Source: Desulfosoma sp. (GTDB lineage Bacteria > Desulfobacterota > Syntrophobacteria > Syntrophobacterales > DSM-9756). From it: a stretch of DNA of 38,482 nt. The notes beneath the pieces are model-generated. The model worked only from the letters and a program-made list of their open reading frames with translations, did no database searches and was not told the origin of the DNA. Position numbers and translations under genes: made by a program. Every line of letters starts with the position of its first letter. Positions within the stretch are counted from its first letter, which is position 1. Positions 1 through 38,482 of the stretch are shown piece after piece. The stretch spans positions 1 to 38,482 of the forward strand of contig JBBFKW010000021.1 of NCBI GenBank assembly GCA_037481835.1, in the 5' to 3' direction.

Positions 1-202
1 GGTCAACGACAAGGGTCAAGTCATCCATATCCGACACACTTCGGAGCCGGAGCCGATTCACGTGGAAAGTTACAAAGCTCTTGAATTGCCGGTTCGGCCA
101 CTGAGGAGGCTCACGAAAATCGAGTGAAAAATTTGTAGTGCAGAATTCAAAACCACATCCAAGCAAAATCAACACCATACACACAAAAGTGACAAACTTG
201 GG
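1..202 (+). mobile_element. Right end of an IS1634-like insertion sequence (transposase C-terminus plus terminal inverted repeat)
   Basis: Frame 2 (2..127) reads VNDKGQVIHIRHTSEPEPIHVESYKALELPVRPLRRLTKIE*, resembling IS1634 transposase C-termini. An A-rich tail ends in GTGACAAACTTGGG (189-202), whose exact reverse complement is at 38428-38441. Confidence 0.7.
2..127 (+). CDS. Transposase, C-terminal fragment (truncated by window edge), IS1634-like
   Basis: Open frame to TGA 125-127; HIRxTSEPEPxH..Y.AL pattern recalled from IS1634-family C-termini. Confidence 0.6.
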   Translation, partial: VNDKGQVIHIRHTSEPEPIHVESYKALELPVRPLRRLTKIE

Positions 203-443
203 TAAGGCTGCCTTTGAAGCCAACTTTGCTCGTTTCAAAAGCAAGATCCCGCAGTCTCCGGCTTTGCCAACCACTGCGAAGAAAAATCCTTCTGGTGTGC
301 CAGATGCGAGTCTTGATCGGATACCATTGCAGAAAGCCTCTTTAATGGTCTCAAGGAGATGAGGATGAATATGGGGAAGTCACTCCTTGGCTTCGGTGGC
401 AAGAAAATCTCATTCCTCCCGTGAAGGAACATGGGAGGTCGAA

Positions 444-1403
444 GTGGACAGAGCTGTTGAAGATCGATTTCTTGGCTGCTTGCTGGGACTGGCGTGTGGG
501 GATGCGGTTGGGACGACGGTGGAGTTTCGGCCGAGGGGTACGTTCCCACCCGTACAGGATATGGTCGGCGGCGGGCCTTTCGCCCTGAAACCCGGGCAGT
601 GGACGGACGATACTTCCATGGCGCTCTGTCTTGCGGAAAGTCTCATCACGCGCGGGGGATTCGACCCTCGGGACCAAATGGAGCGCTACTGGCGGTGGTA
701 CCAGGACGGCTACTGGAGCGCCACGGGTTCGTGCTTCGACATTGGAAATACCGTGCGCGAGGCCCTTCACCGATTTCGACAGAGCGGTGAGCCCTTTTCC
801 GGCTCCGCGGAGCCCCATCGGGCGGGAAACGGCTGCATCATGCGGCTGGGTCCGGTGGCACTCTATTATAATCCCCATCGGGAAAAGGCCGTCTTCTATG
901 CCGGACAAAGCGCCAAAACCACCCATGGAGCGGCCGAATGCGTGGAAGCGTGCCGCCTTCTAGCGGATCTATTGGTTCGGGCACTCGACGGCGAAAACAA
1001 AGATAATCTCTTGCGGACGGAATCTGAGCGTATAAAGAGCCCGCTTTTGGCCATCCGGTCGGAAAAGATCGCCGCCATCGCTCGGGGCGACTATTTGCAA
1101 AAACCCGTAGAGCGAATTCGGGGCTCGGGCTACGTGGTGGAGTCCCTGGAAGCGGCCCTCTATTGTTTCGCCCGGACGGAAAGCTTCGAAGCCGCCGTGC
1201 TCATGGCCGCAAACCTCGGCGACGATGCCGACACCACCGCGGCCGTCTGCGGCCAGATCGCCGGGGCTTACTACGGCGAATCGGGGATTCCCCGGCCATG
1301 GCTGGAAAAACTGGCCATGGCCGAGCGCATCCGCGCTCTGGGTCGGGCTCTTATGAGTGGACCCGCCCCCGAAAAAGAGCCGCCTCCCCAAAATGTCCCT
1401 TAG
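444..1403 (+). CDS. ADP-ribosylglycohydrolase family protein (DraG/ARH-like)
   Basis: GLACGDAVG, WTDDT, GNGCIMR and GDDADTTAAVCGQIAGA motifs; GTG 444 has GGAGG upstream (ORF track extends to 387). Confidence 0.92.
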   Translation: MDRAVEDRFLGCLLGLACGDAVGTTVEFRPRGTFPPVQDMVGGGPFALKPGQWTDDTSMALCLAESLITRGGFDPRDQMERYWRWYQDGYWSATGSCFDIGNTVREALHRFRQSGEPFSGSAEPHRAGNGCIMRLGPVALYYNPHREKAVFYAGQSAKTTHGAAECVEACRLLADLLVRALDGENKDNLLRTESERIKSPLLAIRSEKIAAIARGDYLQKPVERIRGSGYVVESLEAALYCFARTESFEAAVLMAANLGDDADTTAAVCGQIAGAYYGESGIPRPWLEKLAMAERIRALGRALMSGPAPEKEPPPQNVP

Positions 1404-1519
1404 TCCGCCACTGCTCTCACCGTGGGGTTTTCCCGGCGTCGCTCTTATGGATTCTTGGGTTGAGACGTTGTATAGAGCGGACGTCGCCTCGGAAAAATCC
1501 TTTCCATCGAGGGCCTCGG

Positions 1520-2356
1520 ATGATCGACCTTGTGGAACTCAGAAAGCATTACAAGACCGTGGAAGCACTCAAGGGCGTGAGCCTCCGCGTGGCCTCCGGG
1601 GAGCTTTTCGCCTACCTGGGGCCCAACGGCGCCGGGAAGACGACCACCATCCGCATCCTTACCGGACTGACCCGCCCGAGTGGCGGCCGGGCAATGGTCG
1701 GGGGGCACGACGTGGAAAGGGAACCGCTCAAGGCGAAACGTCACCAGGGCTTGGTCCCGCAGCACATCAATTTGGACGCCGAACTCACCGTGGAGGAAAA
1801 CCTCGTCATCCATGGGAGACTCCATGGCATGGCCGCTTCAGACATCCGCGGCCGCATTGACGAGCTTTTGGAATACGTGGGCTTGGAAGAAAAGCGCGCG
1901 AGCCTGGTCAAGCGGCTTTCCGGCGGCATGAAACGACGTCTCATGATCGCACGGGCTTTGCTGCATCGGCCCGGCGTCTTGTTTCTCGATGAACCCACCG
2001 TGGGACTGGATCCCGCCATCCGGCGGCGCATTTGGAGCCTGATCAAGAAGATCCAGCAAGACGGCGTGACGGTTTTTCTCACCACGCACTACATCGAGGA
2101 GGCAGAGTTCCTGGCCGATCGGGTGGCTTTTATCGATGAGGGAAAGATCGTGGCGCTGGATACGCCGCGGCGTCTCATGGACAATTTGGGCCAATGGGCC
2201 ATCGACGTTTACCGGGAAAACGACATGGTCACCCGCTATTTCCCCGACAGGGAATCGGCCCGCCGATTCGCCGAAGAACACCGCAATGGCTACACCCTGC
2301 GCCGCGTCAACCTGGAGGACGTGTTTCTGACCTACACGGGAAAGAAAGTGGCATGA
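1520..2356 (+). CDS. ABC transporter ATP-binding protein (DrrA/NodI-type exporter)
   Basis: GPNGAGKTT, LSGGMKRR, LFLDEPTVGLD, TTHY; ATG 1520 chosen over the 1163 extension. Confidence 0.92.
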   Translation: MIDLVELRKHYKTVEALKGVSLRVASGELFAYLGPNGAGKTTTIRILTGLTRPSGGRAMVGGHDVEREPLKAKRHQGLVPQHINLDAELTVEENLVIHGRLHGMAASDIRGRIDELLEYVGLEEKRASLVKRLSGGMKRRLMIARALLHRPGVLFLDEPTVGLDPAIRRRIWSLIKKIQQDGVTVFLTTHYIEEAEFLADRVAFIDEGKIVALDTPRRLMDNLGQWAIDVYRENDMVTRYFPDRESARRFAEEHRNGYTLRRVNLEDVFLTYTGKKVA

Positions 2357-3090
2357 GTCGCGCGTGGCTCGCGGTTTATCTTCGAGAAATGCTCATCCTG
2401 CGCCGGCGTTTTTTTCGCCAGCTCTTTTCCTGGTCTGTCGCCCCGCTCCTCTATCTTGTCGCTTTCGGCTACGGCATGGGTCGACATGTCACCGTGCAAG
2501 GGGTCGATTACCTGGATTTTCTCATTCCAGGCCTGGCGGCCATGACGAGCATGACCCAGGCCTTCGCCATCGGCAGCGAGATCAATATCGCGCGGTTTTA
2601 TTGGCATATTTTCGAGGAGTTCCAGGCCGCGCCCATGAGCCACGTGGAGTACGTGCTGGGGGAAGTGCTCGCGGGAGTGAGTCGGGCGGTGCTGGCTGGG
2701 CTGGTGATCATCGGGTTGGGCGCTTCGTTCGGCGTGGTCCTGTCTTACAATGCGTATTTTTGGGGGGCTTTCGTTTTGAACAGCCTCGTCTTTTCGGGCC
2801 TGGCCGTGGCCTTGGCCATGCTGGTGAAATCCCATGCGGATCAAGCCTTCATGAACAATTTTATCATTACGCCCATGGCCTTCCTGGGCGGGACATTCTT
2901 TCCACTGAGCCATCTACCCCCGTGGGCTCAGGAAATGCTCCGGTTCCTGCCCATCACCCACGCCGCATCGGCCATGCGGGAGGCCGCCCTTGGCCGCACG
3001 CCGGATCTTTTCGCCTATATTCTCTTAGCCGTCCTGGGTGCGGCGGCCTTCGCGGGCGCCGTGTTCACCGTGGACCGGGCAAGGGATTAG
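2353..3090 (+). CDS. ABC-2 type transporter permease
   Basis: ATGA overlap with the ATPase; YLDFLIPGL and FLGGTFFPL..LP.W motifs; multiple TM segments. Confidence 0.9.
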   Translation: MSRAWLAVYLREMLILRRRFFRQLFSWSVAPLLYLVAFGYGMGRHVTVQGVDYLDFLIPGLAAMTSMTQAFAIGSEINIARFYWHIFEEFQAAPMSHVEYVLGEVLAGVSRAVLAGLVIIGLGASFGVVLSYNAYFWGAFVLNSLVFSGLAVALAMLVKSHADQAFMNNFIITPMAFLGGTFFPLSHLPPWAQEMLRFLPITHAASAMREAALGRTPDLFAYILLAVLGAAAFAGAVFTVDRARD

Positions 3091-3193
3091 GCCGGGAAGG
3101 CGGCGCAGCGGCGCCGGACTGCAGAAGGGGCGAAACCCCCCTCGCCGACCCAAAAAGCCCGAACGGCAACTCAGGCTTGATGGGGAAGGCATC

Positions 3194-3222
3194 TTGTCGC
3201 AAATCTGTCCCTCAAGTAAGAT
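3194..3222 (+). promoter_or_regulatory. Putative sigma70 promoter
   Basis: TTGTCG-N17-TAAGAT about 85 nt upstream of ATG 3306. Confidence 0.45.
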
Positions 3223-3305
3223 AGCATCACAGAGCGGCATTGCAGCTGCGCCTGCAGGAGGCCGGCTGCGATGGCGACATCGCATCGCACCAAGAGGTCA
3301 ATCCC

Positions 3306-4127
3306 ATGGGCATGAGCGTTTCTTTATACAGAAAACTGCAAAACGTGCCGCCGGACCTTCGTGAAGTGCTGCTCAGCCTCTTCGAAGAGGTCGAGCGCAA
3401 TCGTGAGGAATCGGTGTCCAAAAAAGAGTTTGTCGAGCTCAAGGAGGTGGTCCGTGAACTGGCGGATGCCCAGCTGAAGACCGACAAGCAACTAGGCGTT
3501 CTCACGGCCAAGGTGGAGGAGCTTGCGGAGGCGCAAAAACGCACCGAGACCCGTTTGAACGCTCTGGCGAGCAAAGTGGAGGAGCTGGCCGAAGCGCAAA
3601 AGCGGACGGAAGCTCGGCTGGAGGAGCTGGCCGAAGCCCAAAAGCGGACGGAAGCTCGGCTGGAGGAGCTGGCCGAAGCCCAGACACGGACGGAAAAAGA
3701 GGTGGCCAGCTTGGCCCGGGGTCTTAAAGTAACGCGGGAACAACTGGGCGGGCTTTCCAAAAGCATGGCCTATGCCCTGGAAAACGAAGCCTATCGGAAA
3801 CTTCCGGCCTACCTGGCTTCGGCGCACGGCATCCGGGTGAAGGAGCGGATCGTGCGGGCCGATGTTGCGGACGAGGAGATCAATTTCTTCGCAAGGGCGG
3901 AAAAAGACGGCAAGCCCGTGATTCTCGTCGGGGAATCGGTCCTCCGGTTGGATGATGCGTCCAAGTTGAAGAGCCTGATGGACAAAGTGGAGAAGGTGGG
4001 TTCGGTCTACGGGGACGAATTGGTGCCCATTTTGGTGACGCACTTTGCCAAACCCAAAGTGTTGGACAAGGCCCGACAGGCTGGCATTTGTGTCGTCCAA
4101 AGTTTCGAATGGGACGAGAGCCCCTGA
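3306..4127 (+). CDS. Coiled-coil repeat protein with C-terminal PD-(D/E)XK-like domain (DUF3782-like architecture)
   Basis: Repeats of [14 protein letters not shown] followed by [14 protein letters not shown] and EEIN...ILVGES. Confidence 0.7.
3514..3694 (+). repeat. Intragenic tandem repeat: one 63-bp unit then 42-bp units
   Basis: TGGAGGAGCT starts at 3514, 3577, 3619 and 3661; the 42-bp copies are near-identical. Confidence 0.9.
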
Positions 4128-4148
4128 AGCCGGGCGCGGGGAGAACCC

Positions 4149-6113
4149 CTACGACGAAGTGGGGTCCGCACGGCGGACGTTCCAGAAGGTTTTGGCGTAC
4201 TCTTCCGAAAGGATGCGGCGGTCGCCCACACGCACGGTCATGCCGATGGAATCCAGATAATCCAGGATGCTGAGGCCCCGAGTGCGGCCGAATCCAAAAA
4301 GATCCGCACAGTCGCCGACGGTGACGGCACCGTCTCGAAGAATCTTTGTTCGGACCTTCACCTTGATCTCTTCCAAAGCCTCTCGAGTCATGTAGCGGCC
4401 GTCCCGCAGGCGCACCAAGGTTTTTTGGGCCGTCAGATAGTCGACGAGTTTTTGGACCTCCGGCCGCGGATAGCGTTCGCCGTGATCGTCGCAGAAAGTG
4501 CCGACGGCGAAGGTCCGCCATCCCAACTTCTTTGCGTAATCCAGAATCCTTTGGACGATTTCCTGCTGGCGCCGCGGCAGGACCGTGACCCGATCGGGCA
4601 GCCGATACCCGCCCGAATCCCGGGTGACTGTGCCGCGGCCTTCCAAATCCGCCAAGACGTGCTCGACGACGGCGTCATCTATGGGAGCATCGACCCGGTG
4701 TCGGATTTCCTGCGGGGTCACGGTGGTTTTCAGGGGATTTTCGGCGAGGATTTCCGAAAGAGCCCTGAAAACTTCGCGGCTCAGGTGGCTGTAGGAATCC
4801 TTGGGCATGATGCGTTGGCCGCCGATCTGAACATAGCGTCCCTCTCGGCAGGCGCGTTCCACATGATCGGCGACGGTCCGAGACGGAAAGCCGGTCGCCC
4901 GCGTAATTTCCGTGAGGCTCACGGCGCGATGGCCCGTCCGTTCAAACAATTTGTTCACGGCGTTTGGGACGTCTTCGTGCATGAGGCAGCGCAGAAAAGG
5001 GATGACCTTGGATGCCTTGCGCTCACGATATTTTTGCCCGGAAACCTCCAAGACGATCCCTCCACCCAGCAGGGCTTCCAGATCCACGGAGCACATGACG
5101 AAGGGGTCCCGTGCCAAAGCCGCCGTGGCTCTTTCCAGGCGGAATTGCACCAGGCCGGACTCCCCAGGGGCCAAGGTTTCGCGCTCCATGAGAACGACAA
5201 CGGCGTTATGGCATCCCGTTCCCACGTGGATTTTTACCCGGGTCCTGTTCACGAGAGGGCGGGGGGCATATCGGGACATCTGCAGCCGAGCGTTGAGGTA
5301 GAAGGCCGGGGCAGCGTATTCGGGCGTTACGAGCGCCATGCCGTGATCCACCGCCTCTGTGGGCACCCCCCTCAGGTTGATCCCCGCGCGCATGCCCGCC
5401 TCGATGCGCGGGACCCGTTCGTGGTGCACTTCCAAAAATCGGGCCGTGACCACTTGGCGGGCCGGAAGCAGCTCCACGGGATCGCCTTCAGCAAGGGTTC
5501 CCGACAGGACCGTGCCGGAAACCACGGTGCCGAATCCCGCCGCCTGGATCACCCGATCGATCCATAGACGAAATACAGGGTGCACAGTCTCCGTGCGGAT
5601 CGAATTCGCGAGGCGTTGGATCTCACGGAGCACGGCTTTAAGCCCGCGGCCGTCTACGGCGGAAAAAGGAAGGATCGGACACCCCTCCAGGAACGTGTCG
5701 CGCACGAGGTCCCGAACTTCCATGGCCGCCAGTTCCAGGGTTTCTTCGTCCACCAAATCCGCTTTGCTCAGCACGACGAGACCGGTTGAGGCGCCCATGA
5801 ACCTCAGGATTTCCAGGTGATCCAGGGTTTGAGGCATGACGCCGTCGTCGGCGGCGACCACAAGGAGCGCCGCCCGCACGGTGCTCAAACCCCGGATGGT
5901 GTTTTTTCGGAAATCCTTGTGTCCCGGAACATCCATCAAGGCGATGCGGCGGCCGTCAGGGAGGACGAGAGGGGCCACGCCGGGTTCGATGGTCAAGCCG
6001 CGGCGTTTTTCTTCTTTCAATCGGTCCGTGTCCCAGCCGGTGAGGGCCTTTACCAGAGAGGTTTTGCCGTGATCCACATGGCCTGCGATGCCGATAAGGC
6101 ACGGGGGATTCAT
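4149..6113 (-). CDS. selB: Selenocysteine-specific elongation factor SelB, divergent (SelB*-like)
   Basis: IAGHVDHGKT, DVPGH, VVAADDGVMPQT, IDRV...GFGTVVSGT, and C-terminal winged helix LDYLDSIGMTVRVGDRR; 654 aa. Confidence 0.93.
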   Translation of the reverse strand: MNPPCLIGIAGHVDHGKTSLVKALTGWDTDRLKEEKRRGLTIEPGVAPLVLPDGRRIALMDVPGHKDFRKNTIRGLSTVRAALLVVAADDGVMPQTLDHLEILRFMGASTGLVVLSKADLVDEETLELAAMEVRDLVRDTFLEGCPILPFSAVDGRGLKAVLREIQRLANSIRTETVHPVFRLWIDRVIQAAGFGTVVSGTVLSGTLAEGDPVELLPARQVVTARFLEVHHERVPRIEAGMRAGINLRGVPTEAVDHGMALVTPEYAAPAFYLNARLQMSRYAPRPLVNRTRVKIHVGTGCHNAVVVLMERETLAPGESGLVQFRLERATAALARDPFVMCSVDLEALLGGGIVLEVSGQKYRERKASKVIPFLRCLMHEDVPNAVNKLFERTGHRAVSLTEITRATGFPSRTVADHVERACREGRYVQIGGQRIMPKDSYSHLSREVFRALSEILAENPLKTTVTPQEIRHRVDAPIDDAVVEHVLADLEGRGTVTRDSGGYRLPDRVTVLPRRQQEIVQRILDYAKKLGWRTFAVGTFCDDHGERYPRPEVQKLVDYLTAQKTLVRLRDGRYMTREALEEIKVKVRTKILRDGAVTVGDCADLFGFGRTRGLSILDYLDSIGMTVRVGDRRILSEEYAKTFWNVRRADPTSS

Positions 6114-6131
6114 GGGCCTCCTTTCTGCGAC

Positions 6132-6686
6132 TCAGCACACGGTCTTTGGGACCAACGTTTCACGAAACAGGCGGATCGCTTCCGGAACCGCTTTGCGGAC
6201 GAGCACAGGGCGTTCCATCCCTGCGCCCAAGCGGTCCTCTTCGTACCCGGGATGAGCCGGGAGCGGGGCCGGCGTTTCGGCGAGCGCCGCGGTGTCGTAA
6301 ATGGTCCGGTCGCAGGCCGCCTCGAGGAGCGGCTTTTTCGCAGCGGCGGGTCGGTCCACCCAACCCAATCGGGCCATGATTTCGAACCGGGCTTGGTCGA
6401 TGAGGTAAAAGTAGCCGTTGAGAAGTCGGCACAGGGTGTCCAGATCCTGAGACTCGAAGGCTTCTCCGTGGCCCAATCCCTGACAGACCATAATGAAATC
6501 ATAAAGAGCCGTTTGGGCCTCGTCGCTTTCGGAGGCAAAGGCGAGAAGCACCGAGCCGGGAAGATCCTTCCAGGTGGTCGATGCGTTCCACAGGCCTTGT
6601 CCAGGAAAGAGCCAGCGGCACAGGCGAAAAGCCCGGTCGGCCAGTTTGCGGTATTTGTACCCTTCGAGGGAGACCACATCGCCCAT
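6132..6686 (-). CDS. Hypothetical protein in the selC*-mvhD-selB* operon
   Basis: Protein-like ORF (MGDVVSLEGYK...PKTVC*) filling the mvhD-selB gap; start uncertain (6686 or 6728). Confidence 0.7.
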   Translation of the reverse strand: MGDVVSLEGYKYRKLADRAFRLCRWLFPGQGLWNASTTWKDLPGSVLLAFASESDEAQTALYDFIMVCQGLGHGEAFESQDLDTLCRLLNGYFYLIDQARFEIMARLGWVDRPAAAKKPLLEAACDRTIYDTAALAETPAPLPAHPGYEEDRLGAGMERPVLVRKAVPEAIRLFRETLVPKTVC

Positions 6687-6756
6687 CAGTCGTTGCTTTT
6701 CATGAAATTGACGGCGTGCTCTGCCCATTGGAGGCCACCAATTGATGAGAAAAAAA

Positions 6757-7218
6757 TCATTGGGATGCCGCTTTCTTTTGAAGAAGGGGCTCGGGTTCCC
6801 ACAAAGACGGATACAGGGGCCCCAGAGCTCTGATGCGATCGGTGATATCCCGGCAGCATTGAGCGAACTGCGGTCCCATGGAGGCGGAGTTGTAAACCAT
6901 TCCCACGCGTTCCGGTTCCACACCGAGCGCCTCCAGAAGCTTCTGCACTCGGGCGACCCGCTTGGCGGCTTTGAGGTTCCCGGAAATATAATGGCATTCG
7001 CCGGAAAGACAGCCGGAGACGTAAACGGCGTCGGCTCCTTGTTCCAGCGGCTTTAAGAGATGCACGACATCGACGCGTCCCGTGCAGGGCACGCGAACGA
7101 TGTAAACGTTCGGCGGATAGGACAAGCGCATGGCGCCGGCGAGATCCGCCGCCGTGTAGGAACACCATTGGCAGCAGTACAGAAGGATTTTGGGCTCGAA
7201 CCGTTGGGCTGTGGCCAT
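6757..7218 (-). CDS. mvhD: Methyl-viologen-reducing hydrogenase delta subunit / FlpD-like [2Fe-2S] protein
   Basis: FEPKILLYCCQWCSYTAADLAG, RVPCTGRVD, GADAVYVSGC..GECHY..GN; GGAG upstream of ATG 7218. Confidence 0.93.
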   Translation of the reverse strand: MATAQRFEPKILLYCCQWCSYTAADLAGAMRLSYPPNVYIVRVPCTGRVDVVHLLKPLEQGADAVYVSGCLSGECHYISGNLKAAKRVARVQKLLEALGVEPERVGMVYNSASMGPQFAQCCRDITDRIRALGPLYPSLWEPEPLLQKKAASQ

Positions 7219-7234
7219 GAGGAGTGCTCCCGAC

Positions 7235-7326
7235 TGGAGGGGGCAAGGGGAATCGAACCTCCTCCCGGTTGATGAGACCGGGCCGACGGGTTTGCAGCCC
7301 GCGGGGCGCCCAGCGCCGTTGCCCCC
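7235..7326 (-). tRNA. Atypical tRNA-Cys(GCA) with tRNA-Sec-like 8/4 fold (selC*-type)
   Basis: Acceptor GGGGGCAA/TTGCCCCC (8 bp), D-arm GGCGC-TGG-GCGCC, anticodon arm GCGGG-CT GCA AA-CCCGT, variable arm CCCGGT-N7-ACCGGG, T-arm GG(A)GG-TTCGATT-CCCC, discriminator T and encoded CCA. Confidence 0.9.
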
Positions 7327-7374
7327 GAAAACCGAAGTCCGCATCTGCGTGCCCGAATCCGATATGGCGGTTGG

Positions 7375-7404
7375 CTCTTACGACCACATCGGCCGATGTG
7401 TCAA
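7375..7404 (-). promoter_or_regulatory. Putative sigma70 promoter of the selC* operon with palindromic operator
   Basis: Minus strand TTGACA-N18-TAAGAG; perfect 16-bp palindrome CACATCGGCCGATGTG at 7385-7400. Confidence 0.5.
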
Positions 7405-7469
7405 ATAGGTAATTTCGATAATCCAGGAGAGCCTCCTTCGGTTTTCGGCCGTCCGGGTTTTTTCGATTC

Positions 7470-7498
7470 TTGCACAGCGGCCGTCGGTGGCGTATGGT
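7470..7498 (+). promoter_or_regulatory. Putative sigma70 promoter of the glnQ-like gene and ilvE
   Basis: TTGCAC-N17-TATGGT about 40 nt upstream of ATG 7538. Confidence 0.5.
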
Positions 7499-7537
7499 GG
7501 GCCGAAGGCAGAGTGAGGTAAGACGGGTAGAAGGACC

Positions 7538-8305
7538 ATGAAAGAGGCGGCTTCAGCGGTGCAACCGGCTATGCCCATGATCCTTTTTCGGGGCGTGAAC
7601 AAGTGGTTCGGCCCCTTGCACGTGCTCAAGGACATCGACTTTACGGTGGATCCCGGGGAAGTGGTGGTGGTGTGCGGGCCGAGCGGGTCCGGAAAAAGCA
7701 CCATGATCCGGTGCATCAACAAGTTGGAGCCCATCCAAAAAGGGACCATCGTGGTGGACGGGATGGATCTGAGTGATCCCAAGACGGACATCACCAAGCT
7801 TCGGGCCGAAATCGGCTTCGTATTCCAGCAATTCAACCTGTACCCGCACATGACGGCTCTGGAAAACATCACGCTGGCGCCCATGAAGGTGCGCAAGATG
7901 TCCCGTCGGGAAGCCGAGGACATCGCCCTGGAAATCTTGGAAAAGGTGGGCATCCGCGAAAAAGCGCACCACTATCCGGCCCAGCTTTCCGGAGGCCAGC
8001 AGCAGCGGGTGGCCATCGCCCGAGGCTTGGCCATGCGGCCCAAGATCATGCTCTTCGATGAGCCCACGTCGGCCCTGGACCCGGAGATGATCAACGAGGT
8101 CTTGGATGTCATGAAGAATTTGGCCAAGGAAGGGATGACCATGGTGGTGGTCACCCACGAAATGGGCTTCGCACGGGAGGTGGCCCACCGCGTGGTGTTC
8201 ATGGACGAGGGGCGTCTCATCGAGAGCGCGCCTCCGGAGGAGTTCTTTTCAAACCCGCAGAACGAGCGGACTCGGTTGTTTTTGAGCAAGATCCTGACGC
8301 ACTAG
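7538..8305 (+). CDS. Polar amino acid ABC transporter ATP-binding protein (GlnQ/GltL-like)
   Basis: [61 protein letters not shown]. Confidence 0.95.
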
Positions 8306-8381
8306 GGGTTCTGGCTCCGGGCGTGGGGCCCGGGGCTTTGCGGCGGCAGCGGTTTTTCAGGCAACGTGGGGGAGAGAACCG

Positions 8382-9455
8382 ATGGAGATCGCCATTCATG
8401 CTGTGGAGCCGGGGCGCAGAAAGGCGCGGCCGGCGGATGCGGGATTGGTTTTCGGCAAAGTCTTTACCGACCACATGTTTGTCATGGATTACAAGACAGG
8501 TGACGGCTGGGGGAACGCGCGAATCGTCCCCTACGGTCCGCTTTCCTTGGATCCCGCGGCCATGGTGCTTCACTACGGTCAGGGCATCTTCGAGGGCCTC
8601 AAGGCATATCGGTGTCCCGACGGACGCATCCACCTCTTTCGCCCCTTGGAGAACATGAACCGCTTTAATCGGTCCGCGCGGCGCATGTGCATGCCGGAAG
8701 TGGATGCCCGCTTCCATCTCCAGGCCGTCGAAACTCTAATACGCCTCGATGCGGACTGGGTGCCGCGCAGCAAAGGGGCCTCCCTTTATATCCGCCCGAC
8801 CATGATCGCTTCCGAGCCGCACCTTGGGGTGCGCCCGGCGGCGGAATACATCCATTACGTCATCACAGGGCCGGTAGGGGCTTATTATCCGGAAGGTTTC
8901 AATCCCGTGAAGATTTACGTCACGGACGAGTATGTCAGGGCTGTCCGGGGCGGGGTCGGGGAAGCCAAGACCATGGCCAACTACGCGGCGAGTCTTTACG
9001 CTCAGGAAGTGGCCAAGAAGAAGGGCTACACTCAAGTGCTGTGGCTGGATGCCGTGCAGCGGCGCTATGTTGAAGAAGTGGGCACCATGAACATTTTCTT
9101 CCTCATCAAGGATGAACTCGTCACTCCGCCTTTGAGCGGATCCATCCTGCCCGGGGTAACCCGCGATTCCGTTATCCACCTGGCCAAGCACTGGGGCCTG
9201 ACGGTGCATGAGCGGCCCATTACGATCGACGAAGTGATCGATGCCATCGCCTCCGGAGCCATGAAAGAAATGTTCGGCACGGGCACGGCGGCCGTCATTT
9301 CCCCCGTGGGCGAAGTCTGCTTCAAGGATAAGACATACAAGGTGGCCGACGGCGGCGTAGGGGAATGGTCGCGGCGCTTTTACGATGAAATCACCGGGAT
9401 CCAATACGGCGAAAAGGACGATCCCTTCGGTTGGGTCCACCGCGTGGATCTCTGA
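8382..9455 (+). CDS. ilvE: Branched-chain amino acid aminotransferase
   Basis: FTDHM, LHYGQGIFEGLKAY, LYIRP, AKTMANY, EEVGTMN, ILPGVTRDS, GTGTAAVISPV. Confidence 0.96.
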   Translation: MEIAIHAVEPGRRKARPADAGLVFGKVFTDHMFVMDYKTGDGWGNARIVPYGPLSLDPAAMVLHYGQGIFEGLKAYRCPDGRIHLFRPLENMNRFNRSARRMCMPEVDARFHLQAVETLIRLDADWVPRSKGASLYIRPTMIASEPHLGVRPAAEYIHYVITGPVGAYYPEGFNPVKIYVTDEYVRAVRGGVGEAKTMANYAASLYAQEVAKKKGYTQVLWLDAVQRRYVEEVGTMNIFFLIKDELVTPPLSGSILPGVTRDSVIHLAKHWGLTVHERPITIDEVIDAIASGAMKEMFGTGTAAVISPVGEVCFKDKTYKVADGGVGEWSRRFYDEITGIQYGEKDDPFGWVHRVDL

Positions 9456-9529
9456 TATCCGGGGGGCCCAGGGCTCCCTGGGGAATGGGCGGCACAGGGC
9501 CCCTTGTTGCGGCTTCTGCCACGCAGTTG

Positions 9530-9583
9530 TCACAAAACATGTGAACACGGGGGGTTGAATTCCGTTCAGGGCATCGTTATCAT
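9530..9583 (+). promoter_or_regulatory. Sigma70 promoter with upstream palindromic site
   Basis: TTGAAT(9555-9560)-N17-TATCAT(9578-9583); TCACA-N5-TGTGA at 9530-9544. Confidence 0.55.
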
Positions 9584-9589
9584 CTTGTC

Positions 9590-9671
9590 AGGTAGGCTGA
9601 CGCGATGTCGCCTTCTCCTAACCCCTCCTTGGCCTGCCCGGCTCCCCCCTCCGGCCGGGCAGGTTCTTTTT
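9590..9671 (+). ncRNA. Candidate small regulatory RNA with anti-Shine-Dalgarno motifs
   Basis: Promoter directly upstream, 5' hairpin 9594-9613, CU-rich linker containing CCCCTCCTT, terminator with CCCCCCTCC loop, no ORF. Confidence 0.55.
9633..9671 (+). terminator. Rho-independent terminator
   Basis: CCTGCCCGGC-N11-GCCGGGCAGG followed by TTCTTTTT. Confidence 0.85.
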
Positions 9672-9679
9672 AAAGCCCT

Positions 9680-11260
9680 CTAAAGCCTGACCTGTTCCAC
9701 GGAAAGAATGGTCGGATGAGCTCGAAGCACGCTCAGGGCCTCTTCGGGCGCTTCACTGTCGATGCGGATGATGGCGATGGCCTTGTCCCGTTCAGGGGTG
9801 CGGCTTAGGTGCATATTGGCGATGTTGACGTGGAAATTCCCCAGAGTCGTTCCGATGAAGCCGATGACTCCGGGAGTGTCCCTGTTTTGCACGATGAGGT
9901 TGATGCCTTCCAGCTCCGCCTCCAGCCTGTATGTATTCAGCCGGATCAGGCGGATTTCGTTTCCGGGGAAAACGGCTCCCGTGGCCGATCTCTTTTGTCC
10001 CTTGCTTTCCACCGTGACCCGGATGAGGCCCGTGTAGCCGCGGGCTTCAGACGTGCGAGTGGCCGTAAGCTGGATCTTGCGTTCCCGCAACAACATGGGG
10101 GCGTTGACCAGGTTCACCTTTTCCGCCAGGACGGGATCCAAAAGCCCTTTGGCGATGCTTTGGGTCAGGGGATCCAGGGGCAGTTCTTCGAGTTCCGGGC
10201 CGCTGTATTCGATGTCGACCCGTTCGATGGGCGTGCACAGCTGGCCGTGGAGGTGTCCGAGCCGTTCGGCGAGGATCATGTAAGGGCGGATGCGATCGTA
10301 TTCGCGGGCGCTGATGGAAGGAAAATTCACCGCATTGCGGATGATGCCCCTCTTGAGATAGTCCAGGATCTGGACGGCGATGGCCTTGGAGACGTTTTCT
10401 TGGGCCTGGTAACTGGAGGCTCCCAAGTGCGGCGTGAAGATGACGTTAGGCAGGGAAAGCAGCGGGTTTCCTTCCGGCGGTTCCTTGGCGAAGACATCCA
10501 AAGCCGCTCCGGCCACATGCCCGGAGACGAGCCCTTCGTAGAGGGCTTCTTCATCGATGAGGCCGCCTCGGGCGCAGTTGATGATCCGCACCCCACGCTT
10601 CATCTTGGCCAGGGTTTCCCGGTTGATGAGATTTCGGGTCTCTGGCGTGAGGGGCGTGTGGAGCGTGATGAAATCGGACCGGCGCCACAGTTCGTCCAGG
10701 TCCACCCATTCGGTTCCCAGGATGGCCGCGGTTTCCGGCGTGATGTGGGGGTCGTGGGCAAGAACGTTCATTTTGAAGCCCAGAGCCCGGTCGGCCACGA
10801 TGGTGCCGATCTTGCCCAACCCGATGATTCCCAGCGTTTGCTGATAGAGTTCCGTGCCCATGAACCGCTTCTTGTCCCAGCGGCCTTCACGCATGGACTG
10901 GGTCGCCTGGGGCACGTGGCGGGCCAAGGCGAGCATGAGCGCCATGGTGTGTTCGGCGGCCGCCATGGCGTTGGCTCCGGGCGTATTCATCACCAGGATG
11001 CCGCGAGCGCTTGCTGCGGCCACATCGATGTTGTCCACTCCTGTGCCGGCCCGACCGACCACTTTGAGTCGCCCCGCGTGGTCCAGAAGGCTTTCGGTGA
11101 CCTTGGTGCGGCTTCGCACCACCATGGCGTCGCACTCGGGCAGGATCTCCCGGATTTCTTCCAAGCTCGGTTGATCCGGGGCCGCCACGGTGATGTCCGG
11201 GTCGGCCCGCAGGATGGCCAAACCCGAAGGGTGCATGCCGTCGCAAATGAGGATTTTCAT
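9680..11260 (-). CDS. serA: D-3-phosphoglycerate dehydrogenase (type I, ASB and ACT domains)
   Basis: VRSRTKVT, GRAGTGVDNID, GLGKIG, NCARGG, ALDVF..EPP, TPHLGAS, C-terminal NRDTPGVIG..NIANM; AGGAG before ATG 11260. Confidence 0.95.
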   Translation of the reverse strand: MKILICDGMHPSGLAILRADPDITVAAPDQPSLEEIREILPECDAMVVRSRTKVTESLLDHAGRLKVVGRAGTGVDNIDVAAASARGILVMNTPGANAMAAAEHTMALMLALARHVPQATQSMREGRWDKKRFMGTELYQQTLGIIGLGKIGTIVADRALGFKMNVLAHDPHITPETAAILGTEWVDLDELWRRSDFITLHTPLTPETRNLINRETLAKMKRGVRIINCARGGLIDEEALYEGLVSGHVAGAALDVFAKEPPEGNPLLSLPNVIFTPHLGASSYQAQENVSKAIAVQILDYLKRGIIRNAVNFPSISAREYDRIRPYMILAERLGHLHGQLCTPIERVDIEYSGPELEELPLDPLTQSIAKGLLDPVLAEKVNLVNAPMLLRERKIQLTATRTSEARGYTGLIRVTVESKGQKRSATGAVFPGNEIRLIRLNTYRLEAELEGINLIVQNRDTPGVIGFIGTTLGNFHVNIANMHLSRTPERDKAIAIIRIDSEAPEEALSVLRAHPTILSVEQVRL

Positions 11261-11276
11261 AAACCTTTCTCCTGGC

Positions 11277-11996
11277 TCATCCGAGATAGGCTTTCTTGAT
11301 TTCGGGATCCTGGGCCAGTTCTTGAGCCGGTCCCTCCATGACGATCCGTCCCGTTTCCAGCACATAAGCCCGGTGGGCATAGCGCAGGGCCAGATGGGCG
11401 TTTTGTTCCACGACGAGAATAGTGGTGCCCGTTTCGTTCAGTTCCTTGAGCACCCGGAACAGTTCCTGCATAAGCAAGGGGGATAGGCCCATGGACGGTT
11501 CGTCCAAAAGGATCCAACGCACGCCGCTCATGAAGGCCCGGCCCATGGCGAGCATCTGCTGTTCCCCGCCGCTCAGGGTGTCCGCCCTCTGGGTTTTTCG
11601 ATCCGCCAGCCGGGGAAAGAGGGCAAAGACCCGATCCAGGTCCTTCTTGATGGCCGCCGTGTCCTTTCGGGCATAGGTGGCGATGTGGAGGTTTTCCATC
11701 ACGGTGAGGTTCCCGAAGATATGGCGTCCTTCCGGAACGAGGCCGATCCCGTGGGTGGCGACCACTTCGTGGGGCGGAACGTTGAGAAGGTCGATCCCGC
11801 GAAAGCGCAGGCTTCCTTTGGTCACCACGGGCCCATCGGGAGGCGGCAAGCGCATGATGCTGCACAGGGTCGTGGTTTTGCCGGCTCCGTTGGCCCCGAG
11901 CAAGGCCACCATTTCCCCTTCCCGCACGGTGAAGGAGATGCCGTGGAGGGCTTCGATGCTTCCGTAGCGCACGTGCAGGTCCGTCACTTCAAGCAT
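11277..11996 (-). CDS. livF: Branched-chain amino acid ABC transporter ATP-binding protein
   Basis: GANGAGKTT, VPEGR.IF, LSGGEQQMLA, LDEPSMGL, VEQNA, YVLETG. Confidence 0.92.
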   Translation of the reverse strand: MLEVTDLHVRYGSIEALHGISFTVREGEMVALLGANGAGKTTTLCSIMRLPPPDGPVVTKGSLRFRGIDLLNVPPHEVVATHGIGLVPEGRHIFGNLTVMENLHIATYARKDTAAIKKDLDRVFALFPRLADRKTQRADTLSGGEQQMLAMGRAFMSGVRWILLDEPSMGLSPLLMQELFRVLKELNETGTTILVVEQNAHLALRYAHRAYVLETGRIVMEGPAQELAQDPEIKKAYLG

Positions 11997-12765
11997 GGCT
12001 CAGTTCTTCGCTCCCAAGATAGGCCTGGATCACCCGCGGGTTTTGCTTGATGGCTTCGGGCGGGCCGTCGGCGATGGTTTCTCCGAAATCCAGCACCTGT
12101 ACCCGTTCGCACACGCTCATCACCACCCTCATGTGGTGTTCGATCAGCCACACGGTCAACGCGAAAGATTCGCGGATCCAGCGGATGCTTTCCACGAGCT
12201 GGTCGATTTCACCGGGATTCATGCCGGCGGCCGGCTCATCCAGCAAAAGCAGCTTGGGCTGCGTGGCCAGAGCGCGGGCGATTTCCAATCGGCGTTGCAT
12301 GCCGTACGGAAGGTTGCCGGGATTTTCGCCGGCGTAGTGGCGAAGCCCCATGATTTCCAGGAGTTCTTCCGCAGTGCGGCGCACGTGCCGTTCCCGAGCG
12401 ACGAAACGGCCGGTTTGTAGGATCACGTCGGCAAGGCCGTATCCCAGCCGAAAATGCTGGGCGATGCACAGGTTGTCGAAGACGGTCAGGGTGTTCCAGA
12501 GGCGGATGTTTTGAAACGTGCGGGCGACGCCCATGGCCGTCACGGCATGGGGGCGGAGCCCCGCGATGTCTTTTCCCTGGAAGAGGATTTCTCCTTCCGT
12601 GGGCTTGTAGAAGCCGCACACGAGGTTGAAAACGGTGGTTTTCCCGGCCCCGTTGGGACCGATCAACCCCAAGAGTTCTCCGCCTTCAAGCTGCAGGTTG
12701 AAATTGGCCACGGCCCGAAGGCCGCCGAAGTAGTGCGTGAGTTTTCGAATTTCCAGCAGGGCCAT
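11989..12765 (-). CDS. livG: Branched-chain amino acid ABC transporter ATP-binding protein
   Basis: FGGL.AV, GPNGAGKTT, RTFQNIRL, LPYGMQRRLEIARAL, DEPAAGMN, IEHHM, AYLG. Confidence 0.92.
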   Translation of the reverse strand: MALLEIRKLTHYFGGLRAVANFNLQLEGGELLGLIGPNGAGKTTVFNLVCGFYKPTEGEILFQGKDIAGLRPHAVTAMGVARTFQNIRLWNTLTVFDNLCIAQHFRLGYGLADVILQTGRFVARERHVRRTAEELLEIMGLRHYAGENPGNLPYGMQRRLEIARALATQPKLLLLDEPAAGMNPGEIDQLVESIRWIRESFALTVWLIEHHMRVVMSVCERVQVLDFGETIADGPPEAIKQNPRVIQAYLGSEELSHA

Positions 12766-13788
12766 CTACGCCCCCTTGTGCGCCGAAAACCAGCGGCGCA
12801 GCCCAGGGAACACATCAGTCAGTTCCCGGTTGCCCATAATGCCCTCCGGCCGAAGCAACATGAGCAGGATGAGCAGCAGGGGGATGACGACCCATTTGAT
12901 CACCTGCAGCGGCCGCAAGACTTCCAAAATGAGCGTAAACACCACAGCGCTCAACACGGAGCCGCTCAAGGACCCCATGCCGCCCAAGTAGACCATGACC
13001 ATGACTTCCGTGGATTTCATGATGGTGAAGGTTCCGGGGTTGATGTAGCCGAGGATGTGCGCAAAAAGGCCGCCCGCAAGACCGGCCATGCCCGATGAGA
13101 GCATGAAGGCGGCTACCTTCATGCGACGCGTGTCCACGCCCATGATTTCGGCGGCGATTTCGTCGTCTCGAATCGCCACGATGCCCTTGCCGTAGGACGA
13201 GGACACGAATCGATGGAGCACCCACACGGTCAAGCCCGTGAAAACCAGGATCCAAAACATGATCCACGGAACGCGCCACACCGCCTCCATTTCTTCGATG
13301 ACCTTGCGCATTCCCATGAACCCTCGCGCCCCGCCGATCACCTGGATGTTTTCCACGGAACTCTTGACGATGTAGTTGACGGCCAAGGTGATGATGGCCA
13401 AGTAGTCGCCGCGGGTGCGAAAGGACGGGAAGGCCACAAGGAGGCCGGCCAGAGCGGCGGCGAACGCCCCGGCAAGGAGCGTCACCGGGAAGAGATAGAC
13501 GGCGCTCGACGGGGATAAAACGGGGGGGCCGAACACCTTGTGGGAGGTGAACAGCCAGACATTCAAAATAGACGACACATACGCCCCAACGGCCATGAAA
13601 CCCGCATGGCCGCACGAAAATTCCCCCATGTATCCGTTGATGAGGTTCAGGGAGCTGGACAGGATGATGTTGATGCCGATGAACATGAGGACGAGTTGGG
13701 CGTAGGCGGTGAGCGCCTCGTAATGGCAGACTGCCAAGATCCCGAGGGAAAACGCGAGGTAAAGCCACAGTCCGAAATGACGTCGCAT
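12766..13788 (-). CDS. livM: Branched-chain amino acid ABC transporter permease
   Basis: SLNLINGYMGEFS.GHAGF, RGDYLAIITL, AIRDDEIAA, GGMGSL.GS. Confidence 0.92.
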   Translation of the reverse strand: MRRHFGLWLYLAFSLGILAVCHYEALTAYAQLVLMFIGINIILSSSLNLINGYMGEFSCGHAGFMAVGAYVSSILNVWLFTSHKVFGPPVLSPSSAVYLFPVTLLAGAFAAALAGLLVAFPSFRTRGDYLAIITLAVNYIVKSSVENIQVIGGARGFMGMRKVIEEMEAVWRVPWIMFWILVFTGLTVWVLHRFVSSSYGKGIVAIRDDEIAAEIMGVDTRRMKVAAFMLSSGMAGLAGGLFAHILGYINPGTFTIMKSTEVMVMVYLGGMGSLSGSVLSAVVFTLILEVLRPLQVIKWVVIPLLLILLMLLRPEGIMGNRELTDVFPGLRRWFSAHKGA

Positions 13789-13803
13789 GCTCTTGTCCTG
13801 CCG

Positions 13804-14730
13804 CTAGATCTTGGTGGCCCGGGCGACTCCGAAAAAGCCCGTGGGACGGAAGCTCAAGAAGACCAAAAGGATGCTGAAGGCGATGAGGTCGCGCAGAGTG
13901 GATGGGAAGAAGGCGGCGACGAAAATTTCCACAAACCCCAAGAGGAAGCCGCCGACGAAGGCTCCGCGGATTTCCCCGATCCCTCCGATGACTGCCGCGA
14001 TAAAAGCCTTCCAGCCGATGAGCGCGCCCATGTAGGGTTCCAGGACCGGATAGGCCGACGCGAAAAGGACACCGCCCAGCGCGGCCATGGAGGAACCCAG
14101 GATAAAGGTGAAAACGATGACGCGGTCCACGGGGATGCCCATGAGGGGCACAGCCATGCGGTCATACGAGACGGCTCGCATGGCCATGCCCAGTTTGGTC
14201 TTTCTCACCACGGTTTCCAGGAAGAAAAACACCACGATCGTCGCGATGATGACGAGGATTTTCACATTGGTGACCAGCACGCCGCCCAAATCATAGACCG
14301 TTGGGGGGATGAGCGTGGGAAAGCTGCGGCGGCTGGCGCCCAGAAGGGCCAGATTGCCGTTTTCCAGGAGGAGGCCGCACATGAGGGCGGTGATGACCAC
14401 ATAAAGGCGTGGGGCTCCGCGACGGCGCAGCGGGCGGTACGCCACCCGTTCCAAGGTGACGCCCACGAGGGCCGTGAGCGCCATGGTGGCCAGGATGGTC
14501 AAAACAAAGATCAAAGGCGGCGAAAGGGCCGCGGGAAGCTTAAAGGCATAGGTGCCGAGCAGAAAATGGGCGACGAAAAACCCGATGTAGGCCCCCACCA
14601 TGAAAATGTCGCCGTGGGCGAAGTTAATAAGGAGCAGCACGCCGTACACCAAAGTGTAGCCCAGGGCGATCAGGGCGTAAAAGCTGCCCCATTGGAGCGC
14701 GTTGAGGATGTTTTGAACAAGGGTTTCCAC
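13804..14730 (-). CDS. livH: Branched-chain amino acid ABC transporter permease
   Basis: GSFYALIALGYTLVYG...INFAHGD, G.AMRAVS, KAFIAAVIGGIG; GTG start. Confidence 0.92.
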   Translation of the reverse strand: METLVQNILNALQWGSFYALIALGYTLVYGVLLLINFAHGDIFMVGAYIGFFVAHFLLGTYAFKLPAALSPPLIFVLTILATMALTALVGVTLERVAYRPLRRRGAPRLYVVITALMCGLLLENGNLALLGASRRSFPTLIPPTVYDLGGVLVTNVKILVIIATIVVFFFLETVVRKTKLGMAMRAVSYDRMAVPLMGIPVDRVIVFTFILGSSMAALGGVLFASAYPVLEPYMGALIGWKAFIAAVIGGIGEIRGAFVGGFLLGFVEIFVAAFFPSTLRDLIAFSILLVFLSFRPTGFFGVARATKI

Positions 14731-14783
14731 GACAATCCCGATTCCTTGAGGTCTGCGGTCCCGGAGGTTTGGGGATGGGAAAG

Positions 14784-14853
14784 GGGCACGGAATCCCGTG
14801 CCCGTTGGCTCCGGAGTTCCGACGCGGGAGCCGGCTCCGCTGCACGGAGCCGG
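14784..14853. repeat. Intercistronic GC-rich hairpins between livK and livH
   Basis: GGGCACGG-N4-CCGTGCCC (14784-14803) and CCGGCTCCG-N5-CGGAGCCGG (14831-14853); no U-tract, so probably mRNA stability or stoichiometry elements. Confidence 0.55.
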
Positions 14854-14895
14854 ACCGACCCGGTCGCGTTCAAAGGCGTTTTCTCGCCGCTCCCA

Positions 14896-16068
14896 TTACG
14901 GGCATACGGACTTGTAGAATTCGAACTCGCCCTTGTCGCTGATCTTCACGACGACGGCGCACTTAATGGGATCGCCTTCGGGCGTGAAGGTCATCTTGCC
15001 CGTGATGCCGTCAAAGTCTTTGATTTGGGCCAAGGCGTTCTTCACGTTATCCCGGTCCTTTTCCAGGTTGCCGGTGAGCCCGCCCGTGTTCTGAATGGCC
15101 TGGAGAAGCAGCCGGATGGCGTCCCACGTGAGGGCCGCCACGTCATCGGGCACGTAACCGTACTTGGCGTTGTACTTGTCGATGAATTCCTTGGTTGCCC
15201 CTTTGGCTCCCGCCGCGGCGTAATGGGTGGTGAAGTAGAGGCCTTTGCAGTCGTCTCCGCACAGCTTCATGAGTTCGGCCGAACCCCAGCTGTCGCTGCC
15301 CATGATGGGTTTTTTCCATCCCAGCTGGTGGGCCTGCTTCACGATCAGGGGCACTTCGTCATAGTATTGGGGCGTAAAGAGGACATCGGCGCCCGATTTG
15401 ATGATGTTGGTCAGCTGCGCGCTAAAATCCCGGTCCTTGGTGGTGAAGGTTTCGAAGGCCACCACGGATCCGGCGCCGTGAATCTTTTCAAAGGCTTCCT
15501 TGAAGTATTCGGCCAATCCTTTGGGATAGTCGCTGGCGATGTCATAGAGGACGGCCGCCTTTTTGGCTTGAAACTCTTCCGTAGCGAATTTCGCAGCCAC
15601 GGGGCCCTGGAACGGATCCAAGAAGCAGGCGCGGAAAACATACGGCCGGTCTTTGGTCGTCTGCGGGTTGGTGGACCAGGGAGAGATCATGGGGGTCTTG
15701 TAAGAATTGCACACTTCCCCGGCGGGAATGGCCTGTTTGCTGGCCTGAGGGCCGATGACGGCCAGGACCTGGTCCTGGGTGATGAGTTTCAAAGCGGCGG
15801 CGGTGGCCGATTCCGCCTTGGATTCGTTATCTTCGTAGATGAACTGCAGTTTGTACGTCTTATCGCCGACTTTGATGCCGCCAGCCCCGTTCACTTCCGC
15901 CAAGAGGATTTCCGCCGCGTACTTGGATCCTTCCCCCACCTTTGGGATGTCGCCGGTAAGGGGGATGTTAAACCCGATCTTGATCGTGTCTGCCGCCCAC
16001 GCGGCGGACAGGCACCCTACGACGGCCACGAGACTCAAGAAGACGGAAAAAGACTTGCTCCTCCACAT
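14896..16068 (-). CDS. livK: Branched-chain amino acid ABC transporter substrate-binding protein
   Basis: Signal peptide, IKIG...PLTG, FRACFLDPFQG, DFSAQLT, FDGITG; strong AAGGAGG RBS. Confidence 0.9.
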   Translation of the reverse strand: MWRSKSFSVFLSLVAVVGCLSAAWAADTIKIGFNIPLTGDIPKVGEGSKYAAEILLAEVNGAGGIKVGDKTYKLQFIYEDNESKAESATAAALKLITQDQVLAVIGPQASKQAIPAGEVCNSYKTPMISPWSTNPQTTKDRPYVFRACFLDPFQGPVAAKFATEEFQAKKAAVLYDIASDYPKGLAEYFKEAFEKIHGAGSVVAFETFTTKDRDFSAQLTNIIKSGADVLFTPQYYDEVPLIVKQAHQLGWKKPIMGSDSWGSAELMKLCGDDCKGLYFTTHYAAAGAKGATKEFIDKYNAKYGYVPDDVAALTWDAIRLLLQAIQNTGGLTGNLEKDRDNVKNALAQIKDFDGITGKMTFTPEGDPIKCAVVVKISDKGEFEFYKSVCP

Positions 16069-16139
16069 GGCTTTTCCTCCTTGGCTTTAAAAGTGGCGGG
16101 AGTTATGGGACTTGACACACACGACCCAAGACGAGAGCC

Positions 16140-16169
16140 TCTATAGCACAGGCTCCTACGTGCTTTCAA
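16140..16169 (-). promoter_or_regulatory. Putative sigma70 promoter of livKHMGF-serA
   Basis: Minus strand TTGAAA-N18-TATAGA with TG at the extended -10 position; inverted repeat GAGCCT-N9-AGGCTC overlaps the -10. Confidence 0.4.
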
Positions 16170-16200
16170 TCACATAAGATTTTCAGCGAAAGGAGTTTCT

Positions 16201-16791
16201 ATGCGCATTGTGGGGATTTACGGATCGCCGCGGCCCAACGGCAATACGGACAAAATGCTGGACGCTTTCCTGGACGGGGCGCGGGAGGCGGGGGCCAGGG
16301 TGGACACGGTTTACGTGAGAAAACTCAACCTGCAAGGCTGCATCGGCTGTGGCGGCTGCGACGAGACGGGCCAATGCGTCGTCGAAGACGACATGCACGG
16401 TGTCTATCCGCTGTTGGAATCGGCGGACGGGATCGTTTTAGCCTCCCCGGTGTATTTTTACAACGTGACCGGCCAAGTGAAGCTTTTGATCGATCGATGC
16501 CAGGCCCTGTTCATGAAAAAGATGCTCCGCGAAAATGGGGTTCTAGAAGGGACGGGTGCGGAGAAGAGCCCCCACGGCAAGCGAGGATTTCTTTTGAGCG
16601 CCGCGGCGACGCGCGGAAAGCGCCTCTTCGACTGCGCGCGGCTGACTTTCACCTATTTCATGGACGCCCTTGGAGGCGAGATGGTGGGCGAACTGTGTTT
16701 CCGAGAACTGGAAGGGAAAAAGGATGTGGAAAAAGACCCGGAACGGCTCGCCCAGTGCCGTGCGGAAGGGAGCCGCTTCGCCCGGTCCTGA
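16201..16791 (+). CDS. Iron-sulfur flavoprotein / NADPH-dependent FMN reductase (flavodoxin-like)
   Basis: GSPR.NGNT, C-x2-C-x2-C-x5-C (CIGCGGCDETGQC), ASPVYFYNV...K..IDR; AAGGAG RBS. Confidence 0.9.
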   Translation: MRIVGIYGSPRPNGNTDKMLDAFLDGAREAGARVDTVYVRKLNLQGCIGCGGCDETGQCVVEDDMHGVYPLLESADGIVLASPVYFYNVTGQVKLLIDRCQALFMKKMLRENGVLEGTGAEKSPHGKRGFLLSAAATRGKRLFDCARLTFTYFMDALGGEMVGELCFRELEGKKDVEKDPERLAQCRAEGSRFARS

Positions 16792-17080
16792 ACCCGCCCT
16801 TCGGCGCATTCCACGACCAGCCGGCTCCTTCAGCGCATGGGCCGAAGGCCGCGCCGATGGCAAGCCCGTAGCTCCGGCGAGAGGGTAACGGTTTGGGCCG
16901 AACGGCGGCTGTGAAGTGCGGGGGTGTGGGTTGGGCGCGCAGCGATTTTTGGGGCGAAGGTCTGGGTTTGAGGTGGCGAGGCGGTGTTGGGGGTGGGGTG
17001 GCAGTGGTGATTTTTGTTGGGGGGAGCGCAGCAAACCCCAACACCTCAAGCCGGCAAAACCACCGAAGAAGCCCAAGAAC

Positions 17081-18070
17081 TCACGCGATCCCCACCGGGC
17101 AGCTTTCATCAGCGAAGGGGAATCGACATTGGGTGTCCAGGGTGCCGATGTAGTCGGTGATGGCGCCGAGCCCTTGTTGGCGCAAAAACCTTTCAATGCC
17201 GTCCAAGATCTCCAGGCAGGATGTGGGGCGCACCAGGTTGGCAGTGCCCACCTGGACGGCCGATGCCCCCACGACGAGAAATTCCAGGGCGTCCAAAGCC
17301 GTTTGGATACCGCCGATGCCGATCACGGGGCAGGATACGGCCCGGAGCGTTTCATAGACGCAGCGCACGGCGATGGGCTTGACGGCCGGCCCGGAAAGGC
17401 CTCCCACAATGTTAGCCAGCTTAGGGCGTCGGCTGAAAGGGTCCACGGCCATGGCGGACACCGTGTTGATGCACGAAAGAATATCGGAACCGGCGTCCAC
17501 GACCGCCCGGGCGATGTCGGCGATGGAGGTCACGTTGGGGCTGAGCTTGGTGATGAGCGGCAGGGAGGTGTTTGCCCGTACCGCAGCAACCACGCGGGCT
17601 GCCATGCGCCCGTCGGTTCCGAAGGCCATGCCGCCTTCTTTCACGTTGGGGCAGCTGATGTTGATTTCCAGCGCGGCAATGCCCGACGCGCCCGAGAGGA
17701 TTCGCGCCAATTCGGCGTAGTCCTCCACGGTGTTTCCCAGGATATTGACGATAACGACGGCGCCGCGCTTGAGAAGCGGCGGGAGTTTGTCCGTGAGGAA
17801 TTTTTCCACGCCCACGTTTTCCAAACCGATGGCGTTGAGCATGCCTGAAGGGGTTTCGGCCAGCCGCGGCGGCGGATTTCCGGGGCGGGGTTTGAGTGAA
17901 ATCCCTTTGACCACGACCCCGCCCAGGCGCGAAAGATCCACGAAGTCGGCGAATTCCAGCCCGTAGCCGAAGGTTCCCGACGCGGTGAGCACCGGATTGG
18001 CAAGCTGCAGAGGCCCTAGGGTGACACGGAGGTCAGGGGCCGAGCCATGATCGGTTGGATTTTGTCCCAT
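17081..18070 (-). CDS. pyrD: Dihydroorotate dehydrogenase 1B, catalytic subunit
   Basis: NPVLTASGTFGYG, GMLNAIGLEN.G, EINISCPNVK, KLSPNV, GGLSGPAVKP, IGIGGI. Confidence 0.95.
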   Translation of the reverse strand: MGQNPTDHGSAPDLRVTLGPLQLANPVLTASGTFGYGLEFADFVDLSRLGGVVVKGISLKPRPGNPPPRLAETPSGMLNAIGLENVGVEKFLTDKLPPLLKRGAVVIVNILGNTVEDYAELARILSGASGIAALEINISCPNVKEGGMAFGTDGRMAARVVAAVRANTSLPLITKLSPNVTSIADIARAVVDAGSDILSCINTVSAMAVDPFSRRPKLANIVGGLSGPAVKPIAVRCVYETLRAVSCPVIGIGGIQTALDALEFLVVGASAVQVGTANLVRPTSCLEILDGIERFLRQQGLGAITDYIGTLDTQCRFPFADESCPVGIA

Positions 18071-18888
18071 CGTATCCTTCTCGGATCAAAAACAGGGCCG
18101 TCTTGACACACATGGACGTAGCGTTCCGCCTGCGGGTCGTCAGGATCCAAGGCCGGAAGAGCGCACCCCAGGCAGGCGCCGATCCCGCACGCCATCATGG
18201 ATTCCAGAGACATTTCCATGGGAAAATCCCTCCCCGAAGCCCACCGCGCCAGGCTCACCTGCATGGCCAGTGACCCGCAGGCGTATAGGCGATCGGGGAG
18301 CTCCAGAGTGCCTTCGTAACGGCGCCTGAGGGCTTCAACGACTGTTCCCGCTTCGCCGCTGGACCCGTCGTCGGTGCTGACCACCACCTGAACCCCAAGG
18401 CGTTTCAAGGGCGACAGGGGAACGAGTTCCGATCGCGTTCGAGCGCCGTAGAACACATGGAGCCGTTCCGGGTGGTCCTTGTGGGTCTTGACGATCAGCT
18501 CGTCCAAAAGCGCCCGAAGGGGGGCGATGCCGATGCCTCCGGCGACGAAAGCCACCGTTTCGTGAGGCCCCGAAGGCGGCGTGAAACCGCGCCCCAAGGG
18601 GCCTACCACATCCACGGCGGTTCCTGGGGGGCGCTGCGAAAGGATCCGGGTGCCCGTGCCGACGACCCGAAGCAGGATCTCAAAGAGGCCGTCGTCTTTG
18701 TGAAGGCGGTGAAAGGAGAAGGGCCGGGCCAGCAGAGGATCGGAACCTTCCGAAGCGACCCGGACCATGACGAACTGACCCGGGCGCGCCGTCGGCACGA
18801 TGCGCGGCGCGTACAGCACCAGCCGATGAATCCCCTCGGCTTCCCGGTGGTTTTCCAGAATCTTCGCCTTTTCTTGAACTCTGGGCAC
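18016..18888 (-). CDS. pyrK: Dihydroorotate dehydrogenase electron transfer subunit
   Basis: PGQFVMV, RPFS, GPLGRGF, AGGIGIAP, YACG, MACGIGACLGC...VCQDGPVF. Confidence 0.93.
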   Translation of the reverse strand: MPRVQEKAKILENHREAEGIHRLVLYAPRIVPTARPGQFVMVRVASEGSDPLLARPFSFHRLHKDDGLFEILLRVVGTGTRILSQRPPGTAVDVVGPLGRGFTPPSGPHETVAFVAGGIGIAPLRALLDELIVKTHKDHPERLHVFYGARTRSELVPLSPLKRLGVQVVVSTDDGSSGEAGTVVEALRRRYEGTLELPDRLYACGSLAMQVSLARWASGRDFPMEMSLESMMACGIGACLGCALPALDPDDPQAERYVHVCQDGPVFDPRRIRWDKIQPIMARPLTSVSP

Positions 18889-18909
18889 GCGACCGGTCCT
18901 TTGCCTGGA

Positions 18910-19698
18910 TCAGGTGAGCGCTACGATGGCCGCCATGCGGCCCGTCGTCTTTTCTCCCCGGTAGCTGAAGTACTTGTCGCTTCGGCAGACGGTGCACTCC
19001 CCAGCCGTGAGGATGTTTTCCGAGCGCACGCCGCATGCTGTAAGCTGGTATCGGCTGATGGCCCAGAAGTCGAAATACGTGGGGCGCACCTGGAAAGACC
19101 ACAGGCTCTGGGGAATTTCGGTCTCATAATGGCGGAATTCGGCGCAGCACGGGCCGAGGGACGGGCTTACAGCCGCGATGAGGTCCGCCGGGTTCGTGCC
19201 GAAACGCGTTTGCATGACCTGAACCGTAGCAGCGAGAATGTTTTGGACGCTTCCCCGCCATCCGCAATGGACGTTGGCGACGACGCCCCGCACCGGGTCC
19301 ACGAGGAAAACCGCTTGGCAGTCGGCGATTTTAATCATCAGGCCCACGCCGCGGCATGCCGTGACCAGGGCGTCGGCCTGGGGGGCGAGCACGAGAGGAC
19401 AGCCGTTGTCCAGAGGGCGGGATGCGCCGCTCAAAAGGTCTTCATCGACGACCGCCACGTGCGTTCCATGCACCTGAGGCGCGGCCACCAAGACGGGCAC
19501 GCCGATCCAGGAGGCGATGCGCCGGAGATTTTCCGCCACCGCTTTCGGGTCGTCCCCGTTGCTCAGGGCGGTATTGAGCGTCGCGTAGGGAGGGCGGCTC
19601 ACCCCGCCGTGCCGGGTAAAAACGGCGTGGGCAATGCCGGGGAGAGCGTTGAGTTCAGGCCATACGAACGGTTCCATGAAACGGGGGCGCTCCTTCAT
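18910..19698 (-). CDS. pgeF: YfiH/PgeF family (laccase-domain purine nucleoside phosphorylase / peptidoglycan editing factor)
   Basis: FTRHGGVS, QVHG, ADALVT, IADC, HCGWRG, YFSYR..GRM. Confidence 0.9.
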   Translation of the reverse strand: MKERPRFMEPFVWPELNALPGIAHAVFTRHGGVSRPPYATLNTALSNGDDPKAVAENLRRIASWIGVPVLVAAPQVHGTHVAVVDEDLLSGASRPLDNGCPLVLAPQADALVTACRGVGLMIKIADCQAVFLVDPVRGVVANVHCGWRGSVQNILAATVQVMQTRFGTNPADLIAAVSPSLGPCCAEFRHYETEIPQSLWSFQVRPTYFDFWAISRYQLTACGVRSENILTAGECTVCRSDKYFSYRGEKTTGRMAAIVALT

Positions 19699-19942
19699 GC
19701 GTCATGCCGAGAACAACTTCCAAAACCTGATCCTGCGGTGCCTCTCCCTTGCCCCACAGGCTTGGGGAAAGACGACCGGGAAACCGCCTCATTCCCTATA
19801 GCAGGCCCACAGGGAAGACAAGAAAAAACAACGGAGTCATTCGGGGCAGCGACGGGTCGACAAAAGGCTCCTTGAGCCTTAAAAGAACCCCGTCGGGAAA
19901 GACGGACGGTCCCGGTTCGCTTAACACAAAGGAGCTTGAATA

Positions 19943-20503
19943 ATGGCGGAAGTCCTGCAAGTCAAACCATGCATGAAAGTCACCATCGATTTCACCCTTA
20001 AAACCACATCGCCCGACGGGGCAGTCACCGAAGCCCCCCCGGGAAGCTGCACCTTCGTCTACGGCGTCGATGTCCAGTATCCTTCGGTGGAGGCGGCGCT
20101 CATGAACAAAAAAGTGGGCGATCGCGTCTCAGTCTATGTCCCTCCGGAAGAAATCTTCGGCCCGTACGACCCCGAACTGGTTCGGGAATTGCCCCGAAGC
20201 GACTACAAGCCCGAACGGCTCAAGCCGGGCCGGATCTACCGGGAAATGCGAAACCGTTCCCTCGTGGAATTCCTCGTAAGGGATGTGCGCGACGACGTCA
20301 TCGTGGCGGACTTCAACCGACCGGGGGCGGGCACCTATGCCGAATTCGTCATCGAGATCAAGAACATTTGTGAAGCGTCCCCGAAAGAATTGCGCCCGTC
20401 CTGCGCCGGTGGCGGAAGCCTGCAGTTTTTCCCAAACGGACGGCCCGTTTCCCAAGGCGCCGCGGGCGGCTCCTGCCAGAAGAGCGCCGCAGATTCGGCT
20501 TGA
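19943..20503 (+). CDS. FKBP-type peptidyl-prolyl cis-trans isomerase, SlyD-like
   Basis: E.AL..KKVGD...V.VPPEE.FG.YDPELV and V.ADFN.P.AG; AAGGAG RBS; no His-rich tail. Confidence 0.8.
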   Translation: MAEVLQVKPCMKVTIDFTLKTTSPDGAVTEAPPGSCTFVYGVDVQYPSVEAALMNKKVGDRVSVYVPPEEIFGPYDPELVRELPRSDYKPERLKPGRIYREMRNRSLVEFLVRDVRDDVIVADFNRPGAGTYAEFVIEIKNICEASPKELRPSCAGGGSLQFFPNGRPVSQGAAGGSCQKSAADSA

Positions 20504-20529
20504 CACCGGTGTATGCCTCCCTGTAAACA
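20500..20529 (+). promoter_or_regulatory. Putative sigma70 promoter of the attenuated operon
   Basis: TTGACA-N18-TAAACA upstream of the leader peptide. Confidence 0.4.
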
Positions 20530-20583
20530 GAAAACGGTATGGGAAAAGAAATACAAGCGAACAAGGCGGGGCACGCAACGGGC

Positions 20584-20658
20584 ATGAACGGCCGAGTATA
20601 TTCAGGTGATTCCTTCTATTACGGCTACGGCTACCTTAGGCGGTCTGCCCGTCGGTGA
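20584..20658 (+). CDS. Tyr/Phe-rich attenuator leader peptide MNGRVYSGDSFYYGYGYLRRSARR
   Basis: 5 Tyr and 1 Phe codons in 24, five of them within FYYGYGY; its 3' end overlaps the antiterminator arm; alternative in-frame ATG at 20539. Confidence 0.8.
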   Translation: MNGRVYSGDSFYYGYGYLRRSARR

Positions 20659-20679
20659 CGCCGACAATCCGCCAAGTCG

Positions 20680-20722
20680 GCCGTGGGCAGACCGCAGCGC
20701 AGGGTTTGCCCACGGCTTTTTT
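20680..20722 (+). terminator. Attenuator terminator 1
   Basis: 14-bp stem GCCGTGGGCAGACC/GGTTTGCCCACGGC (one G-U), 9-nt loop, T6. Confidence 0.85.
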
Positions 20723-20725
20723 GTT

Positions 20726-20759
20726 GGGGTCGTGGGATGTTCCCACGGCCCCTTTTTTT
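20726..20759 (+). terminator. Attenuator terminator 2
   Basis: 12-bp stem GGGGTCGTGGGA/TCCCACGGCCCC (one U-G), 3-nt loop, T7. Confidence 0.85.
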
Positions 20760-20787
20760 GTCACTCTGGGCGTGAGAGGAGGACGGC

Positions 20788-21969
20788 ATGAAAGGGAAGC
20801 ATCGGTGGGTTGTCAGTGTTGTGGGCGTGGTCGCCGTGCTGTTCTGGGCCGCCGGCATTTTTCATCCGGTGAGCGCCAAGGCCGGTAAGGAACCCTACAA
20901 AGTGGGGGCGGTTTTTGCCATCACGGGGACGGCTTCCTTCCTAGGGGAACCGGAAAAGAAGACGGCGGAGATGATCGCCGAGGAAATCAATGCCCAAGGC
21001 GGGATCAACGGGCATCCCTTGCAGCTCATTATCTACGATGACGAAAGCGATGCGACCAAGAGCACCCTGGCGGTCAAGAAGCTCATCAAAACGGATCAGG
21101 TGCCGGTGATCATCGGCCCGACCCAAAGCGACGCCAGCCTGGCCGTCGCTCCCATCGCCGAGGAGGCTCAGGTGCCCCTCATTTCCTGCGCCGCCAGCTA
21201 CAAGATCGTGGAACCCGTCTCGGAACGCCGCTGGGTTTTCAAAGTGGCCGGCTCGGATAAGCACGTGGTGGGCAAGATGTACGATTACATGAAGGCCAAG
21301 GGCATGACCAAGATCGGCATCATGACGGCTTCGACGGGCTTCGGCGCCAGCGGTCGGGAGGAGCTCTTGCGTCTCGCCCCCGAATATGGCATCACCGTGC
21401 TCGCCGACGAACGGTACGGCCCCAAGGATACGGACCTCACCGCCCAGCTGACCAAGATGCGGGAAGCCAAGGTGGAAGCCATCGTCAACTGGTCCGTCGG
21501 GCCGACCCAGGTGCTGGCCGTCAAGGGATGGCGGGATCTCAAGATGGACAACATCCCCCTGTTCCAGAGCCACGGGTTCGGCAATCGTAAGAACATCGAA
21601 CTGGCCGGCGGGGCGGCGGAAGGCGTGTTGTTACCTCTGGCGCGCGTCAACGTGGGACCGCTCCTTCCCGACACGCAGCCGCAGAAAAAGGTGATCATGG
21701 CCTACACCCAGGCGTATGAAAAAAAATACAACGAGCCGGTTTCCTCTTTCGGCGGCCATGCCTGGGATTCCCTGCACCTGGCCGTGGCGGCCCTCAAGGC
21801 CGTGGGGCCGGATCCGGCCAAGATTCGGGACTTCTTGGAAAACACCAAGGGGTTCGTGGGCCAACACGGCATTTTTAACTTTTCGCCCCAAGACCATAAC
21901 GGCTTGAGCAAGGACGACTTGGAAATGGTCGTTGTGAAAAACGGCGACTGGGCCCTCGCCCCCTGGTAA
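20788..21969 (+). CDS. ABC transporter substrate-binding protein, LivK/LivJ fold (likely aromatic acid binding)
   Basis: Signal peptide, KVGAVFAITG.ASFLG, INAQGGING, DTDLTAQLT, FSPQDHNG; AGGAGG RBS; substrate inferred from operon context. Confidence 0.88.
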   Translation: MKGKHRWVVSVVGVVAVLFWAAGIFHPVSAKAGKEPYKVGAVFAITGTASFLGEPEKKTAEMIAEEINAQGGINGHPLQLIIYDDESDATKSTLAVKKLIKTDQVPVIIGPTQSDASLAVAPIAEEAQVPLISCAASYKIVEPVSERRWVFKVAGSDKHVVGKMYDYMKAKGMTKIGIMTASTGFGASGREELLRLAPEYGITVLADERYGPKDTDLTAQLTKMREAKVEAIVNWSVGPTQVLAVKGWRDLKMDNIPLFQSHGFGNRKNIELAGGAAEGVLLPLARVNVGPLLPDTQPQKKVIMAYTQAYEKKYNEPVSSFGGHAWDSLHLAVAALKAVGPDPAKIRDFLENTKGFVGQHGIFNFSPQDHNGLSKDDLEMVVVKNGDWALAPW

Positions 21970-22067
21970 TAGGGACTTTCGGCGGGCGGTGCCGGCGCGA
22001 CGAAATGGCCCTGAGCCGCACGCGCGGCGCCGCCGCCGAACACGCACAGGGAAGGACACGCGTTTCC

Positions 22068-22970
22068 ATGACGGATATCTTTTACGGGGCGGCATGGCTC
22101 CAATATGCCTTGAGTGGCCTGACCATCGGGGCCATCTACGCCCTCGTGGCCCTCGGCTACAACATCATCTACAACGTGACGGAAATCATCAATTTCGCCC
22201 AAGGCGAATTTGTCATGCTGGGCGGCCTGTTCGGAGTTTTCTACTATCAAACCTTCGGCCTCCCCCTCGGGGCGGCCGTGCTCTGCGCCGTGGCGACGGT
22301 GGGCCTCGTCGGCCTGCTCCTGGAACGCTACATCATTCGCCGGGCCAGGCACGTTACGGTCCTTTCCATGATCATCGTCACCATCGCCTTTTCCATCCTG
22401 CTCAAAGGCGGTGCCATGTTGGCTTGGGGTAAGGATCCCTATCGATTGCCGGCCTTCAGCCGAACCGGCGCGTTTCTGTGGCAGGGCGTGGCGGTGCAGC
22501 CTCAAGCATTGTGGGTCTTGGGGATCAGCGCCGTTGTCGTGGGGGTGCTCACGGTCTTTTTTCGCACATCCTTTTACGGGAAAGCCATGCTGGCCTGTGC
22601 GGACAATGCCGACGCCGCCCGTCTGGTGGGGATTCCGGTACGCACCATGGTGCTTTTATCCTTCGGGTTGAGCGCCGCCGTGGGAGCCGTGGCCGGTGTG
22701 GCCATCTGCCCCATCACCCTCATGGAATACGATCGCGGTGCCCTTTTGGGACTCAAGGGCTTCGGAGCCGCCGTGCTCGGCGGCTTGGGCCAGTTCTACG
22801 GGGCCCTCGTGGCCGGCATTGTCCTGGGATTGGCCGAATCCCTGTGTGCCGGCTACATCTCTTCGGGGTATAAGGACGCCGTTGCCCTCGTCCTTCTCAT
22901 GCTGGCCCTGTTTTTCAAGCCGGAAGGCCTTTTCGGAAGCAAGGAAGCCGCCGGGCTCAAGAGGTTCTGA
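22068..22970 (+). CDS. LivH-family ABC permease
   Basis: GAIYALVALGY.IIY..T.IINFAQGEF, LKGF.AAVLGGLG. Confidence 0.9.
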   Translation: MTDIFYGAAWLQYALSGLTIGAIYALVALGYNIIYNVTEIINFAQGEFVMLGGLFGVFYYQTFGLPLGAAVLCAVATVGLVGLLLERYIIRRARHVTVLSMIIVTIAFSILLKGGAMLAWGKDPYRLPAFSRTGAFLWQGVAVQPQALWVLGISAVVVGVLTVFFRTSFYGKAMLACADNADAARLVGIPVRTMVLLSFGLSAAVGAVAGVAICPITLMEYDRGALLGLKGFGAAVLGGLGQFYGALVAGIVLGLAESLCAGYISSGYKDAVALVLLMLALFFKPEGLFGSKEAAGLKRF

Positions 22971-22975
22971 GCGCC

Positions 22976-23959
22976 ATGACATTTCGTGAAAAGATAGGAT
23001 TTCTCGCCCTGACGGTTTTCCTGGCGGTGTTTCCCTGGATTTCCGGGGTGTCCCGGTCCTTCGGCCATTACATCGATGTCATGATTTTCGCCGGCATTTT
23101 CTGCATGGTGACCCTCGGGTTAAGCCTCCTCATGGGCTTTGCGGGGCAGATTTCCTTGGCTCAGGCCGCCTTTTTCGGCATCGGCGCCTACGGCTCGGGG
23201 ATCCTTGCGGGCCACTTCCACTGGAACCCTTGGGCGGCAATGCTCGCCTCGGCCGGGGCGGCCGCCGCGGTGGCCTGGATCGTGGGAGTTCCGGCCTTGC
23301 GGCTCAAAGGCCATTATCTGGCCATGGCTACCCTTGGCTTTGGGGTCATCGTACACATCGTGATGAACGAAGAAGTGGACTGGACCGGCGGCCCTTCGGG
23401 TCTTGGGGGCATCCCGGGGATGAGTCTTGCCGGCCGAAAAATCTCTGGGGATGCCGCTTGGTTCTACCTGGTCTGGGCGTTTGTCCTGGCGGCCTTCCTC
23501 TTCTCCCGCCATGTCCTCCATTCCCGCATCGGGCGGGCTCTGCGGGCCATCCACGACGACGAAAAGGCTGCGGAAGCCATGGGTGTGCCCGTCTCGACCC
23601 TCAAGGTGCAGGTGTTCGTCACCAGCGCCGTTCTGGCGTCCATCGCGGGAAGTCTTTACGCCCATTATGTCTCCTTCCTTTCTCCGGGCTCCTTCGACCT
23701 CATGTGGTCCGTGAGGTTCGTCCTCATGGTCGTGGTCGGCGGCATGCAGAGCCTCTGGGGTGCCTTGGTGGGTACGGTGCTTTTGACCTTTATCGGCAAC
23801 GAGTGGCTCCAGGTCTTTGCCGATTTTGAAATCCTGGTCTACGGGGGCATCCTTCTGGTCATGGCCCTTTTTGTCCCTCAAGGGCTGGTGGTCTGGCTGG
23901 ACGCCGCTTTGCGCGGCAAGGCCCGCCCCGTGCCGACCCCTTCGGATCGCGGGTCGTGA
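22976..23959 (+). CDS. LivM-family ABC permease
   Basis: LLMGFAGQISL.QAAFFGIGAY, LRLKGHYLAMATL, GRALRAI. Confidence 0.9.
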   Translation: MTFREKIGFLALTVFLAVFPWISGVSRSFGHYIDVMIFAGIFCMVTLGLSLLMGFAGQISLAQAAFFGIGAYGSGILAGHFHWNPWAAMLASAGAAAAVAWIVGVPALRLKGHYLAMATLGFGVIVHIVMNEEVDWTGGPSGLGGIPGMSLAGRKISGDAAWFYLVWAFVLAAFLFSRHVLHSRIGRALRAIHDDEKAAEAMGVPVSTLKVQVFVTSAVLASIAGSLYAHYVSFLSPGSFDLMWSVRFVLMVVVGGMQSLWGALVGTVLLTFIGNEWLQVFADFEILVYGGILLVMALFVPQGLVVWLDAALRGKARPVPTPSDRGS

Positions 23960-23962
23960 ACC

Positions 23963-24811
23963 ATGGGTGAGCGTGCCGTGCTCCATGCCGATCCCGTTCT
24001 CGAGCTCCACGACGTGCGCATGCACTTCGGCGGGGTGGTGGCTCTCAAAGGCGTTTCCGCCAGCATTCCTCGAGGGATCATCCAGTCCGTGATCGGGCCC
24101 AACGGCGCCGGGAAGACGACTCTGCTCAACTGTATCAGCGGTCTACTCACGCCTTCTTCCGGCGCCGTGTTGTTCCAGGGGGAAGCCGTCCAAGGAAAGC
24201 CCCCGCATGAAATCGCCCGCCGTGGTTTGTCCCGCACCTTTCAGCATGTGGCCCTCTTCCCGCGCATGAGCGCCCTGGAAAACGTCATGGTGGGGCGCCA
24301 CGCACGGACCCGCGCCGGTTTTTGGGCGTCTGGGTTTCGGCTTCCCTTCATGCGCCGCGAGGAAGCCCGAATCCGCACGGACGCCCAAGCCTGGCTGGAT
24401 TTCGTGGGGCTCGGCGCGCAACGCGACCTGCCCGCCGGAGCCCTCCCCTTGGGCAAGCAGAAAATTTTGGAAATCGCCCGGGCCTTGGCGACGGATCCCG
24501 TTTTGATCCTCTTGGATGAGCCTGCCGGCGGCCTCAATACGCGGGAAACGGAAGAACTGGGGGAGCTGCTCAAGAAAATCCAAGAAAGAGGGGTGACCGT
24601 CGTTTTGGTGGAACACGATATGAACCTGGTCATGGACATTTCAGACCGGGTCCTGGTGCTCCACTTCGGTCAGGTGCTCGCCTGCGGCTCTCCGGCGGAA
24701 ATCAAAGACAATCCCGACGTGATCCAAGCCTATCTCGGCGAAGACTGGGGAGATGGAGGCGGCGGGGCGCCCCGGCGCTCGGGAGAATCGGAGGTGGATC
24801 AAGGACGGTGA
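23963..24811 (+). CDS. LivG-family ABC ATP-binding protein
   Basis: FGGVVAL, GPNGAGKTT, RTFQ, LEIARALA, DEPAGGLN, VEHDM, AYLG. Confidence 0.9.
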   Translation: MGERAVLHADPVLELHDVRMHFGGVVALKGVSASIPRGIIQSVIGPNGAGKTTLLNCISGLLTPSSGAVLFQGEAVQGKPPHEIARRGLSRTFQHVALFPRMSALENVMVGRHARTRAGFWASGFRLPFMRREEARIRTDAQAWLDFVGLGAQRDLPAGALPLGKQKILEIARALATDPVLILLDEPAGGLNTRETEELGELLKKIQERGVTVVLVEHDMNLVMDISDRVLVLHFGQVLACGSPAEIKDNPDVIQAYLGEDWGDGGGGAPRRSGESEVDQGR

Positions 24812-24899
24812 AGGGCCGTGATTTCAGTAAAAGAGCGCTTTCGGGCGAACTCACCCCGAAGGGTTTGGTGTTGACGAGGCTTGCTAAGAATACCGTGCT

Positions 24900-25631
24900 G
24901 TGCTGACCGTTAAAAGCCTCCACGCCTACTACGGCAATATCCACGCACTCAAAGGGGTTTCGCTCCACGTGCGCTCGGGAGAAATCGTCACCCTGATCGG
25001 CGCCAACGGAGCGGGCAAGACCACTTTGGTCCACAGCATCTGCGGGCTCGTCAAACCCGCCAGAGGCTCCATCCTGTTCGAAGAAAGTGATTTGAGTCGG
25101 CTCACCCCGGAAGCCATCGTCCGGCGGGGCATCTCTTTGGTCCCCGAAGGGCGCCAAATTTTCGCCACACTTTCCGTGGAAGCCAACCTGGAAATGGGGG
25201 CCTTCATCCATCGCAAGGATCGCCAAGGGTGGCGCCGGGACATGGACGAGCTCCTGGAGCGATTTCCCGTGCTCCGGCAGAGGCGGCGCCAGCTTGCGGG
25301 AACGCTTAGCGGCGGAGAACAACAGATGCTCGCCATCTGCCGGGCCCTCATGGCCAGACCTCGATTTCTCCTGCTCGATGAACCGTCCATGGGACTGGCC
25401 CCCTTGATTGTCCGAGAAATCTTCGACATTATCCTTGAGCTGCGACGTGAGGGGCGCACCATCCTGCTCATCGAACAGAACGCACGCGCGGCCTTGCAGA
25501 TCGCGGACCGCGGCTATGTGCTGGAAACCGGCAAAATCGTGCTCCAGGGCGAAGGCCGGGATCTTTTGGCCCACCGGGAAGTCCAGAGGGCGTACTTGGG
25601 CAAGGGGGCCAAACCCATTTGGGATGCCTAG
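24900..25631 (+). CDS. LivF-family ABC ATP-binding protein
   Basis: GANGAGKTT, VPEGRQIF, LSGGEQQMLAI, DEPSMGLAP, EQNA, YVLETG; GTG start. Confidence 0.9.
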   Translation: MLTVKSLHAYYGNIHALKGVSLHVRSGEIVTLIGANGAGKTTLVHSICGLVKPARGSILFEESDLSRLTPEAIVRRGISLVPEGRQIFATLSVEANLEMGAFIHRKDRQGWRRDMDELLERFPVLRQRRRQLAGTLSGGEQQMLAICRALMARPRFLLLDEPSMGLAPLIVREIFDIILELRREGRTILLIEQNARAALQIADRGYVLETGKIVLQGEGRDLLAHREVQRAYLGKGAKPIWDA

Positions 25632-25684
25632 GGACAGGATGTCTCTTGGGAATGGTGCAAGGAACATCCGTTGAGGGTGCCGCC

Positions 25685-27010
25685 ATGAAACCGGAAGGGG
25701 TTTCGATCTGGGAACCGGAAAAAGAATGCCTGGGTGTCGAGGAGCTTCGTCAACTGCAGCTGGAGCGGCTCCAGGCGACCCTGAACCGGGTGGATCGCCA
25801 TGTGGCGTTCTACCGCAAGATGTTCCGGGAGATCGGCTTCGTGCCGGAAAACGACCTGGGAGACCTGGACGACTTGAAAAGGCTCCCCTTCACGACCCGA
25901 GACGATGTGAGTAACAGCTATCCCTACGAGATGTTCGCCGTTCCTCTGAGGGAGGTGGTTAGGGTCCATTCGTCTTCCGGAACATCCGTGAACCCCAGAG
26001 TTGTGGGCTACACCAAGCGGGATCTCAAGAACTGGGCCCAACTGGTGGCGCGCATCCTGGCCTCCGCCGGACTGACCCACGACGACGTGATCCAGGTGAC
26101 CTTCGCCTACGGGCTGCTGACCGGCGGCCTGGGCATCCACTACGGCGCGGAACGTCTGGGGGCGTCGGTCCTGCCCACCTCGGTCGGGCGCACCGAACGG
26201 CAGATCAAGATCATGCAGGACTTTCGCACGACCGCCCTCGTGTGCACCCCGTCCTACGCCCTTATTATCGCAGACAAGATGGAGCAACTGGGGGTGGATC
26301 CCAAGCGGCTCAGCCTGCGCCACGCCGTCTGTGCCGGAGAACCCTGGACGGAAGCCATGCGCTCGGAAATCCAAGAAAGACTGTTCGTCACCGCAACGGA
26401 CAACTACGGGATCAGCGAGGTCATGGGCCCCGGGGTGGCCGGGGAATGCCTGGAACAGAGCGGCATGCACGTCCAGGAAGACCATTTCCTCGTGGAAATC
26501 GTCGATCCGGCGACAGGGGCGCCGTGTGAACCCGGCGCGCTGGGAGAACTGGTCATCACAACGCTGACCAAGGAAGCCTTCCCGGTCATTCGCTACCGCA
26601 CGGGCGACCTGGCGCGGCTCATCGAGGCCCCCTGTCCCTGCGGCCGCACCTTCCGGCGCATCTCGCGCATCGAAGGCCGTTGCGACGACGTGGTGGTCAT
26701 CAAGGGGATCAACATCATCCCGGAACGCATCGGGGACGTGTTGGAACAAGTCAAAGGGGAAAGACCCACCTACCAGGTGGTGGTCACCCGCCAGGGCAAT
26801 TTGGACCAGTTGGAAATCTGGATTGAAGTGACGGAAAAGCTCTTTTTCGACAAAATGCGGGAACAGCGCACCCTTGTGGATGAGATGCGCCAGAAAGTGG
26901 CCAACTTCATTGGAATCGTCCCGCGCATCAAGCTGGTGGAAAGAGGTTCTTTGGAGCGAATCAACGGGAAAGTGAAACCCTTTGTGGATCTACGACGCCC
27001 ATGGCACTGA
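25685..27010 (+). CDS. paaK: Phenylacetate-CoA ligase family (arylacetate-CoA ligase)
   Basis: LQLERLQ, LPFTT, HSSSGT, YGLLTGGLG.HYGAE, TPSYAL, GEPW, DNYG.SE..GPGV..EC, RYRTGD. Confidence 0.9.
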   Translation: MKPEGVSIWEPEKECLGVEELRQLQLERLQATLNRVDRHVAFYRKMFREIGFVPENDLGDLDDLKRLPFTTRDDVSNSYPYEMFAVPLREVVRVHSSSGTSVNPRVVGYTKRDLKNWAQLVARILASAGLTHDDVIQVTFAYGLLTGGLGIHYGAERLGASVLPTSVGRTERQIKIMQDFRTTALVCTPSYALIIADKMEQLGVDPKRLSLRHAVCAGEPWTEAMRSEIQERLFVTATDNYGISEVMGPGVAGECLEQSGMHVQEDHFLVEIVDPATGAPCEPGALGELVITTLTKEAFPVIRYRTGDLARLIEAPCPCGRTFRRISRIEGRCDDVVVIKGINIIPERIGDVLEQVKGERPTYQVVVTRQGNLDQLEIWIEVTEKLFFDKMREQRTLVDEMRQKVANFIGIVPRIKLVERGSLERINGKVKPFVDLRRPWH

Positions 27011-27027
27011 CAGGGAGGATGGCCGAC

Positions 27028-28887
27028 ATGCATGAACTGCTCACCGGGACTCGAGGCGAAAAGAAATTCCTTCTCGGCAACGAAGCCATCATCCGCGGGG
27101 CTTTGGAATCCGGGGTGCGCTTCGTGGCTGCCTACCCCGGAACGCCCTCGTCGGAAATTATCGACGGCTTCGCCGCTTTGGGCCCGGACATCGGGGCGGA
27201 AGTGGAATATTCGGTCAACGAAAAAGTATCCGTGGAATCGGCCTGTGCGGCGGCCCAGTGCGGAGTGCGCAGCCTCTGCGCCATGAAGCACGTGGGCCTG
27301 AATGTCGCCTCCGACGCCTTCATGACCCTAGCCTACGTGGGCGTCAAGGCCGGTATGGTCATCGTCTCCGCCGACGATCCGTCGCTCCATTCCAGCCAGA
27401 ACGAACAGGACAACCGCTATTATGCAAAAATGGCGGGCGTGCCCATGCTGGAGCCGGCAACGCCGCAAGAAGCCAAGGACATGATCGCAGCCGGCTACAC
27501 TCTGTCCGAAAAGCACGGCATGCCCGTTCTCGTGCGCACGACGACGCGGGTCAACCACTGCCGAGGGCCGGTGTCCTTGGAAGACATTCCCGAAGGGACC
27601 GTCAAGGGGACCTTTTCGCGAGACCCTTTCAACCTGGTTGTCGTGCCCATGGTGGGCCGAAAGCTGCACCTGAAGCTCTTGGAAAAGTTGAGCGCCCTGC
27701 GTGAGGAAGCGGAAAAGAGCCCGTTCACCACGGAAGAGGGACAAGGCCCGTGGGGGATCGTCACCAGCGGGGTGTCCGCCCTCTATGTGTCCGATGCGGT
27801 CCAGGAACTGGAGCTGGCGGATCGGGTGCGGGTCCTGAAATTGGGCATGACCCATCCTTTTCCGGAAACGCTCGTGGCGGATTTTCTCGGCCGCGTGGAA
27901 TCCGTCCTTGTGGTGGAGGAGCTGGAACCGTTCCTGGAAGAGGCTGTGCGCATTGCAGCGCAGAAAAGCGGGTTTCCGGGAAGGATTGCGGGCAAGGAGT
28001 TCGTCCCGAGAGCGTTCGAACTGGATACGGTGAAGGTCAAAGAGGCCGTCAGCCGCTTTTTCGGCGTAGCCTACGAGCCGCCCACGATCTTCACCGTACC
28101 GGAAAACCTTCCGGCCCGCCCCCCCAACCTGTGCCCGGGATGCCCCCATCGGGCCACGTTTTACAGCGTCAAGAAGGTGTTCGGTGAAGAGGCCGTCTAC
28201 CCGACGGATATCGGCTGCTACACCCTGGGGCTCCTACCGCCGCTCCAGATGGCCGATTTCCTCATTTGCATGGGATCGAGCATTTCCACGGCCGGAGGGT
28301 TCAGCCGGGTTCTGGACCGCCCCGTGGTGGCCTTCATCGGAGATTCCACCTTTTTCCACAGCGGCATTACGGGCCTGATCAACGCCGTGGCCCACGATCG
28401 CACTCTCCTCTTGGTCCTCTTGGACAACGGCACAACGGCCATGACGGGCCATCAGCCCCATCCCGGCGTGCGCCTGGGACGGCAAGGACCCCAGGAGCCC
28501 AAAGTGGATGTGGAAACCCTCGTGCGGGGCTGCGGCGTGCGCACGGTGGCCGTGGTCAATCCCCTTCAGGTGAAAAAAACGCAGCAGGTCCTGCGGGACA
28601 TCAAAGCCGGCATGAAAGACGGCGGAGTTTCGGTACTCATCAGCCGCTCGCCGTGCCCTCTTTTTGAACGCCGCATGCTCGGCACCAAGCAGAAAGTGGT
28701 CTTTTCCGTGAGCGGCGACTGTAGTCCCTGTCGGGACGATCTGGCACAGCTCGGATGTCCCGCCTTCGTCTGGTCCAAGGACGAAGCGGGTTCACCGTGT
28801 GTTCGGATCAACGAAGTGTTGTGCAGCGGGTGTTCGGTGTGCGCCCAATTGTGCGACGGGATCAAACCAAAAAAGCTTTCGGCATAA
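27028..28887 (+). CDS. iorA: Indolepyruvate:ferredoxin oxidoreductase alpha subunit
   Basis: LLGNEAI.RGA, YPGTPSSEI, MKHVGLNVA.D, SSQNEQD.R, RPPNLCPGCPHR, DIGCY, IGDSTFFHSG, DN.TTAMTGHQP, C-terminal ferredoxin; GGAGG RBS. Confidence 0.95.
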   Translation: MHELLTGTRGEKKFLLGNEAIIRGALESGVRFVAAYPGTPSSEIIDGFAALGPDIGAEVEYSVNEKVSVESACAAAQCGVRSLCAMKHVGLNVASDAFMTLAYVGVKAGMVIVSADDPSLHSSQNEQDNRYYAKMAGVPMLEPATPQEAKDMIAAGYTLSEKHGMPVLVRTTTRVNHCRGPVSLEDIPEGTVKGTFSRDPFNLVVVPMVGRKLHLKLLEKLSALREEAEKSPFTTEEGQGPWGIVTSGVSALYVSDAVQELELADRVRVLKLGMTHPFPETLVADFLGRVESVLVVEELEPFLEEAVRIAAQKSGFPGRIAGKEFVPRAFELDTVKVKEAVSRFFGVAYEPPTIFTVPENLPARPPNLCPGCPHRATFYSVKKVFGEEAVYPTDIGCYTLGLLPPLQMADFLICMGSSISTAGGFSRVLDRPVVAFIGDSTFFHSGITGLINAVAHDRTLLLVLLDNGTTAMTGHQPHPGVRLGRQGPQEPKVDVETLVRGCGVRTVAVVNPLQVKKTQQVLRDIKAGMKDGGVSVLISRSPCPLFERRMLGTKQKVVFSVSGDCSPCRDDLAQLGCPAFVWSKDEAGSPCVRINEVLCSGCSVCAQLCDGIKPKKLSA

Positions 28888-28920
28888 AACGGCCCTGCAC
28901 AAGGGGCGCGTGCGGTGACA

Positions 28921-29601
28921 ATGATTTTTGAAAGAGAGATTCGGGGTCCGGCCCCAAGACGACACGGGACGACGGAGGACGCGGTGGAAAGACGTCACGA
29001 GGAAGCGCGCCGACGGGGCGTGCGCCTTTTCTTTACGGGAGTGGGAGGACAGGGAACGCTTGTGGCAACCCGATTGGTGGGGGAGGCGGCCTTGGCGGAA
29101 GGGCTTTCGGCTTCCATGAGTGAAATCCACGGCATGGCCCAGCGGGGCGGGGTGGTGGAGTCATCCGTGGTGGTGGGCGACATCCACGCGCCCATCGTGG
29201 CGGAAGGGCAGGCAGATGTCTTGGTTGCCTTCGAACCCCTGGAAGCACTCAGGGCCTTGAACCGATGCCATGCCCAAACCAAAGCCGTGGTGAGCACCTC
29301 GCCCATCGTGCCCTTCACCGTGGCCGCGGGCCAGGGGACCTACCCGGACGTTGACCGTGTGGTGAAAGAACTCAAGGACAAACTGGCCGCCGTCGTGGCC
29401 TTGGACGCGGAGGCCCTGGCCCTGGAGGCGGGATCCGTGAGAGCGGCCAACATGGTCGTCATGGGGGCCGTGGCCGCCATGGACGTCCTGCCCATTGCCA
29501 AAGCCACGTGGGACGGCTGCCTTCGAAAACTCTTCCCACCCAAGCTCTACGATCTCAACCAAAGAGCCTTCGATAAAGGATACGCGGTCGGCCGGTCCTG
29601 A
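28921..29601 (+). CDS. iorB: Indolepyruvate:ferredoxin oxidoreductase beta subunit
   Basis: GVGGQG, SEIHGMAQRGGVV, AFEPLEALR, AN.V.MGA, N..AF..G; start approximate (GTG 28915 also possible). Confidence 0.93.
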   Translation: MIFEREIRGPAPRRHGTTEDAVERRHEEARRRGVRLFFTGVGGQGTLVATRLVGEAALAEGLSASMSEIHGMAQRGGVVESSVVVGDIHAPIVAEGQADVLVAFEPLEALRALNRCHAQTKAVVSTSPIVPFTVAAGQGTYPDVDRVVKELKDKLAAVVALDAEALALEAGSVRAANMVVMGAVAAMDVLPIAKATWDGCLRKLFPPKLYDLNQRAFDKGYAVGRS

Positions 29602-29870
29602 GCGCCTATGCAACGGCGTGCCGCGATGTGCAAGACTTTGCACACCCTCTGTGCAACGAAGGTTACTCCTAAGACGCAGTGCGGGATTCTGGGCCCGAAC
29701 GGACCGCGCCGAGGCGGGACGGCGGGCCCCGGCCCGCCCTTTCTTTTCCTGGAATGGCTAAGGGTTCCGATGCTTTAGCTTTGGGGGGCAGCTTTTTTCA
29801 ACGGTTTGGCCGGGAAGCGGTCTTTTCTGGTATGAAGTATGCTTCTTGTCAAGTCGGCGAGAAGTGCTTA

Positions 29871-29899
29871 TTGACGTCCCGCAGCTTTCCGATTAGATA
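29871..29899 (+). promoter_or_regulatory. Putative sigma70 promoter
   Basis: TTGACG-N17-TAGATA about 56 nt before ATG 29956. Confidence 0.5.
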
Positions 29900-29955
29900 A
29901 GTGGACTTTGAAAAATGCGGGGCGTGGGAATTTTCCCGGAGAGGACCGGTAGGGC

Positions 29956-31356
29956 ATGATCATCAGTCACGACCTTCTTGAAAAAACTTGTAAGAACATG
30001 ATCGAGACGATCCTTTTGTGTTTGGATCATGCCACCAAGGGAACCATTTACCGGATCGGGCCCATGCCGGAGCTGCGTTCCGTGCGCGTGACCTCGGGCA
30101 TTCGGGAGCAGGGCAACGGCACCATTCACTGGGGTCTTCCGGCGGTGTCCGATTACAACCCTCCGGGGAAAACCTGGGACCAGTATCGAGACCGCCCCGG
30201 TCGGGCCTTGGAAGCCATGGCGTGGTGTGTGGAGCGCCAAAAGAGCTGGACGGCGGACAATCCCTACGAAGACCAGCGTAGTGTGCGCAAGCAGTTGAGC
30301 GGCGAGCCGGAAGATTGGCATCACATGGAACCCGTGCTCGTCAAAAAGAGCGACCTCTACGGGGACGGGGCCGACGACCTCCAGTATCCGCTCAACTGGA
30401 AGGGCGTGCCCATCTGGCAGGACACGGACTACGTGGTCGTCGCCGTCATCAAGATCCACTTTCTGCCGCACACGATTCAGCGGGGCGATCGGGCCACCAA
30501 GGTGATCAAGAAACTGTCGCGGATCTTGGGCACGGAGATGTTTTCCTTGCACATTCGGGAAACCCTGAGCCAGGTCCAAAGCGAACTCACCCAGGAGCGG
30601 TTCGCGTCCTGTAACGCTCTGGCCCATGAGCTGCGCAACACCTTGATGAAGCTGAGCTTCATCTTTTCGGCCATCAACGCGGAAGTGGGTTTTCTTCGGG
30701 AGCAATGGGAAGAGGAGATCCGGAGGAGCGTCGACGGGCTGGTGGACAAGAGCACACTTCTTCGCCGTCTAAACGAGCTCATCGAAAACCGTCTAGGGCG
30801 CCTCAACGGCCAAGCGGAACTGGGGGCTCTGGGGCGCCATCTTCTCATGGAGCAGCAAGAGTTCCTCGTAACGCCCCTTTTGCCGGAACAGGCGGAAAAT
30901 TGGATCCACATGAAGATCCAGCCCAAATGGCAGCAGCTCTTGTCTCAAAGTTCCGTGTGGGAAGACCAGCGCCGAGAGATCGAAGACATGCTCACGCGGC
31001 TCAAAGAAGCCGTGTGGGTCGGAACCGACCGGGCTGTCGCCGATCGGCTCAAGCACCTTCCCGAAGAGGTGCGCACCCTGTGGCCGCAGCTGGCCTATGT
31101 GGAATTTTCAGCGGACAAACTGCCCCTTTTGGAACAAGTCTTGGCTCTTTTGAACCATCCGGGCATGGATGTGCCGCACAAGAAACACACCCAGAAGGTC
31201 CTTTCCTGCCTCAAAGCCCTGGCGGAAATCATCCCGGACATGGAGACCCGCACGAACCGCATCTTGGATTTCATGCGCAACGGTTCGGAAAAGGGACTTC
31301 AGGATTACTGGCGCCCCTTGATGCGTTCCGGTGAATCCCCGCCTTCGACGGAATAA
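29956..31356 (+). CDS. Hypothetical cytoplasmic protein with HisKA-like H-box
   Basis: 466-aa ORF; LAHELRNTL in a helical region; no N/G1/F/G2 ATPase boxes recognised. Confidence 0.75.
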   Translation: MIISHDLLEKTCKNMIETILLCLDHATKGTIYRIGPMPELRSVRVTSGIREQGNGTIHWGLPAVSDYNPPGKTWDQYRDRPGRALEAMAWCVERQKSWTADNPYEDQRSVRKQLSGEPEDWHHMEPVLVKKSDLYGDGADDLQYPLNWKGVPIWQDTDYVVVAVIKIHFLPHTIQRGDRATKVIKKLSRILGTEMFSLHIRETLSQVQSELTQERFASCNALAHELRNTLMKLSFIFSAINAEVGFLREQWEEEIRRSVDGLVDKSTLLRRLNELIENRLGRLNGQAELGALGRHLLMEQQEFLVTPLLPEQAENWIHMKIQPKWQQLLSQSSVWEDQRREIEDMLTRLKEAVWVGTDRAVADRLKHLPEEVRTLWPQLAYVEFSADKLPLLEQVLALLNHPGMDVPHKKHTQKVLSCLKALAEIIPDMETRTNRILDFMRNGSEKGLQDYWRPLMRSGESPPSTE

Positions 31357-31379
31357 TCCCCATCCCCGTACCAGGGAAA

Positions 31380-32780
31380 TCAGCCTTTCGAAGCCTTGCT
31401 CGTTTCAGCCAGCGCGGCCAACATCCTTGACAGCTCCCTCATCTTCGCCTCTCCCATCACATCCGGCTGCAGGGAGACGAAGTAGCCGGGGCCTTCTTCC
31501 ATGACCCTTCGGGACGCGCCCTGATTATCCAGGCCGAGGCACTCGTAGATATGCACGGGCTGATGAAGGCCTTTAAGCGACATGGGGCCGAGGTCTCGGG
31601 CGTGGATCTTTTCCGCGATGAGGGCGTAGGTGGCTCGGCTGATGAGCATCTGGCCCGGTTCAGCGATTTGTTGGAGCCGGGCGGCGACGTTCACCTGGGA
31701 GCCGATGGCCGTGTAGTTGAGCCAGCGGTCGGAACCGAACGTGCCCACCACAGAAAGGCCCGTATGCGCGCCCATGCGCACTTGGAGGGAGTGCGGCAGG
31801 CCTTTGTGCTCCCATTTGTGGTTGAGCTCCTTGAGCTTGGCTTGCATGGCCACGGCCATCTGCACGCATCGGTATGCCCCTTCGGCCGGGTCCATGTCGT
31901 CCGGAGCTCCGAAAAGGACCATGATTCCGTCCCCCATGAGTTTGTCCAGAGTGCCTTTGTACTGCAGGACCACCGGAATCATTTCGTGGAAGTATTCGTT
32001 CAACTGTTCGGCCATCTCCTCGGGTTCCATGGTGTCGGTGAGGGTGCTGAAACGGCAGATGTCCGAAAAAAAGATGGTGATTTTTTTGCGGCTGTGCCCG
32101 AAGAGGGCTCGGCCTTCGTCCTTGGAAAGATGCCGCACCAGGGGGTCGCTCACAAAAAGAGAGAGTTTTTCGTTGAGACGGGTGATTTCGCGATCCTTTT
32201 CCCGGAGTTGGGCAACGGATTCTTTGAGGTGGGCTTTTTGAGAGGCGAACCGGTCCAGGAGGGCGGCGAGAAACACGCAGACGGCCAGGAAGGCGCCCAC
32301 ACGCACGGCTTCGCGCACGTAGTCGGGATGATCCCCGTGCATGCGACTCATGACGACGAGGATCCCCAAGTAGAGAAGCATGTAGTAGCAGGCGGTCAGA
32401 AGAACACAGCGAAAGCGCACATGGCCGGCAAGGAAGAAAAAGCCCATGAGCCAGCCGATGAGCATGAGGTCGCGGGCGGTGCCTACGGCATAAAAGCCGT
32501 AGGCGGCCACCGGGGCGAAGAAAAACCAATTGGGAATGAGCACGAAGTGGGGGTCGAAGCGAAACCGGGTGTCCCATCCCACGAGGACCATGGCCCATCC
32601 GATGCCGTGGGCGAGGGTCGCCGCTGCAACGAATACGGCCAGCTGGTGCGGGGTAATGTCGCTGTAGCCGAGTTTTTTCAGGAGCAAAATGGTGCCTGAG
32701 GCGACGAGCCATCCCAGGTAACCAAGCCACAATGCGCCGAGTTTTCTCGATCGTGCCTTGTCGGATGGGAGGCTTTCCAT
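31380..32780 (-). CDS. Membrane-bound class III adenylate cyclase
   Basis: About 6 TM helices, coiled coil, FFSDI..FS, LDKLMGDGIM, YTAIG..VN.AARL (Lys/Thr specificity residues indicate ATP). Confidence 0.92.
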   Translation of the reverse strand: MESLPSDKARSRKLGALWLGYLGWLVASGTILLLKKLGYSDITPHQLAVFVAAATLAHGIGWAMVLVGWDTRFRFDPHFVLIPNWFFFAPVAAYGFYAVGTARDLMLIGWLMGFFFLAGHVRFRCVLLTACYYMLLYLGILVVMSRMHGDHPDYVREAVRVGAFLAVCVFLAALLDRFASQKAHLKESVAQLREKDREITRLNEKLSLFVSDPLVRHLSKDEGRALFGHSRKKITIFFSDICRFSTLTDTMEPEEMAEQLNEYFHEMIPVVLQYKGTLDKLMGDGIMVLFGAPDDMDPAEGAYRCVQMAVAMQAKLKELNHKWEHKGLPHSLQVRMGAHTGLSVVGTFGSDRWLNYTAIGSQVNVAARLQQIAEPGQMLISRATYALIAEKIHARDLGPMSLKGLHQPVHIYECLGLDNQGASRRVMEEGPGYFVSLQPDVMGEAKMRELSRMLAALAETSKASKG

Positions 32781-32859
32781 GGCAGGGCCTCCTGTGCATC
32801 AAGCCTCAAGACATCCTCCGAAAGGCTTCCATTTGTTCGGCGGATCGCCTTTCGATCCC

Positions 32860-34317
32860 TCAGCCTTCCGGTCCCTTTTTGTCAGAGCGTTTGGCCACGC
32901 TGAAACGCACTTCCACGCGTTCTTGAGCGGGGTCGGCGAGCTTCAGGGACGCCGGGGTGATGATGAGGGGGGCCGTGATGGAGCCTGATTCGGTCAGCGA
33001 ATCCACGCGAAGCGGTGTGGTATAGAAGGTGTGAATCCCTTCGAGCAGGGTTTTGCCGCCGACCACTTGGACTTCCGCAGGGATGACCTGCACGTCCGTG
33101 ATGAGCACGTTATCGGGAAGCTTTCCCGTCCAGTCCACCTGAACGGGGACGATCTTGGTGCCCGGGACGTCCAGCGTGACTTCCAGGGTTGTCGGCTCCA
33201 CGCTGTTGACGAAAAGACCCGGCGGCATCTGGATGTTGTCCTTGGTGATGGGAAAGACGTTTCGCCCTTCCACCGCCTTGGTGAGGTTGATCCGCACGGT
33301 GACCTGTTCGGGGCGCAGCGATTTTACGATGGCACTGGAGCCGTGGAGCTGCAGATGGACCTTGTTGGCGGATGTTTCCAAAATTTGAAATTGCGCCGGC
33401 CGGTTGACGAACTCTACGGGCACGTCCAGCTCCATGAGCGTGTCTCGACCTCGGGTGAATCCAAGCCAAATGGCGGAGATGATAAAGAGGGACAGCACCC
33501 CGGCGACGGCCAGCCTGGTGACCTCCCTCCTGCGATACAGGGGGTCGCGCTGGTGCACGATACCCAGGTGGGCTTCCAGGATGTGGACCAAGTCCTCGGT
33601 TTGTGCGATGGGCTTGATCCAGGTGTCTTTGGCGGCGGTGACGCGGCCGCGCTCTTCGGAGACGGCCACGACCAGGGCGTCGGAGCGCTCGGCGAGCCCT
33701 GCGGCGGCCCGGTGTCTCGTGCCGTAGAAGGTGGGCAGATCCGTCCGCTGGGACAGGGGCAACAGGACGCCTACTTCCGTCACCTTGTCCCCTTCGACGA
33801 TGGCCGCGCCGTCATGGACGGGGTTTTTGGGCCAGAAGATGCTCATGAGCATCTCCTGGGACACCCGGCCGTCCCACGGAATGCCTCCGTGGATGAGTTC
33901 GCGCAGGTCTTCCTTGCCCGGAAAGACCACGAGGGCACCGATGCGCTTTTTGGCCATTTGGAAAAAGGTGTCTGCCAGCACCTGGACGGGCGAGGATTTC
34001 TCCTCCAGGGGCGATCCCCACAGGAAGTTTTTCAGGTTTCGAGCTTGGAGGGCCGAGCGGATTTCGTTGCGGAACACGACGATGATGATGATGGCCGCTG
34101 CGGCCGTAATGGCCTGAAGGGCCCAGCTGGTGAGGATCAGCCCCAAGGAGGCGGCCAATTCCTGGATAACCCACAGGGAGGCGATGCCCGCCAGGATGCG
34201 GAAGGCGTTGGTGTGCCGGAACAGAACGTACACCCGGAAGAGGATGTAGCTGTTGATCAGGATGTCCACCACATCCTGCCAGCGGATGGAAGAGAGAACG
34301 AGGACGACCGATTTCAT
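32860..34317 (-). CDS. cdaA: Diadenylate cyclase CdaA fused to YbbR/CdaR domains
   Basis: Three N-terminal TMs, IGALVV, HDGA, GTRHRAA.G, VSEERG, then a TM and YbbR-like beta repeats. Confidence 0.92.
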   Translation of the reverse strand: MKSVVLVLSSIRWQDVVDILINSYILFRVYVLFRHTNAFRILAGIASLWVIQELAASLGLILTSWALQAITAAAAIIIIVVFRNEIRSALQARNLKNFLWGSPLEEKSSPVQVLADTFFQMAKKRIGALVVFPGKEDLRELIHGGIPWDGRVSQEMLMSIFWPKNPVHDGAAIVEGDKVTEVGVLLPLSQRTDLPTFYGTRHRAAAGLAERSDALVVAVSEERGRVTAAKDTWIKPIAQTEDLVHILEAHLGIVHQRDPLYRRREVTRLAVAGVLSLFIISAIWLGFTRGRDTLMELDVPVEFVNRPAQFQILETSANKVHLQLHGSSAIVKSLRPEQVTVRINLTKAVEGRNVFPITKDNIQMPPGLFVNSVEPTTLEVTLDVPGTKIVPVQVDWTGKLPDNVLITDVQVIPAEVQVVGGKTLLEGIHTFYTTPLRVDSLTESGSITAPLIITPASLKLADPAQERVEVRFSVAKRSDKKGPEG

Positions 34318-34322
34318 GGGAT

Positions 34323-34817
34323 TCAATCCACGATGCTGAAGCGTAACACGCTCAGGACGCGCCCTTCCGCGTCGGTGATTTCCACTTTCCAGGGGCCCTT
34401 GTCCACTTCTCTGAGCTTGAGCATGCTGTAGGTGGCCCAGCGCGGAGGGTAAATTTTGAGCCGGATTTGAGTGGTCAAGGTGTCACGATGATACCAGCGA
34501 TGGTAGACAACGGTCTGGGAACGCACGGTGCCGAAGTCGGTAAAACAGTAAATCTGCCCCTGGGTGACGGAAAAGACGGCTGCGGTGTTCACGGGATTGA
34601 GGTTTTCCACCGACTCGCAAATGCCGGCGCGGGTGAGGGCAAGCCCGGCGGTTTGGTTCGAAGGGGGCGAAGCTCGTTCTTGACAGAAACCCGGGGAGCC
34701 CAACCCCAGAAGGAAGGCGGCCACTAGCCCTGCGACAGCGGCGGCCAGGCGAAGAGTTCGTCGCGGGCCGAACGTTCGGGGTGCGGGACGAGTCTTGAAC
34801 AGCGTGGCGACGTGCAT
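34323..34817 (-). CDS. Exported DUF2914-domain protein
   Basis: Signal/TM segment, then IYCFT...VYHRWY...RW.TYS...GPWKVEI.D..G.VL; start approximate. Confidence 0.75.
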   Translation of the reverse strand: MHVATLFKTRPAPRTFGPRRTLRLAAAVAGLVAAFLLGLGSPGFCQERASPPSNQTAGLALTRAGICESVENLNPVNTAAVFSVTQGQIYCFTDFGTVRSQTVVYHRWYHRDTLTTQIRLKIYPPRWATYSMLKLREVDKGPWKVEITDAEGRVLSVLRFSIVD

Positions 34818-35034
34818 TGTGCCCCCGGTTTCATAAGTCATGGGTCGATTCCTAATTCCGGATTTTCCCCAACCGCGTTCCTTTGTGATCATTGCAAAGC
34901 CGAGGTGGTTGACATGACAAAAGGAAGAAAGGGCGCAGATCCCGCTGGAGCCGGCCGTCAAGCTGGATGAAAAACATACCATGAAAATCTTTTGGGTCAA
35001 CCCGAACGATTCCGCAAGGGATGAATTCCGGGTC

Positions 35035-36153
35035 CTAAAGAGATGCAAGGATGTCGCGATAGATTCGGGCGGCGGCCGCAACCTGGTCGAAGGAGACGGA
35101 CTCTTCCGGCGAATGGGCTTTTTCCAGCTGGCCGGGTCCCAAAAGGATGGGTTTGACGCCTGCCGTCCAGAGCGTATTGGCGTCGCTGTGGCTTCGAAAG
35201 GGCACGGGCTGCCAAGGGAGATCGCGGGCTTCCAGGATTTGCCGGATTTTCTGCACGAAAGGGCTCCGTTCGGGAATATCGTAGCCGGAATGAATTTCCG
35301 TAAACCGAAGGCTTGGGCTCACATGGGGGTTGTCTTCCCGGATGGATTCCGTGAGCTGTTCCAGTTCCAGGATGATTTCCCCTAGGGGCAGGGCGGGCGG
35401 CAGGTGCACGTCCAGCCAGGCCTCGCAATAGTCCGGGACCACAAAGCCTGCAGACGAACTGCTCAGGTCCCGGATGTTGGGGATGACTTCCGGCCAGCGT
35501 TCTTCCCAGTAATGCAGGAGGCGCAGCAAGAAGTGGAGCAGGCTTTCCGCCGGGTGTGCGGCGCGGTTGGCCATGGAGGCATGCATCCTCTTGCCGCGGA
35601 TGACCACTTGCATTTCCAAGTAGCCGTAATGAACGAGGGAGACCTTGAGGTCGGTGGGTTCCCCGATGATGGCCCAGGGAAAATGGTAATCGCGAACCAG
35701 TCGCCGAGCGCCGTCGCCTTCCTCCTCTTCACCCACCACCAGGGCCAGCGCAGCCGGAATCGGGGTGGTCGCTTCGGCCGTGGCGGTGAGATAGGCCTCG
35801 ATCATGGCGGCACAGCCCCCTTTCATATCGGCCGTGCCCAGGCCGAAAAGTTCGCCGTTTTCTTCCTCGCAGCCGAAATCTTCCAGGTCGTAGGCCGAAA
35901 TGGTATCCACGTGGCCGATGAGGGCCAGCTGGATGTCTTCGTCCGGAGGCAGCACGAGGAGGTTGGATCGCCGGTCGTCCACGGGCTGTCGGATGACGGG
36001 CACATCGTAGCGTTTGAGAAAGGAATAGAGAAAATCGACGGCGTCTTCTTCCTTTCCCGACGGGCTGTAGATGTTGACCATCCGTTCCAGAAGGCGGCGC
36101 AGCCGCGCCGTTTGGATGTCTCGGCGGTTGGAAAGACCCACGAAAATCTCCAC
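35035..36153 (-). CDS. M20 family metallohydrolase (ArgE/DapE-like deacetylase)
   Basis: S.SG.E, GHVDT, GLGTADMKGG, VGEEE, IIGEPT, SDA, GPG....AHS..E. Confidence 0.9.
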   Translation of the reverse strand: MEIFVGLSNRRDIQTARLRRLLERMVNIYSPSGKEEDAVDFLYSFLKRYDVPVIRQPVDDRRSNLLVLPPDEDIQLALIGHVDTISAYDLEDFGCEEENGELFGLGTADMKGGCAAMIEAYLTATAEATTPIPAALALVVGEEEEGDGARRLVRDYHFPWAIIGEPTDLKVSLVHYGYLEMQVVIRGKRMHASMANRAAHPAESLLHFLLRLLHYWEERWPEVIPNIRDLSSSSAGFVVPDYCEAWLDVHLPPALPLGEIILELEQLTESIREDNPHVSPSLRFTEIHSGYDIPERSPFVQKIRQILEARDLPWQPVPFRSHSDANTLWTAGVKPILLGPGQLEKAHSPEESVSFDQVAAAARIYRDILASL

Positions 36154-36206
36154 ACGTTTCGGGGTGCGGCTTCAAAGTCGAGCGGGCGGTACGCCGCCCG
36201 TCCCCC

Positions 36207-36797
36207 TCAGGAAGAAGGTGCGGGAGCCGGGGGAGCCGCGCGCCGTTTCTTGGAAGGGCTCACGTCGGATCGGGGTTTTTTGCGCCTCTCCGTCAGGTTC
36301 AGACTCAGGTAGATGTGTTCCTTGGGGTTGCCGAAACCCATTTTCTTGAAAAAGGCGAGAGCCGTCTCGTTGTCGGCTTCCGAATCCACAAAGAGGATGC
36401 GGGCCCCCTCTTCCATGACGGTTTCTTTGAAGTGGTCGAAAAGTCGTTCTGCCACATGAGAGCGCCGAAGGTCGCCTCGAACGCCGAGCCACACGAGGTG
36501 CGCGTATTTCCACGCCGAACGCGGCTTGGAAATGGTCGTTCCCAACGCAAACCCCACGATTTCCTCGTCCATTTCCGCCACGAAACAGTATTCCGAGTCG
36601 CTCAAATAAAAAGAGACCACCTCGTACGGGTCCCATGTGCGGTACAGGTTGGGCACCCGATCCGCCGTGAAGAGCTCCTCCCCCAGATGAAAGACGTCGG
36701 CCAAGTCGTCGATTTCCATCTGCCGAATCGTCACAGGCGGCCGCTTTTTCTTTCCGTTCGGGGCGGCTGGGCTGCCGCTCTGAAAATTTTCTTTCAT
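36207..36797 (-). CDS. GNAT family N-acetyltransferase
   Basis: FVAE..EEIVGF, LGV....RR..VA..L, N..AL.FF.KMGF; AGGATGAGG RBS. Confidence 0.88.
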   Translation of the reverse strand: MKENFQSGSPAAPNGKKKRPPVTIRQMEIDDLADVFHLGEELFTADRVPNLYRTWDPYEVVSFYLSDSEYCFVAEMDEEIVGFALGTTISKPRSAWKYAHLVWLGVRGDLRRSHVAERLFDHFKETVMEEGARILFVDSEADNETALAFFKKMGFGNPKEHIYLSLNLTERRKKPRSDVSPSKKRRAAPPAPAPSS

Positions 36798-36957
36798 GCC
36801 TCATCCTTTGTGGCTTATTCATAAGTCTCATTTCTTCGATAATCCGGAAGGGGCGGTTTGGTCAAGGTACTGAATTGCGCTTGTTTTTATAGGCTGGCGT
36901 TTTGTTGTTGCTTCAAGCCGGTTTGTCGGATTTTTAAGCACGGGGAGTTGGGAAAAG

Positions 36958-37671
36958 GTGGGACGGGGAAAACGTCGAGGCGTTGTGTGCGAGCGGTGCC
37001 TCACTGGGAAAAACCGATACTGGGCCGCAGTTTTCTGCACGCTTCTCGTATTTGCGGCGCTTAGCCCAATCGCTCATGCCGATTTCGGGAAAGAATTAAG
37101 AGACAAGGGTGTCCCGAAGGTTGCAACGGTCATCGCGGTGTTGGACGGCGATACGGTGGTGCTGGACGGGGGCCTCAAGGTGCGGTACCTGGGGGTGGAT
37201 ACGCCGGAGATGGACCACGAGACGGGCCGCCACGAATGCTATGCTCGGGAGGCCTACGAGCAAAACAAGGCGTGGGTGTTGGGCCGAAGGGTCATCCTGG
37301 CCTACGACGGTCCGAAGCGGGATGAACACGGAAGACTCCTGGCGTATGTCGCGACCCCCGAAGGGATGTGCGTGAACGCCGAACTCATTCGCCAGGGTTT
37401 GGCCTATGTTTTCCGTGGGCCCGAGGGATTTTCCAGGTTTGGGGAATTCATCGCCCTGCAGCGCGAGGCGGTGCTCGAGCGCCGAGGGATGCACGGGCGC
37501 TGCCCCGTTCGCGAAGAAAAAAGTTACCTCGGCAATCGAGAGTCCTTCATCTTTCATCGCCCGACATGCCCTTACGGTGCCAAGACCCGGTCGGATCGCC
37601 GCATTGACTTTTCGTCCCGGTGGGACGCCCTTATGGAAGGCTTCCGGCCGTGCCGCCGGTGCACCCCGTGA
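36958..37671 (+). CDS. Thermonuclease (SNase) family protein with C-terminal Ada-like metal-binding domain
   Basis: V.DGDT, VRYLGVDTPE, RD.HGRLLAYV, N.ELIR.GLA; C-terminal GN..S.IFHRPTC...GFRPCRRC.P. Confidence 0.88.
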   Translation: MGRGKRRGVVCERCLTGKNRYWAAVFCTLLVFAALSPIAHADFGKELRDKGVPKVATVIAVLDGDTVVLDGGLKVRYLGVDTPEMDHETGRHECYAREAYEQNKAWVLGRRVILAYDGPKRDEHGRLLAYVATPEGMCVNAELIRQGLAYVFRGPEGFSRFGEFIALQREAVLERRGMHGRCPVREEKSYLGNRESFIFHRPTCPYGAKTRSDRRIDFSSRWDALMEGFRPCRRCTP

Positions 37672-37684
37672 GGATGAGGAGCCG

Positions 37685-38155
37685 ATGGAGATGACGGACA
37701 GAAAATACCCGGACCGGCCCTTGGTGGGTGTGGGCGCCGTCGTCTTTCGAAACGACGAGGTGCTCCTGGTCCAGCGGGGGCGTGAACCCGCCTACGGGCT
37801 CTGGTCTTTGCCCGGTGGTCTCGTCAAAGTGGGGGAAAGTTTGGAGGCGGCCGTGCGAAGGGAAGTTCTCGAAGAGACGGGGGTCCTCGTGAAAGTGTTA
37901 GATGTGATTGCCTGCCTCGATCGGGTTATTGCGGACGGGAAAGGACGCATCGCGTACCATTATGTTCTCGTGGACTTTCTGTGCGAACTTGTGGCCGGCG
38001 AGCCCAAGCCGGGAAGTGACGTCTTGGCCTGCGCCTACGTCGCCCCTGAAAACCTCCCGGGCTTGGAACTCACCCGAGGCGCCGCCGAAGTGATTCGCCG
38101 CGCCACGGAAAGGCGCCGAGCCGGTTTGCCCCCCGTGTATGACCCGCTTTTATAG
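37685..38155 (+). CDS. Nudix hydrolase
   Basis: YPDRPLVGVGAVV and Nudix box GLVKVGESLEAAVRREVLEETG; GAGGAG RBS (ATG 37691 also possible). Confidence 0.92.
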   Translation: MEMTDRKYPDRPLVGVGAVVFRNDEVLLVQRGREPAYGLWSLPGGLVKVGESLEAAVRREVLEETGVLVKVLDVIACLDRVIADGKGRIAYHYVLVDFLCELVAGEPKPGSDVLACAYVAPENLPGLELTRGAAEVIRRATERRRAGLPPVYDPLL

Positions 38156-38427
38156 AGGGGGCCCTCCGATGATGCGGATTCCGGCCGATGCCGATCTTTG
38201 CACTTCTTCCCATGGGGTGCCGGCCCCTGCCCATTTTACGTCCTCGTAAATCCTATCCTGTGTCGTTCGACTCCAGGAAGGTCCGAAATCTGGCCTCTGA
38301 TCTTTCCAGAACAAATGCCGTTCCTTTCATGCCCAAGGTTCTTCTCTCGGCTCAGGCCGAGGTCACCCTTTGGATCGCAGGCGCCGGCCTGTCCGCACCT
38401 GATGCCGGGGCACCAGTTTCTAATTAG

Positions 38428-38482
38428 CCCAAGTTTGTCACATGTATGTTCAAAAAGAGGGGATTGTCGCGATTTTGCCCAT
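38428..38482 (+). mobile_element. Probable left end of a second IS1634-like copy
   Basis: CCCAAGTTTGTCAC (38428-38441) is the exact reverse complement of 189-202; the internal sequence differs after 14 bp, as expected for IRL versus IRR. Confidence 0.65.

Follow-up and report, generated by a model that had tools for sequence, protein, structure and literature searches.

The window, a 38,482-nt stretch of contig JBBFKW010000021.1 from Desulfosoma sp., carries a cluster of four genes, all four on the minus strand, which runs from 7326 down to 4149 in the order selC*-mvhD-orfX-selB* with gaps of 16, 28 and 18 nt. The cluster comprises a tRNA gene (selC*, 7235..7326), mvhD (6757..7218), an open reading frame without a Pfam or NCBIfam family (orfX, 6132..6728) and a gene for a SelB-type elongation factor (selB*, 4149..6113). 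As an earlier note on this DNA had claimed, the ATG of mvhD (7218) lies 16 nt after the CCA end of the tRNA, and the open reading frame and then the SelB gene follow on the same strand. Its statement that the window is devoid of selA and selD also holds, as neither was found in a Pfam scan of the 27 other window ORFs and both are located on other contigs. No terminator is predicted between the four genes, where a terminator scan gave nothing above shuffled sequences. Co-transcription of the four genes would rest on this result together with the short gaps. A look for RNA reads over 4100-7450 found none, as the 8 sequencing runs that contain the stretch or part of it are all listed as 'DNA?'.

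selC* is the single tRNA called by ARAGORN in the window, a 92-nt tRNA-Cys with the anticodon GCA, and it also matches the Rfam tRNA-Sec model RF01852 with 53.1 bits (E 5.5e-9; gathering score 47). It has the shape of a tRNA-Sec: the acceptor stem has 8 bp, the variable arm is long and the T stem, of 4 bp, contains a bulged A. Its 3' end reads ...CCCCC-T-CCA, the CCA being encoded. The cysteine identity elements present are the U73 discriminator and the GCA anticodon, which together are the main identity elements for CysRS. In the consensus fold of 10 homologues the 8-bp acceptor stem contains two compensatory pairs and the variable arm one; the T stem GG(A)GG/CCCC was assigned by eye from the alignment, RNAalifold having drawn another register for the T arm. 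Such selC* tRNAs have reportedly also been named tRNAReC, by Vargas-Rodriguez and colleagues in 2018.

The accessible text of Mukai et al. 2017 (PMC5389517) describes 8/4 selC* tRNA-Cys species with U73 and the anticodon GCA or UCA, places selB* downstream of selC* in Syntrophobacterales and Desulfobacterales, a complete selABCD being present in every case, and includes an in vitro cysteinylation assay of the selC* tRNA of Desulfomonile tiedjei with its CysRS. The region is a member of this published selC*/selB* (tRNAReC) system of Syntrophobacterales-type sulfate reducers. Desulfosoma is absent from the supplementary table of that paper.

The window SelB matches the NCBIfam selB model TIGR00475 with 277.8 bits, above the curated cut-off of 242.25 bits, and its gene is preceded by a strong ribosome-binding site (AAAGGAGG). 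An ordinary selB is present on contig C8 and scores 411 bits, versus 277.5 bits for the window copy. With an ordinary tRNA-Sec(UCA) on contig C2, selA on contig C1 and selD, which holds one TGA, on contig C9, a complete selA, selB, selC-UCA and selD set coexists with selC*/selB* in the same genome; an ordinary tRNA-Cys of 75 nt is encoded on contig C10. The window protein is thus a second, paralogous SelB, as had been proposed, with 34% identity to the ordinary one. In a tree built from representatives of at least 560 residues, it falls apart from ordinary SelB in a separate clade that groups the selC*-linked SelBs (52 of 168 tips, support 1.0), the midpoint root being placed on the stem of this clade. 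The outcome that the earlier note had set against its own idea, a sole selB grouping with the canonical proteins, is therefore not what was found.

SelB* (654 residues) is composed of an intact GTPase, domains 1–3, a spacer and four winged helices, and aligns over its full length with E. coli SelB (5lzb_z). The best fold matches of its predicted model (pLDDT 88.9) are 5lzb_z and 4zu9, over 633–638 columns. The motif deviations that had been listed, TIEPGVA, GHKDFRKNTIRG, SKAD and FGRTRGLSILDYLD, are all present, and the last, SECIS-binding winged helix is indeed altered, SRK being replaced by GR(T/S) in the SelB* clade and by GRT in the window protein. The asparagine at position 71 (KNT for KHM) is unremarkable, being also found in many ordinary SelBs of other groups.

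The residues that distinguish the clade were derived from a comparison of 51 SelB* sequences with 9 ordinary SelBs of the order. In A. aeolicus SelB, F45 is the Phe that stacks on the pocket Arg (PMC4605307). The equivalent position is occupied by V or I in 50 of 51 SelB* (V46 in the window) and by F in all nine ordinary SelBs of the order, and a wider set of ordinary SelBs has mostly F or Y there. The changes A74R and Q228E are found in all 51 SelB* sequences, A244G in 50 and R or K at position 233 in 47, and H231 also belongs to the clade-wide changes. Among the pocket residues, D186 and R242 are kept in all 51 sequences and H230 and R31 in 49, while the second basic pocket residue is lost in most, being Q in 35 of 51. 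The window protein retains the selenolate-binding D186, R187 and R242, plus H230. The changes thus fall on known pocket residues, beside them and in the last winged helix. To judge from this alignment, the aminoacyl pocket and this helix are remodelled throughout the SelB* clade, and the altered helix suggests an RNA target other than the ordinary SECIS.

MvhD, a protein of 153 residues, belongs to the FlpD/MvhD family and matches Pfam FlpD (PF02662) with 163.6 bits (E 2.5e-48) over profile positions 1–123 of 123; its Cys columns are invariant across 17 sequences. The closest paralogue in the genome (G000:C5:148735-149151, 60% identity) carries an in-frame TGA in place of the third Cys codon of the motif, where the window gene has TGT and encodes CCQWC. 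By its predicted product the window gene gives the Cys counterpart of this selenoprotein MvhD. The genome has such Sec/Cys pairs for MvhD and for FdhA, the latter occurring in Sec and non-Sec copies.

orfX encodes 198 amino acids from the ATG at 6728, or 184 from the ATG at 6686, to which the start of its homologues is equivalent. The product has no Pfam or NCBIfam match. Its AlphaFold model (pLDDT 88.3) is all-helical and gave no structural match, the best hits being at E 0.57 in Foldseek against the PDB and at Z 3.6 in the wide VIA-align search. The family is confined to Thermodesulfobacteriota, with only 8 word-sharing homologues, and the Atlas places it only in unnamed clusters of this phylum. 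Judged by its distribution, mvhD-orfX is an older gene pair, present without selC*/selB* in many relatives.

SelB*-type matches are found in 12 of 41 genomes of the order, and all 12 also contain an ordinary SelB. The synteny survey that had been suggested shows conserved gene order: a selC*-type tRNA lies upstream of selB* in 10 of 11 loci, and the full order selC*-mvhD-orfX-selB* occurs in 7 of the 11. A metagenome scan with the SelB* alignment, the patterns of which are generic GTPase motifs, returned 80 loci, mostly of other GTPases; about six SelB*-type matches are present among the 13 loci examined (L110-L122). Upstream sequence is available for three metagenome SelB* loci, and all three have a selC*-type tRNA (one GCA, two UCA); mvhD and orfX were not found in these three.

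A promoter-like box (7375..7404) precedes the tRNA by about 48 nt and consists of TTGACA (7404-7399), an 18-nt spacer and TAAGAG (7380-7375). Its extended -35 box (CCTATTTGACA.ATCG) recurs in the upstream regions of related loci. A scan with the sigma-70 consensus called no site here, the -10 element matching at only 3 of 6 positions. We infer that this sigma-70-like box would drive the window unit directly, without a leader.

At related loci in sister lineages, this promoter box leads into a Shine-Dalgarno sequence and a short ORF of 8 codons, M-x-x-x-(F/L)-G-F-T-UGA. A hairpin holding an in-frame UAG lies 16–19 nt past this ORF; after it come a sequence complementary to the ORF's 3' half and then a terminator-like hairpin. 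The leader precedes selC*-selB* units of both the GCA and the UCA type, and it likewise stands ahead of mvhD-orfX operons whose last gene is FdhA-like, HdrA-like or HdrD-like. It is absent near the window locus, even with up to 2 mismatches allowed, and its regular expression has no match in the whole genome; the distance from box to tRNA in the window is only about 48 nt, as given above. At gathering scores, a search for the leader in Rfam recognised only tRNA-Sec in 13 loci, and a search of two loci with E up to 10 gave only chance-level matches. Among the papers listed by a literature search, none describes a leader or attenuator based on a Sec codon.

If the UGA of the leader were read as Sec whenever Sec-tRNA and SelB are at hand, the leader would gauge the capacity for Sec insertion and set the expression of the Cys back-up accordingly. 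It is conceivable, though rather doubtful, that an operon under such a ribosome-read selenium sensor was the ancestor of the selC*-mvhD-orfX-selB* unit. If so, the leader has been lost in the Desulfosoma-like lineage of the window, whose unit would escape this control. As the window has no UGA leader, a response to selenium is not apparent for this organism. The leader lies outside the window and, if confirmed, would be the more interesting object; loci with and without it offer a natural comparison.

In the proposed mechanism, the tRNA would be transcribed ahead of a second, specialised SelB, the two bracketing the older mvhD-orfX pair in this lineage. CysRS would charge the selC* tRNA with Cys, and the 8-bp acceptor stem would lead to its rejection by EF-Tu. 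SelB*-GTP would then bring the Cys-tRNA to ribosomes paused at a UGA followed by a SECIS-type hairpin, and Cys would be inserted where Sec normally goes. Since the genome encodes a Sec-MvhD at another place, of which the MvhD here is the Cys form, the whole unit resembles a back-up set that is independent of selenium. The best explanation of the whole, in which we place moderate confidence, is thus the published selC*/selB* system, with SelB* carrying Cys to Sec-type UGA codons as part of a selenium back-up set. The idea of Cys delivery and selenium back-up is already known, as it is a hypothesis printed by Mukai et al. 2017 (PMC5389517). The present analysis adds the identification of mvhD as the Cys form of a Sec-MvhD, the older mvhD-orfX pair and the UGA leader at related loci.

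Four other explanations were considered. SelB* and its tRNA might not take part in decoding at all, with the two acting as a regulator, for example through binding of SECIS-like RNA or sequestration of factors, or with the tRNA serving chiefly as the site at which RNase P processes the operon transcript. The altered RNA-binding helix of SelB* and the position of the tRNA at the 5' end of the operon are in line with such a role, and E. coli SelB exerts a SECIS-like control of selAB. However, across the 51 clade members conservation covers GTPase motifs, catalytic His and tRNA-binding domains alike, as expected for a working elongation factor, and the tRNA forms a perfect cloverleaf with compensatory changes, which makes a non-decoding role improbable.

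There is also little to favour the reverse use of the pair, in which the tRNA would be serylated and converted to Sec-tRNA by SelA, and SelB* would place Sec at hairpin-marked UGU or UGC, the Cys codons. Natural tRNA-Sec species with GCA anticodons are said to have been reported by Mukai and colleagues in 2016. The tRNA-Sec shape with its long variable arm agrees with this reading, and as the window protein retains the Sec-pocket residues D186, R187, H230 and R242, the SelB* pocket could still take Sec. Yet U73 and GCA point to Cys, the near-identical tRNA of D. tiedjei is the one assayed for cysteinylation in the accessible text of PMC5389517, and the second basic pocket residue is missing from most SelB*.

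Very improbable is a function within the operon itself, the pair decoding the TGT at Cys19 of MvhD, the Sec position in the paralogue, under the guidance of a local hairpin. At this position TGT is used by 9 of 10 distinct selC*-linked mvhD genes and TGC by 9 of 13 mvhD genes without selC*, and the two neighbouring Cys codons vary freely. Only a few lineages contribute the linked loci, however, and common descent may account for the bias. Downstream of the codon there is no conserved hairpin: RNAalifold gives a 4-bp stem at -4.87 kcal/mol for 9 linked genes, weaker than the -9.33 kcal/mol of 10 unlinked genes. A special factor at an ordinary Cys codon would also bring no obvious benefit. Finally, that the window gene is simply the ordinary selB of the organism next to an oddly annotated tRNA, as its passing of the NCBIfam selB cut-off might suggest, is refuted by the better-scoring selB, tRNA-Sec(UCA), selA and selD elsewhere in the genome and by the separate clade of the window copy.

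The selC*/selB* system is among the few natural cases in which a stop codon may be given a new reading by an additional tRNA and elongation factor. The locus is a new example of the published system and brings no new principle, but it ties selC*/selB* physically to the Cys twin of a selenoprotein, which supports the selenium back-up reading. Candidate targets can now be named, MvhD (contig 5), FdhA (contig 16) and SelD, and SelB* positions 46, 74, 228, 231, 233 and 244 together with the GRT helix form a shortlist for discrimination between Cys and Sec and for the choice of RNA target. Desulfosoma caldarium, with a locus of the leaderless type, and Desulfacinum hydrothermale, with one of the leader type, are cultured carriers. 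As summarised in a 2026 paper, the published tests of decoding were performed in E. coli with a clostridial tRNA and ordinary SelB, not SelB*, and the same paper describes as unclear how the two systems share the work (PMC13582414).

The window tRNA is near-identical to the selC* tRNAs of D. tiedjei and Desulfacinum in the supplementary table of PMC5389517, differing at only a few positions from those listed for D. tiedjei and Desulfacinum infernum. The window and the published cases have in common the 8/4 tRNA with U73, GCA, G1:C72 and the bulged A in the T stem, the second selB downstream on the same strand, the lack of an adjoining cysS* and the complete selABCD elsewhere. The window differs from the D. 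tiedjei and Desulfacinum system by mvhD and orfX lying between tRNA and factor; MvhD, HdrA, hydrogenase and operon are unmentioned in the main text of PMC5389517, as far as it is accessible, and its supplementary figures may show them.

Compared with ordinary SelB (E. coli 5lzb, A. aeolicus 4zu9), SelB* has the same seven-domain build with intact GTPase motifs, and the pocket D, H and R are kept in the window protein. It is set apart by the replacement of the stacking Phe by Val, by R74, E228, H231, R/K233 and G244, and by the change of SRK to GRT.

Selenium-free Cys isoenzymes are switched on in Methanococcus when selenium is scarce. Likewise, the accessible text of PMC3892789 describes fdhF-Cys of Treponema primitia as a selenium-free Cys isoenzyme switched on at selenium scarcity. 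The window MvhD resembles such isoenzymes in being the twin of a Sec-MvhD, in a genome that also has Sec and non-Sec FdhA. Unlike fdhF-Cys of Treponema primitia, its gene is physically joined to those of a tRNA and an elongation factor.

The four genes of the unit lie on the minus strand. The sole tRNA of the window (7235–7326, minus strand, 92 nt) is called tRNA-Cys(GCA) by ARAGORN and scores 53.1 bits with the Rfam tRNA-Sec model, against a gathering score of 47; its 3' terminus, ...CCCCC-T-CCA, indicates the discriminator U73 and an encoded CCA. The mvhD gene (7218–6757; Pfam FlpD, E 2.5e-48) starts 16 bases past the tRNA end on the same strand and is followed after 28 nt by orfX (6728–6132), which is without a Pfam or NCBIfam family and whose homologues start at the equivalent of its second ATG, at 6686. 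The selB* gene (6113–4149, 654 residues) lies 18 nt past orfX and is preceded by AAAGGAGG; its product clears the NCBIfam selB equivalog narrowly, at 277.8 bits versus a cut-off of 242.25. As the genes on both flanks, an ABC ATPase beyond the tRNA (from 7538, plus strand) and a 295-residue repeat ORF convergent with selB* (3240–4127, plus strand, no Pfam family), are oppositely oriented, the four genes form a bounded unit, and from their spacing they would be co-transcribed. The unit has 61% G+C and the window 60%. The coordinates and motifs quoted in the earlier note were all correct when re-read from the window. The convergent ORF contains several tandem copies of a coiled-coil repeat, (E)+17 residues.

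The genome, 99% complete in 38 contigs, encodes its ordinary selenocysteine machinery elsewhere: a higher-scoring selB on contig 8 (411 bits), a tRNA-Sec with a UCA anticodon on contig 2, and, outside the window, selA (627 bits) and selD with a single in-frame TGA. An ordinary 75-nt tRNA-Cys(GCA) and one ordinary CysRS are also located outside the window. The window SelB had been proposed to be a paralogue, and it is indeed a second SelB, 34% identical to the contig 8 protein. The selC*/selB* unit is a second system, distinct from the Sec machinery of the organism. Contig 1 also encodes a 777-residue fusion protein (G000:C1 ~175078–177411; L103:562–2895). Its N-terminal part is cysteine-synthase-like (PALP) and is joined to a full-length CysRS-like part, which scores 237 bits, under the cysS cut-off, and shows no evident HIGH motif of the usual form.

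The SelB tree (FastTree, midpoint root) was built from 168 sequences: the window SelB*, the SelB of the genome, 19 translated loci and the best 50%-identity cluster representatives of at least 560 residues, shorter ones being left out. The window protein groups with SelB* in a 52-tip clade (support 1.0), the stem of which carries the midpoint root. When 51 SelB* were compared with nine ordinary SelBs of the order (window numbering), Phe46 was replaced by Val or Ile in 50 of 51, Ala74 by Arg and Gln228 by Glu in all 51, Ser, Asn or Gly231 by His in 48, Glu or Asp233 by Arg or Lys in 47 and Ala244 by Gly in 50. The residue following the catalytic His, Glu in ordinary SelB, has lost its acidity in the clade, and the SRKYTIP motif of the last winged helix reads GRT(R/V)(G/A)(I/V)P. 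Positions 46, 74, 228 and 244, together with a GR(T/S) motif, also discriminate SelB* from ordinary SelB in the wider representative set, and all four signature residues are present in 45 of the 52 tips of the clade. N71 was ruled out as a signature, as it does not discriminate in that set.

Several of these positions have known roles in Aquifex aeolicus SelB, where Phe45 (residue 46 of the window protein) stacks on the pocket arginine, Gln227 (residue 228) belongs to the A76 site and His229 (His230) contacts the amino group (PMC4605307). Pocket residues D186 and R242 are retained in all 51 SelB*, and H230 and R31 in 49, while the equivalent of E. coli R181 is Gln in 35 of 51 and Arg in the window protein. 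The AlphaFold model (pLDDT 88.9) has the complete SelB build, and the structures closest to it in fold are those of E. coli and A. aeolicus SelB, over 633–638 columns. The pocket changes amount to retuning, not rebuilding, which is compatible with a thiol or thiolate ligand. A set of mixed-signature SelBs (representatives P0147, P0159, P0162, P0163, P0166, P0176, P0181, P0187 and P0194) sits outside the SelB* clade; F46 and Q228 are ordinary-like in these proteins, and R74, G244 and a G.GR(R/T) last helix are SelB*-like.

A search of 41 genomes of the order, that of the window among them, gave SelB*-type matches in 12, at 39–100% identity and at least 453 bits. Ordinary SelB matches across the 41 genomes reach 27–35% identity (30–35% if full-length), and an ordinary SelB is also present in every one of the 12. 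Of the 11 other loci, 10 have a selC*-type tRNA no more than 1.5 kb upstream of selB*, with the anticodon GCA in eight and UCA in two, and the tRNA alignment contains compensatory changes at two pairs in the acceptor stem and one in the variable arm. The order selC*-mvhD-orfX-selB* recurs in seven of the 11; of the other four, two have an MvhD-like gene without orfX, one has mvhD on the opposite strand and one has neither.

In the MvhD of the unit the motif reads CCQWC. The most similar paralogue encoded by the genome, on contig 5 (60% identity), has a TGA at the third Cys of the motif with a hairpin after it, so the MvhD of the unit is the Cys counterpart of a selenoprotein. In a third paralogue, on contig 13, the TGA stands at a different Cys. 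The contig 5 gene (G000:C5:148735–149151, L041:7682–8185, CCMF-TGA) stands alone, outside any hdr/mvh operon, and its neighbours encode a PAS histidine kinase, other unidentified ORFs and an archaemetzincin-like domain. The MvhD pair resembles a Sec/non-Sec FdhA pair in the same genome, where FdhA-type genes with one in-frame TGA (C16:12814–14817, C5:54296–55045) are accompanied by a high-scoring copy without any stop (C9:92864–94876).

The orfX family is confined to Thermodesulfobacteriota. A pattern scan in which each species was represented by a single genome yielded 60 loci, 23 of which have an MvhD gene immediately 5' of orfX, and only six of these 23 have selC* upstream and selB* downstream. 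The mvhD-orfX pair, being mostly without selC*/selB*, is therefore an older redox gene pair that was bracketed by the tRNA and the factor in some lineages. In seven loci without selC*/selB* the gene 3' of orfX was annotated: it encodes an FdhA-like molybdopterin protein in two, an HdrD-like CCG protein in one and an HdrA-like flavoprotein in one; in the remaining three, two of them without mvhD, it is unrelated or lies on the other strand. The orfX model is confident and all-helical (pLDDT 88.3), and no structural match for it was found. No target RNA of SelB* was identified, and the MvhD Cys19 codon (7162–7164, the Sec-equivalent position) is not followed by a conserved hairpin. This codon is TGT in nine of 10 distinct selC*-linked genes and TGC in nine of 13 unlinked genes, with free variation at the two preceding Cys codons; the bias may reflect shared ancestry.

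Upstream of the tRNA, TTGACA and TAAGAG are separated by 18 nt (7404–7375), and the extended -35 box is common to related loci. The promoter-like box in related loci is followed by ~190 nt that are missing from the window's genus, and neither the window nor the whole genome contains the leader located there. Leader-bearing loci come from Desulfacinum, from a number of Syntrophobacteraceae genome bins and from three contigs of metagenomes; examples among all of these are L060:3134–3275, L048:3068–3209, L049:2888–3029, L112:2742–2883 and L116:92–233, and paired copies in L031 at 831–972 and, on the minus strand, 447–588. The leader comprises a GGAG ribosome-binding site (Shine-Dalgarno), an 8-codon ORF M-x-x-x-(F/L)-G-F-T-UGA and, 16–19 nt after the ORF, a CUACC/GGUAG hairpin whose 3' arm contains an in-frame UAG. 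Beyond this hairpin come a segment complementary to the ORF's 3' half and, last, a hairpin resembling a terminator. An ATG lies exactly eight codons 5' of the UGA in 20 of 23 distinct pattern matches; of the rest, one starts with GTG and another has its ATG farther 5'. L046 has neither start codon nor hairpin and is probably a chance match.

The pairings proposed for the leader are satisfied in 86% of cells versus 34–61% with the partners slid, and five pairs are changed on both sides, a count reached in seven of 500 shuffles; this support is modest because the leader sequences are similar to each other. The leader matches no Rfam family, and no account of a UGA leader of this kind came up in a literature search. 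It precedes selC*-selB* units with GCA and with UCA tRNAs and also mvhD-orfX operons without selC*. Two divergent copies in one genome drive mvhD and selC*-selB*, and four genomes with the four-gene unit have one leader each, at the unit. The leader of the related loci may act as an attenuator responsive to Sec decoding, and the direction of its switching is likewise conjectural.

The unit corresponds to a known system. As described by Mukai et al. 2017 (PMC5389517), selC* tRNA-Cys has a tRNA-Sec-like 8/4 fold, a bulged A51a, U73 and the anticodon GCA or UCA, and is always accompanied by a full selABCD set; a second selB, named selB*, lies 3' of selC* in Syntrophobacterales and Desulfobacterales, and the tRNA is proposed to be a tRNA-Sec mimic recognised by SelB*. 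A 2020 review gives the same account (PMC7609411). A 2026 paper uses the name tRNAReC, cites Vargas-Rodriguez 2018 for decoding of UGA as Cys with both anticodon types, and describes the partitioning of the two systems as unclear (PMC13582414). The reading of the earlier note, a SelB paralogue adapted to Cys-tRNA as a possible selenium back-up, coincides with the published hypothesis; the sequence identity, the separate clade and the pocket changes speak for its paralogy and adaptation parts. The window tRNA differs at few positions from those of Desulfomonile tiedjei and Desulfacinum in the supplementary table of Mukai et al. (PMC5389517). The selC*-type tRNAs with UCA anticodons upstream of selB* in two related loci (L030:1140–1231 and L031:1243–1334) carry the acceptor-stem pairs A2:U71 and G8:C, with discriminator A rather than U73, and thereby depart from the printed A1:U72/U73 type. 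The selC*/selB* of the window belongs to an already published system, to which genomic context is now added.

Follow-up and report, generated by a model that had tools for sequence, protein, structure and literature searches.

The tRNA gene at positions 7235-7326 raises the question which amino acid is carried by a tRNA with the body of a selenocysteine tRNA and the identity elements of a cysteine tRNA, and to which codon it is brought. U73 and the anticodon GCA are the main identity elements for CysRS, and a long variable arm is the main one for SerRS. The gene was analysed within a stretch of 38,482 nucleotides from Desulfosoma sp. (in the following, the window), and the host genome (3.63 Mb, 38 contigs) was searched for the related machinery.

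tRNAs of this kind were described by Mukai et al. 2017 (PMC5389517) as selC* tRNA-Cys with U73 and the anticodon GCA or UCA. According to this paper, certain delta-proteobacteria have selC* tRNAs with a modified 8/4 fold and a bulged A51a, and a second selB (selB*) is located downstream in Syntrophobacterales and Desulfobacterales. An earlier note on this DNA had pointed to 8/4 selC* tRNA-Cys species together with a second selB in deltaproteobacteria, in agreement with what is described there. Judged by its sequence, the window tRNA is a member of this published (8/4) selC* tRNA-Cys or tRNAReC class. The pairing of selC* and SelB* was published in 2017-2018, and the window holds a further example of a known system.

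Identification and fold of the tRNA

A single tRNA was detected by ARAGORN in the 38.5-kb window, a tRNA-Cys with anticodon GCA at 7235-7326 on the minus strand. With Rfam, the only family over its gathering score was the tRNA-Sec family RF01852, at 7239-7326 on the minus strand with 53.1 bits (cut-off 47 bits) and an E-value of 4.3e-08. The coordinates 7235-7326 given in the earlier note were exactly reproduced by ARAGORN; the minus-strand orientation, from 7326 to 7235, was absent from it. On the basis of both detectors, covariation, folds and the published selC* sequences, the gene was assigned as a selC*-type tRNA-Cys (tRNAReC) of 92 nt with anticodon GCA, U73 and an encoded CCA.

As read from the sequence, the acceptor stem is formed by eight pairs of positions 1-8 with 81-88 (GGGGGCAA / UUGCCCCC), followed by C9 as the only linker nucleotide. 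The D arm consists of a 5-bp stem (10-14/18-22) and a loop of 3 nt. Seven pairs and one bulge make up the anticodon stem (23-29/37-44), which closes the loop CUGCAAA, and the variable stem has 6 bp (45-50/58-63). In the T stem G65, G66, G68 and G69 are paired with C77-C80, A67 is bulged and the loop is UUCGAUU. The acceptor/T branch comprises 12 bp with the bulged A67, and the 3' end is completed by U89 as discriminator and CCA. In the Rfam alignment, three positions before the D arm are deleted and the D arm is shortened.

For covariation, the window tRNA was combined with 16 homologues located beside SelB*-type genes, resulting in 17 tRNAs (15 distinct). With the structure placed on this set, 97.8% of the cells were paired and both-side changes were found in nine pairs; the covariation score was reached by none of 500 shuffles. 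Four covarying pairs are located in the variable stem. An exchange of G1-C88 for A1-U88, present in six of the 17 tRNAs, fixes the register of the acceptor stem, and hence position 89 (U) is the discriminator. A8-U81 and the entire T stem are invariant across the 17 tRNAs, so that the 8/4 arrangement is undecidable by covariation. The anticodon loop has the form CU-GCA/UCA-AA, in which only position 34 varies, and UCA is the anticodon of ten of the 17 tRNAs. Their mean column identity is 91%, despite only 40-53% identity among the partner SelB* proteins; together with the compensatory changes, this argues for selection.

The minimum-energy fold (-47.9 kcal/mol) pairs U81 with A64 and has 7 bp in the acceptor and 5 bp in the T stem, in which A67 is again bulged. 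The 8/4 fold is close to it with -47.2 kcal/mol, and energy alone does not separate the two; a 7/5 fold with an A.C mismatch has -44.8 kcal/mol. The z-score of the fold against shuffles was only -1.66. That the tRNA is beyond chance is shown by the detectors and by covariation, not by energy. The anatomy proposed in the earlier note, with a 12-bp acceptor/T branch, bulged A, 6-bp variable arm, GCA, U73 and CCA, is supported by ARAGORN, RF01852 and covariation. Of the 8/4 fold claimed there, the 12 pairs and the bulged A were confirmed; the split between 8/4 and 7/5 with bulge, which the two energies leave even, rests on published mutagenesis in a relative, for which the 8-bp acceptor was favoured experimentally (PMC5389517).

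Canonical counterparts and known relatives

The canonical machinery for both amino acids is encoded elsewhere in the genome. A tRNA-Cys(GCA) of 75 nt is located at C10:138289-138363, and a tRNA-Sec of 99 nt with UCA, G73 and 8/5 fold was identified on contig C2 with 74.5 bits. Canonical selB, selA, selD and cysS were found with 411, 627, 377 and 583 bits, respectively; selD contains one in-frame TGA. The window tRNA is an extra tRNA beside the normal tRNA-Cys and tRNA-Sec. A search for separate canonical selC, tRNA-Cys and selB genes had been proposed in the earlier note, and all of them are present; the case considered there, that the window tRNA is the only tRNA-Cys of the genome, does not apply in view of the canonical gene on C10. 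According to PMC5389517, canonical Sec machinery and a separate tRNA-Cys occur in all selC* genomes.

No cysS* was found at the selC*/selB* locus of the window. A second cysS-like gene at C1:176017-177402 was considered as a dedicated synthetase and rejected; it codes for a PALP-CysRS-like fusion found in 90 of the 96 genomes of the order, irrespective of SelB*.

The closest known systems are the (8/4) selC*/selB* loci of Syntrophobacterales. In a comparison by eye with supplementary sheet 3 of PMC5389517, 4 of the 92 nucleotides of the window tRNA were different in the sequence of Desulfacinum infernum and 5 in that of Desulfomonile tiedjei. The sheet, named 'selC-like tRNAsCys', also includes D. 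hydrothermale, and by eye its three sequences differ from the window tRNA at 4-5 of 92 positions. Common to these loci and the window are the length of 92 nt, an acceptor of G1:C72 type, for which the window sequence allows 8 bp with a T stem of 4 bp, the bulged A, U73, GCA and the encoded CCA, as well as selB* downstream on the same strand and canonical Sec machinery elsewhere. In contrast to the loci as described in PMC5389517, the window has a Cys-type mvhD and an uncharacterised conserved gene between the tRNA and selB*. The words MvhD, hydrogenase, heterodisulfide and SECIS have no occurrence in the main text of that paper, whose supplementary figures may show the neighbourhood.

The Desulfobacterales type selC*(UCA)-selB*(-cysS*), as in Desulfococcus biacutus, shares the tRNA body, to judge from the 91% column identity, and the SelB* clade. 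It has the opal anticodon UCA and in many cases A1:U72 (6/17), whereas the window has GCA, G1:C72 and no cysS* at the locus. For a subgroup, a dedicated CysRS* without anticodon-binding domain is reported (PMC5389517). The tRNAReC of Clostridia (Desulfotomaculum nigrificans) is also tRNA-Sec-like, has U73 and GCA and occurs beside a normal tRNA-Sec. Charging with Cys, rejection by EF-Tu and use at UGA codons marked by a SECIS are reported for this tRNA (Vargas-Rodriguez et al. 2018, RNA Biol 15:471, as cited in PMC13582414 and PMC11415595). It differs in its body (sheet 3 sequences) and in its use of ordinary SelB, no SelB* being reported for it.

With canonical bacterial tRNA-Sec and SelB, the window system has in common the probable 8-bp acceptor, the long variable arm, the RF01852 match and a SelB-family factor with SECIS-binding domain. 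In canonical tRNA-Sec, UCA and G73 are combined with an 8/5 branch of 13 bp, and the window tRNA is excluded from this group by GCA, U73 and 12 bp. Canonical tRNA-Cys is a 7/5 tRNA of about 75 nt with a short variable loop; this assignment is ruled out by the 92 nt and the 6-bp variable arm. Allo-tRNAs (8/4 or 9/3) have a long D stem with tetraloop, serine identity, varied anticodons and no linked SelB paralogue, and the window tRNA was rejected as an allo-tRNA due to its 3-nt D loop, its CysRS identity set and the linked selB*. In allo-tRNAs, U73 was accepted as compatible with serine identity (PMC5389517); together with the 6-bp variable arm, this counts against the charging with cysteine proposed below.

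The operon and the SelB paralogue

The tRNA is followed on the minus strand by mvhD, the uncharacterised gene and selB*. A tentative promoter at 7375-7404 on the same strand consists of TTGACA (7404-7399), an 18-nt spacer and a weak -10-like TAAGAG (7380-7375). This candidate precedes the tRNA 5' end by about 45 nt, and the block containing TTGACA is invariant in three congeneric genomes; a consensus promoter scan of 3900-7700 gave no promoter-like sites.

The mvhD/FlpD gene (6757-7218, minus strand) codes for a Cys-type protein of 153 aa, identified by PF02662 with an E-value of 2.5e-48; NF045873 (VhuD-like) was below its cut-off. Its ATG is located 16 nt past the CCA of the tRNA, with GGGAG in front. 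An open reading frame at 6757-7344 is a false N-terminal extension of mvhD that covers the tRNA, and under this extension the selC* tRNA is hidden by gene callers, which is of relevance for annotation.

The following gene (6132-6728, minus strand) codes for a conserved uncharacterised protein of 198 aa (ATG 6728) or 185 aa (ATG 6689, the start of the orthologues). It is a real gene. Its GC contents at codon positions 1/2/3 (0.67/0.46/0.68) are like those of the flanking genes, and 89 of the order's 96 genomes contain matches, which fall into a close form and a weaker paralogue. Eight homologues were present in a collection of 5.8 billion proteins, one of them a 'hypothetical protein [Desulfosoma caldarium]', and a search of the Atlas gave clusters of 'hypothetical protein' only. 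The AlphaFold (AF2) model has a pLDDT of 90.8. With this model, Foldseek found no match in the PDB at E <= 0.001, and the best Z of the wide structure search with VIA-align was 3.5. Pfam and NCBIfam gave no match to the protein, and Pfam on 18 members nothing below E 0.07. No in-frame TGA was found in 20 orthologues, the flags '1 TGA' being stop codons. The open reading frame at the same position in locus L033 is unrelated.

The selB* gene (4149-6113, minus strand) codes for 654 aa and was identified by TIGR00475, its Pfam domains, its clade and clade-specific residues. Its ATG follows 18 nt past the preceding stop codon, with AAAGGAGG 3 nt before the ATG. The gene is located 1.1 kb downstream of the tRNA; the two genes between them are tightly spaced. 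selB* is not directly adjacent to the tRNA, as the 'neighbouring SelB*' of the earlier note would suggest; mvhD and the uncharacterised gene separate the two. selB* is the final gene of the operon and convergent with a plus-strand transporter operon. In the remainder of the window, ABC transporters, serA, an aminotransferase, a dihydroorotate dehydrogenase, an oxidoreductase and cyclases are encoded, and nothing linked to selenium.

The two middle genes also occur as a pair without the tRNA and selB*. mvhD is located directly upstream of the uncharacterised gene in 18 of the 20 best loci, and at other loci FdhA-like, HdrA-like or HdrD-like genes come after the pair; one genome (L111) has a Sec-type mvhD in the pair. 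The complete order selC*-mvhD-uncharacterised gene-selB* was found in 6 of the 20 best loci of the order. By this gene order, selC* and selB* have come to flank a redox module of two genes that is older than their arrival, and the placement suggests a co-regulation of the Cys isoform with the machinery for cysteine recoding. By linking selC*/SelB* to a Cys-type MvhD and to the uncharacterised protein, the operon provides a concrete handle.

SelB* reached 277.8 bits with TIGR00475 (cut-off 242) and has all SelB domains, including the C-terminal winged helix (GTP_EFTU, GTP_EFTU_D2, Beta-barrel_SelB and SelB-wing_3 in Pfam). A survey with one genome per species returned 80 SelB loci. The tree was built from 76 rows, after six cut or chimeric rows had been dropped and the frameshifted L031 had been trimmed. 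Twelve loci with 40-53% identity group with the window SelB* in a separate clade (SH-aLRT 100, branch 0.81), and the genome's own SelB is placed among ordinary Desulfobacteraceae SelBs. Both forms are present in 13 of the 96 genomes of the order.

At 11 of the 12 SelB*-clade loci from other species, a 92-nt selC*-type tRNA was found upstream of selB*; the remaining locus (L038) is truncated at its upstream side. The anticodon is UCA at ten of these 11 loci and GCA at one. A gene of the HGD-D family was found beside selB* in seven of 12 loci compared, mostly of the UCA type. In the genome investigated here, the HGD-D/BcrAD pair is located on C18, 2.3 kb from cysS with unrelated genes between, and this proximity was taken as coincidence.

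Residues of the SelB* clade were compared with those of 56 canonical SelBs, the positions being mapped on the E. coli and Aquifex structures. The roles of the residues and the contacts of domain III to the T and extra arms are those given by Itoh et al. 2015 (PMC4605307). In the Sec pocket, SelB* keeps the Asp-Arg salt bridge and the His binding the amino group. Phe45 (A. aeolicus numbering), which stacks on the Arg, is V, I or A in all 12 SelB* proteins. The position of E. coli Arg181 is Gln in eight of 12 and Arg in the window; Arg187 is kept in the window SelB*. In all 12 proteins, the A76 pocket has Glu for Gln227 and Gly for Ala243; all 12 have Thr for Met72, and 11 have Arg for Ala74. 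In the window protein, the residues at the positions of Phe45, Gln227 and Ala243 are V46, E228 and G244. The clade has lost the domain-III motif R..SP..T. These changes would fit a retuning for another aminoacyl group and for a tRNA with 12 bp rather than 13 bp. With the Asp-Arg pair and the window Arg187 kept, the pocket changes alone do not establish that the specificity has shifted from Sec to Cys. The pocket and domain-III residues listed here, by which SelB* differs from SelB, are a handle for mutagenesis.

Charging, codon and candidate targets

Regarding the codon, GCA and UCA types are both reported for the recoding of UGA with downstream SECIS (PMC13582414, citing Vargas-Rodriguez 2018). 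According to a 2024 review (PMC11415595), the tRNA-Cys(GCA) of D. nigrificans decodes UGA as Cys; it is delivered by SelB, and EF-Tu does not interact. These are two secondary citations, which concern the clostridial tRNA acting in E. coli together with ordinary SelB and not the combination of an 8/4 tRNA and SelB*. Because of both passages, Cys at UGA is considered the most likely reading for the window tRNA, ahead of UGY. The earlier note had equated the anticodon GCA with decoding of UGY, an assumption that is at odds with the Cys insertion at SECIS-marked UGA reported in these papers for GCA types.

As a whole, the locus is best explained by a selC* tRNA of known class that is charged with Cys and delivered by SelB* to SECIS-marked UGA, and we regard this explanation as probable. 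The tRNA, mvhD, the uncharacterised gene and selB* would be co-transcribed as one minus-strand operon, from which the tRNA would be excised. The housekeeping CysRS would charge it with cysteine via U73 and GCA, as it was described in vitro for the homologue of D. tiedjei (PMC5389517). EF-Tu would reject the tRNA because of the tRNA-Sec-like acceptor branch. The paralogous SelB* would bind the Cys-charged tRNA and carry it to ribosomes paused at UGA with a SECIS hairpin, where cysteine would be inserted in place of selenocysteine. In this step G34 of the anticodon would mispair with the A of UGA, as for the clostridial GCA-type tRNA with ordinary SelB. GCA would have been kept because the normal CysRS needs it and not because UGY is targeted; this fits the finding that UCA, A1:U72 forms come with a dedicated CysRS* (PMC5389517).

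Four other explanations were weighed. It seems unlikely that SelB* delivers Cys-tRNA to hairpin-marked UGC/UGU codons, for instance those of the cluster-binding cysteines of MvhD. GCA is the cognate anticodon for UGY, mvhD begins 16 nt after the tRNA and has TGT in the motif 'QWCSY' where its paralogue has Sec (the Sec-type mvhD at C5:148759 has TGA at this position), and the SECIS-binding winged helix is retained in SelB*. However, in the 60 nt after this Cys codon no hairpin is conserved among six selC*-linked mvhD genes, and no distinction from unlinked ones was found; the strongest fold, that of the window mvhD with -25.7 kcal/mol, does not persist in L109, its closest relative. Furthermore, EF-Tu with the normal tRNA-Cys would compete at each UGY, and the UCA of ten of the 17 related tRNAs is unable to read UGY.

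Slightly less credible is a role outside decoding, in which SelB* and Cys-tRNA act as a cysteine or selenium sensor, as a sequestering device or as cysteine donor for a non-ribosomal reaction linked to MvhD. No target codon is known, the tRNA and selB* wrap a module of mvhD and the uncharacterised gene that other genomes have alone, near FdhA-, HdrA- and HdrD-like genes, and non-translational roles are allowed for some of these tRNAs in the Conclusion of PMC5389517. Against this, SelB* still has the full build of a translation factor, with GTPase domain, domains II/III and SECIS-binding part, and the anticodon loop is invariant save position 34 across the 17 tRNAs, as expected of a decoding tRNA. 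Relatives are reported to act in translation in E. coli (PMC5389517, PMC11415595).

We consider it very improbable that the tRNA is serylated by SerRS, converted by SelA and used by SelB* for insertion of Sec at UGC/UGU, as in Aeromonas salmonicida. The tRNA-Sec score in Rfam and the 6-bp variable arm agree with this explanation, as do the Asp-Arg pair and Sec-pocket His kept in SelB* and Arg187 in the window. The tRNA-Sec of A. salmonicida (Mukai et al. 2016, cited in PMC11415595) also combines the tRNA-Sec body with GCA and, opposite to the clostridial case, inserts Sec at UGC, which proceeds via SerRS/SelA and normal SelB. In contrast, the window tRNA has the CysRS identity set of U73 and GCA, and the nearly identical tRNA of D. 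tiedjei was cysteinylated in vitro (PMC5389517). The genome already has its canonical tRNA-Sec, and the branch has 12 bp, not the bacterial 13 bp, with a shortened D arm and three positions deleted before it.

An ordinary second tRNA-Cys for EF-Tu with incidental linkage to SelB*, or a decaying relic, is the least credible explanation: ARAGORN calls a plain tRNA-Cys and the fold of lowest energy is, in formal terms, a bulged 7/5 fold, but the 92 nt and 6-bp variable arm differ from the genome's 75-nt tRNA-Cys, the tRNA is far more conserved than SelB* and shows compensatory changes, selB* is linked in 11 of 12 loci and the order is kept in 6 of the 20 best loci, and the experiment on a relative favoured the 8-bp acceptor (PMC5389517).

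With delivery of cysteine to SECIS-marked UGA as the preferred explanation, selD at C9:80257-81183 and two mvhD paralogues of the genome, among them the Sec-type mvhD at C5:148759-149127, all with in-frame TGA, are candidate targets; Sec-type SelD and MvhD genes kept by the organism are the obvious choice. In the selC*/selB*-adjacent mvhD genes of L030, L031, L033, L034 and L099, no in-frame TGA was found, and the search for a SelB*-specific hairpin or a specific recoding target gave no result. Rescue of SelD as a specific role was rejected: of the order's 96 genomes, nearly all have Sec-type SelD and 13 have SelB*, hence this role is not singled out. In genomes of this kind, TGA in a selenoprotein gene may mean Cys or Sec.

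The system likely serves the selenium-independent completion of selenoprotein mRNAs, which fits the Cys-type MvhD isoform in the same operon. In general, the window copy leaves the known picture of selC*/SelB* unchanged; its modest additions are the operon context and the list of SelB* residues. The selC*/SelB* pair is among the few natural examples of a tRNA duplicated together with an elongation factor, and in some cases also with a synthetase, by which one codon receives a second meaning.

A more far-reaching explanation, which we put forward only tentatively and consider doubtful in its entirety, is that the operon selC*(GCA) - Cys-type mvhD - uncharacterised protein - selB* forms a selenium-sparing module. 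The Cys isoform of MvhD may be co-expressed with a machinery by which the remaining mRNAs with UGA are completed with cysteine. Loss of Phe45 and the exchanges Gln227 to Glu and Ala243 to Gly may have retuned the Sec pocket of SelB* for a thiol. The uncharacterised protein may be a new partner of MvhD-type electron-transfer complexes, not of translation.

Proteins encoded next to selB*

The gene between the Cys-type mvhD and selB*, the second, paralogous selB of the window, is located at 6132-6728 on the minus strand. It encodes a conserved, all-helical protein of 185-198 aa with orthologues in loci L109-L127 of the order. Among 20 loci of the order, 18 have an mvhD gene ahead of it. A weaker paralogue is present in most genomes of the order, in the own genome at C12:20937-21476. 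The AF2 model of the protein was confident; no fold match for it was found in the PDB.

Convergent with selB*, an ORF of 295 aa (3240-4127, plus strand) follows an ABC-2 permease gene. A strong coding signature (GC1/2/3 = 0.68/0.36/0.72) was seen for this ORF, which had no match in Pfam.

Related genes in the own genome

Altogether, 14 FlpD-domain matches were detected in the own genome. Two MvhD paralogues contain an in-frame TGA, each at a different cysteine position: 'FCCMF-U-AY' (G000:C5:148759-149127) and 'VMG-U-HLGECHY' (G000:C13:142901-143269). Next after the C5 paralogue comes a DUF5981 gene of MetV-like type.

In a fusion protein of 777 aa (G000:C1:176017-177402; L021:562-2895, plus strand in L021), a complete CysRS-like body (tRNA-synt_1e, DALR_2, CysS_C) is joined to a PLP-dependent domain that resembles cysteine synthase (PALP). 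It scored under the cut-off for cysS (237 bits), and its HIGH motif region, judged by eye, is altered. The fusion is carried by 90 of the 96 genomes of the order, irrespective of SelB*.

selB* loci of other species

The other GCA-type selC*-selB* locus, outside the order, is L031:18-7931. Here selC*-selB* comes after a Cys-type [NiFe] hydrogenase operon, which contains the genes for both hydrogenase subunits (small and large) and for the protease HycI, together with mvhD and a gene of HdrD-like type. A frameshift near 7152 in this selB* is probably a long-read assembly error.

An HGD-D-family gene (2-hydroxyacyl-CoA dehydratase-like, ~425 aa) adjoins selB* in seven of the 12 SelB*-clade loci of other species (L028, L029, L030, L032, L033, L035 and L099), in two of these accompanied by a BcrAD/BadFG activator ATPase. 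In the own genome the HGD-D/BcrAD pair is located at C18:11147-12412, not beside selB*. Further neighbours of selB* in this clade are YedE-like Sulf_transp and Se_S_carrier genes (L029, L037), a rhodanese gene (L099) and likewise HdrD-like genes.

Within the order, G023 possesses two SelB*-type genes (C28 and C43; 600 and 503 bits) plus canonical selB. This genome and four others (G017, G018, G024 and G027) contain a selD-containing open frame of ~745 aa without TGA.

Follow-up and report, generated by a model that had tools for sequence, protein, structure and literature searches.

A probable tyrosine-sensing attenuator with two interlocking terminator-like hairpins before a transporter-paaK-iorAB operon of Desulfosoma, and its relatives in the phylum

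We analysed a stretch of 38,482 nucleotides from Desulfosoma sp., referred to throughout as the window, and found on its forward strand a leader region followed by genes for a livKHMGF-like ABC transporter, a phenylacetate-CoA ligase-like enzyme of the paaK family, and the iorA and iorB components of an indolepyruvate/arylpyruvate ferredoxin oxidoreductase (Table 1). The iorA product scores above its cut-off (TIGR03336, 729 against 651) and that of iorB just under (TIGR03334, 197 against 206). The closest solved relatives of the transporter's LivK-like binding protein are unnamed ligand-binding receptors, several of which presumably bind aromatic acids. The first start codon lies only 28 nt beyond the U-run of the second of two hairpins in the leader, and upstream of the leader we place a candidate promoter, whose -35 motif recurs 108-172 nt 5' of the antiterminator arm in 21 of 23 aligned orthologous loci, followed by a TA-rich box about 17-19 nt further on; a consensus promoter scanner at its thresholds reported no promoter upstream of the leader. 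The ORF preceding it (19943-20503), whose stop codon overlaps the -35 hexamer, gave no NCBIfam or Pfam match at the thresholds used, and it probably resembles FKBP-type isomerases. Elsewhere in the window, a tRNA-Sec gene on the minus strand (7239-7326, RF01852) is the only Rfam match at gathering score, and two convergent ORFs of 466 codons each (29956-31356 and 31380-32780) have no NCBIfam match at E 1e-10, the former being also without a Pfam match.

Table 1. Features of the leader and its operon in the window, and related leaders elsewhere in the genome
Feature	Position	Strand	Basis
Candidate promoter: consensus -35 at 20500-05, weak -10-like box at 20524-29	20500-20529	+	predicted from conservation
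Leader-peptide ORF, 24 codons	20584-20658	+	ORF reading; translation presumed
Regulatory codons F-Y-Y-G-Y-G-Y (1 Phe and 4 Tyr in 7)	20614-20634	+	sequence
Segment B (arm A), antiterminator arm within the ORF end; partner 20683-95	20640-20652	+	pairing, covariation
Inner hairpin 20660-65/20676-81, prolonging the B:C helix	20660-20681	+	folding; weakly conserved
Hairpin T1: C 20679-93, loop, D 20703-17, U-run 20717-22	20679-20722	+	sequence, covariation
Terminator T2: E 20726-37, F 20741-52, U-run 20753-59	20726-20759	+	sequence, terminator scan
Ribosome-binding site of the first structural gene (start 20788)	20777-20783	+	sequence
livK-H-M-G-F-like ABC transporter, five genes	20788-25631	+	NCBIfam, all under the named Liv-family curated cut-offs
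Phenylacetate-CoA ligase-like gene (paaK family)	25619-27010	+	TIGR02155, E 7.9e-148, 492 bits, cut-off 646
iorA and iorB, indolepyruvate/arylpyruvate ferredoxin oxidoreductase	27001-29601	+	NCBIfam
Tyr leader, livKHMGF-paaK-iorAB operon	this window	+	tandem pair 1 of 5
Trp leader before aroF-trpEGDCF	G000:C6:80430		tandem pair
Phe/Tyr/Trp leader before aroF and a tyrA/aroB-like gene	G000:C8:71734		tandem pair
Trp leader before a trpB2-like gene	G000:C1:47930		tandem pair
Phe leader before paaK-livKHMGF-paaK	G000:C2:160264		tandem pair
Trp leader with single terminator before a third aryl-acid operon, iorA2B2-liv-paaK-paaK-livK	G000:C7 ~21150-21330 (L289 353-530)	-	

The leader ORF carries a fifth Tyr codon at 20599 ahead of its regulatory run, and translation could also begin at an in-frame ATG at 20539, which leads into the same Tyr codons. 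Segment B is at 20640-50 the exact reverse complement of 20685-95, the helix reaching 13 bp (20640-52/20683-95) when two G-U pairs are counted; for comparison, 28 of 3000 random 120-nt windows of the same genome hold a perfect 11-bp inverted repeat. The T1 stem comprises 15 bp including two G-U (20679-93/20703-17) and closes a 9-nt loop, and the T2 stem 12 bp (20726-37/20741-52). The two hairpins can also pair with each other, 20709-19 with 20726-36, in a D:E helix of 11 bp, four of them G-U, whose 8-bp core has one. The first U's after D pair with purines ahead of E. The folding z-score of the leader region is -3.16. The original prediction, made from the sequence alone, had described the Tyr-rich ORF with its FYYGYGY run, the tandem hairpins with their U-runs and the complementarity of the T1 3' arm to the T2 5' arm, and all of these are present on re-reading, T1 beginning at 20679; its perfect complement of arm A also stands, but does not lie wholly within the T1 5' arm as it had been placed, positions 20694-95 belonging to the T1 loop. 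Rfam returned no family at gathering score for the leader locus, only sub-threshold sRNA matches, and a T-box or riboswitch was rejected on that result. Translational control through pairing of the T2 U-run with the ribosome-binding site (11 bp, six of them G-U) was set aside as mostly wobble. A matching RNA run (share 0.06) yielded contigs from a relative about 90% alike, which carry neither ends nor strand.

A search with the first gene, which was found in 37 of the 41 genomes of the order, yielded 30 loci, and the leader ORF, arm B and both hairpins are together in 26 of them; the remaining four comprise one lone terminator, two loci with nothing directly upstream and one truncated by a contig end. 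Alignment A1 holds 23 rows, which are kin and hence not independent, and omits L016 (T2 tail decayed), L029 and L030 (long spacer) and the four loci without the element. Among the eight codons before B (184 codons over the 23 rows) we counted 95 Tyr, 10 Phe and no Trp, at least three being Tyr in 20 rows, so that the predicted Tyr dominance of the leader is borne out. A Tyr codon stands 8 nt ahead of B in 21 rows and 14 nt ahead in 22, and both synonymous Tyr codons are in use (54 and 44 times over ten codons), as expected under selection on codons rather than bases. An in-frame start occurs at a similar distance from the arm in the orthologues, most commonly 50-59 nt, and in 21 rows iorA follows the led gene on the same strand at a distance of 6-13 kb. 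Of the helices, B:C is paired in 99.2% of cells with two-sided changes at 4 of 11 pairs, C:D has two-sided changes at 5 of 11, and the seven core pairs of E:F are paired in 100% of cells with two-sided changes at one. The inner hairpin reaches z < -1.5 in only 6 rows, and a conserved inner pause hairpin was dropped as a candidate for that reason. A degenerate pattern scan of genome contigs was loose, 5 of 120 stretches among the matches listed being real copies; the element-bearing records among them are labelled Syntrophobacterales, Syntrophobacteraceae, Desulfobacteraceae and delta proteobacterium.

Several loci depart from the common form. The orthologue L024 (G031) keeps a promoter-like motif and one terminator, but its leader ORF, arm B and T1 are gone. 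L029, L030 and L037 are Phe-rich copies with a B-C spacer of 60-80 nt and a different, longer B:C helix. In L010 and L027 the leader stop codon is directly before B, not after, so that a terminating ribosome would cover B. The regulatory codons are down to one or two Tyr in L019 (G004) and L021 (G032), with the helices intact, and in L021 Cys codons stand in place of Tyr. Finally, L033 (G019:C80:1-3600) has tandem livK copies with an attenuator apiece, six consecutive Tyr codons standing in one and alternating Phe and Tyr in the other, which suggests duplication followed by divergence of the sensed amino acid.

Clustered Tyr codons, a hairpin with the form of an intrinsic terminator, an antiterminator that excludes it and aromatic-related downstream genes, the features by which attenuators are recognised, occur together at this locus. 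We propose, with a probability of roughly 55% for the model as a whole, a ribosome-mediated attenuator that senses charged tRNA-Tyr and acts through a relay on two terminators; that a conserved Tyr-sensing attenuator is present at all is very probable. When tyrosine is low, a ribosome translating the leader would stall at the Tyr codons and leave B free, and B would pair with C before D is made, so that T1 could not form and the polymerase would pass the first U-run. The emerging D would then pair with E, blocking T2 and locking B:C, and the operon would be read. When tyrosine is ample, the ribosome would cover B and C:D would form T1, which may itself terminate; T1 would leave E free for F, and transcription would stop at T1 or at T2.

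Computed folding is in part consistent with this scheme. With a ribosome masked on the Tyr codons, B:C forms once C is made, and B:C together with D:E dominates when E is out, whereas covering B gives T1 and T2. This two-way switch on masking is reproduced in 21 of the 23 rows of A1. Against the scheme, with D just complete and the ribosome stalled, T1 beats B:C at equilibrium in 18 of the 23 rows. The computed energies are -49.3 kcal/mol for the read-through fold, -56.0 kcal/mol for T1 with T2 and -57.0 kcal/mol for B:C with T2, which is the most stable; the read-through fold, 6.7 kcal/mol above the terminated fold, is metastable, and the switch and its relay would therefore have to work kinetically. 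Direct-path barriers were estimated as 16.8 kcal/mol from B:C to T1 and only 8.9 kcal/mol from D:E to T2, compared with 3.2 kcal/mol for unprotected T2. A stall at the last and best-conserved Tyr codon would partly cover B, which leaves the Tyr codons before it as the likely main source of the signal. The attenuator reading of the original prediction, with its conserved upstream ORF, its covarying stems at orthologous operons (26 of 30 loci, with B:C covarying) and its two-way switch on masking, is in this way backed by conservation, covariation and folding alike.

The closest known counterpart is hisL of Salmonella enterica, in which a stall gives B:C with D:E and read-through and fast translation gives the E:F terminator, as outlined in PMC4046918. 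Both leaders have a peptide with a run of sensing codons and a two-step relay of B:C and D:E against C:D and E:F. Unlike in hisL, the sensed amino acid here would be tyrosine, B is inside the ORF, the A:B hairpin, which in the his attenuator gives termination when the leader is untranslated, forms in the Desulfosoma leader but is poorly conserved (z < -1.5 in only 8 of 23 rows), and the middle hairpin repeats the sequence of the terminator and has a U-run to itself. The Rfam His leader gives no match at gathering score at the locus, which has no His codons and no his operon; the leader works like the his attenuator and is not a member of the His leader family. The original prediction had not recognised the architecture as one already characterised; since the relay follows the known his logic (PMC4046918), it is less unfamiliar than had been supposed. 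The relay itself is already known; what differs is that the middle hairpin looks like a second copy of the terminator and carries a U-run.

Among leaders for aromatic amino acids, the four-segment trpL attenuator of E. coli selects between antiterminator and terminator by a stall on aromatic codons. The same choice is described for the likewise four-segment pheL/pheA of E. coli (PMC3082878). These systems have one antiterminator and one terminator, compared with two of each here, and the target here is a transporter and salvage operon. A computational survey of 2010 by Lopatovskaya, Seliverstov and Lyubetsky reportedly covers delta-proteobacteria, and it may already list this leader family. 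Chains of RNA helices are outlined in it, as cited in PMC4833913. The aroF gene of Corynebacterium glutamicum (cg1129) is preceded by a putative Phe-Tyr-Phe leader peptide, which resembles the present leader in having Tyr and Phe codons before aromatic-related genes and governs a DAHP synthase, the passage on it in PMC4046766 describing no tandem terminators. A tandem second terminator with a possible antiterminator has been reported for the rimP leader, which belongs to a ribosome-biogenesis gene of Gammaproteobacteria and for which the relevant passage mentions no leader peptide (Naville and Gautheret 2010, PMC2965389).

T1 and T2 share a 7-nt core, and the cross-pairing of D with E could on that account be a by-product of duplication. 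We compared it with the reciprocal pairing C:F, and in an alignment of 33 rows (231 cells) counted 5 mismatches in C:D, 1 in D:E, 1 in E:F and 20 in C:F. Because this asymmetry is partly explicable by wobble resolution, a position-wise count was added, in which the 16 completed compensations of C:D all spare D:E and none falls at a position where D:E would break, although nine wobble intermediates do occupy such positions; furthermore, the three E changes that would disrupt D:E are each accompanied by a matching change in D. A further 87 loci were retrieved with a model that constrains D and E more tightly than C; in 79 of them the D:E duplex is stronger than C:F, and disruptive E changes are rescued in 14 of 28 cases for D:E against 14 of 79 for C:F. 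The evidence is not one-sided: half of those 28 changes (14) are unrescued, C:F outweighs D:E in 12 of the 33 rows, D:E has no two-sided change in the 23 rows of A1, its covariation over the larger alignment stands out only weakly from shuffles (16-44 of 500), and the loci, being kin, are not independent. Judging from these comparisons of sequence, it is nonetheless highly likely that the D:E relay is under selection, and the predicted pairing between T1 and T2 is supported by the mismatch counts and by compensations that avoid D:E-breaking positions.

The more delicate question is whether T1 terminates as well and would give the tighter shut-off of the original prediction; we consider the chances that it terminates a little better than even. 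In the Desulfosoma sequence T1 has the form of a terminator. Of the 23 rows, 16 have 6 or more U in 8 nt in its U-run and the other 7 have 3-5, while the U-run of T2 is kept, and its 9-nt loop caused T1 to be missed by the terminator scan. This decay and this loop suit the most serious alternative, that the same Tyr attenuator and relay are at work and T2 is the only terminator, C:D being a his-type middle hairpin that serves as protector or pause site; the T1 U-run would then be a relic of duplication, or would serve D:E pairing and pausing, and the pairing of the U's right after D with the purines before E agrees with the latter. The his attenuator likewise has the same topology with one terminator (PMC4046918). 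What tells against that alternative, which we regard as unlikely though well ahead of the others, is that the 87 model matches are about as U-rich after D as after F (at least 6 U in 9 nt in 70 and 68 of 87, respectively, in a model that itself favours U there), and that leaders with a single hairpin and Trp codons use a T1-like hairpin as their sole terminator.

The double hairpin is not confined to this locus, which the original prediction had not seen. Genome-wide, five tandem pairs were found among 569 terminator-like hairpins, and all five stand after aromatic leaders (Table 1); the leader at C6 had been taken as Leu/Val-rich in a wrong frame, and its correct reading is a Trp leader. A covariance model built from the double hairpin alone finds it in all 41 genomes of the order (E 0.05) and in 85 of 150 genomes of the phylum (E 1e-4), with 30 candidates scored per genome. 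Only high-scoring matches were taken, giving 91 loci with 93 matches, of which 88 (87 distinct) remained once five antisense duplicates were removed. At least four aromatic codons in ten precede 86 of the 88, compared with 391 of 2000 random windows, and at least five in ten precede 70 of the 87 distinct matches, compared with 69 of 2000; a B arm was detected in 67 of the 87. The genes that follow encode DAHP synthases, anthranilate synthases, TrpB2-like, PaaK-like and LivK-like proteins, as well as aldolase-family proteins, prephenate dehydrogenase and aminotransferases, labelled by Pfam for 17 and by their N-termini for the rest. Over the 88 matches the codon type tracks the gene type, with Phe at 134 of 166 before paaK and Trp at 38 of 53 before trpB2; the split between the two aroF classes is partly leader-based and so not independent. 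At L272 (G082:C1), a stretch of less than 600 nt holds two divergent double-hairpin leaders, one preceding a trpB2-like gene and the other a DAHP synthase. A literature search, mostly outside subscription journals, found no paper describing a double-hairpin family of aromatic leaders.

The Desulfosoma genome has three related binding-protein genes and two iorA genes. Its third aryl-acid operon, on C7, has a Trp leader that is a three-segment form of the same switch, with B and one T1-like hairpin, and a clear Trp run with one terminator was seen by eye in 7 of 30 orthologous loci, as well as in G009. A B/T1-type unit can thus stand as a whole attenuator. The sister operons with Phe and Trp leaders point to three parallel salvage routes for aryl acids. 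In the present operon, the transporter would import an aryl acid, most likely 4-hydroxyphenylacetate, which would be converted to its CoA ester and by reductive carboxylation to an arylpyruvate, from which tyrosine would be made; a synthetic role agrees with a leader that opens on starvation. In Methanococcus maripaludis, aryl acids enter aromatic amino acids by way of Ior as a second biosynthetic route (cited in PMC4162585), and for Bacteroides an IOR beside an AMP-forming arylacetate-CoA ligase has been proposed to be biosynthetic (PMC13285125). Compared with the Methanococcus route, there are here three paralogous operons, each led for a different aromatic amino acid.

It is improbable that the leader instead senses tyrosine and phenylalanine jointly, or general translation stress, and that the operon imports or degrades the amino acids themselves. 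One Phe codon is present in the Desulfosoma leader and the copies of family f2 are Phe-rich, as joint sensing would have it, but Tyr outnumbers Phe by 95 to 10 in the aligned codons, and the same genome has separate sister operons led by Phe and by Trp. The binding protein is annotated at family level only, and IOR enzymes can be catabolic (PMC13285125); a leader opened by starvation, however, suits synthesis rather than breakdown, and the same source holds that an AMP-forming ligase favours acyl-CoA synthesis. Slightly less probable still is that T1 and T2 are independent terminators from a tandem duplication, B governing T1 only and T2 being a fixed leaky brake or otherwise controlled, a reading in which D:E is an automatic by-product of the resemblance of C to E and of D to F and which has the most stable computed fold (B:C with T2) on its side, but which leaves the unequal decay of the two cross-pairs and the avoidance of D:E-breaking positions unexplained and, with a constitutive 12-bp terminator 28 nt from the gene, would leave little range for control.

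The proposed Tyr-sensing relay on two terminators would widen the range of ribosome-sensed attenuation, both in what is sensed, with a leader that is almost purely Tyr, and in what is controlled, a transporter and salvage operon. It would offer a simple route to a complex switch, in which a terminator is duplicated and the copies are coupled, and coupled terminators predict a wider on/off range from one sensor, which would be usable in the design of RNA switches. More tentatively, with the balance of evidence somewhat short of favouring it, the phylum would hold a family of aromatic attenuators that arose by terminator duplication and were wired through D:E, with both terminators working and repression multiplied, together with three salvage systems. 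If this is true, these systems would be Tyr-led for 4-hydroxyphenylacetate, Phe-led for phenylacetate and Trp-led for indole-3-acetate, and the IOR and ligase paralogues of these anaerobes would run towards synthesis. The leaders also serve as labels: for Liv, PaaK and IOR paralogues, which databases list only as branched-chain transporters or degradation enzymes, they suggest a substrate and a direction that can be tested.
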